Source: Terriglobia bacterium (GTDB lineage: Bacteria > Acidobacteriota > Terriglobia > Versatilivoradales > Versatilivoraceae). Taken from it: a stretch of DNA of 64,000 nt. The notes below the pieces were generated by a model that saw nothing but the letters and a program-made list of their open reading frames with translations, made no database searches and was not told the origin of the DNA. A program made the position numbers and the translations under genes. Positions 1 through 64,000 of this stretch are shown here, piece by piece; position 1 is the stretch's first letter; each line of letters begins with the position of its first letter. Where the stretch lies: NCBI GenBank assembly GCA_965215235.1, contig OZ244053.1:2471192-2535191 (forward strand). The letters run 5' to 3'.

Positions 1-687
1 GGTTGATCTTCCCTCTCCCTTCCAAATCCTGGGCCAAGACTTTCAGCAGTCGATCCATGACACCAGATTGACGCCATTGTTGGAATCGACGATGACAGGT
101 CTGATAGGGTGGATAGCGAGGGGGCATCTCCGACCATTGGGCGCCGGTGCGCAATATCCACAGAATCCCGTTGAACACCTCCCGCGAATCTCGCCAAGGA
201 CGACCACGGCCGTCCGGCCGCTGGGGTAATTCGGGAAGCAGAGGTTTGATGAACGCCCACTGGGCGTCGGTAAGGTCTTGCGCCATGGAAATCTCCCATT
301 GTCTTCCTAACCAACTTCATCATGCTAACATCACTCTTTCGTATTTATGAGATGGCCTGTAGTCAAATTATCTCCGCCGTCTTGGTTGTGGGAAAATGGA
401 AAACTCGGAGAGTTTTCCAAGGTCGCGGAGATGCCGTCTTTTCCACAGCCTGTCTGGCTCGCCTGACCCTGCGTAAGCTCCCCCGTCAAGTAGACAGTTC
501 CGAACTGGAATTTTCTGGCAAGATAACTAAGGGAAGCTCTGATTAATCAGGGTTTCTGCGACCCAAGGGAGGCACCGCCCTGTTCAATGGCTGATAAGCT
601 GTTGAAAATGAAAGAAAAACAAAACCACGTTTTCCGGCTTCCGTGCTCTGAATAACTCATGGATGAGTTATTCAGAGCTCCCTAAGC

Positions 688-842
688 TAAGCGGTCGGCC
701 TGCGTCGATGTTCACTTTGTAAATCCATCCTCCAATGGACCCACCCCTACACCCCTCCCAAGAGGGGAATTATGTCGAGTCGATCCTACAAGAGGGGATT
801 TACACAATGACGGAGTGACATTGACCGAGGCCAGCCGCTTAG
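688..842. repeat. TIR element family A, copy 1 (about 155 bp; ~26 bp imperfect inverted termini 'TAAGCGGTCGGCCT..GTCGATGTTCA' / 'GACATTGACCGAGGCCAGCCGCTTAG')
   Basis: Inverted termini read directly. The same termini recur at 13843-14000, with a half copy at 15785-15812. The interior differs between copies. Confidence 0.6.
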
Positions 843-959
843 AAACCTCTGCATAACTCAAGGATCTGACCATCGAACACTATATGTAGTATGAGAACCA
901 TCAGAAACCTACTACATAAAGGGTTCAGTTTTAGCCAAACTAAGTTATGCAGAGGTCTC
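843..959. repeat. TIR element family B, copy 1 (about 117 bp; termini 'GAAACCTCTGCATAACT' / 'AGTTATGCAGAGGTCTC'; inner GTAG/CTAC palindrome)
   Basis: Perfect 13-16 bp inverted ends read in the sequence. A second copy with the same ends lies at 50381-50501. CGCTTAG abuts both flanks. Confidence 0.55.
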
Positions 960-974
960 GCTTAGAAGGTTCCG

Positions 975-1241
975 TTGAAACGTAGTCGATTCACCAAGAC
1001 CCGGATTGTCTCGATTCTGAAGGAGGCCGATGTAGTGGCGTCGGTGAAAGACATTTGCCGGCGCCAGGGCATTAGTCCGGCGAGTTGGTATCAGTGGAAG
1101 TCGGAGTCCGGCGGGATGGGAGCGTCTGAGCTGAAGAGGACCAAGGAGCTGGAGGCTGAGTTGGGTCAGATAAACTGCAGTTGCACGCCACTGCGCTGGG
1201 ACCACAGCTACAGGGCCTTGCTGGTAAACTCCGGTCCGTGA
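975..1241 (+). pseudogene. IS3-family transposase OrfA fragment (HTH N-terminus, truncated)
   Basis: Translation 'KRSRFTKTRIVSILKEADVVASVKDICRRQGISPASWYQWK...ELEAEL' matches IS3 OrfA HTH and leucine-zipper architecture. The C-terminus diverges and is truncated. Confidence 0.6.
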
Positions 1242-1546
1242 TCGGTGACGATGGCTTCTGGACAACCCCGCTCGAGAGTGAGTTGATCCAGCAGCCGGCT
1301 GACCCGTTCACCCCAGATTGAAAAGTCCATGATCGGGCCCACGCATTCCCGGCTGTAGTCGTCGACGATGTTAAGGATGCGGATATCATCGTCCTTCGCC
1401 ATCTGATCCGACATGAAGTCCATCGACCATCGCTGGTTCGGTCCGCTCGAAATCGGCAGCCGAACCCGATCCCCTGTCCACAGCCGTTTGCGCCGTTTTC
1501 TGCGAACTTGCAGGTTCTCTTCCCGATAGATCCCGATAGGTCTTAT
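1208..1546 (-). pseudogene. IS3-family transposase OrfB (DDE integrase) N-proximal fragment, opposite strand to the OrfA fragment
   Basis: Minus-strand translation 'YREENLQVRRKRRKRL...PNQRWSMDFMSD...DDYSRECVG...ERVSRLLDQLTLERGCPEAIVTDHGPEFTS' matches the IS3 OrfB core. It is truncated where it meets orfA and lacks its downstream catalytic half. Confidence 0.6.
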
Positions 1547-1606
1547 TTGCCTTCATGACCCCCCCCCCCCAACGGTCCGCTTCGAGAGTGGGTTTTCGGG
1601 TAAAGG

Positions 1607-2362
1607 TCAGCGATAGCTGTCTGCGGAGTCCCTGGGTTCGAATCCCACCATCTTCCGGGCGTGGGCCGTATCCCGGTAACTCAGTCTGTTTCTGGAAACG
1701 GCAAAGAAGATGTCATAGCGAAGGTCGTCCGGAGCCTCCAGGCAGCATTCCACCATGTGGGCGATGTCTCGCTGACTGCACCACACCGAGAACTCGCGGG
1801 CGCGGCGGGGTTGGTCCAGGCGATTGACCGCACCGATGCGGATACAGAGAATGGACAGATCCGAAGTGTCGGTGAAGTGCCGGGCCAGAACCTCGCCCCA
1901 GACCTTGCTGCAACCATACAATCCGCTCGGTCGTGGCGGTGACTCATGGGTCAGTTTATCCCAACTGGGCAGGGATGTCGGAGGCTGTTCCTGAACGAGG
2001 GCCTTGTAGGGCGGAATGGCTTCCCGGCCTGACACTGTGGCCCCGCTGCTGGCGTAGATGACCCGTTTGACGCCGGCGCGACGGGAGGCTTCGAAGACAT
2101 TGTAGGCGCCGATGACGTTATGGCGTAATATTTCCTCCCAGGGCGCACTGCCTGAAGCCAGAGCAGCCAGGTGCACGACGGCGTCCTTGCCTTCGAACGC
2201 CGGAAGAATCGAGCCGAGGTCTGAAATATCAGCCCGGTGACATTCCACTCCCGAGACCTCTCGGCGGTTCAGCGCGCTGAGTTCATACTTCTCACTGAGA
2301 TAACGATGCAGGATGCCGCCGATCAGACCGCTCATCCCTGTGACGAGTACCTTTCGAGCCAT
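1607..2362 (-). CDS. NAD-dependent epimerase/dehydratase (SDR family)
   Basis: N-terminal 'MARKVLVTGMSGLIGG' Rossmann motif and overall SDR epimerase-like sequence. ATG at 2362 is preceded by GGAGGGA. The longer six-frame ORF (to 2620) has an implausible N-extension. Confidence 0.75.
   Translation of the reverse strand: MARKVLVTGMSGLIGGILHRYLSEKYELSALNRREVSGVECHRADISDLGSILPAFEGKDAVVHLAALASGSAPWEEILRHNVIGAYNVFEASRRAGVKRVIYASSGATVSGREAIPPYKALVQEQPPTSLPSWDKLTHESPPRPSGLYGCSKVWGEVLARHFTDTSDLSILCIRIGAVNRLDQPRRAREFSVWCSQRDIAHMVECCLEAPDDLRYDIFFAVSRNRLSYRDTAHARKMVGFEPRDSADSYR
1617..1657 (+). other. tRNA 3'-end-like fragment (T-arm GGTTCGAATCC plus acceptor 3' strand), possible att-site remnant
   Basis: 'GGAGTCCCTGGGTTCGAATCCCACCATCTTCC' carries the canonical T-loop. 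No matching 5' acceptor strand or D-arm occurs upstream, so this is not a complete tRNA. Confidence 0.3.
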
Positions 2363-2667
2363 TCGGTTTCCTCCCTCTTGTTGCTGAATGGATTGTTCAG
2401 ACCGAGCCATTTTAGCCGATTGCCAGCCCGAACAGGGCGCCTGTTGTGAGGCGGCAGCCTTTGGCGGGCTCTTCCTGCGAGTTCTGGTCTGTCCTTGCCT
2501 CGGCATGGGCGCATCACTTTTCCCTTTGAGATGTGTTTGAACTTCGACTAAATTAGGGCCTGATCCGCAGGAATCCGGACTGGTCCTGGCCGAGCCGGTC
2601 AGGCCATGGCGGCGCCCCACTCCAGCACGGACCCTGACAAACTGAGCCGAAGGAGGAGGAATCGAGT

Positions 2668-3942
2668 ATGCCTGACCAGAATTGCTACACCGATGACTGG
2701 AAGCGGACTACCCCGGATTATGCAGTGTATCTGCAGAAGATTCCGGGGGAACGCGATGAGTATTCTGACCATATTCATGTGTTCTATACGCCCGGGGGCG
2801 ATCTCATGTGCCTGTGGACACAGGGATCTTATGAAAGTTCACTCGACCTGCGGGTGGTTTGCTCTCGTAGCAAGGATGGGGGAAAAACCTGGTCCCCGAT
2901 TGTCGCCATCGACGAGCCCAGGTACAAGAACATGGTCCCGGCCCTGGGATTTCCCCTCATCAGCCGCTCGGGACGCATCTACTGCCTCTACAACCAGCAC
3001 TTGGGTTACGGAGACGGGGGCCTCTATTCCGGACCGTTACGGGTGAAGTATTCCGATGACGACGGCCACACATGGGTCGCCGGCGGTGTGGATATCCCCT
3101 GGTGGCGGACCCGTTTCGACCACCCCGACCCCAAGGTCCACCCGACGGGCATCATTTGGCAGCAGCCCATCCGGGATGCCAGGGATCGCATGATCGTGGG
3201 GTTCACGCGTTGGAGCAGTCCTATGGCTTTTCCCCGACCCATTGGGGGCAATCGCAATCACTCCGACAGTGGCATTGAGTTCATGCGTTTCGAGAACGTT
3301 GATGAGGGTCCTCATCCCAAGGACCTTCAAATCACCTGGCTGCCGGACCAGGCCGGAACCGTTCGCGTCTCGCCGAACATCGAACCGGAAGCCTCTCGCG
3401 GCTATAGCTTGGCGCAAGAGCCCGGTCTGGTTCTTCTCCCTGACGGGCGCTTGTTCACCACCATGAGAACGGTGACCGGCTACATCTGGTACACCGTCTC
3501 CGACGACCACGGTCATAGCTGGCGGCCGACTCGGCCGTTGCTCTTTCGCGACAATGGCGCCAAAGTTGAGCATCCCAAATCGCCCGAGCCTTTGTATCGC
3601 TTGGCCGATGGCCGCTATCTGTTGTTCTTCCACAATCATTCCGGCTACCGCGACGGGGCTACGGGTCCCTGGGACATGGATGCTCGACGCCCCGTCTACA
3701 TCACCGTTGGAGAGTTCCGGCCTCAGGCGCAGCAACCGTTGTGGTTCAGCGAGCCGAAGTTTCTCTTTGACACCCAAAAAGTCACGGCCGGGGTGACCCG
3801 GCTCTGGTGGTTGGCCATGTACGCCAGTCTGACCGAACGTGATGGCCAGAGAACCTTCTGGTATGCCGACCGTAAGCAGTTTGTCCTGGGAAAGAACATC
3901 ACCGACGAAATGCTGGCCGACATGAAAGCACCGGAAGCTTGA
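2668..3942 (+). CDS. BNR/Asp-box repeat protein, sialidase-like glycoside hydrolase
   Basis: Three Asp-box motifs (SRSKDGGKTWSP, YSDDDGHTWV, VSDDHGHSWRP). GGAGGAAT lies upstream of the ATG. Confidence 0.6.
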   Translation: MPDQNCYTDDWKRTTPDYAVYLQKIPGERDEYSDHIHVFYTPGGDLMCLWTQGSYESSLDLRVVCSRSKDGGKTWSPIVAIDEPRYKNMVPALGFPLISRSGRIYCLYNQHLGYGDGGLYSGPLRVKYSDDDGHTWVAGGVDIPWWRTRFDHPDPKVHPTGIIWQQPIRDARDRMIVGFTRWSSPMAFPRPIGGNRNHSDSGIEFMRFENVDEGPHPKDLQITWLPDQAGTVRVSPNIEPEASRGYSLAQEPGLVLLPDGRLFTTMRTVTGYIWYTVSDDHGHSWRPTRPLLFRDNGAKVEHPKSPEPLYRLADGRYLLFFHNHSGYRDGATGPWDMDARRPVYITVGEFRPQAQQPLWFSEPKFLFDTQKVTAGVTRLWWLAMYASLTERDGQRTFWYADRKQFVLGKNITDEMLADMKAPEA

Positions 3943-4007
3943 GTGGCTTGGCGGCTCTCCATGCCCAGGGTCGCTTGGTCGGGTTCGGCTCCAAAGGAGG
4001 GGCAATT

Positions 4008-5840
4008 ATGACAAGTATGAAAAGACGGACCGCGGGTTACCTGTCGTTCAAGTGGCGACAGATGCTGATCTTCGTGGCAGCGGCTCTATGGATGGGCAAT
4101 TTCGGGCCACCGCGTCTCCCGGCTCAGCAGTCGGGCAAGAGTCCCAACGTCAGCCCGCAGCCCAAAGCGATTTACCTGACCGATCTTGAGAGATGCCAAC
4201 CGGCTTCCGCTTTGGCCCGGGAATGGACGCACGGTACTTGGCGCTTGCTCAGTTACGAAACCGAGTCTTTCAGTGGAAACCTGCTGTTGGCAACCGAAGA
4301 CAGCCGCGCTCCTGAGGTGACCTACCCGCTGCAGCAGGACGGTTGGCATGAAATCTATATCGGTATCTACCGCAAGCCCTTTACCGCTCCCAAACAAGTG
4401 CGGGTCCGTTTGAGCAACCATGTGGCCTACACCACCTTGAGGGGGCGTGAGGGCGCCAAGGATCATCAAGAGCACTGGATCGACGAAGTTTTCTGGAAGG
4501 CGGCCGATCTCACGGGAAAGGGAATGGTTTTCAAGCAGATCACCGAGCCGACCGTGGAGCACGCCTGGGTGGCCTTCATCAAGCTGGTGCCGCTGTCGGC
4601 GCAGCAAGTGAAATCGGTAGAGGACGACCGGCGGCGCTCCGACACCAAGCGGCTGTTTATCCATAATGACGCTGGGGTCATCAATCGGAGCGGGACCGAG
4701 CAGGAGATTCGCGATGTGCTCGAACCGCTGCGTCATTCCGACGTTTCCCGAGTTTACTGGGAAGGGGGCACGGGAGACCGGGCCAAGCGTTTTTCCAAAA
4801 TCGCCAGGGATCACTCATTGGAATTGACGGAGCCACTGACGGGTCGGCCGTTCTTTACCAGTCCTTACGGCCGGTGGTGGGCGGAGAGTTGGCGCGCCTA
4901 CCATCGGACCGGGGTGGACCCCTTCAGGATTGCCGCTGAATATGCGCACCAATTGGGACTTGAGTTTCACGCTGCCTACCGGCCGGGCGGCTTCATCTAC
5001 CCGCCGCCCAGTCCTCCCCTTCCCGGCCGAAGTTTTTATGAGCAGCATCCTGAACTCGTGTGCTTGTCTCGAGACGGCAAGCCGTTACCCCGTATTTCCT
5101 ATGCGTTCCCTGAAACCAGGCGGTACGTCCTGTCGCTGTTTCGTGAAATGGCGACCGACTATCCCATCGACGGAGTGGCAGTCCTCTACAATCGCCGCCC
5201 GCCGCTGGTGGCCTATGAGGCTCCGGTGGTTCAGGGATTTCAGGAAAAGTTCGGCAGGGACCCCCGCGAGCTTCCGGAAACGGATCCTCGCTGGTTGCGC
5301 TACCGCTCGCAGTTCCTGACTCAATTCATGAGAGAACTGCGCAGCGAGCTCGATCAGGTGGGCCGGGAGATGAAGCGGGAGAAGCGCCTCGAAATCACAG
5401 CCGTCGTTTCCAGGGGCGAGGAAAATCTGCTGTATGGGATGGACCTGGCGACCTGGATCAGCGAAGGTCTGGTGGATATGATCATTCCTTACTCCTCAGC
5501 CGTACGCCTGGGCGCCTATGAACCGATGTGGGAAAATCCCGAAGACGTCGACTGGTTTGTCTCCTTGGTGAAGGGAACCCGGACCCGACTGGCCTTGAAC
5601 CTCTTACCTCGGGACCTGACGGCGGAGGAATACTACCAGAAGGCGCACACTCTCTACCAAGCCGGAGTGGAGAACCTGTTCTTCTGGGACGGGACCCATC
5701 GGGTGCGGAAGGTCCTGCGACTGGGGCACCGTGAAGAAGTAGCGGCCTGGATGGCGTCCGGCCAGCCGCCGCGCCGGCCTTCCGCCGTTCGTGTATGGAA
5801 CCTCGGAGGCTGGAACTTGCGCCTGGAAACTCCGGGGTAG
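4008..5840 (+). CDS. Secreted hypothetical protein (signal/TM N-terminus 'MTSMKRRTAGYLSFKWRQMLIFVAAALWMG')
   Basis: Long ORF with AAGGAGG 7 nt upstream of the ATG at 4008. Good codon periodicity. No family recognised with confidence; it sits next to the sialidase-like gene. Confidence 0.55.
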   Translation: MTSMKRRTAGYLSFKWRQMLIFVAAALWMGNFGPPRLPAQQSGKSPNVSPQPKAIYLTDLERCQPASALAREWTHGTWRLLSYETESFSGNLLLATEDSRAPEVTYPLQQDGWHEIYIGIYRKPFTAPKQVRVRLSNHVAYTTLRGREGAKDHQEHWIDEVFWKAADLTGKGMVFKQITEPTVEHAWVAFIKLVPLSAQQVKSVEDDRRRSDTKRLFIHNDAGVINRSGTEQEIRDVLEPLRHSDVSRVYWEGGTGDRAKRFSKIARDHSLELTEPLTGRPFFTSPYGRWWAESWRAYHRTGVDPFRIAAEYAHQLGLEFHAAYRPGGFIYPPPSPPLPGRSFYEQHPELVCLSRDGKPLPRISYAFPETRRYVLSLFREMATDYPIDGVAVLYNRRPPLVAYEAPVVQGFQEKFGRDPRELPETDPRWLRYRSQFLTQFMRELRSELDQVGREMKREKRLEITAVVSRGEENLLYGMDLATWISEGLVDMIIPYSSAVRLGAYEPMWENPEDVDWFVSLVKGTRTRLALNLLPRDLTAEEYYQKAHTLYQAGVENLFFWDGTHRVRKVLRLGHREEVAAWMASGQPPRRPSAVRVWNLGGWNLRLETPG

Positions 5841-6029
5841 CCCGGCGGCTCCGCCGGGGCGCAGATACTGCCAACAGACCCCGGTCGGGCACAAAAGGCT
5901 CCCCGCCGTCTGGCTGTGGCAGTGAGCCTTTGATGGTGCAGAAGTGGGGTCAGGTTAACGCACCCATCTATCCGCTTTTAAAGTCAACTCCGCGCTCCAC
6001 GATAAACACCCTGCTTGGTCAATCGAGGT

Positions 6030-6403
6030 AAATCCCGGACCCCACCAGGATCGGTGCTCCGTAGGCCGTCACCCGCTTGACGAAGCCGATCTTGCGCTGC
6101 CAATTTCCTGTCACGGGATCAATCGCATTGTAGTGGAAAGAGGTCTCGCCGAACGTCATGGCCATGCTGATGACATCTCGGCCACTGAGAAACGTGGCGG
6201 GATCTGGCCCCCCCCCACTCGAGAAAGCTGGCTCCGTTGACGTTGCTTCGGTTTCCGGAGAACAGTTGGTTCCCTATCTGGTTCATGCCGAACAACCTGA
6301 CTGATAGGCATTGGGAACGAGTGTGGAACACCTTCTTGAAGAACCCGTTCCCAGAGCCGGCTAGGGCGTCGGTCCATCCTGCGTCCGGGGGACCTCGGGC
6401 CAT
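6030..6403 (-). pseudogene. C-terminal gene fragment interrupted by a C9 homopolymer (unknown family)
   Basis: Minus-strand translations on both sides of the 9-C run (6213-6221) join into a plausible about 150 aa C-terminal fragment '...FLEWGG/PDPATFLSGRDVISMAMTFGETSFHYNAIDPVTGNWQRKIGFVKRVTAYGAPILVGSGIYLD'. Confidence 0.2.
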
Positions 6404-6531
6404 AGGCCCGTGCGCGAGGTGGCGCAGATCGGGTTAAGGGCGATTGGCGGAGACGGAGATGGGATTGTCCCGTTGCCGTGGCAGTGGTAACATTCTACGA
6501 ACTCGAACACTGAGGATGAGGTGAAGGAGGC

Positions 6532-7581
6532 TTGAAGATGTCCGGCTCCAGCCGCAGATCGCTTCTCAGGAACGTTGGCCTGATCGCAGGGGCCATGGCT
6601 GTGGACTCCCCGATGGCCGCGTTTGCCCGGCCGAGACCCGGAGATTTGCCGGACATGGACCGGCTCAGAGAGCGCATTCAGGGAGTCCATGGCTTCATGG
6701 TCACGCCCTTTCAGCGCAATGGCCGGTTAGACGCCGATGGTCTGCGCCGCAACGTTGCCCACCATGCAGAGGCCGGGGCTCGAGACATGACGATCGTCGT
6801 GGGCGGTGGAATGGGCGAAATTTTCTCCCTGGACCTGGAAGAGCACAAGGCCATGGCGGTTGCTGCAGCGAGGGGCGCACAAGGGAAGCTTCCGGTAGTG
6901 GTCGGAGCTTGCGGTGGCTACCAAATGGCCAAGATCATGGCGCGCAACGCGGAGCAGGCGGGCGCCGATGCGATTCTCTTGTTTGCCCCGCCTTACTGGA
7001 ACTGGATTCCGGGATACGATGAGGGCGCCATTCGGTATTTCACCGAGGTGGCTGGGTCGATAAACATCGGCGTGTTGCTGGCGACGGTCTCCGGTCACAA
7101 CTTTCCGACGGGCAAGGAGCAGTATTGGCCGAAGGTTTTGAGCAAGCTAGCCGAGCTTCCCAACGTCATTGGGTTCGAGGATTCCAGCGGCGGCGTCGCC
7201 ATGGGGCAGCAGCTCGGGCCTCTGGTTGCCGACCGTTTGGTCTGGGTCGCCCGGGGTGAGGGTCATGCGGTTCGAGCGCTGCCCGCCGGGGCCCGCGGGA
7301 ACACTTCAGCGGTCGCCACTTTTGTCCCTGGGGCCTGCCGGGAGTTTTGGAGGCAGGGAAGGCTTGGGGAAGTTGCCCGGATGAAGGAAATCCTGGAGAC
7401 GCGGATCCATCCCATGGCTCGGGTGAGAGCGGTAAAGCCGGGCTACCACGTGAGCGGGATCAAGGTTGCCTTGGAAGCATTGGGCCGAGCCGGCGGTCCG
7501 GTCAGGCCCCCGGGAAGACCCGTCTCGACCGAGGATCGTCCCAGGATCGCTACTATCGCCCGCAAATATGCCGAGACTTGA
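6532..7581 (+). CDS. DapA/NAL-family (dihydrodipicolinate synthase-like) protein with twin-arginine signal peptide
   Basis: N-terminal 'SRRSLLRNVGLIAGAMA' Tat motif. The core resembles class I aldolase DapA family (GGGMGEIFSL, PVVVGACGG, FAPPYW, NVIGFEDSSGG). The usual Schiff-base Lys position appears to be F/E. Confidence 0.5.
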   Translation: MKMSGSSRRSLLRNVGLIAGAMAVDSPMAAFARPRPGDLPDMDRLRERIQGVHGFMVTPFQRNGRLDADGLRRNVAHHAEAGARDMTIVVGGGMGEIFSLDLEEHKAMAVAAARGAQGKLPVVVGACGGYQMAKIMARNAEQAGADAILLFAPPYWNWIPGYDEGAIRYFTEVAGSINIGVLLATVSGHNFPTGKEQYWPKVLSKLAELPNVIGFEDSSGGVAMGQQLGPLVADRLVWVARGEGHAVRALPAGARGNTSAVATFVPGACREFWRQGRLGEVARMKEILETRIHPMARVRAVKPGYHVSGIKVALEALGRAGGPVRPPGRPVSTEDRPRIATIARKYAET

Positions 7582-7619
7582 GGGTTGCCGGTGGTTCCAT
7601 AGGGGAATGAGCGCAGATT

Positions 7620-9605
7620 ATGAACTGGATATCTCCTGAAGCCAAAAAATCAAGCGTCGGGGTTGATAGTGCTTCCCGGAGTAGCCTCGTCATCCTGGTC
7701 TCGACACTGCTTGCCTTCCTGTTGCCTGCTCATTTCATAGCCCAGGAAACTTCGTCTGCGATGCCAACGGAACCGGAAGTCGACTGGATCTTTCCCCTGG
7801 GAGGTCAGCCGGGCGGTCACTGGCAAGCGGAAGTTGAGGGCCGGTTGCTGGACGAAGTCCATGGGGTCTGGTTCCCCAACCAGGGCCTGAAGGGTAAGAT
7901 ACTGGAAGTTCGAGAGCTGCTGACCGAAGAGAAGAAGACTGAACCGGATGAGTCCGGGGCCGAGGAAAAGCCGCGGACTCAGCGAGTCTCACTCCATCTG
8001 GAAATCGATCCGACGGTCCGGTCAGGGATCCATTCGCTGCGACTGGTGTCGAAACGGGGGGTTTCTAATTCCTTGACCTTTCTGGTCAGTTCGGAACCCG
8101 TCATCAAAGAGTCCAAGAGCGCCCATCAGAAGCCCTCCGAGGCGCAGGCGGTCAAGCACCCGGTCATCATCAACGGCAGGATTGCCCAAACGGGCGAGGT
8201 GGATTACTACGCTGTCGCGGTTTCTGCCCGGGAAGAACTTTCTTTCGAACTCTTCACTCCAGCCGAGACCTTTCGACCCACCATCAGGCTGTACGAGGAA
8301 AGGGGAAGCTGGTTGAGGGGGGATGAGCCCAGCCAACTGGAGTTCAGTTATCGGGATGACTATCGATCGTCTCGGGGGAAGCGGTGGCGTCATCGCTTCA
8401 GCCGGGCCGGGCGTTATCTGATTGCCCTGGGGTCCGTCTACGGTAAGGCTGAGCCTGGCTTTATCTACCAGCTTCGAATCGTGTCTGCTGAACGATCGTC
8501 GGCAAAAGGGGAATGGCCCGGTTCCGAGGGACAGGCCCAATGGAGCGAACGGCAGTATGTTCGAAAACTGACGCCGCTCAGGTTGCAGCAGCTCTGGTCG
8601 CGCACCGTCAAAGCCCCCCGGAATCTTCCTCGGGCCAAGGTCACCCAAAGGTCGGCAAATCAGCCTGAGGAGAACGCTGCCAAGCAAGACGTTTCCAATC
8701 CTGGTTCTGATAACGGCAATTCGTCGCCAACGGTCTCCGCAGAAAAAGAACCCAATGGAGAACGCACGCAAGCCCTGACGGTATCGCTGCCCGCTCTCGT
8801 CCGGGGCAGGATCGAAGCTCCCGGGGACGTCGATCTCTTTCAGTTCCAACTGCCGGCGAGACAGTCTCTGGTTTTTGAAGTGGAGACTCCCTATGTGTCG
8901 CCGCCCAGCTTCAGTCCCAGCGTCAAGGTCCTGGACTCTGAGGGTCACGAGCTGTTCAACAACAAGCACAGGAAGATTGCCCTGACCCGGCAAGATCCCA
9001 TCTTTCTGGTGGAGCTTCTCAAGCTTCATCTTCCTGACAGGGGAAGCTGCGGCGTGGGATCCGTTTCCTTTTTTGAGTCGTTGGAAGCTAAAATGGTGGC
9101 CGACTTCGCGGTTGCCGGACAGTACTACCTGCAGATCGGTGACGTCACCTCTCAAAAAGGCCACCCGGACTATGCCTATCGGGTCATGGTTCGACCGCGG
9201 ATTCCTCATGTGGGAGAGCTGGAGCTTGAGGGGGACCGCATCAACCTCCGGCAAGGGGAGGTCAAGAAGCTGAAGATCACCACGGGCTTGGAAGAAGGCT
9301 ATGCCGGCGACGTTGCCCTGAGTCTTGAGGGCCTCCCGCCAGGAGTGGTCCCTTTGACCGGTATGGAAGTGGAGCCCGGAAGCCCGATCGGTCCCACCAC
9401 TGACGGACAGGAAAAATTTCTGGCCTTCACCGAAAAAGCCATCATCTTGTTGCGCGCCGAGGAGAATGCGCCGCTGACTGAAACACCGGTGCTGATCCGG
9501 GTATGGGCGCGGCCTGCCATGAAAAATGAGTTGGGGGCCAAGCTGCTGGTCGGCGAGATTCCGCTCATGGTCATCATCTCCCGGGATCAACCCCAAGAAT
9601 CCTGA
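7620..9605 (+). CDS. Secreted hypothetical protein with two pre-peptidase C-terminal (PPC)-like domains
   Basis: N-terminal TM/signal sequence. Segments 'INGRIAQTGEVDYYAVAVSAREELSFEL' and 'LVRGRIEAPGDVDLFQFQLPARQSLVFEV' match the PPC-domain pattern. Confidence 0.5.
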   Translation: MNWISPEAKKSSVGVDSASRSSLVILVSTLLAFLLPAHFIAQETSSAMPTEPEVDWIFPLGGQPGGHWQAEVEGRLLDEVHGVWFPNQGLKGKILEVRELLTEEKKTEPDESGAEEKPRTQRVSLHLEIDPTVRSGIHSLRLVSKRGVSNSLTFLVSSEPVIKESKSAHQKPSEAQAVKHPVIINGRIAQTGEVDYYAVAVSAREELSFELFTPAETFRPTIRLYEERGSWLRGDEPSQLEFSYRDDYRSSRGKRWRHRFSRAGRYLIALGSVYGKAEPGFIYQLRIVSAERSSAKGEWPGSEGQAQWSERQYVRKLTPLRLQQLWSRTVKAPRNLPRAKVTQRSANQPEENAAKQDVSNPGSDNGNSSPTVSAEKEPNGERTQALTVSLPALVRGRIEAPGDVDLFQFQLPARQSLVFEVETPYVSPPSFSPSVKVLDSEGHELFNNKHRKIALTRQDPIFLVELLKLHLPDRGSCGVGSVSFFESLEAKMVADFAVAGQYYLQIGDVTSQKGHPDYAYRVMVRPRIPHVGELELEGDRINLRQGEVKKLKITTGLEEGYAGDVALSLEGLPPGVVPLTGMEVEPGSPIGPTTDGQEKFLAFTEKAIILLRAEENAPLTETPVLIRVWARPAMKNELGAKLLVGEIPLMVIISRDQPQES

Positions 9606-9664
9606 GAGGTCTTTCTTCCTGGGGTGGAGTCGTCATCTCGCAGCCCAATAGATGTTCAATCGGA

Positions 9665-11921
9665 GTGGTTGCAATGAAGAGTGTTCGATGGATGCCGGTT
9701 CTGGGAATCCTGTTGATTTCGGTTCCCGGCTTCGCCACCTCGGGAATCGCTGTCGAAGGCGCGGATCAAGCCGAACCTTTTGATTTCTCCCGGGACGTCG
9801 TCGGGGTCTTGACGCGCAACGGGTGCAACGGTAGTGAATGCCATGGCGGGGTCAAGGGACGCGGGGGCTTCAAGCTGTCGTTGCATGGAATCAATCCCAG
9901 GGAGGACTACCGCTGGACCGTCAAGGGCGGGATTTACCAGGTGCTATCCCCTGAGGCCGCGGAACCGTTTCGTCCTCGAGTGAACCTCGAAGAGCCGGAG
10001 CAAAGTCGCTTGCTCCTGAAACCCACCCTGAGGTTGCCCCATGGGGGCGGGCAGCGCTTCGAGCCGGGCTCAGCCGATTACCGGATTCTGCTGGATTGGA
10101 TTCGCCAAGGGGCTCCTTACGAAGCGGACGGCCAGGCGCCGTCTCGAATCGAGCGGCTGGAGGTTTTCCCCGGAAAGGTGATCGTGGAACCGGAGGCTCA
10201 GCGGAAGCTCCGGGTGACCGCTTACTTGTCGGATGGCCGAACGGAGGACGTCAGCCCCGAGGTGCTTTATGAAACCAGCGATCCCCAGGTGGTTTCCGTT
10301 GGCTCCACCGGCTTGGTCCGCGCGCTGAAACCGGGGCAGGCAATCGTCACCGTGCGAGCCGCTGGAAAGCTGGTTCATGTCCGATGCGGAGTCATTCGGG
10401 GCCCGGTCTCGGATTATCCGGAGGTCGTCAAGCACAATTTCATTGATGACCATGTCTTTGGGCGACTGCGGAAGCTGCATATTCTTCCGGCGGCTCTGGC
10501 AAGCGACTCGGCCTTCTTGCGGCGAGTCTGTCTCGATCTGACGGGGACCTTGCCGCCGCCTGATCGGGTGCGGGAATTCCTCGCTGACCGGAACCCTCGG
10601 AAACGAAAACATCTGATTGAACAATTGCTGAACTCGCCCCGATATGCCGACTATTGGACCTTCCGCTTCGCCGACTTTTTTCGAGTGGTCTATCGGAACG
10701 CTTATACCTACAAAGGTTGGATTCGACAAAGCCTGGCTCGGAACAAACCCTATGATCAAATGGCCCGGGAGCGCGTGGCGGCCCAGGGCAACGGGGGGGC
10801 CACGCGACATTTTATCAAGTCGGTCAGCGGGGAGGTCATGCTGCCGCACGAGAAAATGGGTGAGGACGTTCGAGTCTTCCTGGGTATACGGTTGGACTGC
10901 GCTCAGTGTCATGACCACCCCTACGAAACCTGGACCCAGGATCAGTTCTGGGGGATTACGGCCTTCTACGGCCAGTTGACTCGAATCAGGAACCTCTCCG
11001 TCTTCATGGACGATTCCGCCGGCAATGGTGAGCGGCCGGAAGGGTCTCGGGTGATTCATCCCCGTCGCAGGCAGGAGGTGGCTCCCAGGTTTCTGGACGG
11101 CTCGGTTCCGCCGACGATTGGTAATAACCCGCGGGAGCGATTGGCGGACTGGATGACGGCGCCGGGCAATCCTTACTTTGCCCAAGCCATCGTCAACCGG
11201 GTATGGGCTTACTTTTTCGGAAAGGGTTTCGTAGAGCCGGTGGACGATTTCAGGCCCGGTAACCCCCCGACCCATCCCGAGTTGCTGCAGGGCCCTGGCG
11301 GAGGATTTCCGGCGGAGCGGCTATGACCTCAAGCATCTGATGAGAGTCGTTGCTCAATCCAGAACCTATCAGTTATCCGGAGATCTCAATGAGACCAACC
11401 AGGAGGATGAGATCAACTACTCCAGGGCTCTGCCGCGCAGGTTGGATGCTGAGATCCTGCTGGATGCCATCTCTGACGTGACCGGCGTCCAGGAGACGTT
11501 CCCGGTCCACGACTACGTGGGCGGGGGGACGGAGCCCCTGGGAACCCGAGCCATTGACCTGGTTCCTGAAGTGACGCCTTCCCAATTTCTGGAAGTTTAC
11601 GGGAGACCTATCAGCCGAGACAGTATGCCGTGGCGTGACCGCCGATCCACCCTCAGGCAGGCGCTGCACCTGCTGGTTGGCTCCACTTACACCACCAAGA
11701 TTTCGGCGGAAGGCGGCAGGGTCGATCGCCTCTTGGCCCGCGGCGCCTCCGACCGGGAGATCGTTGAAGAACTTTATCTGGCGGCTTTTTCCCGGTATCC
11801 GACCGCTGAAGATAAAGCGGGGCTCGAAGCCTTGATGGAAAAATCCTCTTCGCGCAAGAAAGGCATCGAGAACCTGGCCTGGGGGTTGCTCGCCTCTCGG
11901 CAGTTTACCTATAATCACTAG
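9665..11921 (+). CDS. PSCyt2/DUF1549-DUF1553 (PSD) family protein, split by an apparent +1 G insertion at about 11287
   Basis: Signal peptide, then '[11 protein letters not shown]' and '[11 protein letters not shown]' (DUF1549). Downstream '[19 protein letters not shown]' (DUF1553) lies in the next frame. Removing one G from 'CAGGGCC' restores '...[24 protein letters not shown]...'. Confidence 0.8.
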
Positions 11922-11977
11922 CCAGGCATCAACCGAACTCAGGGGGTTTCATACGGACAGGGGTCAGAGGATGTTTT

Positions 11978-12178
11978 ATGAAACTCAAGGTCGTCATACA
12001 TGAAGCAGAAAAAGGCGGGTACTGGGCTGAAGCGCCGTCTATTCCTGGTTGCGCCACACAAGGCGATACCTTTGATGAACTATTGAGCAACCTATACGAA
12101 GCTGTTGAGGGCTGCTTGTCTGTGGATGTTCAAGATATTGACCTATCAAAAGATAAGGTTATGGAGATAGCCGTTTGA
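11978..12178 (+). CDS. hicB: HicB-family antitoxin (UPF0150)
   Basis: '[44 protein letters not shown]' is the canonical HicB fold signature. The region is AT-rich. Confidence 0.8.
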
Positions 12179-12180
12179 AG

Positions 12181-12380
12181 ATGGTTAGCGGCAAGAAATT
12201 TTGCCGTTTTCTCGAAGGCAAAGGATGGGGCTGAAGCGAATTAACGGAAGCCATCATATCTATACCAAGACAGGCATTGATGCTCGTATTTCACTACCAG
12301 TGCCTGGAAGCAAACCGTTAAAAACAGGTTTGCAAAGGTATCTGATGAAAGTCGCGGGAGTTGAAGAATCCGACTTGTAA
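12181..12380 (+). pseudogene. hicA: HicA toxin, frameshifted (1-bp deletion in a GGGG run)
   Basis: 'MVSGKKFCRFLEGKGWG*' then the next frame gives 'LKRINGSHHIYTKTGIDARISLPVPGSKPLKTGLQRYLMKVAGV' (HicA RNase core). Its ATG overlaps the hicB stop. Confidence 0.7.
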
Positions 12381-12480
12381 TCATCGCCTGAAAAGGTGCT
12401 GTACTGGACGACAATTCCGTTGCGCTTCATTGGCCGCCGGTGAGTTTGGTCAGGTATTTGGGCAGATAAAGGATACGCTT

Positions 12481-13816
12481 ATGAAAGAACTTGCCGATCA
12501 TGTTCGATGCTGCCAACCCCGTCGGGAATTCCTCAGAATCGGCTCTCTGAGCCTGCTGGGTCTGAGCCTCAGGCAGTACCTGGAACTGGAAGCCGCCACC
12601 CCGACTACCGTCGGTTCGAGGCAAAAAGCCCAGGCTTGTATTCTTCTGTGGCTGGAGGGTGGTCCCTCTCAGATCGACACTTGGGACCCTAAGCCCCATA
12701 GCCGGTTCAAGGCCATCCCGACCCGGGCCGACGGCGTTCGGATCTCGGAACTCTTCCCTCGGATCGCCGGGCACATGGACAAGTTGGCGATTGTGCGCTC
12801 CATGCACACCGAGGAGAACAACCACCCGCAGGGCACTCACTATGCCTTGACGGGTCATCGACCCAATCCGGCCTTGAAATTTCCCAGTCTGGGTTCGATC
12901 ATCTCCAAGGAGCTGGGCGCTCGGAACAACCTTCCCCCCTACATCATGGTGCCGGAGCACCACGAGAGCGATTTTTTCTCCTACGTCGATGCCTACACGG
13001 CGGCTTTCCTGGGTTCGGAATACGATCCGATTATCCTTCCGGATCCGAGCCAGGAATCCTTTCACATTCCGGATCTGTCTCTGCCGGATACGCTGTCGGC
13101 TGCGGATATTGCGAATCGCCGGTCGTTTCTGGGGGTCGTGGATCGGGCGTTCCGTCAAAAAGAAAAGAACGCCGAGTTCGGCAAAATGGACCGTTTCACC
13201 AACCAGGCCCCTGACCATGCTGCTTTCGCCGAGTGTCAAGCAAGCCTTCGACCTCTCCCAGGAGTCCGATAAAACCAAAGAGGCCTACGGACGCACGCGA
13301 GTCGGCCAGAGCGTTCTCCTGGCTCGCCGCCTGGTTGAAGCCGGTTGCCGGTTTGTGACCACCTCCGGTTACACGCACGGCGCCTGGGATACCCACAAGG
13401 ACAATGACCAGGTCCTTCGGGACAAGCTGGCGCCGACCCTGGACCAGACGCTTTCCGCCTTGCTGGAAGATTTGCAGCAACGCGGGTTGCTGGAGTCCAC
13501 CGTGGTTCTGGCCATGGGCGAGTTCGGTCGCACCCCTCATCTGAATGCCAACAACGGGCGGGATCATTATCCGGATTGTTGGTCGGTACTGCTGGGCGGA
13601 GGGGGTATTCAGGGAGGGCGAGTCGTGGGCGCCAGTGATGATCAGGGAGCCCAGGTGGCCGAACGGATGGTCACCATGGGAGACCTCTTCGCCACTATTT
13701 ACAAGGCCATGGGCATCGATTGGACCAAAGCCTACGTCAACCCCGGCGGGCGACCGCTTTACATCGCAAACTCCATTGACGACGTCATGGGGCAGCCGTT
13801 GAACGAACTGGTGTAG
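12481..13816 (+). CDS. DUF1501 family protein (Tat signal), split by an apparent +1 C insertion at about 13210
   Basis: 'RREFLRIGSLSLLGL' Tat motif plus 'LLWLEGGPSQIDTWDPKP' DUF1501 signature. The C-terminal half continues in the +1 frame; deleting one C from 'GGCCCCT' joins them. It pairs with the upstream DUF1549/1553 gene. Confidence 0.8.
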
Positions 13817-13842
13817 TCCGCAGAACTCCCGCACCTTCCGCC

Positions 13843-14000
13843 TGAGCGGTCGGCCTCAGTCGATGTTCCCTTCACGAATTCACACTCGCCCTCTCCCATC
13901 GAGAGAGGGAAGGATTGCCAAGCGGCGAACCAGTTTTTAACTCCCGTCCAATTACGTCTGTCCAATGACGGTGTAGCATGAACCGAGGCCGACCGCTTAG
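13843..14000. repeat. TIR element family A, copy 2; its terminal CGCTTAG supplies the vapC stop codon
   Basis: Termini 'TGAGCGGTCGGCCTCAGTCGATGTTCC' / 'CATGAACCGAGGCCGACCGCTTAG' are inverted repeats matching copy 1. The interior is unrelated to copy 1. Confidence 0.6.
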
Positions 14001-14410
14001 GCAGGCTCTTCCCATACCTCAACGATTAAACCTGGGACACGGGTAAACTCACGGGCGTTGGCCGTGACCATGGTCAGACCGTGGGCAAGACCCGTGGCTG
14101 CAAGCCAGAGATCGTTTGGCCCAATCATCTTGCCGGCTGCCGTCAGCTCTGCCCACACTTGCGCATGGGCTCGGGCGGTCGCCAAATCTATCGGCAACAG
14201 GGGAAAGCGCTCCAGCAGCGCTTCGACAAAGGCCGAACGCTTCGCTCGAACCTCCGGCTGCACTGCACGATGCACTCCGTGGAGGAGTTCGCTCGCTGTG
14301 ACCACTGAGAGAAAGAACTCTTCCTGTTGTCGCTGTGCGAGATGACGCTGCAGATTGAGACGCCCCCGCTCGTATTCGATCAGGATACTGGTATCAATCA
14401 AGACTGCCAC
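13997..14410 (-). CDS. vapC: VapC PIN-domain toxin
   Basis: 'MAVLIDTSILIEYERG...' PIN fold with conserved acidic residues. Overlaps the upstream antitoxin gene. Confidence 0.8.
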   Translation of the reverse strand: MAVLIDTSILIEYERGRLNLQRHLAQRQQEEFFLSVVTASELLHGVHRAVQPEVRAKRSAFVEALLERFPLLPIDLATARAHAQVWAELTAAGKMIGPNDLWLAATGLAHGLTMVTANAREFTRVPGLIVEVWEEPA

Positions 14411-14676
14411 GGGTCGTGGCCCTCCGCCCGAGCGAGCGCCTCCCGAGCCGCCGTGAGGTCGTCGGCAAGTTGCGTGGCTTCGGTTGGGGAGAGATGGGGA
14501 AGCGACGCCAATAGCGCAGGGAGTTCCGCAAGCCGTTTCCCCGCAGGAAGCGGGCGGAGTTCCGCCACGGGTTTATTGCCACGCACGAGTACAAAACATT
14601 CGCCACGATAGGACACGCGGTTGATGTACTCCGCGAAGTGACGAGCTACTTCAGTAACGGAGAGTGCCTGCGCCAT
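14398..14676 (-). CDS. vapB: Phd/YefM-type antitoxin (VapB partner)
   Basis: 'ALSVTEVARHFAEYINRVSYRGECFVLVRGNKPVAELRP' is typical of Phd/YefM. Has a 13-nt overlap with vapC. Confidence 0.75.
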   Translation of the reverse strand: MAQALSVTEVARHFAEYINRVSYRGECFVLVRGNKPVAELRPLPAGKRLAELPALLASLPHLSPTEATQLADDLTAAREALARAEGHDPWQS

Positions 14677-15262
14677 CAGAGATTCTCCATGAAAACCTGA
14701 AAATCATATTATCTGATTTCAATCTCGACGTCCACCAACTCCCCCCAAACGCCGAGCACGGTAGCTCAGGATCGAGAGGCCTGATGTGGAACCTGCCACT
14801 CCTACCGTTGGACATTCGCGCTGCTCCGGTTGTTGTAGATCCGTATAAGGTCCTCACCTCACGCGATTGCAGTGAGGTTGTCCGCGCCCTTACTGCAATC
14901 CGTGCAGCTGGTTGTTGGCGTCCGTCGGTCCATCAGACTCCAAACACCTCATTCGTCCAGTCGTCATTCTGCGGAAAGGACCCGTGGATCGACTTGTAGC
15001 AGCCCTTGCTCGACACGACCCGCATCATGTCCCGAAGAACTCAGTCAGCGTAAATACGCTTGTCGCCGGGATCGATCTCCTGCGCGATCCCGATGGCTCG
15101 GATCTCCATATTGGGTGAGCCTTGCCCAAGCATCCGCTTGATCGCGATGCGGTCTTCGGCTTGAATCTGAGTCGCGACGACGCGCCCAATGGTTTAATGT
15201 GGTGAGCCTCGGAGCATCGTGCGCCATCGGGCGGTTCAATCGCGGTACGGCAAATCCGACAT

Positions 15263-15776
15263 TTATTGATTGTGATGCAACTCTTTGATGAGGCGCGCCA
15301 GTGTCGTATCGCGGACAGTACGGATAGTTGTGATTGAGATTCGAGTTGCCGAGAGCGGTTCGATATCAGAGGGCTGCAATCCTAAATTATCATGCCGCAG
15401 TGCGACCCATCCAAGATGTTCCAGTGCGGTTGCGGCTTGTGGGTGCATTACCCATAAAAAACCCGTCGGGATGCGAACAGCCGGACGACCATACGCGCCA
15501 CCAACTAGGGTAGCCATCAGGACGTTTGTCAAGGGCCAAGCCGGTTTCATCACAGAACATGCGACCAAGCCGCCCGTAATGCAAGTTTGCTACAGAATAA
15601 CCGCCGGTGATTTCGGCGAGCTCGGCAAGTTTCGGCGACGTCGCCGTTCGATGTGGCGCAGCGTATTGCGATTGGAAAAGACGCCGTTGGATGCTATTCA
15701 TGCGATCCCGTACCGCGCGTAATCCGGCGACATATTCGTCGGCAGCGGGAATGTTCGCGAGTGTGCATTCACGCAA
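15263..15776 (-). CDS. Hypothetical protein, two ORFs joined across an A/T6 homopolymer frameshift
   Basis: ORFs 15390-15776 and 15263-15568 overlap. Changing one base in the homopolymer or the adjacent CCC joins 'RMNSIQRRLFQSQYAAPHRT...' to '...AATALEHLGWVALRHDN...IKELHHNQ'. No family recognised. Confidence 0.35.
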
Positions 15777-15784
15777 TTGACGGT

Positions 15785-15812
15785 GTGGTATGAACCGAGG
15801 TCTCCCGCTTAA
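15785..15812. repeat. Half copy (right TIR only) of family A element; its CGCTTAA supplies the Fe-ADH stop codon
   Basis: 'GTGGTATGAACCGAGGTCTCCCGCTTAA' matches the right terminus of copy 2 ('GTGTAGCATGAACCGAGGCCGACCGCTTAG'). No partner terminus was found within 200 bp. Confidence 0.45.
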
Positions 15813-17014
15813 TAGGCTGCCTGCAAGATTTCCTCCAGATCATCGACCGTGGCCGACCGGGGGTTACTGCGCATGAGCCGCTTGATCCCGAAGGCCATCT
15901 CCGCAAAGGAGCGGAGTTGGTGTTCCCGGACGCCGATCTCCCTGAGCTTGTCGGGAATTCCGATCTCTTTCCTCAGGGCGCGCACCTTCTCGATGGCTGC
16001 GTCGGCTGCAGCCTGAGGTGACGCGCCGGCTGCCTTGACGCCCATTAATTCGGCCAGGCGGTCCAGAGCCTCCACCCGACCTGGTTTGTTGAACTCCATC
16101 ACATAGGGCAATAACAAGCCGTTGCCGCAACCGTGCGAGCAGTGCACGGCCCCGCCGATGGGATATTCCAGCGCGTGCACCGCACCCACACCCACATTGC
16201 TGAACCCCATTCCCGCCATTAGAGCTCCCAGATGCATTCCCTCGCGGGCTGTCAGGTCTTGACCGTTCTTGACGGCGTCGGGCAGGTGGCAGACGATCAG
16301 CCGAACCGCCGGCTCCACCAGGGAATTTCCCAAGGGGTTGCGCCCCTGATAGATGGAAACTTCACCTTCCGGAATTTGCAGATCAGCGCTGTCGGTCGCC
16401 ATGAAGGCCTCGATGGCGTGAGTCAGGGCGTCGATGCCGCTGTCGGCCGTGGCCTTGGGAGGACAACTCACGGTCATGAGCGGATCGACCACGGCAACCC
16501 GGGGTCGCAGGTAGTTGCTGGCAATGGCGACCTTGATGTTGTTCTCCGTGTCGGTCAAGACGCCCGCATGGGATACCTCCGAACCCGTACCAGCCGTGGT
16601 CGACACGGCTATCAACGGCAGGATGGGCCCCGGGACAATCCCTTCACCGAAGTAGTCCTGGGGCCTGCCCCCGTGAGTGAGCAGGACGCCTACAGTCTTG
16701 GCCAGGTCCATATTGCTGCCCCCACCCAGTCCTACCAGTAAGTCCGGCTTCTGCTGCGAAGCAAAGCGGTGGCAATGGAGCAAGGCGTTGATGGAAGGCT
16801 CCGGCTCACCGCCATCGAAGAGGGTGACTTGAACACCTCCAGCAGTCAGGTGGGATTGAACCTGGTCGGCCAGACCTGCTGTAACCAGCACCTTGTCCGT
16901 CACCAGCAAGGCATTCCTGGCGCCGAGTTCCCGAGCGATTTCACCCAACTGGCTGGTGGCGCCTCTGCCAAAGTGAATGGCCCCGGCGGTGTGAAAACTC
17001 CAAGTGGTGCGCAT
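15809..17014 (-). CDS. Iron-containing alcohol dehydrogenase
   Basis: Fe-ADH family motifs throughout (GGGSNMDLAK, conserved His cluster region). Confidence 0.85.
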   Translation of the reverse strand: MRTTWSFHTAGAIHFGRGATSQLGEIARELGARNALLVTDKVLVTAGLADQVQSHLTAGGVQVTLFDGGEPEPSINALLHCHRFASQQKPDLLVGLGGGSNMDLAKTVGVLLTHGGRPQDYFGEGIVPGPILPLIAVSTTAGTGSEVSHAGVLTDTENNIKVAIASNYLRPRVAVVDPLMTVSCPPKATADSGIDALTHAIEAFMATDSADLQIPEGEVSIYQGRNPLGNSLVEPAVRLIVCHLPDAVKNGQDLTAREGMHLGALMAGMGFSNVGVGAVHALEYPIGGAVHCSHGCGNGLLLPYVMEFNKPGRVEALDRLAELMGVKAAGASPQAAADAAIEKVRALRKEIGIPDKLREIGVREHQLRSFAEMAFGIKRLMRSNPRSATVDDLEEILQAAY

Positions 17015-17242
17015 ATTGGCCTCTCCATGAGGGACAAAGGATCAATGAAAGCAGAACAAAGTATAAAGACTCCGTTCTGGATTGTCACCGCCCTTGATTG
17101 CCGGTTTGGTGATGGCCTGATTTTCTGCTGGAAAGAGATCCCGGAAGGGGAGTATTCTGAAAGAGATTGACTCACACCCGCCGAGAGGCTGGCGAAGGCG
17201 CACAACGGATGATGGACGTTTGATTGGCTGAAGAAGGAGGTC

Positions 17243-18310
17243 ATGATCCTCGCCATCTGGCTACTGCTGCAGCTCCCACGAAGGATCTTTCGTTTTGTCA
17301 CCCGGGCCACCCGGCTTTCGATTGCAACGGTGTTGCTGGCTCTCTTTCTGATGGGTGCTCTCTTGATGCCGTTGTTCGAAGGCCCGGAGAGCCGTTTCGC
17401 TTCGCTGGGGGACTACGCCTGGTGGTTCGTTGTGACTGCCACGACCGTGGGTTATGGAGACATCGCTCCTGTCACGGTGGGCGGACGCTTGGTGGCCATG
17501 GGAATCATGTTGTTGGGCATCGGCGTGATCGCCGTGGCCGTGGCCAAGCTGGCCGAATCCATGTTTGATTTTGGGAGAAAGCGTATGAAAGGGTTATCTC
17601 AGCTCGATGAGCAGGACCACTTGGTTGTCTTCGGATACACCCCGGGAGCGACGGAGGAACTGGTGCGGGAAATCCGCCATGACAAGTCGGCCAGGCGAAC
17701 GCCGATTGTGCTGTGTTCCAGCCGCGCGGAAGAAAACCCCATGCCGGGCCAAGTCCAGTTCGTCAAGGCGGATTTGGGATTTGGTTCCCATGACGTTCTG
17801 CAGCGCGCCTGCGTCAGTCGCGCCAGCCGCATCATTGTGCACGGCCACGACGACAACGAAACCCTCATTGCCGCCCTTGCGGCCAGAAGCGTCAATGCCT
17901 CCGCCCATATTGTCGCGCAACTGGATCGGTCCGAGAGTGAGATGCACATCAAACGGATTGATCCCGGGATCGAATGTGTCACGCCCTTGGCCGTTCCGCT
18001 CCTGGTTCGGGCGGTGCAGGAACGGGGAGCAACCTCAGTGATCAACTCCCTGCTGAGTAACTCCAATGATGACACCATCTACCGCCTCGACATCCCCTCG
18101 AGTCCGCTCAGTTGGAGCTTCGGCAGGTTACAGCGTTTCTTCAAGGAAAAGCTGGGAGCGACGCTCATCGCCGTCGCCACCGATTCCGAAGCTCAAGGCA
18201 ATCTCAAGCTCAACCCGGCTTTCGATTTTCAGGTGCGTGCAGGAACGTCCCTCTTCTATATTGCGCCGGAGCGCCTGGATTCGAGCGCGATCGAGTGGCA
18301 GCGGATCTGA
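17243..18310 (+). CDS. Two-TM potassium channel with C-terminal RCK/TrkA-N domain (MthK-like)
   Basis: Selectivity filter 'TTVGYGD'. Downstream Rossmann-like 'LVVFGYTPGATEEL'. Divergent from the ADH gene. Confidence 0.8.
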   Translation: MILAIWLLLQLPRRIFRFVTRATRLSIATVLLALFLMGALLMPLFEGPESRFASLGDYAWWFVVTATTVGYGDIAPVTVGGRLVAMGIMLLGIGVIAVAVAKLAESMFDFGRKRMKGLSQLDEQDHLVVFGYTPGATEELVREIRHDKSARRTPIVLCSSRAEENPMPGQVQFVKADLGFGSHDVLQRACVSRASRIIVHGHDDNETLIAALAARSVNASAHIVAQLDRSESEMHIKRIDPGIECVTPLAVPLLVRAVQERGATSVINSLLSNSNDDTIYRLDIPSSPLSWSFGRLQRFFKEKLGATLIAVATDSEAQGNLKLNPAFDFQVRAGTSLFYIAPERLDSSAIEWQRI

Positions 18311-18451
18311 GTCGGGCTGAAAGCCGGCAGGCGCGAGCGTTTTCCGGCAGTGGTCTCTGAGGCCGCCGACCGCTGGTGTCCTGTCCCGGCTGAAACCGAC
18401 TCTCCCCGCAGGCGCGCCCCCTCGGAAGTCGAAGGCGAGACCCACCCCTGC

Positions 18452-18474
18452 ACTCCTCAGAGGAGTGCAGCTCC
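18452..18474. terminator. Perfect 11-bp-stem palindrome CTGCACTCCTC-AGA-GGAGTGCAG between convergent genes
   Basis: Read directly. Lies between the K-channel 3' end (18310) and the speE-like 3' end (18550). No T-tract, which is common in GC-rich genomes. Confidence 0.35.
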
Positions 18475-18549
18475 TCCCAGGAGGGGAATGAACTTCCCCG
18501 CAGGCTCACTCCCCGGAAAATCAAGGCCCGTGCAGCCTGAGGCCAATCG

Positions 18550-20128
18550 TCAGTTTCGCCAGGCTTGTCGATGGTACTGAAGAATGGTGGGTCGGAACTT
18601 GGTATTGACTTCGATGTGCGCGTCGTCGAGCCAGGTCTTGCCAAAGGCGGTGGCGGTCGACACCAGTTGCGCCGTGAGGTAGCCGGTGGGGGCGCCGATG
18701 GACTTCAGCCCCTCCAGCTTTTCCTTCATGGCGGCTTCACTGACCCCATGCAGCCAAGCCAGATGCCAGCCCCACTCTCCGAAGCTGGGAACGTTCTGGT
18801 GGTAGGGCAGAACCCGGTAGCCGCCCGCCCGCAGCGTTTTTCCAATGCAAAGGAAAATCTCCTTGGAATGATAGGGTGAGGTGGATTGCACCGCCAACAG
18901 ACCGGTTGGACCCAACTGGTAGGCGAGTTTCCGATAGAAATCCAGAGAATAGAGTTTGGCAGTGCCCACCGATCGTGGATCGGGAAAGTCGATGATGATC
19001 ACGTCGTAGGGCCCCCTGAAGCTTTGAACGAATTGGTCGGCATCGACGTTGAATACCTGGACCGTTGCCTGGGAGTACACGGCGCCGCTCAGGAAAGAGG
19101 CGGCCAGCTTGCTGGGCCGGGATACCGTCCGGGCTTCTCCGCCGGAGACCCCCAGCGCCGGCCGAAGGGCCACGCGGCCGTCCAGCAATGATCGCCGGTT
19201 GAGCTGAACCAGATCCGGATGAGTGGCGGCCCAGGTGGGTCATGGCGGGATCGATGTCCACCAGGTCGACCCGTTGCACCCGATCGTATTTCAAGACCTC
19301 TCTGAGAGCCAGACCGTCTCCCCCTCCCAGAATCAGAATTCTTCCGGGTGAAGAAGCCACGGAAAAGGGAACGTGGACCAGCATCTCGTGGTAGATGTGC
19401 TCGTCCCGGGAATTGAACTGCAGGTGGCCATTGATGAAGAGGCTGAGTCGGTCATGCTTGCGGGTCATGACGATGTGCTGGTGCTTGGAGGTCTGACTGT
19501 AGATGATGGGATCGCTGTAGGTCCTTTGTTCCAGCGATACCCTCCAATCCTCTGACAAACTCAGCAGACAAACCAACAGAGCAGCGCAGGCGCATGAGAG
19601 GACCAGGAGTTTCTTGAAGTGTCGAAGCAGGGGGCGGAAATAGGCAATTCCCAGCAAGGCCAGGAGGAGGTTGGCGCACCCCAGGGCAACGGCGATCTGG
19701 TTGATGGACAGATTGGCGAAAAGGACGAAGGTAAACAACAGCGCCCCCACCAGCGAACCCACGTAATCCATGCTCAGAATCTCGGAGAGGTTGGTTTTCA
19801 GGCTGGAGGAATACTCTCGATTGATGCGTATCAACAGGGGGATTTCGAGCCCGATGAGGACGCCGATCCCCAGGGAGAATCCCCAAAGCAAAATCATATA
19901 GCTGGAGGAATAGACGTAGGCCAGATAGATGAGCAGTGCGCTGACGCCTCCCGTCAGCCCCAGCAGGATCTCAACCAGCAGAAACTTGTCGACGAGATCG
20001 CCGCTGATGTTTTTCTGGAGGGTTGCGCCCAGGCCCATGGCGAACATCATCAACCCGATGACCACGAAGATCTGTTCGTGGGAGGAACCCATCAGGTTGT
20101 TGCCGAGAGCCCCCCAAGGTATACTCAT
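18550..20128 (-). CDS. speE: Membrane-anchored polyamine aminopropyltransferase (spermidine synthase-like) with N-terminal multi-TM domain; apparent G-insertion frameshift at about 19231
   Basis: N-terminal about 230 aa of hydrophobic helices, then 'ILILGGGDGLALREVLKYDRVQRVDLVDIDPAMTHL' (SpeE AdoMet motif). The C-terminal half 'HPDLVQLNRRSLLDGRVALR...DVIIIDFPDP' lies in the adjacent frame. Removing one G from 'CTGGGCC' gives a continuous '...AMTHLAATHPDLVQLN...'. Confidence 0.8.
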
Positions 20129-20216
20129 AGGCAATCCCGCAGGCCCCCCATGACGAACATGGACGCGGCCAGCACTTTCCGGGCGTGCCCAAATCGATTC
20201 ATCGGGCAACCTGCCT

Positions 20217-21109
20217 TCAAATCATAAAATAGATGATCGTCGCCATGCCGATGGCCACCACTCCCTCGATCCAGGCGGCTCCCAGGTTCTTGTCGACCGC
20301 AATCTCATGGGCAATGCTGTTTTGCGGCAGTAGCGCGTGATCGACGAGTTCACGCATCAGAAAGAGAACCACAAACCCGATGACCGTCAGGCTGACGTAT
20401 TCGGTGAGGCTGTTCCTGAAGGACTCGAAGTGGTGGGCTGTGGCCTTCAGCAATAGGATGCCCAGGGCGATCATGTTGCCTCCGAAAGCCACTCCTGCCG
20501 CTGCGTTGTCTTTCTCGATCTCAGCATGAATATCGTATTTCGTGATGAGCTGATAAAAGATGGAGAAGATCACCAACGTCACCTGACCCACAACGAAATA
20601 GCACGCGGCGGTGATGGCGCCGGTCCAGGGCCCCCGGCAAAGGCAGATTCAGGGGGAATGTCTCCATAGATTCCACCCGCCAGGATCAGAGCGGTGGCGA
20701 TATAGCCTCCACACATTACCGCTCCGGTCCCGACGTTTCTGTCCTCAACCAGTTCTTTGTAAATACTGAATTGGCGCAGCACCAGCTTGTCCAGGAGCTT
20801 TCTGCCCAGATTTAGCAAGAGAATACCGCCGAGGGCATAGGCAGCGTCTATCAACAGTTCGTGGATAAACCGGTCGAGGGCCGGAATGCCGCTGTCTGCT
20901 CCCGTGGCCGCCCCGAGGAAGATGATGATGACTCCAGCGTAATATCCGGTCAAACTCAGCCCGATGGCCGGGTTGTCCCGGGTTGTCAGCTCCCGGTCGA
21001 GAGAATAGGGCGTGAGCAGGTCGTTGACGAACTTCGCAATGATCAAAATGACCGCGCCGAGGACGACGTAGCACAGGCTGACTCCAAGATCGATCCAGTC
21101 CATAGTCAT
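20217..21109 (-). CDS. Tandem DUF350 membrane protein; apparent 1-bp deletion at about 20630
   Basis: Two halves each with four TM-like helices and a DUF350-like '...KYDIHAEIEKDNAAAG' pattern. Adding one base in 'GGGCCCCC' joins '...GGIYGDIPPESAFAGGPWTGAITAACYFVVGQVTLVIF...'. Confidence 0.65.
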
Positions 21110-22543
21110 TTGCCTCCGAAAGAGCGGCTTCCACCATAACGATAGGACCCGCCTCGGCCTCCGCTGCCGGCAGCTTGGTATCGAGATGATCGATACCCCC
21201 TGAGATTGCCGCCGCTCCGCTTGTAATAGGAGTTTCGATAGCCCCCGCTTCGCACATACTGAGAGGACCGATATCTGGAGAGGGTCGTCTGGCTATTGGT
21301 GCCGTAGCGGCGCTGGCCGGTCTCGGTTGTGCCGTAGTAAGTCCTTCCCGAAGTGTGGGATCGGCGATAGTCGTTGTAGTTGTTGGGATAGATGGGGTGG
21401 TAAGAGGGTCCCCAGAACAGGGAGCGCATGAACATATACTGGCCATAAAACACCCAGAAGGAACCCCCGTAGCTGTCCCTGCGCCATTGGCCGAACTGGT
21501 TGCTCTGTCCGGGGGGTGCAACGTAGGAATAGCCGGCCGGCTGAGCCAGGTCTTCCGCTTCTTCCTCATATTTCCCCGCCGGCTTGCGGGCTACCGACAT
21601 CCCCAGCTTGTCTTCCAGGACATCGTAGGTGGCTTTCGAAACCTGAACCCATGCCTCGCTTTCCGAGTGGGCGCCCTGTTTCTTTTGTGGGTCCTGGATT
21701 TGAACGGTTACCGTTTTGTACTTGTGGTGAAGGGTGAGCGCATCCCCTTCCTTGATTTCCATGTCGACTAAAATCTTATCCCAGGAGACGTAGAGTTGAT
21801 CCACGCGCTGGCCCAGCTCGCTGTCGAGCCGCGCCAGTTGCAGCCCGTCGGCTTGCAGCGTCTGGTGGGTATCCAAAATCAGAAGGACATCGGCATTGGC
21901 TGCGGCGATGGCTCCGGAGCGTTCTTTCCAAAGAGCCTTTGACCGGGCCTTGACTTCAGCCACTCGTTCGATGGCCTGACTCAAGTCGGCCTTTTTTTCG
22001 GGCCAGTCAATCATGGCTCTCTGAGCGCGGGAGACACTGGCGGCGGGATAGGCGGAGATATCTTGATAGCTCGCTTGCGCCTCTCGGACGTATTGGCTCC
22101 GATTCTTATCGATCTCGCTGATGGTCTTGGCCAGATCCGAAATCTCTGTGGCGTCCTGCAAGGCCCTGGGTCCGCTTTTGGTTCACTTGGCCGATCCGGC
22201 TTTCGATCTCCACCCGCAGTTCATTGTCGTTCTGACCGGCCAGTTCCTTGGCTTGGTCCAGTTCCCGGGAAGCCGACTCCATTTCCTGGTCTGAACGGGC
22301 AAGCCGGGCAAGCCACTGCTCGCGCTTGGACTGGAAGAGTGCCGGGTTGGAGTCGATCGAAGATCGCACGCCCTGGACCCGTTTTCGGTAATTGGCCAGC
22401 GAAGAACTCAACAACTGCTCAGCCGTCTCCAGATTGGCTCGGGTCTGTGGGTTCAAACCCCCGATCGAGATGGAGATGATCCCCACTAAAAGCGCCAGAA
22501 CAACCACTCCGGCCGAGGCGTAGAGCAATGACTTTTTGTCCAT
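21106..22543 (-). CDS. Membrane-anchored coiled-coil protein with C-terminal Y/G/R/S-rich low-complexity tail; apparent G-insertion frameshift at about 22164
   Basis: N-terminal TM helix 'LLYASAGVVVLALLVGIISISIGG'. Long heptad-like Q/E/R/L-rich middle. Tail '...GYRNSYYKRSGGNLRGYRSSRYQAAGSGGRGGSYRYGGSRSFGGK'. Removing one G from 'CAGGGCC' fuses ORFs 22106-22543 and 21106-22161. Has a 4-nt overlap with the DUF350 gene. Confidence 0.6.
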
Positions 22544-22552
22544 GGTGTCCTC

Positions 22553-23002
22553 CTACTGAACCACCGTCACTGACCGGCTCAATACGGCGGTGGACTCCTG
22601 GGAATAGTAGTGCAGGGAACGGACTTCCAACCCCTGTTGTAGAGGATCGACTCCTACCCGGGTCATCGGCGGAGCATGATCGGCTTTGGCCCGCGCAAAC
22701 TCCGAAGTGACTTGGACCTTATAGCGGGCAAGCTGCAATCGCGCCTGCTCCAGTCGCTCGAGTCCCGCGGCATCCCCGGTTTCGATTCGTCTGATTTCGA
22801 ACTCGAAGCGGAGGTCGTGGTCCCGGTACTTGAAGGGCTGCTTGCCGGTAAAGTCCGGCCCGAGGGAGAAAACCGGATCGATCTCACTGCGGGTGGCGCA
22901 AGAGAGCAACTCCGACCAGCGGCCACACTGGATGAGGTGACTGGCGCCGATCACGTGAACCTTGAAGTCGAGCTTGAGATGGCGAAGGGTGGCCGAGGAC
23001 AC
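22553..23002 (-). CDS. Hypothetical protein (149 aa) within the pspA-DUF350-speE operon
   Basis: ORF with a 9-nt gap to the next gene, same strand. No recognised family. Confidence 0.4.
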   Translation of the reverse strand: MSSATLRHLKLDFKVHVIGASHLIQCGRWSELLSCATRSEIDPVFSLGPDFTGKQPFKYRDHDLRFEFEIRRIETGDAAGLERLEQARLQLARYKVQVTSEFARAKADHAPPMTRVGVDPLQQGLEVRSLHYYSQESTAVLSRSVTVVQ

Positions 23003-23091
23003 GACAGTAAACGGGGATAAACTGATGGCTTCCCGAAACAGACAGAGCCGCAGGTTTTGGTGTGACGTGTCTTGATATTGTATGGTGAACC

Positions 23092-23706
23092 CTAGGCTCG
23101 AAATACTCTGACCCGGCCGGGGCTGATCTTTTCCGAGATGCCCACCTCGAACGGGTCGCCCTCATACTTCTCAATGAAGAGCTGCAGGTCGTCGCTCTCG
23201 AATTTCCAGAAGTAGAAACCCTCGCCCTCCGGACCATCATCCTTGAAATAACCTGCCTCGGCGCTTTCCCGGTAATACCATCGTTTTCCCTGAAAATCCA
23301 CGAAGCGGGACCGCGATCGCTCCTCATCCATCCGGGCCAGATCGTCCTCGCTGACGCCGATTTCTTCGAGGTGCAGATCACTCTTCCTCTGAATGCTGAT
23401 TTCCAACTCGTCGTCTTCGGACCACTCCACAAAAATTCTCTTGCCGCCCCAGAGACCGCTCAACTCGTACCAGTGATCGTCGCCGGACTCGTAGCGGTTC
23501 AGCCGATCGACGGTAAAGGAAATGTCTTCGTAGGTTTCGCTGGCGCCGGAGAGGATCAGGTTGTCCCCTCGACCCGCATCTTTGATGGTGAGGTTGGCCA
23601 GATCAGCCCTTTGCGGCAGCGCCTTTGCCTTGCCCTTCTTGCGCATCGCCATATAGAAGAGATAACCGGCCAAGCCCAGCAGGATCAGGATGAGGACGGT
23701 CTTCAT
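23092..23706 (-). CDS. N-terminally TM-anchored protein (DUF4178-like, tentative)
   Basis: 'MKTVLILILLGLAGYLFYMAMRKK' TM anchor plus about 180 aa acidic soluble domain. The DUF4178 assignment is tentative, based on position within the PspA/DUF350/SpeE-type neighbourhood. Confidence 0.45.
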   Translation of the reverse strand: MKTVLILILLGLAGYLFYMAMRKKGKAKALPQRADLANLTIKDAGRGDNLILSGASETYEDISFTVDRLNRYESGDDHWYELSGLWGGKRIFVEWSEDDELEISIQRKSDLHLEEIGVSEDDLARMDEERSRSRFVDFQGKRWYYRESAEAGYFKDDGPEGEGFYFWKFESDDLQLFIEKYEGDPFEVGISEKISPGRVRVFRA

Positions 23707-23732
23707 GATGGTGAGGCGCTGTTCCGCATGGC

Positions 23733-24428
23733 CTATGGAGATTTGGAGGTATTCAACTCGGCCTTCAGCTTGGCCAGTTCCGTGTCGGTGGTGGACACGT
23801 CCAACGCCGCGAACTCTTTGTCCAAATCCGGGTCGGCGCCGGCCGACATATTCTCATAAGCCTTGGCGGTAGCTTCTTCTCGGTTGACGGCTTCCTCGAA
23901 GCGCGAGATGGAAGCAAAGGCATTGTCGTCGTTTCCCAGACCGGTCATCACTTGGGCCATCTTCTTCTGGGCGTTGGCTGCGTTTTTCCTGGCGATCAGG
24001 GTGCTGGCTTTGCGCTTCGACTCGTCGATTTTTCGCCGGAGCTGTTCCACCTGGTTCTTGAGCTTGTCCCGAGCCGCTGCGCCTTGCTCCACCGCCGCCT
24101 TGAGAGACGCCGCCTGCCCGTCGCATTCACCCTTCTTGGCCAAGGCCTTCCGCGCCAGATCCTCGTTGCCTGCCAGAAGGGCCTTTCTTGCTTTTCCTTC
24201 CCAATCCTTGGACTGTTCAAGGAACTTGCTGTACTCGGCTTCGAGACGATTGCAGTTGCTCATGGCATCGGCGGCCGATCGGATCACCTTGTGAAGCTGA
24301 TCCTCCATATCCCGAATACTTTGCCGCAGGGTCGACTCGAAGGTTGCATCCTCCAATTTGTCAACGCCTTCATTGAGTTTGCCTTTGCTCACTCGAAACA
24401 ATCTGTCCAGAATCCCCATCGTATTCAC
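23733..24428 (-). CDS. pspA: PspA/IM30 family protein (phage shock protein A-like)
   Basis: 'MGILDRLFRVSKGKLNEGVDKLED...' N-terminus and all-coiled-coil 231 aa sequence typical of PspA/Vipp1. Confidence 0.85.
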   Translation of the reverse strand: MNTMGILDRLFRVSKGKLNEGVDKLEDATFESTLRQSIRDMEDQLHKVIRSAADAMSNCNRLEAEYSKFLEQSKDWEGKARKALLAGNEDLARKALAKKGECDGQAASLKAAVEQGAAARDKLKNQVEQLRRKIDESKRKASTLIARKNAANAQKKMAQVMTGLGNDDNAFASISRFEEAVNREEATAKAYENMSAGADPDLDKEFAALDVSTTDTELAKLKAELNTSKSP

Positions 24429-24499
24429 TCCTTAAATTGGTGAAACCCTTCCCAGAAACAAGCGGATAGCGCAGACGGTATCTCCTCGGCCTCTGATCC

Positions 24500-24913
24500 T
24501 CAGGCGCCCCGAGTCTCTTTCAAGAAGTCCCTGGCCTCGCAAGCATCCCCGATCAAAAAACTGATGCAGGACAAGATGTCGTCCCGATCGTCCTCGCCCA
24601 AGCTCTGCAGCTTGGAAAAGTTGTTCAGGGTAATGGCGGTCTTGCCGTTTCCCAAGTCGTAAAGCTGAAAGCTGGAGGTGGAGATGCCATTCTGTGCATC
24701 CAGCATCTTGGACATCAAGGTTCCCGTGACCGATTGCGAGTCGACCACCATGCAGGAAACCGTATTGAACAGAATGTCCTGCTCCAGCACGCAGGAGACT
24801 GAGATCCCACTTTCAAGGTCTCTGAGCTGCAGGGTGTCGCCTTCCAGTTTCACAATCTCGTAACCCGCACCGGCAACGATTTCCTCAACCACGTCGATCG
24901 ACGGACTCTCCAT
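24500..24913 (-). CDS. YbjN/DUF2170-like small acidic protein (first gene of the psp-like operon)
   Basis: Start at 'MESPSIDVVEEIVAGAGYEIVKLEGDTLQLRD...' (ATG 24913). Composition and size resemble YjfI/YbjN-type proteins. This is a weak family call; the longer ORF to 25072 has an implausible N-terminus. Confidence 0.4.
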   Translation of the reverse strand: MESPSIDVVEEIVAGAGYEIVKLEGDTLQLRDLESGISVSCVLEQDILFNTVSCMVVDSQSVTGTLMSKMLDAQNGISTSSFQLYDLGNGKTAITLNNFSKLQSLGEDDRDDILSCISFLIGDACEARDFLKETRGA

Positions 24914-25554
24914 TCCGAAACCTCCATGACGAACGATCCCAACCAAAATCGTAATTGCCGTATTATTGCAGCAATAGCCGGGATTATCAATGCCGGCAGG
25001 ATCTTTTGTGCGAGGTCGAAAGCCTGCTCTCATTCGGACAGATACCGGACACCTGTCAGGGGCGTGCAGCAATCGAGATTAGGACGATAGGCTGGTTCCA
25101 CCGGGAGAATCGGTAGAGAGATCATCCACGACTTGCGGCCCAGCTTCGCCAGCGGCGGGTGGCTGGTCGGCCAGGGTCTGCCGATGATCGGCAAGTTGCT
25201 GGCCACAACCAGGCGCATAAGATGGCCGCTATGCCCCTCTCGCCAATGATCCCCTCAAAGCCGCCGCCAACGGCGTCGCAAGCCGGATAGCCGAGGTGGC
25301 GGAATGGTTTCTGATCACGACGCCGGTCAGAACTTCTCGTCGGCGGTGCATTCCGTCGATGGATTTTCTTCGCGCCCCTGTGGTAATCGCATATTATGAG
25401 CATAATCGGGGTAATGATGTTCGAGTGGAGCAAGGCTGAAAACCAGGCGGACATCCACACGCCCAGACGATGAACCGGACGATGCAGAAGACAAGCCGGA
25501 CTGGAATCGAGCGGCTTTCGCCGGCAGCCTGAAATTCAACCGGAAGGAAGGTGC

Positions 25555-27600
<2,046 letters not shown>

Positions 27601-27676
27601 AGAACAAGACGACAGCTTGAAACTTCAACTGGCTAGACTTATAATCTAGCCAAATTCATCCTGGGTGGAGGCGAGT

Positions 27677-27931
27677 ATGACCGATTGGCCGTTGCAAGAT
27701 GCCAAGAACCGTTTCAGCGCCGTTGTGGATGCCGCTCTCGCCGGGAGCCCGCAGCGGGTGACTCGACGGGGCAAACCCGCCGTGGTCATTCTGGCGGTGG
27801 ATGAGTACGAGCGTCTGCGCAATGCAAAGAGGGCGAACGCGCCGACACTTGCGGATTTGCTCCTCTCCATCCCCCAAGACGACAAAGAGTTCGAACGGCT
27901 TCGACTTCCGACCAGACGGGCCGATTTCTGA
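27677..27931 (+). CDS. vapB: Phd/YefM-family antitoxin
   Basis: 'MTDWPLQDAKNRFSAVVDAALAGSPQRVTRRGKPAVVILAVDEYERL' with GGAGG 7 nt upstream. Stop overlaps the vapC start. Confidence 0.75.
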   Translation: MTDWPLQDAKNRFSAVVDAALAGSPQRVTRRGKPAVVILAVDEYERLRNAKRANAPTLADLLLSIPQDDKEFERLRLPTRRADF

Positions 27932-28344
27932 TGTTTCTGATCGATACCGACGTACTATCGGCGCTCCGGAGGCGGAAGCGCAACCCCGATGTCGTCCGAT
28001 GGATGGAAGCTCAACGTACGTCGGACCTGTACATCAGCGTGGTGACCGTTGGCGAGATAGAGCGTGGAGTCGCACGGCAGCAGAGCCGCGACCGGACGTT
28101 CGCGCTGACGCTGGCCGCTTGGCTGGACGGTGTGCTGTCGCTGTACGGTGACCGCGTTCTCGGCGTTGACGTCTCCACGGCGCGCCGCTGGGGCCAACTG
28201 TCCGGCTCGCTTGGACACGAAAGCGCAGACTTGCTGATCGCCGCCACGGCGCTCGAACACGGTTTGACCCTGGTGACCCGGAATGTCGGGCGCTTCGAGC
28301 CGACGGGCGTCCCTGTGCTCAACCCGTTCACTGTTGAAGTATGA
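27931..28344 (+). CDS. vapC: VapC PIN-domain toxin
   Basis: 'MFLIDTDVLSALRR...' PIN domain with conserved D residues, 137 aa. Confidence 0.8.
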   Translation: MFLIDTDVLSALRRRKRNPDVVRWMEAQRTSDLYISVVTVGEIERGVARQQSRDRTFALTLAAWLDGVLSLYGDRVLGVDVSTARRWGQLSGSLGHESADLLIAATALEHGLTLVTRNVGRFEPTGVPVLNPFTVEV

Positions 28345-28382
28345 TTCACGATGCCTCAAATCGGCCGTTGGGAGGACGCACG

Positions 28383-28694
28383 ATGATCCCGGCAGTTGCC
28401 GAGCACGCCGCTGAACTGGAGTCGATCTGCCAACGCTACAGCGTGGCGCGGCTTGACCTGTTCGGCTCGGCGGCCACCGGCAAGTATCGACCGGAGGACA
28501 GCGACCTGGACTTTCTGGTGGAGTTCCAGGAGTTGCCCGCCGGAGGCCACGCAAGCGTCTATTTTGGCTTGCTGAAGTCCCTGGAGCGGCTCTTCTTTGG
28601 GCGGCCCGTGGACCTGGTGGTGGAATCGGCCATCAAGAACCCCTATTTCCGGGAATCGGTTGAAGAAACCAGGGTGATGATTTATGCGGCGTGA
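28383..28694 (+). CDS. MNT-type nucleotidyltransferase antitoxin (HepT/MNT module)
   Basis: 'LDLFGSAATGKYRPEDSDLDFLVEF' minimal nucleotidyltransferase motif (GS...D.D). GGGAGG upstream of ATG 28383. Confidence 0.7.
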   Translation: MIPAVAEHAAELESICQRYSVARLDLFGSAATGKYRPEDSDLDFLVEFQELPAGGHASVYFGLLKSLERLFFGRPVDLVVESAIKNPYFRESVEETRVMIYAA

Positions 28695-28965
28695 AGCCGG
28701 AAAATACCTATGGGACATACAGCGCGCCATCGGTTTGATCCAGGACTTTACCGATGGCAAGACCTTTGCCGACTACCAGTCCGACGTCATGATGCGCTCT
28801 GCTGTAGAACGGCAGTTTGAAATCATCGGTGAGGCCATGACCCAACTGGCAAAACTTGCCCCGGCCCTCGCCTCCCGGATAAGCGAATGTGAGCGGATTA
28901 TCGCTTTCCGCAACGTCCTGATTCACGTCTACGCTGATGTGGATGACATACGGTATGGGATGTAG
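28684..28965 (+). CDS. HepT (DUF86) toxin
   Basis: 'RNVLIHVY' R(x4)HxY motif. Overlaps the MNT gene by 11 nt. Confidence 0.7.
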   Translation: MRREAGKYLWDIQRAIGLIQDFTDGKTFADYQSDVMMRSAVERQFEIIGEAMTQLAKLAPALASRISECERIIAFRNVLIHVYADVDDIRYGM

Positions 28966-29020
28966 TGGAGAACAATCCGCCAACCCTCAGCCGCGAGATT
29001 GACGCCCTTCTGGAGGAAGA

Positions 29021-29266
29021 ATGACCGTCCAAGAACTTACCCGGTTGCTGGCAACCTATCCACCCGGCTTGCGCGTGGTCGTGAGCGGCTATGAAGAGGG
29101 CTACGACGACCTGTCGCCAGAACAGATATCGGTGGTGAAGATTTGCCTGAACACCGGGACCGAGTCCTGGGTGGGACAGCACGAAGAGCCAAACCTTCTG
29201 ACGGGAGGACTGCCCGACGACGCTGAGATCGTCGAGGCACTAAGTTTACGGCGAGTCTCTAATTGA
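29021..29266 (+). CDS. Hypothetical small protein (81 aa)
   Basis: ORF with GGAGGAAGAATG start context. No family recognised. Confidence 0.35.
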   Translation: MTVQELTRLLATYPPGLRVVVSGYEEGYDDLSPEQISVVKICLNTGTESWVGQHEEPNLLTGGLPDDAEIVEALSLRRVSN

Positions 29267-29270
29267 TGAA

Positions 29271-29379
29271 GATGACCCTCCTCACTGCCCAGTGGCGGGA
29301 GCAGCAGACAGAAGCCGTGAGGCTCAGTGCCGCCATTGCGGTCAATCTTAAGAGCCTTACCTTTGGAAAGCTCTGTTGA
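29271..29379 (+). pseudogene. Duplicated, diverged hsdM 3'-end remnant ('[37 protein letters not shown]')
   Basis: Aligns with the real hsdM C-terminus at 27496-27600 ('[34 protein letters not shown]'). The 20-nt 'CCCAGTGGCGGGAGCAGCAG' is identical. Confidence 0.65.
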
Positions 29380-29388
29380 GGACTACGC

Positions 29389-30396
29389 ATGAGCTCGGAA
29401 TTTCAAAAGCGGTTGACCCTCTTAAATGCCGATTACGAGCGTGTCGCTGGTTCTCCCTGTCGCCGTTTCTTTTGTCCAATTCTTTACAGGGACGAGGACA
29501 CTGAACTATGCCGCGCCCACGTGATCAATAGGTCATTCCGGAACTCTGACCGCTCGTGGACCATCCAACGGGCCGATGTCGATGCCTACTACGGCAGCCT
29601 GTTCGAAGCGGAGTTCCTGGCCATGCAGGAAAAAGACCGTCACCAAGCGGATGAAGCTCTGGCTGACAAAGACCTTGTTCGACAGCTAAAGCCGAAGATC
29701 GTCTTGGACGGTGAAGAAGTAGATTACTATTTCCCCCAAGGCCACGTGCCACCGGAGCATTCGGAGGCGACGTTATTCGCCTCAGGAAAAACTGCTCGAT
29801 TGGCACTTAAGCTACCACCAGCCGATATGCTGACCGTTCCAGATGGGAAATTAGAGATTCACATTGATAGGAATCTCCAACTCCCAGCGCTGGCATCACT
29901 TCTCAAGGTCGCGCACCTAACCCTGTTTCATCTGCTTGGATACCGATATGCGCTGTCGGCTAGTGGGCACTTTCTTGGCAAGACCGTGTTAGGTGATTTC
30001 TTTCTAAAGACTCAGAGCATGGGTCGGGCCTCTGTTCTTGTTCAGGCTGAGAGTCACTTTCAAGAATTCACCAACATGGTCCGTCCAATTCTCTCAATGT
30101 CGCCGTATTCTCAGGGCACTTTGACAGATCATTTTCTCTACCTCTGCATGAGAGGAAGTCAACCTTGGGCTCTTCAAGTCCTGATCCGAACCGCTGACCA
30201 CTTGTACGCTGTGATGGTACCCATCATAGACGAGAGCGAAGCGGCCGTTCGGTTTGTCGATTTCCTTAAATCGTCCTCCTCAGAGATTGAGATGAAGCTT
30301 GCTCGATGGAAAGGAGATGCTTGGGAGGTTTCTCCGAAATCGGAGATGCACGTTTGGCCGGAAGCGCTGTTCGATGCTGAATTGCCGACAACCTAA
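29389..30396 (+). CDS. Hypothetical protein (335 aa) embedded between hsdM and hsdS; N-terminal Cys/His cluster 'CRRFFCPILYRDEDTELCRAHVINRS'
   Basis: Strong ORF, lower GC than surroundings, start context 'GAGGACTACGCATG'. No recognised domain beyond a weak HNH-like C...C...C..H spacing. Confidence 0.6.
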   Translation: MSSEFQKRLTLLNADYERVAGSPCRRFFCPILYRDEDTELCRAHVINRSFRNSDRSWTIQRADVDAYYGSLFEAEFLAMQEKDRHQADEALADKDLVRQLKPKIVLDGEEVDYYFPQGHVPPEHSEATLFASGKTARLALKLPPADMLTVPDGKLEIHIDRNLQLPALASLLKVAHLTLFHLLGYRYALSASGHFLGKTVLGDFFLKTQSMGRASVLVQAESHFQEFTNMVRPILSMSPYSQGTLTDHFLYLCMRGSQPWALQVLIRTADHLYAVMVPIIDESEAAVRFVDFLKSSSSEIEMKLARWKGDAWEVSPKSEMHVWPEALFDAELPTT

Positions 30397-30407
30397 GGAG
30401 CTCGGGT

Positions 30408-31709
30408 ATGACGGGTGAGTGGCGCAAGGTGACGCTGGGCAGTGTGATTGACCTTAAACTCAGCAGTGTGGACAAGAAGTCGAAAGAAAGTGAGCGCTCT
30501 GTCCGTCTTTGCAACTACACGGATGTGTACAACAACAACTTTATTCATGGTGCCCTCGACTTCATGGCGGCAACCGCGACTGAGCGAGAGATCGCAAATT
30601 GCACACTGAAGGCTGGAGATGTTGTCATTACGAAAGATTCCGAAAAACATGACGACATCGGTGTTCCTGCACTGGTCCGAGAAGACATATCCAATCTGGT
30701 GTGTGGCTATCACTTGGCAATTCTTCGACCCTCCTCATCAGAAATTGACGGGGCCTATTTGTTTTACGCGCTGAGTGCGAGGGCAATGCAAGAACAGTTC
30801 CATTCATATGCAAACGGTGTTACTCGATTTGGATTGCGGAAGGCTGACATCGGTCTCGTTGAAGTCCCCCTTCCTCCCCTCCCCGAACAGCGTGCCATCG
30901 CCCACATCCTCGGTACGCTGGACGACAAGATCGAACTGAACCGGCGGATGAACGAGACGCTGGAAGAGATGGCGCGGGCGTTGTTCAAGTCCTGGTTCGT
31001 GGACTTCGATCCCGTCCGAGCCAAGATGGAGGGCCGCGACACGGGCCTGCCGCCGGACATCGCCGCCCTCTTCCCCGACCGCCTCGTGGACTCGGAACTG
31101 GGGGACATCCCGGAGGGGTGGGAGGTGAAGGCGCTACCTGAGACGATTGAAATCAACCCAGCACGGTCGCTACAAAAGGGTGAGGTTGCCCCATATCTCG
31201 ACATGGCGAATATGCCAACGAAGGGTCATACCCCCAATGCAGTGACTGCACGGCCCTTTGGCTCGGGTATGCGTTTTATCAACGGAGATACGCTTGTTGC
31301 ACGTATAACGCCGTGTCTTGAGAACGGCAAGACAGCCTACGTCGACTTCCTACAGGATGGCGAGGTCGGATGGGGGTCAACCGAGTATATCGTCATGAGA
31401 CCCAAACCTCCGCTCCCTGATGAGTTCGCATACTGTCTTGCGCGTAGTGTTGATTTCCGCGAGTTTGCAGTTCAGAACATGACCGGGACGAGCGGGCGGC
31501 AACGTGTCCCTGCCACCGCCATGTCAAACTACCAACTACCGCTTCCCGGTGGATTTGAGATCACGGAAGTATTTGGAGAGCTAGTTGAGCCTCTTTTTTC
31601 GCTTGCTTCTCAGAAAGCAGAGGAATCCCGTACCCTCGCCGCGTTGCGGGATACACTGCTGCCGAAGCTGGTGTCGGGGGAGTTATGGGTCGGGGATGTG
31701 AATAGTTAA
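30408..31709 (+). CDS. hsdS: Type I restriction-modification specificity subunit HsdS (two target recognition domains)
   Basis: Conserved central and C-terminal coiled-coil 'LPPLPEQRAIAHILGTLDDKIELNRRMNETLEEMARALFKSWFVDFDP' and '...LRDTLLPKLVSGEL'. Two variable TRDs. Confidence 0.85.
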   Translation: MTGEWRKVTLGSVIDLKLSSVDKKSKESERSVRLCNYTDVYNNNFIHGALDFMAATATEREIANCTLKAGDVVITKDSEKHDDIGVPALVREDISNLVCGYHLAILRPSSSEIDGAYLFYALSARAMQEQFHSYANGVTRFGLRKADIGLVEVPLPPLPEQRAIAHILGTLDDKIELNRRMNETLEEMARALFKSWFVDFDPVRAKMEGRDTGLPPDIAALFPDRLVDSELGDIPEGWEVKALPETIEINPARSLQKGEVAPYLDMANMPTKGHTPNAVTARPFGSGMRFINGDTLVARITPCLENGKTAYVDFLQDGEVGWGSTEYIVMRPKPPLPDEFAYCLARSVDFREFAVQNMTGTSGRQRVPATAMSNYQLPLPGGFEITEVFGELVEPLFSLASQKAEESRTLAALRDTLLPKLVSGELWVGDVNS

Positions 31710-31712
31710 CCA

Positions 31713-33002
31713 ATGGTCAGAACCTCTATGTATGAAGCTAATCGGCCCGTTCCCCTCGGAGAAATGGAGATCGAGTTCGTCATCGATGGACGATCCGTCC
31801 GAGCTCGGGCGAGAGCCGTCGAATACCTGCTCCCCCATCCGATCCTTGCCTTGGAGGTAAGCGATGTTCCTCGGGAACCTTGGTCTGTTGAGCCTGCGGC
31901 TGAACGGCCCAACGTCAAGATATTAAGCGCTCCCGTGATGTCTGAAGGACCTTCAGGTATCACCTTGGAGAATGGCATACAATTGGATGTACTTCCTTTT
32001 TCGTGGGCAGCTACTCAGCGGGATGCCACCCTCTACCTCGCGCAATCACCTTCTGTTGTCTTACAGACGGGCAGTCGCCTCGAGTCTTTACAATTCAATA
32101 TCCTCAACTTTTCGAGGGATTTGCCTTTCGGAACAGTTGCCTTAAACGCTGATCCATGGGCGATAACCATCTACTCGGTTCCAAGTCTTAACAAACTCAA
32201 GGAAACACTCAGAGCTGATGGAGGATACGCTGTCACTCATAACGGGGTAATCAAACTTCGGGGTGACGACACATTCTCTGTCGAAGAAGTTATGGATCTA
32301 CTCTATGGGTTGGATGATTTCCTTTCATTTGTGTGTGGATCCTACTGTTCGCTAACCAATGTGGTTGGCATTGAAAGTGAGGATAATGAAGCCTGGAAAC
32401 GATGGGGATCACATCATGTATCGTCGTGGGGTCACCACCGGTCTTGGTTTGACATTACTGTCGGTGGTGCGCTTTTGGAAATCTTTCCGGTCTTCTGGCA
32501 GGAGTACAAGAAAAACACGAAAACTCTGAGTAGGGTTTTGAAATTGTACGCACATAGCAACGAGACCTTTTCCATAGATGTGAGTTGTATTCTCAGCCAG
32601 ACTGCCCTTGAAATGCTTTCCTACCTAACGGTCGGTAGCCAGACAAACCAAGAAAAACCTGGTCAGTGGATAGAGAGAGCTCTCAATCAGGCTGGAATTC
32701 CCTTCGTAATTTCTCCCCAATGCAAGGATTTGGAGGGGTTCCGCCAGCAAAATCGGCTGACGCATGGGCCACACGCATTAGTTGAGATTCGGAACTCAAT
32801 CATTCACCGCAATGCAGGGCATGGCGATATTCCCTTCGATGTGTATCGCGAAGGGTCCCAACTGGGACTGTGGTACATAGAACTAATGCTATTGCAAAGA
32901 TTTGGTTATACGGGTAAATACGCAAATCGTCTGGAACCGGTGGGATTTGCTGGCCGTACCGAGCCTGTTCCATGGGTATCAGGCCAAGGAGTCAACCCAT
33001 GA
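31713..33002 (+). CDS. Hypothetical protein (429 aa) embedded between hsdS and hsdR
   Basis: Strong ORF starting 4 nt after the hsdS stop, low GC. No Walker A, so not PrrC-like. Its stop overlaps an hsdR-start remnant (ATGA). Confidence 0.6.
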   Translation: MVRTSMYEANRPVPLGEMEIEFVIDGRSVRARARAVEYLLPHPILALEVSDVPREPWSVEPAAERPNVKILSAPVMSEGPSGITLENGIQLDVLPFSWAATQRDATLYLAQSPSVVLQTGSRLESLQFNILNFSRDLPFGTVALNADPWAITIYSVPSLNKLKETLRADGGYAVTHNGVIKLRGDDTFSVEEVMDLLYGLDDFLSFVCGSYCSLTNVVGIESEDNEAWKRWGSHHVSSWGHHRSWFDITVGGALLEIFPVFWQEYKKNTKTLSRVLKLYAHSNETFSIDVSCILSQTALEMLSYLTVGSQTNQEKPGQWIERALNQAGIPFVISPQCKDLEGFRQQNRLTHGPHALVEIRNSIIHRNAGHGDIPFDVYREGSQLGLWYIELMLLQRFGYTGKYANRLEPVGFAGRTEPVPWVSGQGVNP

Positions 33003-33049
33003 CCACCATCACCAAGGCCGACGCCAAGCAGGCCGCCCCTGGACCCTGA
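32999..33049 (+). pseudogene. hsdR 5'-end remnant 1 ('MTTITKADAKQAAPGP*')
   Basis: 'ATGACCACCATCACCAAGGCCGACGCCAAGCAGGCC' parallels the real hsdR start 'ATGACCACCCTCACCGAAGCCGACGTCGAGCAAGCGGCC' at 35527. Confidence 0.55.
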
Positions 33050-33060
33050 GAGTGTGAGCG

Positions 33061-33612
33061 TTGAGCAGCCGCTACGACCCGGAATGCCATCACCGGCGCT
33101 CCATCCGGCTGAAGGGGTACGACTACACACAGCCGGGTACCTATTTCGTCACTCTATGCACACGCGACCGCAAGTTTCTGTTCGGTGATATCGTGAACGG
33201 CGCAATGTGTTTGAACGATGCAGGGAGACTGATCGCCGATGCGTGGAAATGGCTGTCGATTCAGTACCCTTACGTGATGTTGGACGAATACGTCGTCATG
33301 CCTAATCATCTGCACGGCATCATTGTGATCGCCGACCATCGTAGGGGCGGTTCGCGAACCGCCCCTACCCCTATCCGTCGTAAGCCCTTGGGAGGTCTCA
33401 TAGGCGCATTCAAAACCACCGCAGCCAAGCACGTCAACCGTATCCGTAATACGCCCAATCAACCCATTTGGCAGCGCAACTATTACGAGCGCGTCATTCG
33501 AAATGAGAACGAACTGGACCGGGTTCGGGAGTACATAATCAGCAATCCAGCGCGGTGGGCTTTCGATTCCGAGAACCCGCTGGCCGCAATGCCCAAGGAA
33601 AAGGACGCATGA
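33061..33612 (+). mobile_element. REP-associated tyrosine transposase (RAYT; IS200/IS605 Y1 transposase-like)
   Basis: 'GTYFVTLCTRDR', 'MPNHLHGIIVI' (HuH motif) and 'QRNYYERVIRNE' (catalytic Tyr region). 183 aa, typical RAYT size. Confidence 0.8.
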
Positions 33613-33677
33613 CCACCCTCACCGAAGCCGATGCGCTCATCGCGCTGGAGAAGCGCCGGATAGATGCGACCGAATGA
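33609..33677 (+). pseudogene. hsdR 5'-end remnant 2 ('[22 protein letters not shown]')
   Basis: First 24 nt match the real hsdR start. ATGA overlap with the RAYT stop. Confidence 0.55.
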
Positions 33678-33822
33678 GATTACCCGGACTTCGGCGGACC
33701 GGTCACAGTTCCGTTGGTCTCGATCGACGGGCTCGAATCATTCCTTCTTGATCTGCGCCGGGCGCGGACCGACCTCGACAAGGGCACCTGCCCAAACCGC
33801 GGCCGGCAGGTCGTAGTCCCTC

Positions 33823-34047
33823 GTGCGGCTGGATTTTGGTGGCACGCCACATCGCAACCCGGACGGGGAGCAAGCCGGGTCACCGCGCCTCCATCTTTAC
33901 CGCGAGGAATTTGGCGATAAGTGGGCGTTTACCGTCCCGAGCGACCGATTCACGAACTTGGACGATCCATGGCAAACGCTTGAAGACTTCATGCGGTTCT
34001 GCAACATCGTCGAACTGCCCGTCATCCGGAAGGGGCTGTTCACATGA
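33823..34047 (+). CDS. Hypothetical small protein (74 aa)
   Basis: ORF whose stop overlaps the next gene's start (ATGA). Confidence 0.25.
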
Positions 34048-34808
34048 TCGGAGAAATTCAATCGCTGCTGGATCAGTATTGGATCTGGTTGCGGGACAGG
34101 ACCAGCCTTCGCCAGATCGATGACTGGACAGAAATTACTACACCGTACCTGGACCGACACAACGACTGCCTCCAGATCTACGCTAAACGCGACAACGGAG
34201 GGTTCGTGCTGACGGACGACGGTTACGTTCTCGAAGATCTGGAGCAGTCCGGCTGCAAGATCGACAGCGCCAAGCGCCAAGCATTGTTCAGGACGACGCT
34301 CAACGGTTTCGGCGTGAAGGTCAACGAGAAGGCGCTCGAAGTGCGGGCGTCGCCGGACAATTTCGCGCTGCGAAAGCACAATCTTGTGCAGGCGATGCTC
34401 GCCGTCAACGATCTCTTCTACTTGGCATCGTCCACAATCGCCAGCTTGTTCCATGAAGACGTGGTGGCTTGGCTCGATCTCTCCGACATCCGGTATACGC
34501 CCAGCGTGAAGTTCACGGGCAAGAGCGGCTATGATCATCGATTCGATTTCGTCATACCGAAGTCGAGAGTCCAGCCGGAGCGTGTACTGCGCGCCATCAA
34601 CCGCCCGAGCCGTGACACCGCGCAGGCGATGGCGTTCTCCTGGGTCGACATCAGGGAGGTGCGTTCTCTGGAATCCCGCGCCTATGCGATCCTGAACGAC
34701 TCGGACCAACCAATCTCGGCGAGCGTGCTGGACGCGATGCGCAGCTACGACGTGCATCCGGTCCCATGGTCGGGCCGAGATGAAGCGCGCGAGGAACTCG
34801 CCGCGTGA
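34044..34808 (+). CDS. DUF1828/DUF1829-like hypothetical protein
   Basis: '[39 protein letters not shown]' resembles the DUF1828 N-terminal signature. The C-terminal half is DUF1829-like. This is a family call from memory. Confidence 0.45.
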
Positions 34809-35502
34809 TTCCTTCCCGGGTGATGGAATCCGAAGTTGAAGACGCCGCCCCGCCTAGCTGGAGAGCTTGGGCTGGTGCGTCTGCACAGACAGCCCGGTTG
34901 TTCAATCTGTCTGCCCTGGCCTCGCCTTTCCAACTCAGCCGCCTTACCATCGGGGACTACATTGGATTGCTGGAGCGCCTGTTTCTTATCGACCGGCTCC
35001 CGCCGTGGCGCGGCAACCGGCTGAGTCGTCTGGTCAAAACCCCAAAGCTCCACGTCGGCGACACCGGACTCGGGTGTGCTCTGATTGGGTGTAACCCCGG
35101 CGCTCTGGCCCAGGATCGCCACTCTTGGGGCAGTTTCTGGAAACTTTCGTGTTTCAGGAATTGAAGCGGCAGGCCATCTGCCAGGAGCAACCCCTATCGT
35201 TTTATCACTACCGCGACAAGGATCAGGTGGAAGTTGACATTGTCATCGAGCGGGGAGCAACATCTGTAGCCGGCGTTGAGGTGAAAGCCTCCGCCACGGT
35301 AACCACGTCCGATTTTCGGGGCCTCCATAAATTGAAGAGAGTCACCAGCGAGAGGTTCGCTTCCGGGGTGATACTCTACGACGGCGAGATAGCCTCCAGC
35401 TTCGGCGGCCAGATGTTCGCCGTGCCGATTCGATCCCTGTGTGAAGGCCGGAGCGTTAGGCCAGGCTCATTCCTCCCGGGAGGGGACCGGTTGGCGCCGT
35501 AG
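34805..35502 (+). pseudogene. DUF4143/AAA-ATPase family C-terminal fragment (N-terminal ATPase domain missing; internal frameshift at about 35120)
   Basis: 'LTIGDYIGLLERLFLIDRLPPWRGNRLSRLVKTPKLHVGDTGLGCALIG' and 'FLETFVFQELKRQA...YHYRDKDQVEVDIVIERG' are the DUF4143 C-terminal region split across two frames. No Walker A portion is present. Confidence 0.6.
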
Positions 35503-35526
35503 TTCATCGGCTCTCTGAGATTTACT

Positions 35527-38500
35527 ATGACCACCCTCACCGAAGCCGACGTCGAGCAAGCGGCCCTGGACTGGCTGGAGGGCCTCGGCTGGCGGCTGGC
35601 CCGCGGGCCGGATATCGCCCCCGATACTCTTGCCGCGGAGCGCACCGACTACGGGCAAGTGGTGTTGGAGCGGCGGCTGCGGGATGCCCTGGCCGAGTTG
35701 AATCCCGATCTCCCCGCCGGGGCGCTGGACGACGCCTTTCGCAGGTTGACCCGCCCGGAGGGGGCGACGCTGGAAGCCCGCAACCGCGCCTTTCACCGGA
35801 TGCTGGTGGAGGGTGTGACGGTCGAATACCGCACCGATGCCGGCGCAATCCGCGGGGCGCAGGCGCGGGTCATCGACTTCGAAGATTCTAGCAACAACGA
35901 CTGGCTGGCGGTCAACCAGTTCACCGTCAGCGAGAGCAGGAACACCCGCAGGCCCGACGTCGTGCTGTTTGTCAACGGTCTGCCCCTGGGCGTCATCGAG
36001 CTCAAGAACCCGGCGGACGAAGACGCCACCCTCTGGACCGCTTGGCAACAACTACAGACCTACAAGGTCGAGTTGCCTTCGCTGTTCTCCATGAACGAGC
36101 TGCTCATCGTCTCCGACGGGACGCAGGCCCGCATCGGCACGCTCACCGCCGGGCGGGAGTGGTTCAAGCCCTGGCGCACCATATCGGGCGAAGCTCTGGC
36201 CGACCCGCACATGCCCGAACTCCAGGTGATGCTGGAAGGCGTCTGCGCTCACGAGCGGTTCCTGGCTATCGCCCGCGACTTCACCGTGTTCGAGGACGGC
36301 GGCGGCGGGGCGCTGGTCAAGAAGATGACCGGCTATCACCAGTTCCACGCGGTGCGGGTGGCGGTGGCGGAGACTTTGCGGGCATCCGAGTTACAGCGCA
36401 TCGCCGATAAGTCCGGCAGATACGAGTCGGGCCGCAAGCCGGGCGGCGACCCGGGCGACCACCGCATCGGCGTGGTCTGGCACACTCAGGGATCGGGCAA
36501 GAGCCTGACCATGGCCTTCTACGCCGGAGCCATCATCCGCGAGCCGGCCATGGAGAACCCCACCATCGTCGTGCTGACCGACCGCAACGACCTGGACGAT
36601 CAGCTTTTCGGTACCTTCTCCCGCTGCCAGGACCTCTTGCGCCAGCCACCCGTGCAGGCCGAGAGCCGGGCCGACCTGCGCCGCAAGCTCGCCGTCGCAT
36701 CGGGCGGCGTGGTGTTCACCACCATCCAGAAGTTCTTCCCCGAGGAGACAGGAGATATCTACCCTGCACTCTCCAACCGTCGCAACGTCGTGGTCATTGC
36801 CGACGAGGCCCATCGCAGCCAGTACGACTTCATCGACGGGTTCGCGCGCCACATGCGCGACGCGCTGCCGCATGCCTCCTTCGTTGGTTTCACCGGCACG
36901 CCGATCGAATTGCGGGACGCCAACACCCGGGCCGTGTTCGGCGACTACATCAGCATCTACGACGTCCGGCGTTCGGTCGAGGACGGGGCCACGGTGCCCA
37001 TCCACTACGAGAGCCGTCTTGCCAGGCTGGCCCTGGACGAGAGCGAACGACCGACCATCGACACGGAGTTCGAGGAGGCCACCGAGGGCGAGGAGGTGGA
37101 GCGCAAGGAGAAGCTCAAGATCAGATGGGCGCAACTGGAGGCCGTCGTCGGCGCGGAGAAGCGGCTGAAGCGGGTGGCCGAGGATATCGCGGCCCATTTC
37201 GAGAAAAGGCTCGAAGTCCTTGACGGCAAGGCGATGGTGGCGTGCATGAGTCGGCGCATCTGCGTCGAGTTGTACCGGGAGCTCGTCCGATTGCGTCCCG
37301 ACTGGCGCGACGAGGACGACGACAGGGGAAGCATCAAGGTGGTGATGACCGGCGCCGCCTCCGACCCGCCTGAGTGGCAGGCGCACATCCGCAACAAACC
37401 GCGGCGTGAGGCTCTGGCGAAACGTTTCCGAGACCCCGAAGACCCGCTCCGGGTCGTGCTGGTGCGCGACATGTGGCTGACCGGCTTCGATGCGCCCAGC
37501 CTGCACACCATGTACGTGGACAAGCCGATGCGCGGTCACGGGCTGATGCAGGCCATCGCCCGGGTCAACCGGGTGTTTCGGGACAAGCCGGGCGGTCTGG
37601 TGGTGGATTACCTCGGCTTGGCTCCTGAATTGAAACGCGCGCTGGCGACTTACACCGAAAGCGGCGGCGCGGGCCGAACAGCCCTCGATCAGTCGGAGGC
37701 GGTGGCGGTGATGATCGAGAAGTACGAAATCTGCCGCGGCCTGTTCCACGGCTTCGACTGGTCGAAGTGGATCGCCGGCGCGCCGGTGGAGCGGCTGGGC
37801 CTGCTGCCGGCCGCGCAAGAGCACGTCCTGGCGCAGGAGAACGGCAAGGATCGTTGCCTGCACGCAGTGCGCGAACTGTCTCAAGCCTTCGCGCTGGCCG
37901 TCCCGCACGAGGACGCGCTGCGCATCCGCGACGACGTGGCCTTCTTTCAGGCAGTGAGCGGCAGCCTCGCCAAACGCGCTCCCGGTGAGACGCGGCCCGA
38001 AGAAGAGTTGGACCATGCGCTGCGCCAGATTGTCTCGCGCGCGGTGGCCTCCGAAGGCGTCATCGACATTTTCGCCGCCGCCGGGCTGAAGAAGCCCGAC
38101 ATCTCGATCCTCTCCGATGACTTCCTGGCCGAGGTGCGCGGCATTCCCCAGCCCAACCTGGCCGTCGAGCTGCTGCGGAAGCTGCTGAGGGGCGAGCTGG
38201 CTGCGCGCCGAAAGAAGAACGTCGTCCAGGCGAGATCTTTCGCCGAGATGCTGGAGCAAGCCCTCCGCCGCTATCAGAACCGCGCCGTCGAAGCTGCGCA
38301 GGTGATCGAAGAGTTGATCCAACTGGCCCGGGACCTCCGCGAGGCCAACGCCCGCGGCGAAGAGCTCGGGCTGTCGGAAGACGAGCTGGCTTTCTACGAC
38401 GCGCTGGAGACCAACGACAGCGCGGTCCGGGTGCTCGGCGATGAAACGCTCCGCGCCATCGCCCGCCAACTGGTTGAAACCGTCCGCAACAACGTCACCG

Positions 38501-38655
38501 TCGACTGGACGCTGCGCGAGAACGTGCGCGCCCACCTCCGCGTACTGGTCAAGCGCATACTGCGCAAGCACGGCTACCCGCCGGACAAGCAGGAGAAAGC
38601 AACGCTGACCGTTCTGGAGCAAGCCGAGGCCCTGTCCGCCGGCTGGGCTGTCTGA
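35527..38655 (+). CDS. hsdR: Type I restriction enzyme R subunit HsdR
   Basis: '[22 protein letters not shown]' N-terminus. SF2 helicase motifs ([26 protein letters not shown]). 1042 aa. Confidence 0.9.
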
Positions 38656-38815
38656 GCCGGTTCCGGACGGCTGCAGGGGGAGCCTGGTCGGCAGCCGAAC
38701 AAGCCCTTTTCGGGGAGATCCCTTTAGAGATGAACGGTGAGTCCAAGGGCGACCGCAACACTGACCGGGACAGGCAGCGAGCCTCGGTCTTCAGGCCGGA
38801 GCTGCCGCGCAGTCC

Positions 38816-39970
38816 TCACCAGTAGGAGCCGATCCAGGTGGCCTCCTGGGGGAGCTTCAGAGGAGGGTGGCGGCGGATGGCCTCTTCGTTGATGTCGGTA
38901 CCCAATCCCGGACCCTGGGGAATGCTGAGGTATCCGTTTCGGTACTCGATGGGTTCCGTGAGCACCTGGTTGTAGCGCTCCAGGTAGGGATAGAAGAATT
39001 CCTGGATCAGGACGTTGGGGATACAGGCGTCCAGATGCAGGCTGGCGACTGTCGACAGGGGTCCGTTGGAGTTGTGAGGCTGGACACTGACGTAATAGGT
39101 TTCGGCCATGGCTGCGATTTTTTTCAGTTCCAGGATGCCCCCGGCGTGACAGATGTCGGGTTGGATGACGCGAGCGGCCTGTTTTTCCAGCAGAGGCCGA
39201 AAATCCCAGCGGGTGTACAAGCGCTCGCCGGTGGCGACCGGCAGGCGAATGGCGCGCTGCACCTCTGCCATGGCGTCGATGTTGTCCGGGGGAATGGGTT
39301 CTTCATAGAAGAAGGGGTCCAGAGGTTCGAGCTTGTGCGCCATGCGAATGGCGCTCCACACGTTGAAACGGCCGTGGCATTCGATCAGCAGATCGACGTC
39401 CGGACTCACGGCCTGGCGCACGGCCTGGACCGACTCGATGGCATATTTCTCCTCGCTTTTGGGGATGACTTGTCCGCCCTGGCGGAAGGGGTCCCATTTC
39501 ATAGCCGTGAATCCCTGCTCCACCATGGCTTGGGCCCGCAGGGCCACCGATTCAGGGGTGTCCTCGGCCTTGGTTTCCGTCACCACTCCCCGGAAGGCCC
39601 AGGCGTTGGCATAGGCTCGAACCCTGTCTCTCAGCCGCCCCCCCAACAGCTCATGGACAGGGACTCCCAAGGCTTTGCCCTTGATGTCCCAGAGGGCTTG
39701 CTCGACCCCGCTCAAGGCAGCCAGGTGGATGAGCTGGCCGTACCAGAAGGTCTGCTTGTAGAGTGAGTTCCAGATGAACTCGATCTGATGGGGATCCTTG
39801 CCAACGAGAAAGTCCCTGAACGACTCCAGCGCCTGGATCACTATGGGATCGTGGCGCTCCATGCTGGATTCTCCCACGCCCGTCAGGCCGACGTCGGTGT
39901 AAAGCTTCACGAAGATCCAATTGGCGTGGCCGCCGGCCATATGAAAAACTTTCAGATCTGTAATTTTCAC
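38816..39970 (-). CDS. Enolase-superfamily dehydratase (mandelate racemase/muconate lactonizing family; D-galactonate/mannonate dehydratase-like)
   Basis: 'MKITDLKVF...VKLYTDVGLTGVGE' N-terminal capping domain and barrel-domain metal-ligand regions. Confidence 0.75.
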   Translation of the reverse strand: MKITDLKVFHMAGGHANWIFVKLYTDVGLTGVGESSMERHDPIVIQALESFRDFLVGKDPHQIEFIWNSLYKQTFWYGQLIHLAALSGVEQALWDIKGKALGVPVHELLGGRLRDRVRAYANAWAFRGVVTETKAEDTPESVALRAQAMVEQGFTAMKWDPFRQGGQVIPKSEEKYAIESVQAVRQAVSPDVDLLIECHGRFNVWSAIRMAHKLEPLDPFFYEEPIPPDNIDAMAEVQRAIRLPVATGERLYTRWDFRPLLEKQAARVIQPDICHAGGILELKKIAAMAETYYVSVQPHNSNGPLSTVASLHLDACIPNVLIQEFFYPYLERYNQVLTEPIEYRNGYLSIPQGPGLGTDINEEAIRRHPPLKLPQEATWIGSYW

Positions 39971-40206
39971 GGTTGCCTTTCTGAGGGTGTGCGGTCTTCT
40001 GGGCTTTTCAGAACTCGCATCGGTTGCTTGGAACGCAAGCGTGTTGATCGCTCACCCCAAAGCCTCCGGGAAGGAGGCGGGGAAGGAAAGAAGATAATCA
40101 GACTGCCGGAATCCGACAATGACCCCCGTCATGGGATCGACCCGGGCTGGCCGTTTGGAACCTCCGGATGTCTGCGGCAAGTCACCAGGCGGGGGAAACC
40201 TATGGG

Positions 40207-41030
40207 TCACGGGAGACTCCACCGCACTGCTTCGACAAAAGGGAAGCTTTTCTGTCCTTGGGGGGAGAAACCATAGTAGAGGGTCAGCAGGTGGCGCGAG
40301 TCCAACCGGATCGAGCAGGGATAACCGCCACCCCCCCAGGAGTTATAACCCAACATGATCTTTTGGGCCTGATCCCAGGTTCGCCCGTCATCACGGCTCA
40401 AGAGAGCTTGAGCCCCGTAAGGAGGGTGGCGTACCCCGTGGCTCAGGATGACGATGCCATCGGGCATCTGCAGGAGGAATAAGAGGCCAGCGCCAAGTTG
40501 TCGGTTCGCGGTATCTTCGCTGGGGAACTCCAACTTTCGCCATGATCGGTGGAGCGAATGACGTCATAGGAAAGAAACCGGGCCTGGGGAGGGTCCTTTC
40601 CTCGAAAGAGGCGGAAGGTCTCGTAACCTAAAAGGACGGCGCCGTCCTTGAGCACACCGAGCGCCAGGTTGCCTTCGCTGTCGTCGCTGTCCACGAGAAC
40701 TTGGGGCTCGGACCAGTGAAGACCCCCATCTTTCGACCGAGCCCAAAGGACACGCCAGTCCGAATCAGCCTCCCAGGCTTGAAAGGCCGCCAAAATCTCA
40801 CCGTTCTTTAACCGGCAAACCAAAGGATGCCCGCCCCCGCTGCCGGGGGGTCCCTGGTAAATTCGGGTTCTGTCAGCCTTGAGAGATCGAAACAGGTGGA
40901 CTTCTCCTGCCTGCGCCATCCAAGTCCCGCTCGAAGAGCCAAGCAGGATCATCCCACTCAGAAGACAGGCCTGCCGCCAGGTTCTTGCTGAAAGGAATCT
41001 TGGGCGGTGACCTGGTTTCCTGGCAATCAT
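40207..41030 (-). pseudogene. BNR/Asp-box sialidase-like protein, frameshifted at about 40490
   Basis: Asp-boxes 'SKDGGLHWSEP', 'STDHGESWSSP' and 'SRDDGRTWD' across two overlapping ORFs. A single-base deletion would join '...IPRTDNLALAGLLFLLQMPDG...'. Confidence 0.55.
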
Positions 41031-41400
41031 CAGACGACTTCCTGGCTGAGGATCGGGTCAGTCTGCGTGACGTAGATATTATGACTTTTGGTCATCTTTG
41101 CCGCGCCCGCGCCGGTTCAAGCCTCGAGGGCATTTTGACGACGCGGCCCATAAACATAAAGAGGATCTTACCACAGCGATCTTTGCAGCGTAGATGCAGT
41201 GCGGATTCGATCGAGGGCGCTTTTTCACCGTCAGCGCCAGCCGGCTGCCTCTGATCAAGGCCGGCTTTACCCCATTTGCATCACCGGCGGCCTTGTGTGA
41301 CAATCGGAGCCCTGTAACGATGGGGGCCCACGGCGAATTCAACAGCGATTCGTCATGGCGGTCCCTTCCTTCCCGAGCGATTTATGTCTGCGGAGAACCC

Positions 41401-42503
41401 ATGTCTCAACCCTTGATTATCGATTTGCACCTGGATCTGGCCTGGGATGCTATCTTCTGGAATCGTAACCTCACCTTGACGGCTCACGAAGTGCGGCGCC
41501 AGGAAGCCAATGGACCTCCCCAAGTGGCGGCGGACTACAACGTGGGTCTCTGCACCGTGACCTTTCCGGAGATGCGTCGGGGCAATGTCGGCGTCATGCT
41601 GAGCACGATCATGTCGCGGATCGACGAGCGCCGGGGAGCGATGCGGGACGGCATGAGGACCCAGGAGCAGGCCATTGCCATGGGCCGCGGCCACTTGGCC
41701 TACTATCAGGTGATGGCCGAGCGGGGCCACATCAAGCCGGTCAAGTCCCTTCAGGATCTGGACGAAGCTGTCGAAGCCTGGAAAAACCCGACGGAACACA
41801 CCCCGGTCTATCACGTGCTCTCCATGGAAAGCGCCGATCCCATCATGGACCCCGACGACGTGGAGTTCTGGTGGAATGCGGGACTTCGCGTGGTCGGACC
41901 TGCGCACTTCGGGCACAATACCTACATCCACGGCACCAACACCGTGGGCGGCTTGAAGCCTCCGGCCAGGGACCTCTACCGGGCGATGCGCGCAGCCGGG
42001 ATGGTTCTGGACATCACCCACATGGCCGATCAAGCCGTCTGGGAGTCCTTCGAGATCTGGGATGGCCCGGTGATGGCTTCACACTGCGTTTGTCGTTCCA
42101 TCGTGAAGGGACAGCGGCACCTGACCGACGACATGATTCGAGAACTCATTCGTCGAGATGGCGTCATGGGCCTGGTTTTCTGCCAGTGGTTCATGGATCC
42201 CCAGGTCGAGTGGGAAAACAGGCCCGAGAAGTCGACCTACGTCTCAAAATACGGGATGGAGGGGCTGATTCCCCACATCGAACACATTGGCAATCTCGCC
42301 GGCGGGTCGCTGGAAAACATCGCCATAGGAACCGACATGGATGGAGGATTCGGCGCTGAGATCACTCCCACCGACGTGGACACCATCGCCGCCTGCAGGA
42401 GTTCTCGCCCGTGCTCAGGAAGGCCGGCTACGCCGAGGAAACCGTGGACGGCATCCTGAGCGGCAATGCCCTGCGGTTCCTCAGAAAGGCGTGGCAGCCG
42501 TAG
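41401..42503 (+). CDS. Membrane dipeptidase (peptidase M19)-like; apparent 1-bp deletion at about 42392 near the C-terminus
   Basis: 'MSQPLIIDLHLDLAWD' and M19-like core. The C-terminus 'LQEFSPVLRKAGYAEETVDGILSGNALRFLRKAWQP*' is in the +1 frame relative to the listed ORF. Confidence 0.6.
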
Positions 42504-42550
42504 GCTCAGGACGTTGGATCTTTTGGCATCAACAGGCTCGGAGAGTTGCT

Positions 42551-43378
42551 ATGGAAAAGTACCGCTACGCTGAGATGATCTGGTATGAAATTCGAGAGGC
42601 GGCAAAACAAGATCGGGTGGCGGTGCTGCCGGTCGCCACCTATGAGGATCATGGGCCTCACTTACCGGTCGACGTGGATGTCAGGCTTTGCACCGAGATT
42701 TGTGAGCGGGCCGTTGAGCGCATCCCTTCCGAGGCCATCCTGATTCCGGCAGTGGCTCATGGCTACAGCCCCCATCACATGGATTTCCATGGCACCATCA
42801 CCATTGCCTGGGATACCTTCATCCAGTATGTCAAAGATGTTTGCTGCAGTCTGGCCTACCATGGCTTCAAACGCATTTTGGTCGTCAACGGCCATGGGAG
42901 CAACACCTCGCCGCTGGACTTGTCAGCCCGCTTGTCCAACATAGAGTACGGGGGGAAAATCCTGTGCGCCACGGTGAACCACTGGGGTCTCCGTAAAGTG
43001 AGAGAAGTGGGTGCGGCCCTGCGGGAGTCGGACTATGGCGGCGCCTCTCATGCAGGAGAATACGAGACCGCTCTCTATCTGGCCTTGAAACCGGAACTGG
43101 TCGATATGGCCAAGGCCCTGGATGAAAGGTCTCCACTGCCCCCCAGTTTTCAGAGCGACCTGCTGGCTGGAAGCCATCCGAACGGGTCCGTTGCCCGTCT
43201 GGTCCCCTACTGGAGCTCGCAGAGCGCCAGCGGAATCAAGGGGGATGCCACCAAAGCGACCGCGGAAAAAGGAAAACAGTTTCTGCAAGCGGCCATTGAA
43301 GGGCTGATCGAATTGATCGGGGAACTGAGGGCCACTGAGATCCTCCCGCGCCGCGACCAGCATGAACCTTCCCGTTGA
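42551..43378 (+). CDS. Creatininase (creatinine amidohydrolase) family protein
   Basis: 'VAVLPVATYEDHGPHLPVDVDV' and 'ILVVNGHGSN' motifs. Confidence 0.75.
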   Translation: MEKYRYAEMIWYEIREAAKQDRVAVLPVATYEDHGPHLPVDVDVRLCTEICERAVERIPSEAILIPAVAHGYSPHHMDFHGTITIAWDTFIQYVKDVCCSLAYHGFKRILVVNGHGSNTSPLDLSARLSNIEYGGKILCATVNHWGLRKVREVGAALRESDYGGASHAGEYETALYLALKPELVDMAKALDERSPLPPSFQSDLLAGSHPNGSVARLVPYWSSQSASGIKGDATKATAEKGKQFLQAAIEGLIELIGELRATEILPRRDQHEPSR

Positions 43379-43431
43379 AGTTTCCAGGTTGCAACGGCTG
43401 CTCAACGGTTTCCTGGGCTGAAATTCACCCG

Positions 43432-46250
43432 CTATTTCTTGCGGACGTCGATATGCACGGCCTCCAGCACGGGAGTGCTGCCGCCGTTGGGGGTGGTGAG
43501 CGTGGCTCGATATTGAAGCCAGCGGTGGCTCTTGGGCAGGTCGAAGGCGGCTCCGGAATCCTTGAAGTGGTCGCCCGTTCCCTTGGGTCCTGTCCATGGG
43601 GCTTCTTCCAGGGCCGAGTTGCTTTCAGCGCTGCGCACTTGCAGCAGGACCCCGGTTCCGTGGGGAGTGCTGGCATCCCAACGAAGGCGGCCGGGCTCTT
43701 GGCTCGCCGGAATTTGGATGGGGGCCGAAAGGTAGGTTTCGCGCAGCTTGCGGTCATAGATGTTCCCCACATCTTTTCGCGGGCCGAAGTGAGGGCCAAA
43801 AGTCTGGATCCAATGACGCCGAGCCGAAGAGTAGCCCTCGGGACCACCCCAGTAGATGTTGCTGCCGGCGCCGTGATCGCCCCGGTCGAGGTGGTTGAAG
43901 ACCACAATATCGAACCAAGTGTCCTGGTTGAGGTCAGCCACCGTCAGGGCACCCGACGATTCGGCTGGCAGGTTGCTGCGACGAGCTTCGCTGTAGGTTC
44001 CCTCCGAAGAGCCCCAGTAGATGAAGGCAGGAATGCTGCGGGTGAAATAGGCATGATAGTTGCTCATGACAATGTCCAGGAAGCCGTCCTGGTTGAGGTC
44101 GGCCACCGCGTGTTCCAAGGGATCGTAGGCTTCCAGGCGTAAGATCTTCTGCTCGGAATAGCCTTGCCGGCTTCCCCACAAGATCGACACATGACGAGTT
44201 GGGCGGCCAAAGTTCTTGGAATCCCAGCCGCCTCCCACGATCAGGTCCAACCAGCCGTCGGCATTCAAGTCTGCAACCTCCACGGTGGAAGAGGGTTGGA
44301 CCTGGAGAGAAGTGTAGTGCCGCGAACTGAACGCTCCTTGGGCCGTCCCCCAAAAAAGGTCCACCTGATCGCCGTCCACGTCGCAGAAAATCAGATCGAG
44401 GAAGCCGTCCTTGTTCAAGTCCGCAATGGTGGGGCTTTGGCTGATGAGGGTATTGAGTTTCAGTTCGCTTCGCCGTGACCATTGGTAGCCCGTTTCATCT
44501 CCCCAGAGGATAAAGCCCGTCGGCTTCAAATCGGTGCTATAGGCCGTGCCGGCAGCAACGACCAGGTCCAGGTAGCCATCCCGATTCAAGTCGGCAGTCG
44601 CTGCGCCATATCCCAAGGGGATGGACAAATCCTGCCTGTGACCCCGGCTGTAACCCTGGTGGCCTCCCCAGTAGATCGGGCCATTGGGAAAGGCCACGTC
44701 TGCCCAACTGTCGTGGTTCAGGTCGGCGATGGCCGGCGCGGACATGGAATCGGGGAGGGTCGACAGGGCTGCCGGGGAGTAGTGATGATAGGGGTTGCCC
44801 CAGTAGATGAGGGAGTTGAGAGATTCCCGGCTTCCGGTGTTGCGGTTAATGAGAACCAGATCGGCATTGCCGTCGTGGTCCAGATCGTCGGCTTGCAGGC
44901 TGACGGCGCCAAAACCCTGGAGTTCCAGACGATGGGCGGCGTCGAAGCCGCTGGGACTGTTCCAATAGATATAGGAGTTGACGTCAAAGGTGTGGTCATC
45001 GTGCTCGTTGGCGAATGCCAGGTCAACCCAGCCGTCTCCATTGAAGTCCTGGTAGGCGGAGGCCGTCGCGTGCAGGGTGGGAAGCTTTAGCATTGCCTGG
45101 GTTGACGGACCCGTTCGGCTCCCCCAATAGAGATAAGAGAACTTTCCTTTCTGGTTGGGAAAGACCAGGTCGGCGAATCCGTCCTGGTTGAAATCCGTCA
45201 CACTGGAGGTTGCTGCGCCCTGGGTCGGTAATTCACGCCATGGCCTTTCCTCAAAACCTTCCGGGGTTCCTCGTCGGATCTCTGCTCGGTTGTCCCGGTG
45301 CGTCACAACCAGATCGAGGACCCCATCCCCATTCAAGTCAGCCAGTTCCGCACCCTGCAAGTCTCCCCAGCGGTGGATTTGGCGTCGGGCCTCTGAAAAC
45401 CCGCTTGCGCCCCCCCAATAGAGATAGAGACTTTTTTCCTTGGGGTTATTGTTGAGGAAAAGCAATTCAGGGTAGCCATCCCCATTCAGGTCACCCGCTT
45501 CGCAGTCAACGGCGCTGATGCTGGCGATAGAGCTTCGATGCCTAGGGCTGAAGCCGGTCGGGCCCCGTTCCAGTAGATGTAAGATTCCAGGTGCTGGGCG
45601 TGCCCATGACGCTCACCACCTTCAGTGCCGTTGTTGGCGAATGCCAGATCCAGGTAGCCATCCTGGTTGAAATCGGCAGCTTCCAGGTCGGAGGCCATCA
45701 GAGTCGGCAACTCCGTTCGCCGGTCGGCCCGATATCCCTCCGGGCTTCCCCAATAGATCAAGGCCTTCATGTAAACAGAGTAATTGTGGATGAAGTTGCA
45801 GAAGACGATCTCCAGATAGCCGTCCCCGTTGAGGTCGACCAGGAGAGAGCGGCCCCCTCCATCGCTGGGCAGGCGAGTCACCGCGTTCCGCCGGGAGCGA
45901 ATTTCCCGGAGCAGCTTGCCCAGCGGCTGCTGGTCGGGAAGCGGAGGCAGAATCGACCGCGGTCCCTGTTGGGTGCCCCAGTAGATCAGAAGATCTTCGT
46001 TTTCCAATTGGTTGTGGTCCTGGGCCACGAAGAGGTCGAGGTAGCCATCGTTGTTCAGATCCAGGGTGTGAATCATGCGTACGGATCCCGAACGGGTGAC
46101 GTAGATATTGGCGCCGCCGTCTCCCAAAGTGCCGGAAGAGAAGTCTGCGAAGTCGGTATGGTGCAACCAGGGCTCGTGTGGATCATTCCCGGATGACCAA
46201 CCGGGCCAACAGAGGCACATCGCAATTGCAAAGCTCAGCCTGGATCTCAT
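43432..46250 (-). CDS. Secreted FG-GAP/VCBS repeat protein (ASPIC/UnbV-like), about 940 aa; apparent 1-bp deletion at about 45562
   Basis: Repeated 'DLN.DG..DL' FG-GAP calcium-binding motifs in both ORFs (45486-46250 and 43432-45465). Signal peptide at the upstream ORF. Adding one G in 'GGGGCCC' joins the frames. Confidence 0.75.
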
Positions 46251-46492
46251 GGGTTAACCTCTCTTTGAATTCCGCTTGAACTCAAGTTGGGAAGGATGCT
46301 AAGGCATTTACTGGAAGTGGGTCAAGAGGTTCAATATTCAGTAATGGCCCCCGCCGACTTAATTGCGAGGTTCCTTTACAAAGAATCTTAAACGTGAGAA
46401 AAATGCTATCCGTCGAGTGACCCTGGCCCGTGACTCGGGTTGTCTTCAGGCGTGGGCGCCGACTCGACCATTGAAAGACCGAGGATCTGAAC

Positions 46493-48118
46493 ATGACGAT
46501 TGCAGAACTGATTATGGAGGACGCGCGAACCCGCAACGTGCGCCATTTCTTTGGTATTCCCGGTGGGGGTTGTCCGTTGGACTTGATGGAGGCCGGCCGG
46601 AAGCTGGGGGTGGACTTCATCAGTGTGAACCACGAGTCTTCAGCCGCCATCATGGCGGCCTATTACGGCTTGATGAAGGATACGGCCGGTCTGGCTTTGA
46701 CCATTCGAGGCGTGGGAGCGGCCAATCTCGTCGGCGGGGCCGCCAACGTTCACTTTGAAAGAGCGCCCATGGTGGCGGTTTGCGAGACCTGTCCCCCTTC
46801 CGTCGCCGACTATCAGATGGTCCAGCACTGTGACCAGTTGAGCCTCTTCAGCGGCATCGAGCGCTACCGGCAGACGCTCTCGGTGGAGAACGCCCCGGCG
46901 GCGGTTCAAGAGGCCACCTTTTATGCCACCGAAGGTCGTCCGGGACCGGCCCTCCTCAACTTCCCCGCCGACCTGGGCAAGGCGGTGTGCGGTCCGCCCC
47001 TTTCACCCAAGGCCCACTGCGTCTCCCCTCCGGCGCCGGAGAACGAAGTGGCCGCCTGCAGAGAAGTTCTCTCGAAGTGGCGTAAGCCGGTGGTCATTGC
47101 CGGGGCCGATGTGGTGCGGGACGACGCCACCAGGGAGTTGCTCTCCCTAGTCGAGAATTTGGGGGCCGCGGTTCTGGTGACCATGGAAGCTCGCGGGGTT
47201 TTCCCCGAATCTCATGACCGCTGGGCCGGCGTCTTCGTTGGAATGTATACTCCCGGCGTGATTGAGTCGAATGTCTTTGAGAAAGGCGATGGAGTGCTGC
47301 TGGTGGGTGCGGATGCCCTCATGACCCACGGACCCTGGAAATGCGAACTGCCCACGGCGGAAGTCCTCAGCCGCCCGGAGTATCGAGCCCTTTCTCAGCA
47401 ACCCTCGGTCCGAGTCAACGGTAACCTCAAGACCGTGCTGCCGGCTCTGGCGCCTCAAGCCAGGTCCGGATTTGGCAGCGAAGAGGTCCGGACGCTGCGC
47501 CGAGAGGTGTTACCGTTCTTCAAGCGACCCGGCCCTGCGCGGTTTGCCGCACAGGATATCATTGAGATTGCCCGGAAAGTGCTGCCCCCGGATGGGATTC
47601 TCGTTTCAGAAACCGGTGTCTTCGTCTGTATGCTGGAACACCTTTGGCCGGTGGATCAGCCGGGTACCTACTATGGGACCTCGGGAGGGCGGACGATGGG
47701 GCTGACCCTTCCTGCGATCTGCGGCGCGCGCCTGGCCGAACCGGAAAGGCCTATGATTGGACTGGGAGCAGACGGCAGTCTGCTGATGCGTCTGGGTGAG
47801 TTGGAAGTGCTGGCGCGCACGGGGTGCGCTGTGCCGCTGGTGGTGGTCAATGATCAGGCTCTGGGGACGATGAAGGCCAGGCAGAAACTGCGCAGGATGC
47901 CTCCTTACGCGCTTGATCTGCATCCGGTGCGCTTCGAGGATATAGCCCGGGCTTGCGGACTGAGGGCGGCCACCGTGGACAACCCGGAAGACTTTGAGCG
48001 CGAGCTGGTCGCTGCCATGACCGCCGACCGATGCACGGTGATCGACGCCAGGGTAGACCCGGAGATCTACCAGGATAGTTTTGGCCGTACCGTGGGGATG
48101 CCTCAATCGCGGGGGTGA
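46493..48118 (+). CDS. Thiamine pyrophosphate-dependent enzyme (acetolactate synthase/benzoylformate decarboxylase family)
   Basis: N-terminal TPP-pyrimidine binding 'RHFFGIPGGG', central domain, and C-terminal 'GLGADGS...' TPP-binding motif. Confidence 0.8.
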   Translation: MTIAELIMEDARTRNVRHFFGIPGGGCPLDLMEAGRKLGVDFISVNHESSAAIMAAYYGLMKDTAGLALTIRGVGAANLVGGAANVHFERAPMVAVCETCPPSVADYQMVQHCDQLSLFSGIERYRQTLSVENAPAAVQEATFYATEGRPGPALLNFPADLGKAVCGPPLSPKAHCVSPPAPENEVAACREVLSKWRKPVVIAGADVVRDDATRELLSLVENLGAAVLVTMEARGVFPESHDRWAGVFVGMYTPGVIESNVFEKGDGVLLVGADALMTHGPWKCELPTAEVLSRPEYRALSQQPSVRVNGNLKTVLPALAPQARSGFGSEEVRTLRREVLPFFKRPGPARFAAQDIIEIARKVLPPDGILVSETGVFVCMLEHLWPVDQPGTYYGTSGGRTMGLTLPAICGARLAEPERPMIGLGADGSLLMRLGELEVLARTGCAVPLVVVNDQALGTMKARQKLRRMPPYALDLHPVRFEDIARACGLRAATVDNPEDFERELVAAMTADRCTVIDARVDPEIYQDSFGRTVGMPQSRG

Positions 48119-48125
48119 AGAATAC

Positions 48126-48851
48126 ATGCCTCGACCATCAGCCTCTTTCCAAGCACTTTCGCCCCACAACATTCGATTTCGTCCGGAGTTCCTGGATTTT
48201 CGTCGGGGGATTCGGGTGGGAAATCTGGGTGACGACGAGCGAATCACCCGCATTCTGAAGCTGGCTCTGGAGTCGAGATACCAACAGTCCTTTGTCACCG
48301 AACGTTGGGGGCGAGGCGTCTACTGGCAGTGGATCGGCTACCTGGCCAAAGCCAATCGGGCGGCAAAGCCGATGTCCTCGAAAGTGAGTTTTGGGTGCTC
48401 GAAGTTCTTCCTCATGATCGATAAGGAGGAACAGCTCTTCAAGTGTGGCCTGCAAGTGGAGCGCGGCTTCCTGAAGGCTCCTGCCGGCGAGGATCGATTC
48501 ACGCTGAGGGACGACTGGGATTGGTGCCGACTGCTGCAAGCGCTCGAGCCAAAGGGGCCTATGGAGAAGGAGTTGAAGCGATTGGTGACCCGTGAGGGCT
48601 TCTGGCTGCAAGCGGGTAGTTGGCACTCCGAAGTGTTCCGCTTCTCCAAAACGACCCTTCCCACCACGTCCCAATTGCGCCGCAGGCTGGAGAAATTTCC
48701 GGAAAGTAGCTGGGCCGGCTTCATGCTCTATTTCCCCATGAACGAAGAAGCCGTGCAGCGCACTTCCGGAAGAGACCTGGTCGAGTCCATGCTGGCCATT
48801 TTCGAGGAAGTCACTCCAGCCATGAGGCTCTGTACCCAGACCCGGCTGTGA
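48126..48851 (+). CDS. Hypothetical protein (241 aa)
   Basis: ORF with ATG at 48126 just after the TPP-enzyme stop. No family recognised. Confidence 0.4.
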   Translation: MPRPSASFQALSPHNIRFRPEFLDFRRGIRVGNLGDDERITRILKLALESRYQQSFVTERWGRGVYWQWIGYLAKANRAAKPMSSKVSFGCSKFFLMIDKEEQLFKCGLQVERGFLKAPAGEDRFTLRDDWDWCRLLQALEPKGPMEKELKRLVTREGFWLQAGSWHSEVFRFSKTTLPTTSQLRRRLEKFPESSWAGFMLYFPMNEEAVQRTSGRDLVESMLAIFEEVTPAMRLCTQTRL

Positions 48852-49037
48852 TGCCGGTCATTGGAGGGGGCCACCGTCCTGACTCCGGCAACTGCTTAAC
48901 CCCGGTGGAGCCCTGTGCTAAGCTCTCCGGCGACCCTTCAAGGCTGGACCCGGAACCAAGGGTGGGAGATGTTTTGCTCACGGGGCAGCTCTGCAGGCGC
49001 ATCGTTAACTTTGCAGTCCAAGGCCAAAGAGGAATCC

Positions 49038-49544
49038 ATGCAAACTCCCATCGATTCGTCTCAGTTTCGCAAGATCATGTCGCGCTTCGTGACCGGGATC
49101 ACAGTGGTCACGACCAGATTGGGTCATGAAATCCATGGTCTGACCTGCAATGCCTTTTGCTCGATCTCACTGAACCCTTGCACGGTAATGGTGAGTGTGG
49201 CCAAGGACGCCCGCTCCTGGCCGCTCATTGACAGGAGTCGGCTTTTTGCCGTCAACGTTTTGAGCGAGGGCCAGACCCACCTATCCGATCGCTTTGCCGG
49301 GCGGCACCGGGACAAGGACGACAACCGTTTTGAGGGTATCGAGTGGACCACGGCGGCGACCGGGGCTCCTATCTTGTGCGGGACCCAGGGTTATCTGGAC
49401 TGCCGGGTGACCCGGGCTTACGACGGCGAAAGCCACACTCTTTTTCTGGGGGAAGTCGTTGCCCTGGAACTCGACGACACCCGGCCCCCTCTGGTCTTCT
49501 ACCAGTCCCGTTACATGGGAGTGGACAGCCTTAAAGCGCTCTGA
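49038..49544 (+). CDS. Flavin reductase-like (NAD(P)H-flavin oxidoreductase) domain protein
   Basis: 'FRKIMSRFVTGITVVTT...GLTCNAFCSISLNPCTVMVSV' is the canonical flavin reductase-like fold. AGAGG lies upstream of the ATG. Confidence 0.75.
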   Translation: MQTPIDSSQFRKIMSRFVTGITVVTTRLGHEIHGLTCNAFCSISLNPCTVMVSVAKDARSWPLIDRSRLFAVNVLSEGQTHLSDRFAGRHRDKDDNRFEGIEWTTAATGAPILCGTQGYLDCRVTRAYDGESHTLFLGEVVALELDDTRPPLVFYQSRYMGVDSLKAL

Positions 49545-49577
49545 GGCTGATGCCCGATCGGACTTTGAGGTATTTCA

Positions 49578-49650
49578 ACAGGGATAGACAGGATGAACAG
49601 GATGAGCAAGATTTTTTTATCCTGAATATCCTGTTCGTCCCTGTTTAAAA
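49578..49650. terminator. Long imperfect hairpin (about 18-bp arms 'AACAGGGATAGACAGGAT' / 'ATCCTGTTCGTCCCTGTT') with T7 loop, between convergent genes
   Basis: Read directly. Lies 3' of the flavin reductase gene (+) and 3' of higA (-). Confidence 0.4.
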
Positions 49651-49852
49651 AGAAGGGCGGCAACCCCATCTGCCCGAAGGTAGATGCTCCAGTTCTGTGG
49701 CGGAAACAAACATCTCAGGCTGGGTGGTGAATGATTTTTGCATTATGTATCCTGACCTATGAGCCGTAGTGATGCAGAGATCTCCGAAGGATAGTTTGTT
49801 GCAGGCGGACGGAAGCGGAAGGCGAGGCGCCCGTTGGCTTCATCCGTTCCGG

Positions 49853-50146
49853 CTATGCGAATTCAAGCGCTTTGAAAGCACTGAGATCGACCTCTTGCCT
49901 CGCCGCCCATAAATCATAGTTATCTTGCATCGAAAGCCAGCTCTCCGGGGACCGGCCAACGACTTTGGACAGCTTCAGCGCCATCGTTGGCGTTACACTG
50001 CCCTTGCCGTTGATAATTCGGCTCATCACGGATTCACTGACCTGCAACTTGTTGGCCAGTTCTTTTGCGCCGATGTCAAAGGGTTCCAGGTAAACCCGCT
50101 TAATAAACGCCTCTGGATGCATGGGGTTATGTTGCTGAATGCTCAT
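49853..50146 (-). CDS. higA: HigA-family HTH (XRE) antitoxin
   Basis: 'VYLEPFDIGAKELANKLQVSESVMSRIINGKGSVTPTMALKLSKVVGRSPESWLSMQ' is the canonical HigA signature. Confidence 0.8.
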   Translation of the reverse strand: MSIQQHNPMHPEAFIKRVYLEPFDIGAKELANKLQVSESVMSRIINGKGSVTPTMALKLSKVVGRSPESWLSMQDNYDLWAARQEVDLSAFKALEFA

Positions 50147-50289
50147 GAGTGATAGTCCTCGTAATTCACAACGTAGGCGTCACCGTCTACAAACTCGAAT
50201 GCGATCCGCCAGTTGCCACTCACATTGACAGCCCACTGTCCTCCCTTGTCACCTTTGAGCGGGTGCAGACGCCAGCCCAGGATATTCAT
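50143..50289 (-). pseudogene. higB: HigB (RelE/ParE-superfamily) toxin remnant: C-terminal 48 codons in frame, N-terminus frameshifted or displaced
   Basis: 'MNILGWRLHPLKGDKGGQWAVNVSGNWRIAFEFVDGDAYVVNYEDYHS' is the HigB C-terminal half. Upstream 'GIEERLQALHTAFSIKEKI' lies in another frame. A family B repeat element abuts at 50381. Confidence 0.65.
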
Positions 50290-50380
50290 ATCTTTTCTTT
50301 GATGCTGAACGCGGTGTGAAGGGCCTGCAATCGTTCCTCAATCCCCGCTTAACCATTGAAAATGAGCGGAACTACAGTTT

Positions 50381-50501
50381 GAGACCTCTGCGTAACTCCT
50401 CGGGTGAGGCGAAATTTGGCAATGCGCTATCGCTATCCTACTGAAAACTCGCCGTTCCTGGATTCCGGCTTTCGCCGGAATAACGGTTATGCAGAGGTCT
50501 C
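50381..50501. repeat. TIR element family B, copy 2 (termini 'GAGACCTCTGCGTAACT' / 'GTTATGCAGAGGTCTC')
   Basis: Same 16-17 bp inverted ends as 843-959. The interior is unrelated. Confidence 0.55.
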
Positions 50502-50589
50502 GAGTTATAAGAAACCGCCCTCTTTCGACTACCAATCGGTGAATCGTTACGGTCCTGCAGAGATGTTTCAGCATGGAGTCCCCTTTCGC

Positions 50590-52263
50590 TCAGAAGAGAC
50601 CCACCACTTGTCCTTCATCATCCAGATCAATCCGGTTGGCGGCGGGTTGCCTGGGTAGGCCCGGCATCGTCAGAATATCTCCACAGATCACCACCAGGAA
50701 TTCGGCTCCGGTGGCCAAGCGAACGTCCTTCACCGGCAGGACGTGCCCCGAGGGCGCGCCCCGCAGCAGCGGGTCGGTGGAAAACGAGTATTGGGTTTTG
50801 GCGATGCAGACCGGATAATGTCCGAATCCTGCATTCTGGTAGCGTCGGATCTTGGCCCGTATTCTGGTGTCTGCGATGACTTCCGAGGCGCCGTAGATCC
50901 TGGTCGCAATCTTGGTGATCTTGTTCCAGAGCGAATCCTGCTCTTCATACACGAATTTGAAGTTGCTCCGGGTGGAGCCGAGGGTCTCGACGGCCGTCTG
51001 AGCCAGTTCCAAGGCTCCCTCACTGCCCCGAGCCCAGTGGTCACAAACCATCACGGGGACCGAGTGATGAGCCATTCGACTCTTGAGGAGTACGATCTCG
51101 TCCGGGGTGTCGTGGGTGAATCGATTGAGCGCCACAATACACGGCAAGCCATAGTGGTTGCGTACGTTGTTCAGGTGTCGCTCCAGATTGGGAATCCCTT
51201 TCTCCAGCGACTCCGGGTCTTCCCGGTGCGAAGCTGTCCTGTCCGCTCCCCCGTGATACTTGAGAGCCCGCAGGCTGGCCACCAATACCACCAGAGCGGG
51301 AGCTATTCCTGCCTTGCGGCATTTGATGTCGACAAATTTCTCTGCGCCCAGGTCGGCTCCGAATCCGGCTTCGGTCACCACGTAGTCGGCCAGTTGCCGT
51401 CCGGCCAGGGTGGCGATCATGGAGTTGCAGCCATGAGCGATATTCGCAAACGGGCCTCCGTGCACCAACGCGAGGTTGTTTTCGAGCGTCTGAACCAGGT
51501 TGGGCTTGATTGCCTCCTTGAGCAGCACCGCCATGGCTCCATGGGCGTCGAGGTCTCTAGCATAGATAGGACTTTTGGAACGGCTGTAACCAACGGTAAT
51601 GTTGCCCAGCCGCTGCTTGAGCTCCGGCAACGAACGGGAGAGGCAGAGAATCGCCATGACTTCGGAGGCCGCGATGATTTCGAAGCCGTCTTCTCTGGGA
51701 TAGCCGTTGCCGATTCCACCCAGGCCTACGGTGATCTTGCGAAGCGCTCGGTCATTGAGGTCCGCGACTCGATTCCAGGTCACTCGACGAAGATCCACAT
51801 CCAAGGCATTTCCCTGATGAATGTGGTTGTCGAGGAGGGCGGCCAGAAGATTGTGGGCCAAGCCCATCGCGTGAAAATCTCCGGTGAAGTGAAGGTTGAT
51901 GTCCTCCATGGGAACGACTTGGGCAAAACCGCCTCCGGCGGCGCCGCCCTTCATGCCGAAGCACGGTCCCAGGGAAGGTTCGCGCAGGCAGATCACCGCC
52001 TTCTTGCCCAGACGATTGAGTGCGTCGCCAAGCCCCACCACGGTAGTGGTCTTGCCCTCTCCGGCCGGGGTTGGAGAAATGGCTGTCACCAGGATGAGCT
52101 TCCCCTTCCCGGGGCTCGACGAGTCCAAGGCGTCGAGCGACAGCTTGGCTTTGTAGTGGCCGTAGGGCTCCAGATGGTCCTCCGGAATCTGAAATTTTTC
52201 CCTGGCCAGATCCACCATTCTTCGCAGACGGGCCCGGCGAGCAATCTCAAGGTCGGTTTTCAA
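50590..52263 (-). CDS. fhs: Formate--tetrahydrofolate ligase
   Basis: '[13 protein letters not shown]', '[19 protein letters not shown]' and overall FTHFS family sequence. Probable TTG start at 52263 with AAGGAGG 8 nt upstream. Confidence 0.9.
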
Positions 52264-52506
52264 GGGCGGCTATCCTCCTTTTCAGCGATTCAATGTTGGG
52301 CGGCGTCTTGTTAACGCCGGCATCGCTTGTGGCGCCTGACCGTTGCCGGCTCGGGACTGAAACCAAGCGGCGCCCGTTCTGGCCCAAAGGGCCTGATCGA
52401 GGTCTGCTTCACTTCCGTGACCATGTTTCTGCCGCGGCCCAACCGCACCGTGTCATAATAGCGGAGACTTGGCTGCGGCTTCAATGAACGCTCAGGAGGC
52501 AAGCCT

Positions 52507-53490
52507 GTGCCCACTGTAATGATCTTCACCCAACCGTTGCATGAGCAACCCGGCCCCCACGTGGACCTGCTGCGCGAGGCCGGCTTTACCGTCCGCTATC
52601 CGTCCGAACCGGACCTCTCCGACGAGGACGAAACCGTTCGTGTGCTGCAAGGCGTTTCGGCCACCATCGCCGGCGGAGAACCCTACAACCGGCGGGTGCT
52701 GGCCGGCCTGCCGGATCTGAGAGTGATTTCCCGCTGGGGCGTGGGCGTCGACCGCATCGATCTCGAGGCCGTGACCCGCCACAACGTCGCGGTCGCCATC
52801 ACGCCAACCGCTAACCACGAGGCGGTGGCAGAACATGCGATGGCGTTGCTATTAGCGGTGTCGCGCTTTCTGGTCCAAAGAAACGATCAAATTCATCAGG
52901 GACTATGGGTTCGAAGAGCTTCGCTGCCGCTCCGAGAAAAGACACTGGGGCTGGTTGGCCTGGGGCGCATCGGACGAAGCGTGGCGGTCAGGGCCGGGGC
53001 CTTTCGGATGCGCCTGCTGGCTCATGAGGCGTTTCCGGATCGGGCTTTCGCCCGGAGCCATGGCATCGAACTGGTGGATCTCGACACTCTGTTGGCTCGA
53101 TCGGACTATGTCAGTCTGCATGTCCCTTTGACCGAGGAGACCCGAGGCCTGATCAACCGCCGGACGATCTCGCGCATGAAAAAAGGGGCCTTTCTGATCA
53201 ACACTTCTCGCGGTGGCCTGGTGGTTGAGGAGGACTTGGCGGCTGCTTTGAAGATCGGCCGGTTGGCCGGGGCCGGGCTGGACGTCTTTGACGAGGAACC
53301 CATCCGTCAGGATCATCCCTTACTGCAGTTGGAGAACCTTTTGGCTACCGATCACTCGGCCGGCATCGATACCCGCTCAGTGGAGGCCATGGCCGTCGAA
53401 GCCGCCCGGAACATCGTTGATCTTTATCGAGGCAGGTGGCCGGCAGCCGCGGTCGCCAATTCCGCCGTCCGCAAAACCTGGAAGTGGTGA
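52507..53490 (+). CDS. D-isomer-specific 2-hydroxyacid dehydrogenase (phosphoglycerate dehydrogenase-like)
   Basis: NAD-binding 'LGLVGLGRIGRSVA', catalytic 'NTSRGGLV...' and 'AGLDVFDEEP' motifs. AGGAGG upstream of the GTG at 52507. Confidence 0.8.
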   Translation: MPTVMIFTQPLHEQPGPHVDLLREAGFTVRYPSEPDLSDEDETVRVLQGVSATIAGGEPYNRRVLAGLPDLRVISRWGVGVDRIDLEAVTRHNVAVAITPTANHEAVAEHAMALLLAVSRFLVQRNDQIHQGLWVRRASLPLREKTLGLVGLGRIGRSVAVRAGAFRMRLLAHEAFPDRAFARSHGIELVDLDTLLARSDYVSLHVPLTEETRGLINRRTISRMKKGAFLINTSRGGLVVEEDLAAALKIGRLAGAGLDVFDEEPIRQDHPLLQLENLLATDHSAGIDTRSVEAMAVEAARNIVDLYRGRWPAAAVANSAVRKTWKW

Positions 53491-53635
53491 GACCCGATTG
53501 CAGGCTCAGGCTGGGGGGCGTCCCGATCCCGATTCCACCCACTTCAGTAACACCGGATCCTTGACCGTTCCCTGCCGTGAGCAGGGACGGCCGGACAGGG
53601 TTCGGAGGATCGGTTCCTTCCAAGACCAGCCAGGT

Positions 53636-55003
53636 TCAGTCGCGGCCAGCCTCCCTGACTGCGTGGTTGTCTTGCAGCGAGGCACGGAGGATTTCCTTGT
53701 CGTTGCGGGCGAAAATGTGCCGATTCGCATAGGCGGGGTGCGACCAGTTGACAGCGCCGGCCTCACGCCGGCCAATGCCAAAGCGCGAGGTAGGAGTGAT
53801 CAGGTCGGTCCGACTGATCTCCTCATAGCCCGAAGGCGAAAGCTTGGCGATGATCAACTCGCCCCGGTCGTTGGAGATGAAATACCGGTCCCGGTGGCGG
53901 ACCAGGAAACCCGAGGCCCAGCGAGCCTTTTCCCCGGTCACGGCCAGCGTCTCCCACAGCCGCTTGCCGGTCTTGGCGCTCAGACACCGGAGATGTCCAT
54001 AGCTGCCAATCCCGTAGACGTAATCCCCTGCGATCACCGGCGTGCTGATCAGGGAGTGAAGCGTGTCCGTTTCGATCTCACTGTCGCTGTTTCCGCGCCA
54101 GAGCAGGCGGGCCGCGGGGGATTGGGCCTCGAGCTGAAGCATCATCGAACCGTTCATGAATGCGGTGACCAGCAAGCGGGAACCGCTGAACACGGGGGTA
54201 GCGACGGATAAGCCTTTGTCGACCCGGAAAGGCTGTTGCCAAAGGATCTCACCCGTTTGGGGGTCGAGAGCGCTCACGGCTTGGGGGTGCCAGACGATAA
54301 GCTGCCGATGCCCGCCCGCCGAGACGAGAATGGGAGGGGCGTAACCGGGCTCCGAGTCTGAAGGCAGGGCGCGCCAGAGTTCCTGGCCGGTCTGCTTGTC
54401 GAAGGCCACCACCTTGGCCTCATCTCGCCCTCCCACCAGAGCGATCAGGCGGGGGCCATCCACCAGGGGAGCTCCCACCATTCCCCAGACGGGGACGTCA
54501 GTCTGATAATCTCGAACGAAATCTTTTTGCCACAGGACCTCTCCGGTGTCCGAACGGAGACACCGCAAGGCTCCCTTGGCGCCCAGGGCGTAGACGCGCT
54601 CGCCATCCACGGTTGGAGTGGCTCGGGGACCGATGGCATAGCTGCCGGACAGTCCGGTGTAGTCCACTTTCCAGGACCGGGTCCAGAGGCGGCGGCCGCT
54701 GCTCTCGTCCAGAGCCACCAGCCGCTCGGTTCCTTGGCGGCTGGTTTCGGCCAGGAAATCCATCACGAAGACTCGGCCGTCGGCGACGGCAGGGCCGGCG
54801 TAGCCTCCGCCCAGCGACTCCCGCCATTTCACCTGAAGACCCGAGTCTGGAAATTGCTTCAGAATGCCGTGGTCGCGCCAAACCCCGAGCCGCCCCTTAC
54901 CCCGCCATTCGGGCCAGTCTGCCGCCGGGGTCGGAGCAACCAGACAGACCGCCAGCAGGAGAGGGGTAAAACCCAAGGTTCGGATCGAAGAATCAGTAAA
55001 CAT
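53636..55003 (-). CDS. Secreted PQQ-like beta-propeller repeat protein (BamB-like fold)
   Basis: Signal peptide and repeated 'G.vyalda.tG..lW' propeller blades. Confidence 0.65.
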   Translation of the reverse strand: MFTDSSIRTLGFTPLLLAVCLVAPTPAADWPEWRGKGRLGVWRDHGILKQFPDSGLQVKWRESLGGGYAGPAVADGRVFVMDFLAETSRQGTERLVALDESSGRRLWTRSWKVDYTGLSGSYAIGPRATPTVDGERVYALGAKGALRCLRSDTGEVLWQKDFVRDYQTDVPVWGMVGAPLVDGPRLIALVGGRDEAKVVAFDKQTGQELWRALPSDSEPGYAPPILVSAGGHRQLIVWHPQAVSALDPQTGEILWQQPFRVDKGLSVATPVFSGSRLLVTAFMNGSMMLQLEAQSPAARLLWRGNSDSEIETDTLHSLISTPVIAGDYVYGIGSYGHLRCLSAKTGKRLWETLAVTGEKARWASGFLVRHRDRYFISNDRGELIIAKLSPSGYEEISRTDLITPTSRFGIGRREAGAVNWSHPAYANRHIFARNDKEILRASLQDNHAVREAGRD

Positions 55004-55045
55004 GAAGCCCCTCTGCCGCTGGCGTCCGAGCTGCGATGCAAATCG

Positions 55046-55951
55046 TCAGCGCATGTGCCATGGCGAGGTCAACGGCTTGGCGCTATTCAACTCACCGTAT
55101 CCGATTCCGGTCGTCCCCCTGGGGTCCGGTCCAAAGTAGCGATCGTCCAGGGGATCGGCCGCCGGCTGAAAGCGAACGTCGCAGGAAAGCCGCACTCGCC
55201 CCGCCTCGGAACGATTGTCGAGTGAGCCGTGCAAGGTGTGCATTCCGAAAACGGCCAAGTCCCCCGGGTGAAAGTCGGTGGTCAGCAGCTTGACCCGGCG
55301 CTGCCGGGCCAGGGTGACCGCATCCGTTTCCACCATCACTCGTGGGGAGGCTGTGGAGTCGTAGTCGATGCTTCGAGCTCGATCGATCAGGTCTGAAAAC
55401 CGGTTGGAGCCCTGAACCACCACCAGGGGACCCTCCTCGAGGGGAACCTCCCCCAGGGCCAACCACACCGTGTGAATGCGCTGCGAGCCCCTGGCGAAGA
55501 ACGGATGGTCGTAGTGAAGGTCGGTGGAGCGGCCAGGGGGAGCCACTCGGATGAAGAGGTAGTCCTGGGGTCTGCTGGGTTCCCCAAAAACCCGATCCAT
55601 GATCTCGCGAAGCTGAATGCCGTGGGTCACCTGCCGAATCAATGGACCCTCGCTCACCGACTTCCAGAAAGCGCCCAGTCCCTCGGGTCGCTCGAGCCGT
55701 CGACTCGTCCCGGAAAAGACGCCCCGGATAGCCGGCGGTTCAATCTCACCCACGTCCATCAAGGCTTCCAAGATCTCCTGGCGCGCCGCCAGCACACAGT
55801 CTTGATCCAGCACTTGCCGCAGGAGCAAGTACCCCTCGTTTTTGAGACGCCGCTGCAACTCGGGGGGATCGGCGAGGCAGCCGGAGCTGTCGCTCAGCTC
55901 GCCCATGACCTCTTGGGGGATCGGTTGTTCCTGAACCACACACTCTCGCAC
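55046..55951 (-). CDS. Phytanoyl-CoA dioxygenase (PhyH) family Fe(II)/2OG oxygenase
   Basis: 'TDLHYDHPFF' with an upstream His/Asp, and a later His region consistent with PhyH. Weak family call. Confidence 0.5.
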   Translation of the reverse strand: MRECVVQEQPIPQEVMGELSDSSGCLADPPELQRRLKNEGYLLLRQVLDQDCVLAARQEILEALMDVGEIEPPAIRGVFSGTSRRLERPEGLGAFWKSVSEGPLIRQVTHGIQLREIMDRVFGEPSRPQDYLFIRVAPPGRSTDLHYDHPFFARGSQRIHTVWLALGEVPLEEGPLVVVQGSNRFSDLIDRARSIDYDSTASPRVMVETDAVTLARQRRVKLLTTDFHPGDLAVFGMHTLHGSLDNRSEAGRVRLSCDVRFQPAADPLDDRYFGPDPRGTTGIGYGELNSAKPLTSPWHMR

Positions 55952-56327
55952 CGCGGGGACACCTCCTGTTCGAATAGGAACGCCATTCTACTCGGAAACC
56001 CCAGGAAGAGAAAGCAGAACGTCCTGAAAGCTCATACAAGGTTTGCAGGGCGTGACTCGCTTTGGTTATGCTGATCTTTGGTAGTCCCGCCGGCGTTTCT
56101 TGTCAGAGACTGGGATTCTCGGCAGGGACTCTGCTGCGCTGCCAAGTTCTCCTCCTGACCCCAGGGGAGCTTGGCAACGTCCGCATCCTGTCGCCGTCTC
56201 GGAAGTCAATGAGAGCGAGCTTCCCTGGCCAATCTCAGGTAGACGGTTCTCGCCCGATCGAACTGACCCAGAACGTGCTCTTTCTCCTTTGACGATCTCC
56301 AATCCGGCCACCGAGTCGCCAGTTCCT

Positions 56328-58823
56328 TCAGCCGGTCGATCCAATCCAGGAAGTACTCTGCCGAGCGGAGGTTGCGGATCTTTTGGTTTCCAACGTAGAC
56401 CCGGATGGCGTTGGTCGAGGCCATCGGATAGGAGGTCTCCAAGGGGTGAGAGTGCCGGGGGGCCCGGTGGCCGTCAAGGTGAACCAGCCGCTTTCCCTGA
56501 CCTCGAGAGTTTCCCGAAAGGAAGCCGAGGTTTGCCCACCGGTGAGTGGAATCTCTTTGAGGACCCTCCCGTTGTGGTAGACAGTCACCGTCGCCAGAGG
56601 GGTTATGGACCAGACGTTGCCCTCCAGTCGGATATTTCTCCCATTTTCGGGCAAGTTCAATAGGTCACCGGGAATCCGATCGTTTATGCGAAAGTCCAGC
56701 AGCGGACCGCTGCTGAAAAAGGTCCGCCCCTTTTTGATCGACTCGAGCCAGGACTCCGCGTTCAGCTGACCTTCCAGATAGACGTAGGTCCTGAAGGCGC
56801 CGGGTAAGCGGGATCGGTGCAAGTCGGTGATGGCGTCTTCGCCCCCCACCGGCGTGATGCCCAGGTCGTTGTTCAAGGTGTGGTGCCAAACCCGCAGGGC
56901 CGCAGAGCTGGCCGCCGACCACTCCAGGGTGTCGACAGTTCCCAGAGCCGCATCCACCGGGAAGGCCTTGGCCTGTCCCAGATCCTCCTGCAGGGGATCG
57001 GTCTCCCCGCCGTAGCTGTGGACATAGCCCACGACAGCTTCTTGGGATCGGGCTTTGCGGAACATGTCTGTGTTGCTGGGATAGAGGCTTTCAATGGCTG
57101 TTCCTTCGTAGCCGGTGGTGAAGGGCGAAATCAGGTGATCTCGAAGTCCCAACAGAGAGACGTGGCCATGAAAGGGGGGACGGTACTCCTCGCCCACAAT
57201 CACCACCATATGGGGATCCGATGCGGAGACGGGATGCTCGGTCCGGCCCGGGACGAAGGAGTCCCAATCCAGGATGCGGTTGTCCTTATTGGCGATCAGT
57301 TCACAGACTACCTCCTGGTCCTCGGCCCTGGACATGAACATCAGGTTCTGCAAGGTATTGCGTAGATTGCCGCCGTAGTTCATGTGCACGTGAGTCGATC
57401 CGCTGAACCATCCCCGGGCTGCCATATCGATCATCGACGAAAGCTTCAGGCTGACTCGGGAAACCTGGCCGGCTTGGATTGCCACTTCTTGTTGCGTGGG
57501 CCAGTACTCCAGACCTTTGACGGCCTCGATGGTCATTTTGCCCGGAGGCGCCGTCATCTCGAAATCCCCATCGGTATGAAAAAGGGGCTCGCCCAAGGTG
57601 CTGATTCGAGCATAGCTGGCTCGAGGGGGGTAAAATTTTCCATCCGCCGCCCTTCCATAGATTCGGGCAGCCGTTTTCCGGCCGCTGCCGAGGTCGCGTA
57701 CCTCTACCTGTAAAGTGCCCATCGGGCGCTTCCAGTGATATTTCTGAAGCTGCACCTTTTTTCTCTTGCCTCCGTAGGTTTCCATCAGCCACAACTGGGG
57801 CAAGCCGGGGCCGGAGGGGAGCGGAGGCCGGTTTGAAATGTAAGCGATCCATTCTCCGTCTGGAGACCAACGGGGGTGGAAGTCGTCGTAAGAGCCAAAG
57901 CTCAGCTTATAAGGCGCTCCGCCGGTGGTGGGAAGCACATACAGGTGATTGAATTGGTCGGCGGTGCCGCCTGTGGACGAATAGATGAAGCGTTTCCCGT
58001 CGGGGGAGACATGAGGCCGAGTCCGGTAGAGGCTCTGTTCCTTCAAAATGGGTTGGGCTTTGCGAATGCCCAGCCGTTCTGCCGGCATTCGCCACACGTG
58101 TCCCGACCCCAGCGGAACGTTGCGATTCGACACCAAAAGCAGTTCCTTCCCATTCGGCATCCAGGTGGGTTGAATGTGCATGTCCCATTGGCCAAAGTAG
58201 AGCCGCTTTTTTCCATAGGAGTGGTCCTCGGTGAGTGGAATGGCCTTGCCGGCCCATCGCCCCTGTTGGATAGGGCGAACATGGATATTGAAATATCCGT
58301 TGGGCTCCGTGGAAACGTAGGCCAACTGGCACCCGTTCGGCGAAAAGGTTGGATCGGTGTAAAGGTTCGAGTCGTTGGTGAGCGGGTGGGATTCGCCGGT
58401 TTCCACGTTCAGAATTTGAAGTTGAATGGTTCGCCCCCCGTGATCAGCGGTGTAAACGATCCACTTGCCGTCGGGGGACCAGTCGGGAGAGGAGTGATAG
58501 TGTTGATCGTAGGTCAGTTCATAGGCTTCGGAAGTTGCCAGGTCGATGCCCCAGATCGAGCCGTACAGGCCAACGGCGATCTGCCTTCCGTCAGGAGACC
58601 AGGAGGGTGACCAGGGTGTCGTGCCGGGTGCGGGAGGGAAGTAATAGTTGAACATGTAGTTGCCGCCGTGCCTGGAAGCAGGATAGGTTTGCCTGGGTTG
58701 GGGCGGCGCTTGGCGAGCTGAACCCGGTCGTTGAATTGGGGTAGTCGAGAGACTGGAGGGCAGACTTCCAATGGCAAAGAGGACGATCCAGAGGGCTGGA
58801 GAGATTCGAGGCGCTGTGTTCAA
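56328..58823 (-). CDS. TolB-like PD40 beta-propeller protein with C-terminal metal-dependent hydrolase-like domain
   Basis: Signal peptide. Repeated 'SPDWSPDGKWIVY'/'PTFSPNGCQLAYVS' PD40 repeats. C-terminal 'GSTHVHMNYGG' HxH region. Confidence 0.6.
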   Translation of the reverse strand: MNTAPRISPALWIVLFAIGSLPSSLSTTPIQRPGSARQAPPQPRQTYPASRHGGNYMFNYYFPPAPGTTPWSPSWSPDGRQIAVGLYGSIWGIDLATSEAYELTYDQHYHSSPDWSPDGKWIVYTADHGGRTIQLQILNVETGESHPLTNDSNLYTDPTFSPNGCQLAYVSTEPNGYFNIHVRPIQQGRWAGKAIPLTEDHSYGKKRLYFGQWDMHIQPTWMPNGKELLLVSNRNVPLGSGHVWRMPAERLGIRKAQPILKEQSLYRTRPHVSPDGKRFIYSSTGGTADQFNHLYVLPTTGGAPYKLSFGSYDDFHPRWSPDGEWIAYISNRPPLPSGPGLPQLWLMETYGGKRKKVQLQKYHWKRPMGTLQVEVRDLGSGRKTAARIYGRAADGKFYPPRASYARISTLGEPLFHTDGDFEMTAPPGKMTIEAVKGLEYWPTQQEVAIQAGQVSRVSLKLSSMIDMAARGWFSGSTHVHMNYGGNLRNTLQNLMFMSRAEDQEVVCELIANKDNRILDWDSFVPGRTEHPVSASDPHMVVIVGEEYRPPFHGHVSLLGLRDHLISPFTTGYEGTAIESLYPSNTDMFRKARSQEAVVGYVHSYGGETDPLQEDLGQAKAFPVDAALGTVDTLEWSAASSAALRVWHHTLNNDLGITPVGGEDAITDLHRSRLPGAFRTYVYLEGQLNAESWLESIKKGRTFFSSGPLLDFRINDRIPGDLLNLPENGRNIRLEGNVWSITPLATVTVYHNGRVLKEIPLTGGQTSASFRETLEVRESGWFTLTATGPPGTLTPWRPPIRWPRPTPSGSTLETKRSATSARQSTSWIGSTG

Positions 58824-59053
58824 GACCAGGTATTCCTTTGTCGATGTCGACTGAGGCAGTCCGAGCGCAGTTTAATACAAACTTTTTCTTTTTGTCTGCT
58901 TTTTCCGCTTGCCGGCAGGAACCGGCGCGAGGCTCAGATCCGGGGCGGATCGGGTTCGGCGATGACCGGACCACGTTTTCCGGTTGGCCTGAAGGGGACT
59001 CTGGGATATCTTCAGGAAAACGTTTGAGGGCGGCTGTGAGCCGGGGAGGCGCC

Positions 59054-60610
59054 ATGAATCTGAAAACCTGGGTTCGTTCAAGGCTGGTCTTGTGTCTTGC
59101 TTGCGTTGTATTGCCCCCTTTGGGGGCTCTTCTGCTCTGGATCAGACCCAGTCTGACCTTGACGGCGAAATCTCTCCTCACTTTACCCCTCTTGGCAATG
59201 GGCGCTTTCCAACTGGTCTTTTTCTTTGGACTCCGCCTGGAGTTTGATGGCAGCGGCGTTTTCCCTCTCCTGTCGTTTCACGAACCCAATGCCCATTATG
59301 ACGAGCTCGAACTCAGCCGGCGGAAGCAGCCGGTCGCAGACGCCAGCTCGATCCTCCAAACTGGAGCGTCCAGCGATGGTGAGCTGAAATCGCCCGCGGC
59401 CAATTTCGACTCCGGGGCGACCGGGCATGGCTCCACTGCCGCATTGGCCGCAAGCGGCTGGACCGATTTTCGAGGGCCAAAGCGCGACGGCCATTATCGG
59501 GAAATGCCCGTCCTGACCCGCTGGCCTCGGCAAGGACTGAAACCCCTTTGGCGGCAGCCCGTGGGCGGCGGTTACGCCTCCTTTGTCCTGGCCGGGGGGC
59601 GGGCCTTCACCATTGAGCAACGTCGCCATCAAGAGGTGGCGGCTGCTTATGATGTGAAGACAGGGACTGAGATCTGGACTTATTCCTGGGATGCATCGTT
59701 TCAAGAATCCTTGGGCGGGGACGGACCCCGCGCCACTCCCACCTGGGACGCAGGTCGGATCTACGCTCTTGGAGCCACCGGCGAACTCCACTGCCTGGAT
59801 GCAAAACAGGGAACGTTGATCTGGTCCCGAAACATCTTACAGGACAATCAGGCGAGCAACCTGACTTGGGGCATGTCGGCTTCGCCCCTGATCGTTGAGG
59901 AGAAGGTCATCGTTTTGCCGGGAGGCCCCGGCGGCAAGTCGGTAGTTGCCTATCACAAGGAGACAGGAGCGCCTTTGTGGAAAGCGCTGGATGACAAGCA
60001 GGCCTATACCTCGCCCATGTGGGTGACCTTGGCGGGCAGACCACAGCTCCTGATTGTGAGCGCCAAGCGGATGATGGGACTTTCAGCCGAAGACGGATCC
60101 CTTCTCTGGGATTATCCCTGGGTCACCGACTATGGCATCAACAGCGCCCAGCCGATCGTGTTGGGAAAGAACCGAATCTTCATCTCGGCGGGCTATGGCC
60201 ATGGCGCGGCGGTGGTGGAAGTGAACCAAACGCCTCAAGGCTATCAGGCGAGAACCGTGTGGCAAAATCGCCGTATGAAGAACAAGTTCACCAGCTCGGT
60301 GCTCAGAGACGGATTCATATACGGCCTGGACGAAGCCATCCTGGCTTGCGTCCAGGCCGGGAGCGGCGAACTCCAGTGGAAGGGGGGCCGTTACGGGCAT
60401 GGCCAGGTGCTGCTGGCCGGCGGACACCTGATTGTCTTGACCGAGTCGGGCGATTTGGTTCTGGTTGAGGCCGATCCCGAACGGCGCCGGGAGTTGACTC
60501 GATTCTCGGCGATCCGTGGCAAGACCTGGAATCACCCGGCGATCTCCGGGGGACTGCTCCTGGTCCGGAATACCCGGGAGATGGCGTGTTTCGACCTGAG
60601 GTTGAGATAG
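59054..60610 (+). CDS. Membrane-anchored PQQ-like beta-propeller repeat protein
   Basis: N-terminal TM helices then eight-bladed propeller-type repeats ('GELHCLDAKQGTLIW'). ATG at 59054 after GGGAGG. Confidence 0.65.
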   Translation: MNLKTWVRSRLVLCLACVVLPPLGALLLWIRPSLTLTAKSLLTLPLLAMGAFQLVFFFGLRLEFDGSGVFPLLSFHEPNAHYDELELSRRKQPVADASSILQTGASSDGELKSPAANFDSGATGHGSTAALAASGWTDFRGPKRDGHYREMPVLTRWPRQGLKPLWRQPVGGGYASFVLAGGRAFTIEQRRHQEVAAAYDVKTGTEIWTYSWDASFQESLGGDGPRATPTWDAGRIYALGATGELHCLDAKQGTLIWSRNILQDNQASNLTWGMSASPLIVEEKVIVLPGGPGGKSVVAYHKETGAPLWKALDDKQAYTSPMWVTLAGRPQLLIVSAKRMMGLSAEDGSLLWDYPWVTDYGINSAQPIVLGKNRIFISAGYGHGAAVVEVNQTPQGYQARTVWQNRRMKNKFTSSVLRDGFIYGLDEAILACVQAGSGELQWKGGRYGHGQVLLAGGHLIVLTESGDLVLVEADPERRRELTRFSAIRGKTWNHPAISGGLLLVRNTREMACFDLRLR

Positions 60611-60624
60611 CATGAGCTGGAGGT

Positions 60625-61158
60625 ATGGCGAAGGCCCGGTCCATTGTTGATGAGCTGTGCAGAGTTGGGGTCACCGATCTGGTAGGATTGCCGGACAATT
60701 GCTCTGCTGCTTTGTTCGCCTTGTTGAAGAACTCCCGTGAGCCCGTCATCCGCCTGGTCACCCGAGAGGGGGAAGCCTTTGCCATGGCGGCGGGGCTTTG
60801 GATGGGGGGCCGGGCTCCGGCCGTTCTGATTCAGAACACCGGTTTGCTGGAGAGTGGAGACAGCCTTCGCGGCACGGTCATGCGCATGAGGGTTCCCCTG
60901 CTTTGCCTGATCACCTATCGCGGCTATGCCGGGATGGTGAAGGGGGGACCCCGGCCGCAGAAGCGCGACAGCCCGTTGCTGAGCCGTCCCGACCTGGACT
61001 CGGTAGCACTGCTCACTGAGCCCACCTTGCGAGCCTGGGGGTTGCCCTTCGATTACCTCCATACCGAAAAGGACGTGGCGAAAGTTGCTTCCTCGGTCGA
61101 GAAAGCCCATCGGTCATCGTCACCCGTTGCCCTCTTGGTGACTCAGGATATGACCTGA
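60625..61158 (+). CDS. TPP-enzyme N-terminal-domain protein (sulfopyruvate/phosphonopyruvate decarboxylase alpha-subunit-like), no adjacent beta subunit
   Basis: 177 aa with 'REGEAFAMAAGLWMGGRAPAVLIQNTGL', typical of TPP-pyrimidine-binding domains. Confidence 0.45.
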   Translation: MAKARSIVDELCRVGVTDLVGLPDNCSAALFALLKNSREPVIRLVTREGEAFAMAAGLWMGGRAPAVLIQNTGLLESGDSLRGTVMRMRVPLLCLITYRGYAGMVKGGPRPQKRDSPLLSRPDLDSVALLTEPTLRAWGLPFDYLHTEKDVAKVASSVEKAHRSSSPVALLVTQDMT

Positions 61159-61368
61159 GGAGAAGCACTGCCCCCAGCATGATTCCTGTCTGCTCGCCGG
61201 GCAGGGAGCCGGTATGGGAACTGCTGTAGAACCCTATCCCGGGCTCACCGGCTCGGGGTGAACGATGAGTGACCGCCCGAAGATAACCCAACAGAAACGG
61301 ATGGGATTCTTTGCCGATTGCAGTCGGCAGGAGTTTGAGCGGCGCGTTGGACGTCTCTCAGGGAAGCA

Positions 61369-62584
61369 ATGGAGCAATCCCAAGCGGATGGATTGCTCCT
61401 GACCCAGCAGACCAACGTGCGTTATGCCGCGGGATTTTATGAAGCAGGCCGGATTGTGCCAGCCTACTTCTACATGACCTTCGTTCCCAGAAAAGAGGAG
61501 CTTCCCTTAGCTGTTTTTTGTCCCGAGGGCGGGCAGATTCAGACGGAAGCTGCTTGGGTGGAGATGGTGATTCGAGGGGACTTTCCGGTTGGCTTCCATA
61601 CCGGCGACGTCGGTGACAGTCTGGTGCAGGCAACGGTGGCCTGGTTGAAGAAGATGGGACTGAGTCGGGCTCATATCGCCACTGAGCTGAGCGCCCATTT
61701 CCGCATGGGACTATCCGTCGAATGCTTTGATTGTATTCGGGCGGTCTTACCTGGGGAGCACTGGAGCGATTGTGGGGACATCATGTGGGCCGTGCGATGT
61801 ATCAAGTCTTCGGAGGAAGTACGACGACTGCGAGAGGCTTGCCGGATCTCCTGCCTGGGTGTGAAGGCCGGCTTTGAGGCGATCAGTGATGGAAAGAGCG
61901 AACGCGACATCGCCAACGTCATGGTGGCCACGATGCAGGCCGAAGGCGGCAGTCAAATCCACTTTCTGTCCCTCTACGCGGGACAGGACAGAGCCCTGTG
62001 GGCCGATTCGACCCCACGGCGGGAGATGATCATTCGTCCGGGCAGCCTGCTTCAGTTTGATGGCGGCTGCACCTACGATGGTTACTTTGCCGATTTCAAG
62101 CGGTTTGCCTGCCTGGGAGAGCCGACTGCTGATCAGCGCCGTGGTTTTGAGATCGCCAAGGCGAGTGAGCAGGCGGCGATGGAGGCCGTGAAGCCGGGCA
62201 CCCGTTTCGGGGAGGTCTACCAGGCTTCCCAAAGGGTCATTCGCGAAGCCGGCTATCCTGAGTTCGTCGATTGGCGCCAACGCATGGGCTGGTCCAGCAT
62301 CGGCCACAACCTCGGACTGGATATCCACGAGATGCCCGGGATTTCCATTGGGAGCCAGATGCAGGATCAGACCCGATAGGGTGCTCGCCGTGGAGCCTTT
62401 CTTTTACCACGGGGGGCGATATCCCCTTTGGGAAGTGAGCAACAAGTACGGATTGGAGGACGTGGTGTTGGTGACAGAGACCGGCTGTGAGATCCTGACC
62501 CCGGAGTCGATCATCGGTCGAGACATGTGGGTGGCCTGGCTCTTGGCGAGGTGGATTGCCGGAACCGCGCCGGCTGGCTTTTAG
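61369..62584 (+). CDS. M24 family peptidase (Xaa-Pro aminopeptidase/creatinase-like); apparent +1 C insertion at about 62372
   Basis: Creatinase-N domain then the M24 'pita-bread' core ('YDGYFADFKRF', 'IGHNLGLDIHEMP'). The terminal '...VLAVEPFFYHGG...' is in the next frame; deleting one C from 'ACCC' joins them. Confidence 0.65.
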
Positions 62585-62853
62585 GCAGGCGGGACTCCCT
62601 GGGAGACCGGATCGTTGGAAGTGCTCAACAAGCACTGCGAAGGGATTTCTCCAAAGGGATGTAGGGGCGGGTTCATTCATCAAGGTCGTTCCCACACCGA
62701 CAACCCTTTGGTTTCCCCTGGCTCCAAAACCGATTCATGCGGCTCCCAAAGAGGCAGAGGGAAAAGGAGCGATTTTAGAGTTCGACCAGCGAAGCTGTTT
62801 GCCTGCTCTTGCTGAACTCCAATGCGTTACTATTGATGGAATAGGTTCAGCAG

Positions 62854-63045
62854 ATGATTTCCCTGGAGGCAGCCAATGCGGCAATCCGCAACGTGTGGCA
62901 GCGACTCGCGTCCGAGTTTTCTCAGGAACTCTTATCGGGAACCTGTCGATACGGCGCTACCTTTGGCAGACTGGCGATTTCTCGCTCCGTAGCTTGGGCG
63001 AAGGTGTTCGGGTACGCGATGGACACGCTACCCTCCTTCGTCTGA
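62854..63045 (+). CDS. Possible small protein (63 aa) in an AT-richer intergenic block
   Basis: ORF only; weak RBS. Low confidence. Confidence 0.2.
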   Translation: MISLEAANAAIRNVWQRLASEFSQELLSGTCRYGATFGRLAISRSVAWAKVFGYAMDTLPSFV

Positions 63046-63247
63046 TGGGTTTTGGTCGGGAGAATTGGTTGGCCTCCCCTCATGATGGCCGTTTCCAACG
63101 GTTCACCGGCGTCGGGGGGATGGAAATGGTTGCCTGGACCTTGCTCGGGGCGATGGGGCCCCCCAACTTTCCTTGCTGGCCGGGGGTGTGGTCGGTGCAG
63201 GAGATCCAGCAGAGAACCTTCGAACGTTCCTCAAGGTGAGGTTGTGT

Positions 63248-64000
63248 ATGTTCTTGCAGAGAGAATCCGTGGCGCCCGCTCAACTCCTTATGGCTTTGCT
63301 GGGGGTGGTGCTGATCAGTTCACCCGCTACCCTGTTGTTTTCCTCGCCCTCGGAGTCCTCCCCTTCCCAATTCTCACCCCCATTGGCCCAGCAAGCCCGA
63401 GCGATTCTGGAGCAACACTGCATCACCTGTCACGGCGAGCTTCAGCTCTCGGGTCTGGACCTGCGCCAACGAAAGACCCTCTTGCGGGGTGGCGACCGAG
63501 GCCCTGCCGTCATTGCCGGCGCGGCCGACGCCAGCCTGCTGTACCGGGCGGTTTCGCATGTCGGGAACCTCCGAATGCCTCCGGACAAGCCGGCGCTTCC
63601 CCCGGCCGATCGAGAGGTGCTGCGGCAATGGATCGACCAGGGGGTTCCCTGGGAGGCTGCCCGGCAACCGACTGCCGGTCCCACTTGGTGGTCCTTTCGC
63701 AAACCGAAACGCCCACCGCTTCCGGAAGTCGAGCAGGCAGCCAGGGTTCGAAATCCGATCGATGCGTTCGTGTTGGCCAGGTTGGAGGAGAAAGAGCTAA
63801 CGGCAGCCCCCCCGGCAGACCGACGAACCCTGATTCGGCGAGCCTGCTTCGATCTGATTGGCTTGCCGCCGACTCCTGAACAGGTGGAGCGTTTTGTCGC
63901 CGACTCTTCGCCGCACGCCTATCGGAACCTGGTCGAAGAGCTGTTGGCGTCCGCCCGCTATGGTGAAAGGTGGGGTCGCCACTGGTTGGACGTGGTGCGC
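63248..64000 (+). CDS. PSCyt1/PSCyt2 (DUF1549)-family protein, 5' partial (runs off window end)
   Basis: 'LEQHCITCHGELQLSGLDLRQRKTLLRGGDRGPAVIAG' (planctomycete cytochrome-c-like) then 'DAFVLARLEEKELTAAPPADRRTLIRRACFDLIGLPPTPEQVERFVAD' (DUF1549). Open frame to 64000. Confidence 0.75.
   Translation, partial: MFLQRESVAPAQLLMALLGVVLISSPATLLFSSPSESSPSQFSPPLAQQARAILEQHCITCHGELQLSGLDLRQRKTLLRGGDRGPAVIAGAADASLLYRAVSHVGNLRMPPDKPALPPADREVLRQWIDQGVPWEAARQPTAGPTWWSFRKPKRPPLPEVEQAARVRNPIDAFVLARLEEKELTAAPPADRRTLIRRACFDLIGLPPTPEQVERFVADSSPHAYRNLVEELLASARYGERWGRHWLDVVR

Follow-up and report, generated by a model that had tools for sequence, protein, structure and literature searches.

A YopA-family HEPN gene between hsdS and hsdR of a Terriglobia Type I locus, probably a self-contained ApeA-like ribonuclease

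The new analysis indicates that a gene between hsdS and hsdR in a Type I restriction-modification (RM) operon probably codes for a YopA-family HEPN endoribonuclease that consists of one chain and is predicted to be toxic (probability roughly 0.6). Its likeliest role is that of an ApeA-like RNase of abortive infection which is self-contained and sits in this gap as a cassette. The HEPN assignment is based on an invariant or near-invariant RNxxxH motif and on siblings that pass the Pfam HEPN_Apea model, and the defence role on the RM and other defence genes found among the neighbours of homologues. Autonomy is suggested by stand-alone distant relatives, by intact clade members outside Type I operons, by retention of the gene after its separation from hsdR and by a variable N-terminus. 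The preliminary description had proposed a candidate novel effector, which overstates the case, since the family is already catalogued in Pfam as YopA_M/YopA_C and HEPN genes embedded in RM operons are known (PMC3710099). As such, the gene is a variant of a known theme, RNases inside RM operons, and not a new kind of effector. The novelty that is left lies in the family itself: as far as our literature searches found, no YopA-family member has been characterised or functionally reported.

By analogy, two HEPN domains would dimerise to form a metal-independent RNase site, and the enzyme would stay latent until its own N-terminal and middle region sensed an infection cue. Once active, it would cleave RNA of the cell or of the phage, the likeliest target being the anticodon loops of tRNAs, which ApeA, PrrC and RloC cut; translation would then stop and the infection would be aborted. 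The gene would provide a second defence layer that is co-expressed with the RM system, whose proteins would not be strictly needed as a restraint.

Protein architecture and catalytic motif

The window, meaning the whole 64,000-nucleotide stretch of DNA that was analysed, holds the gene as an intact ORF with an ATG start and a translation without internal stops. A chance ORF is disfavoured by 94 homologues in a word-index search (best E 1e-162), and a profile search with the family gathers 4067 representative clusters. The gene and its parts are as follows:

31713..33002, plus strand: YopA-family HEPN protein (Pfam YopA_M and YopA_C), 429 aa; from the ORF, homologues and the AF2 model
31749..32177, plus strand: beta-rich N-terminal region (residues 13-155), which varies most and is the putative sensor
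32178..32462, plus strand: alpha/beta middle region (residues 156-250), equivalent to YopA_M and part of ApeA_NTD1
32463..32912, plus strand: C-terminal helical HEPN domain, residues 251-400
32790..32807, plus strand: RNSIIH (R360-H365), an Rx4-6H motif as in HEPN proteins and predicted to be catalytic; from conservation

In the AF2 model (pLDDT 93.2), the C-terminal domain is an all-alpha helical bundle similar to solved HEPN domains. Its RNSIIH motif has the form of a catalytic-type HEPN site, Rx4-6H with a polar residue after the arginine. R360 and H365 do not vary across 66 sequences, in which N361 shows a conservation of at least 90%. Each of the 28 homologues whose context was mapped, among them YopA of the Bacillus prophage SPbeta (RNKIVH), has RNxxxH at the corresponding place. 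Certain HEPN domains are non-catalytic (PMC3710099), and the protein could in principle bind RNA or a nucleotide and regulate the RM system as MtlR-type HEPN proteins would. The non-catalytic families lack Rx4-6H, however (PMC3710099), whereas R, N and H are all invariant or nearly so here, and such a role is very improbable.

The approximately 250 residues ahead of the HEPN domain, beta-rich and then alpha/beta, contain no ATPase motif, and a search for the Walker A pattern G/AxxxxGK[ST] was negative across the protein, as the preliminary description had stated. The N-terminal region varies more than the rest, which would suit a sensor. Foldseek comparison of the protein with the PDB and with BFVD gave no significant match, and PDB sequence searches with the family profile, with sibling P0084 and with SPbeta YopA returned spurious matches only, which indicates that the YopA family has no solved relative. 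The PADLOC, NCBIfam and PHROGs models likewise gave no match to the protein.

Relation to ApeA and the YopA family

ApeA, a single-protein anti-phage system, is an HEPN protein without an ATPase that cuts tRNA anticodon loops, and experiments link activation of this anticodon nuclease to a pocket built by its N-terminal and HEPN domains (10.64898/2026.01.26.701840). In epsilonproteobacteria, ApeA has been reported within RM operons (PMC3710099). The family of the present gene is predicted from sequence to be a remote relative of ApeA, a link that was drawn through Pfam models and bridging siblings. Specifically, residues 166-237 align with positions 165-239 of ApeA_NTD1 (PF18862; E 0.0019), at 18.2 bits against a cut-off of 25.5 and over only 75 of the 271 model positions; sibling P0329 passes this model (25.7 against 25.5 bits) and P0084 reaches 24.3 bits. 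The protein itself has no match to HEPN_Apea (PF18739), even at E <= 10. Sub-threshold matches to this model occur in 14 of 66 relatives, and five siblings pass it over the motif region (P0301, P0304, P0339, P0347 and P0350; 26.1-27.5 against 24.4 bits). One of these, P0304, aligns with the protein (E 3e-24) so that the two IRNSI(I/V)H motifs coincide, and in P0084 and P0329 the ApeA_NTD1 and HEPN_Apea matches are co-linear. At E <= 0.1, the PADLOC ApeA model finds neither the protein nor a single one of the 66 relatives.

The layouts agree in that each protein is a single polypeptide without an ATPase, in which an N-terminal non-catalytic region precedes a C-terminal HEPN domain with RNxxxH; the motifs read RNKITH in Ec1ApeA, RNKIVH in SPbeta YopA and RNSIIH here. 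In contrast, the protein has 429 aa where ApeA has about 580-600, and Pfam places it in the separate families YopA_M and YopA_C. Its N-terminus (13-155) is modelled as all beta-strand, whereas the cryo-EM description of ApeA gives a mostly helical protein that has a helical, catenin-like N-domain, a Mid domain and a split HEPN domain (10.64898/2026.01.26.701840). The catalytic HEPN domain and the ApeA-like layout together predict an infection-triggered RNase that is probably directed at tRNA.

Membership in the YopA family is indicated by precomputed domains: all 94 homologues carry YopA_M (PF26308) and nearly all also YopA_C (PF27216), and the identical public protein P0001 is annotated with both. 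The family takes its name from yopA of SPbeta, comprises more than 4000 clusters at 50% identity and conserves its full-length architecture. Its members come from this model prophage, from plasmids of E. coli and from many environmental phyla; some bear the public labels 'HEPN domain-containing' or 'ApeA N-terminal domain-containing'. Large proteins that cluster with the family proved to be serine recombinases or fusion artefacts at mobile-element insertions.

SPbeta YopA is a true homologue (28% identity over 333 residues, BLASTP E 2e-28; tblastn E 6e-17) that belongs to the same length class and shares the motif and the conserved C-terminal tail. It differs in its N-terminal ~110 residues, which cannot be aligned with those of the present protein, and in its setting, a stand-alone prophage gene beside HTH, RES-domain and superinfection-exclusion genes and not in an RM operon. 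SPbeta YopA has no match in a Pfam set without the YopA_M and YopA_C models.

The host Type I locus and its cargo

The flanking genes belong to a genuine Type I system according to their Pfam domains, and the gap between hsdS and hsdR contains further cargo:

25555..27600, plus strand: hsdM with an inserted DUF559 domain (Pfam HsdM_N, N6_Mtase, DUF559)
30408..31709, plus strand: hsdS, specificity subunit, ending 3 nt before the gene (Pfam Methylase_S, 2.1e-20)
32999..33049, plus strand: decayed remnant of an hsdR 5' end, its ATG and the stop of the gene overlapping as ATGA (repeat family D1)
33061..33612, plus strand: REP-associated tyrosine transposase-like gene, second cargo (NCBIfam REP_Tyr_transpos 9.2e-18, below cut-off)
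33609..33634, plus strand: second remnant of an hsdR 5' end, which matches the start of the real hsdR exactly over its first 23 nt
34044..34808, plus strand: DUF1828/DUF1829 gene, third cargo, candidate defence protein (Pfam 5e-32 and 2.5e-28; PADLOC PDC-M24B 1.7e-105)
35527..38655, plus strand: intact hsdR, 1042 aa (Pfam HSDR_N, SWI2_SNF2, T1R_D3-like, T1RH-like_C)

Residues 405-552 of the HsdM protein are missing from its orthologues. The gene lies on the same strand as the Type I operon genes, with no convincing terminator upstream of it. The junctions are as first described: the hsdS stop TAA (31707-31709) is separated by the 3-nt spacer 'CCA' from the ATG at 31713, and the TGA of the gene (33000-33002) overlaps the ATG of the hsdR-start remnant (32999-33001). 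A second ATG at 31728 is an alternative start, used in the public annotation of P0001 (424 aa), which would make the spacer to hsdS 18 nt; homologue alignments are compatible with either choice. The remnant at 32999 is a 16-codon ORF, MTTITKADAKQAAPGP followed by a stop, that resembles the true HsdR N-terminus at 35527. The end of the REP_Tyr_transpos-like gene likewise overlaps a copy of the hsdR start as ATGA, and an independent repeat search found three such copies, at 32995, 33605 and 35523.

In the window, the hsdS-hsdR gap additionally contains DUF4143 fragments, and the hsdM-hsdS gap contains PIN and MNT/HepT modules. None of the related loci has a homologue of the window's 335-aa ORF at 29389-30396, and a conserved upstream partner of ~330 aa was rejected, as ORFs of similar size upstream of other homologues are unrelated (galactokinase-like, HAD hydrolase, transposase). 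The low GC content that had been remarked on is confirmed, at 0.494 with a GC3 of 0.491, against GC3 values of 0.82 for hsdM and 0.86 for hsdR and a whole-window GC of 0.59.

This setting raises the question of whether the RNase serves mainly itself, stabilising the cassette or the RM locus by post-segregational killing or riding as a hotspot passenger, with little part in phage defence. The foreign GC3, the transposase-like, DUF1828/1829, DUF4143, PIN and MNT/HepT content of the two gaps and the hsdR-start copy after each of two cargo genes would be in keeping with this, as would the several homologues that adjoin integrases, recombinases or transposases. Yet no cognate antitoxin gene conserved beside the family was found among the mapped neighbours, which in all-vs-all clustering share no conserved partner beyond the hsd genes, and the family is large, keeps its full-length architecture and recurs in defence neighbourhoods. 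We consider a mainly selfish role improbable and favour the defence RNase.

Relation to PrrC, RloC and other RM-embedded HEPN proteins

PrrC is the anticodon nuclease of the EcoprrI Type Ic locus. Its gene lies between hsdS and hsdR (PMC3710099), as does the present one, and the RNxxxH of HEPN proteins marks the same nuclease class as the C-terminal domain of PrrC and RloC (PMC3710099). Thus, a C-terminal HEPN-class RNase motif is shared, whereas the N-terminal ABC-ATPase with its Walker A motif is absent here and the wider YopA family is mostly not linked to RM. The PrrC and RloC models in Pfam, NCBIfam and PADLOC found no sequence match to the protein, nor was an ATPase domain found. The preliminary description had concluded that the protein is not an anticodon nuclease of the PrrC/RloC type. 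This stands for the family, given the missing ABC-ATPase, but goes too far for the activity: an anticodon-nuclease-type enzyme is compatible with the missing motif, because RNxxxH is present and the ATPase-less ApeA cuts anticodon loops.

At least 16 clades of HEPN genes have been described from inside RM operons (PMC3710099). Abi2/AbiD/AbiF, EC042_2821, pEK499_p136-like, Ymh-paraMORC and others (Anantharaman et al. 2013) likewise place an HEPN RNase gene in an RM operon as a proposed second line of defence, but belong to other HEPN families with other partner domains; the name YopA does not appear in the main text of that survey (PMC3710099). DARNA/PD-T7-3 was rejected as a match, its HEPN domain being N-terminal and its architecture thus different.

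Gene neighbourhoods and the link to the Type I complex

The neighbourhood sample is small, at 28 mapped loci for a family of more than 4000 clusters. In the clade of the window, seven of 11 mapped genes occupy the hsdS-hsdR gap of the same Type I system (the window, L001, L002, L004, L005, L037 and L047), and the other four are intact outside a Type I operon. Junctions from hsdS to the homologue range from an 8-nt overlap to a 33-nt gap (L001, L002, L004, L005, L037). The former coupling to hsdR that had been proposed from the window is borne out elsewhere: an hsdR 5' fragment directly follows the homologue in L001, L002, L037, L048 and L016, vestiges remain in L004 and L003, and in L047 a gap of 5 nt separates the homologue from the actual hsdR downstream. 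Most genes of the clade are followed by such a remnant even where no hsdR survives; the gene travels with a piece of hsdR 5' sequence. Whether orthologues are consistently adjacent to hsdR has a divided answer, in that the window's own clade is RM-linked but distant relatives are mostly stand-alone, in the prophage, on plasmids and in defence islands. Homologue neighbours include Type I, IIG and ISP RM systems, GmrSD, Hachiman, SIR2, HEPN/MNT pairs and TIR genes and, for SPbeta yopA, a region with RES-domain and superinfection-exclusion genes. A metagenome scan yielded five loci, all distant.

The strong ancestral hsdS/hsdR coupling in the window clade would also fit regulation by the RM complex. 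Specifically, the RNase could be a guard as in PrrC, kept inactive by the Type I complex and freed when a phage anti-restriction factor disables that complex. The prrC-like position, the overlapping or near-overlapping hsdS junctions in six loci, the ATGA overlaps with hsdR starts, the spread of the seven Type I-embedded genes across Terriglobia, Chloroflexota and Binatia, and the remnants retained by the 'escaped' copies L048, L016 and L003 all speak for such a guard. However, the protein lacks an ATPase regulatory domain, and no Type I genes lie near the intact copies in L003, L038, L046 and L048, near SPbeta yopA or near the plasmid copies. Moreover, the gene stays intact in the window, L001 and L037 although other cargo now separates it from hsdR and the coupling is broken. 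Homologues are 38-55% identical where hsdM and hsdR are 72-83% identical, which shows no sign of tight co-evolution but is not decisive. On balance a guard function is unlikely, and the autonomous RNase is preferred. The Type I-embedded clade allows one effector to be compared, in natural settings, in the presence and absence of an RM partner, which bears on how RM and abortive-infection nucleases are layered.

The hsdR-start remnants behind cargo genes suggest how accessory defence genes build up in Type I operons. A more speculative proposal, which we hold only tentatively and regard as doubtful, joins two ideas: that the Type I-embedded clade is an ATPase-less functional analogue of PrrC, a HEPN nuclease which monitors the integrity of the RM complex through its beta-rich N-terminus, and that the conserved hsdR 5' end acts as a recombination docking site. 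Defence cassettes, composed of one gene and a fragment of the hsdR start, would be stacked there and exchanged between Type I loci of distant phyla. The genes of the window, L001 and L037 form one subclade and their decayed hsdR remnants resemble one another, which suggests that separation from hsdR predates the divergence of these three loci; in L037, the same hsdS-hsdR gap also holds a DUF1828 gene.

Locus architecture

The target is an intact 429-aa ORF with an ATG start and zero internal stops (ORF listing and translation). As the preliminary description held, it lies between hsdS and hsdR, close behind the hsdS stop, and it is co-oriented with the hsd genes.

Features of the target locus
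25555-27600 (+), HsdM, Type I system (Pfam)
30408-31709 (+), HsdS, Type I system (Pfam)
31713-33002 (+), target, 429 aa
35527-38655 (+), HsdR, full-length, Type I system (Pfam)

A 3-nt spacer separates the hsdS TAA (31707-31709) from the target ATG (31713). The public annotation of P0001, an identical protein, uses the second ATG at 31728 as an alternative start (424 aa), and the N-termini of homologues are compatible with either position. No convincing terminator was found between hsdS and the target, and terminator-like sites in the region are rarer than expected by chance. At the 3' end, the target TGA (33000-33002) shares bases with an ATG at 32999, from which MTTITKADAKQAAPGP followed by a stop is read. 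This peptide is a degenerate version of the N-terminus of HsdR and bears out the ATGA overlap with an hsdR-start remnant proposed earlier. The claims of low GC and of a missing ATPase motif likewise stand: GC is 0.494 and GC3 0.491, compared with GC3 values of 0.82 for hsdM and 0.86 for hsdR, and a motif scan detects no Walker A motif in the target.

A HEPN protein of the YopA family

A word-index search retrieved 94 homologues, among whose precomputed Pfam domains PF26308 occurs in 94/94 and PF27216 in nearly all; later search output names these domains YopA_M and YopA_C. An HMMER profile search covering 1.84 billion representatives yielded 4067 clusters for the family at E <= 1e-3, of which 2254 reach E <= 1e-30; almost all have a length of 410-470 aa. 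The sole tblastn match in phage genomes is yopA of Bacillus phage SPbeta, annotated as 'hypothetical protein', whose product is 28% identical to the target over 333 residues (BLASTP, E 2e-28) and has zero matches in a Pfam set lacking the YopA_M and YopA_C models. The target itself has no match in NCBIfam, PADLOC or PHROGs.

The 66-sequence alignment contains only four invariant columns (N132, E300, R360 and H365), with N361 conserved at 90% or above. R360-N-S-I-I-H365 has the textbook form of the HEPN Rx4-6H motif, a polar residue following the arginine. In catalytic HEPN domains, this arrangement constitutes a metal-independent RNase site (PMC3710099). RNxxxH stands at the equivalent position in 28/28 context-mapped homologues, with YopA reading RNKIVH; a non-catalytic HEPN domain is highly improbable and ranks below the autonomous enzyme discussed below.

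The high-confidence AlphaFold2 model from the family alignment (pLDDT 93.2, pTM 0.91) has three parts, namely strand-only (13-155), alpha/beta (159-231) and helical (253-396). The structure table lists, with unlabelled figures, AbiA (8oz7, 6.4), AF0298 (2hsb, 6.2), HepT (5yep, 5.8), a HEPN toxin (7ae2, 5.5), the other HEPN proteins 1wwp, 1jog, 8xdj and 1ufb (5.0-5.5), and sacsin HEPN (3o10, 5.1). Foldseek gave no significant match against the PDB or viral models, and no solved relative is detectable by sequence. The C-terminal tail (residues 401-422, 32913-32978; Y-x-G-x-Y-A-x-R-L ... G-x-T-E-x-V-P-W), modelled as two short strands, is the family's best-conserved segment, with a mean pairwise identity of 0.54-0.68.

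Relation to ApeA

The target's sole Pfam match is sub-threshold, to ApeA_NTD1 (residues 166-237, E 0.0019, 18.2 vs 25.5 bits). Among 66 scanned relatives, HEPN_Apea (14 members) and ApeA_NTD1 (4 members) are the most frequent families, all sub-threshold; in the homologue P0084, the two are co-linear, with ApeA_NTD1 at 24.3 bits over 117-251 and HEPN_Apea over 359-431, spanning its RNSIIH. A homologue search seeded from a distant subgroup yielded relatives carrying ApeA domains alongside YopA_M and YopA_C, under the source names 'HEPN domain-containing protein', 'ApeA N-terminal domain-containing' and 'YopA central domain-containing protein'. Five of these proteins (P0301, P0304, P0339, P0347 and P0350) reach 26.1-27.5 bits against HEPN_Apea, above its gathering score of 24.4 bits, and P0329 exceeds that of ApeA_NTD1 (25.7 vs 25.5 bits). 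The alignment of the target with P0304 (E 3e-24) keeps IRNSI(I/V)H in register. Because relatives pass these thresholds and the target aligns to one of them, the YopA family is read as a probable remote sister of ApeA with middle and HEPN domains in common. It is nevertheless not ApeA in the strict sense, since the target falls below both Pfam thresholds, the PADLOC ApeA model has zero matches among the relatives, and the target is about 150 residues shorter. Its N-terminus, moreover, is modelled as beta-rich, whereas the published cryo-EM description of ApeA, on which the structural comparison is based, reports mainly helical structures with a catenin-like N-domain (10.64898/2026.01.26.701840).

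Proposed past coupling to hsdR and cassette history

An independent repeat search places three hsdR-start copies of the window in one repeat family (32995-33024, 33605-33634 and 35523-35552). The second copy, at 33609, shares its first 23 nt with the real start and overlaps the preceding gene's stop in the same ATGA fashion as at 32999. A scan for HsdR N-terminus-like peptides found such a start directly after the homologue's stop in five loci (window, 32999, 16 codons; L001, 9269; L002, 9290, 43 residues retained; L037, 9308; L047, 8290, which is the real hsdR). L016 also has a remnant, L048 keeps one of 33 residues in a locus without hsdR, and vestiges are visible in L004 and L003. In L047, a metagenomic contig, the homologue lies 5 nt upstream of an actual hsdR with one frameshift. 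These remnants and the L047 arrangement support the suggested past translational coupling of the target to an hsdR.

The window, L001 and L037 remnants are closer to one another than to the resident hsdR, and the corresponding genes form one subclade. The pattern shows that the gene and a piece of the hsdR 5' end move or persist as a unit, and that the gene survived the later insertion of cargo between it and hsdR. The window's cargo comprises a RAYT-like gene that has an hsdR-start copy of its own, a DUF1828/DUF1829 gene and DUF4143 fragments.

Behind every cargo gene located between hsdS and hsdR stands a copy of the initial ~25-130 nt of hsdR, in many cases joined through an ATGA stop/start overlap. 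Copies also occur in L001 (9269/10934/12817), L002 (9290/10918), L037 (9308/9777/11588) and L048 (8275), where the homologue is not part of any Type I locus. The pattern suggests recombination at the 5' end of hsdR as the way in which cassettes build up.

Genomic neighbourhoods

Scanning species-representative genomes identified 23 loci. Searches of these loci by tblastn, using Hsd proteins of the window as queries, place the homologue of seven (L001, L002, L004, L005, L010, L016 and L017) within the same Type I system; hsdM and hsdR there share 72-83% identity with those of the window, the homologue only 32-54%. It is directly 3' of hsdS in L001, L002, L004 and L005, the junction varying between an 8-nt overlap and a 33-nt gap, and in the metagenomic contig L037 a 55% identical homologue overlaps hsdS by 4 nt. 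Of the window's clade (neighbour-joining tree), 7/11 members occupy the Type I hsdS-x-hsdR position. Elsewhere in this clade, the homologue has an Eco57I/MmeI-like methylase and a PLD-SNF2 protein before it and a SIR2 gene behind it (L046), faces a Type ISP enzyme (L048), lies 2 kb from GmrSD (L038), or sits between a galactokinase-like and a sigma-70 gene (L003). Distant relatives adjoin Hachiman and HEPN/MNT pairs, accompany transposases and a TIR gene, or lie close to a PLD nuclease and a kinase. Other R-M genes adjoin such relatives in L006, L007, L008, an E. coli IncY plasmid and a Planktothrix plasmid, and SPbeta yopA stands beside HTH, RES-domain and superinfection-exclusion genes. All-vs-all clustering of neighbours found no conserved partner gene besides hsd.

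Inserted elements interrupt or shorten several homologues, and others are frameshifted (L011, L015, L017, L019, L022 and L023). In L011, the halves (5494-6012 and 8079-8966) flank a 587-aa ORF, and in L017 (5211-7280), the upstream part of a fused ORF matches a large serine recombinase. Such breakage could stem from counter-selection of a toxic gene, or it could merely be an artefact of MAG assembly.

Proposed mode of action

The target has the HEPN motif and fold, lacks an ATPase domain and carries a cassette history. By analogy with ApeA, PrrC/RloC and HepT, HEPN dimerization would create a composite RNase site, the enzyme would stay latent until a trigger arrives, and RNA, most likely tRNA anticodon loops, would then be cut, resulting in translation arrest. 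We favour an autonomous, ApeA-like sensor-effector (probability roughly 0.6) because the family as a whole is stand-alone, some members of the window's own clade remain intact away from Type I loci, variability is highest in the first ~155 residues (mean pairwise identity 0.30 vs 0.38 in the HEPN region), and hsdR coupling is broken in three related loci. The same four points make it unlikely that the RNase is held in check by the R-M complex as in PrrC, a model kept alive by the tight ancestral coupling. An addiction or passenger role is less probable than autonomy and quite improbable overall.

To call the target a novel effector goes too far, as the family is already in Pfam, with a few members labelled HEPN- or ApeA-like by public sources, and HEPN RNases within R-M operons are an established theme with at least 16 clades and PrrC as paradigm (PMC3710099). 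As far as searched, the sources give no function for YopA-family proteins, and literature searches on YopA function returned nothing. New relative to these sources are a clade in the PrrC position without an ATPase and the trail of hsdR-start remnants. The target is a good testable candidate defence gene and not a categorically new effector.

Other features of the operon

The hsdM gene (25555-27600) carries an in-frame insertion of ~148 aa (HsdM residues ~405-552) with a DUF559 domain (Vsr/REase-like endonuclease, Pfam 4e-33), which is absent from the hsdM of L001, L002, L004, L005 and L037 (76-83% identical elsewhere). A strong sigma-70-like promoter match (11/12) directly follows hsdM at 27617-27645. 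The hsdM-hsdS gap holds a PIN-domain gene and an MNT/HepT pair of nucleotidyltransferase and HEPN toxin (27931-28344, 28341-28694 and 28684-28965), so that the operon contains a second HEPN RNase; in L037, this gap has an NTase_sub_bind gene and a Polbeta-HsdS fusion. Immediately upstream of hsdS, a 335-aa ORF (29389-30396, +) also looks foreign to the locus by its GC3 of 0.55; it has no Pfam, NCBIfam, PADLOC or PHROGs match and no homologue in any related locus. Behind the target, 33061-33612 (+) resembles a REP-associated tyrosine transposase gene (NCBIfam 9e-18, below cut-off; HxH-type motif 'NHLHGI'), with no REP-like inverted repeats in 29000-35700. The two ORFs at 34805-35502 represent one frameshifted DUF4143 domain, and the preceding DUF1828/DUF1829 gene (34044-34808) hits PDC-M24B, a candidate defence protein in PADLOC, at 1.7e-105, with a DUF1828 gene also present in the corresponding gap of L037.
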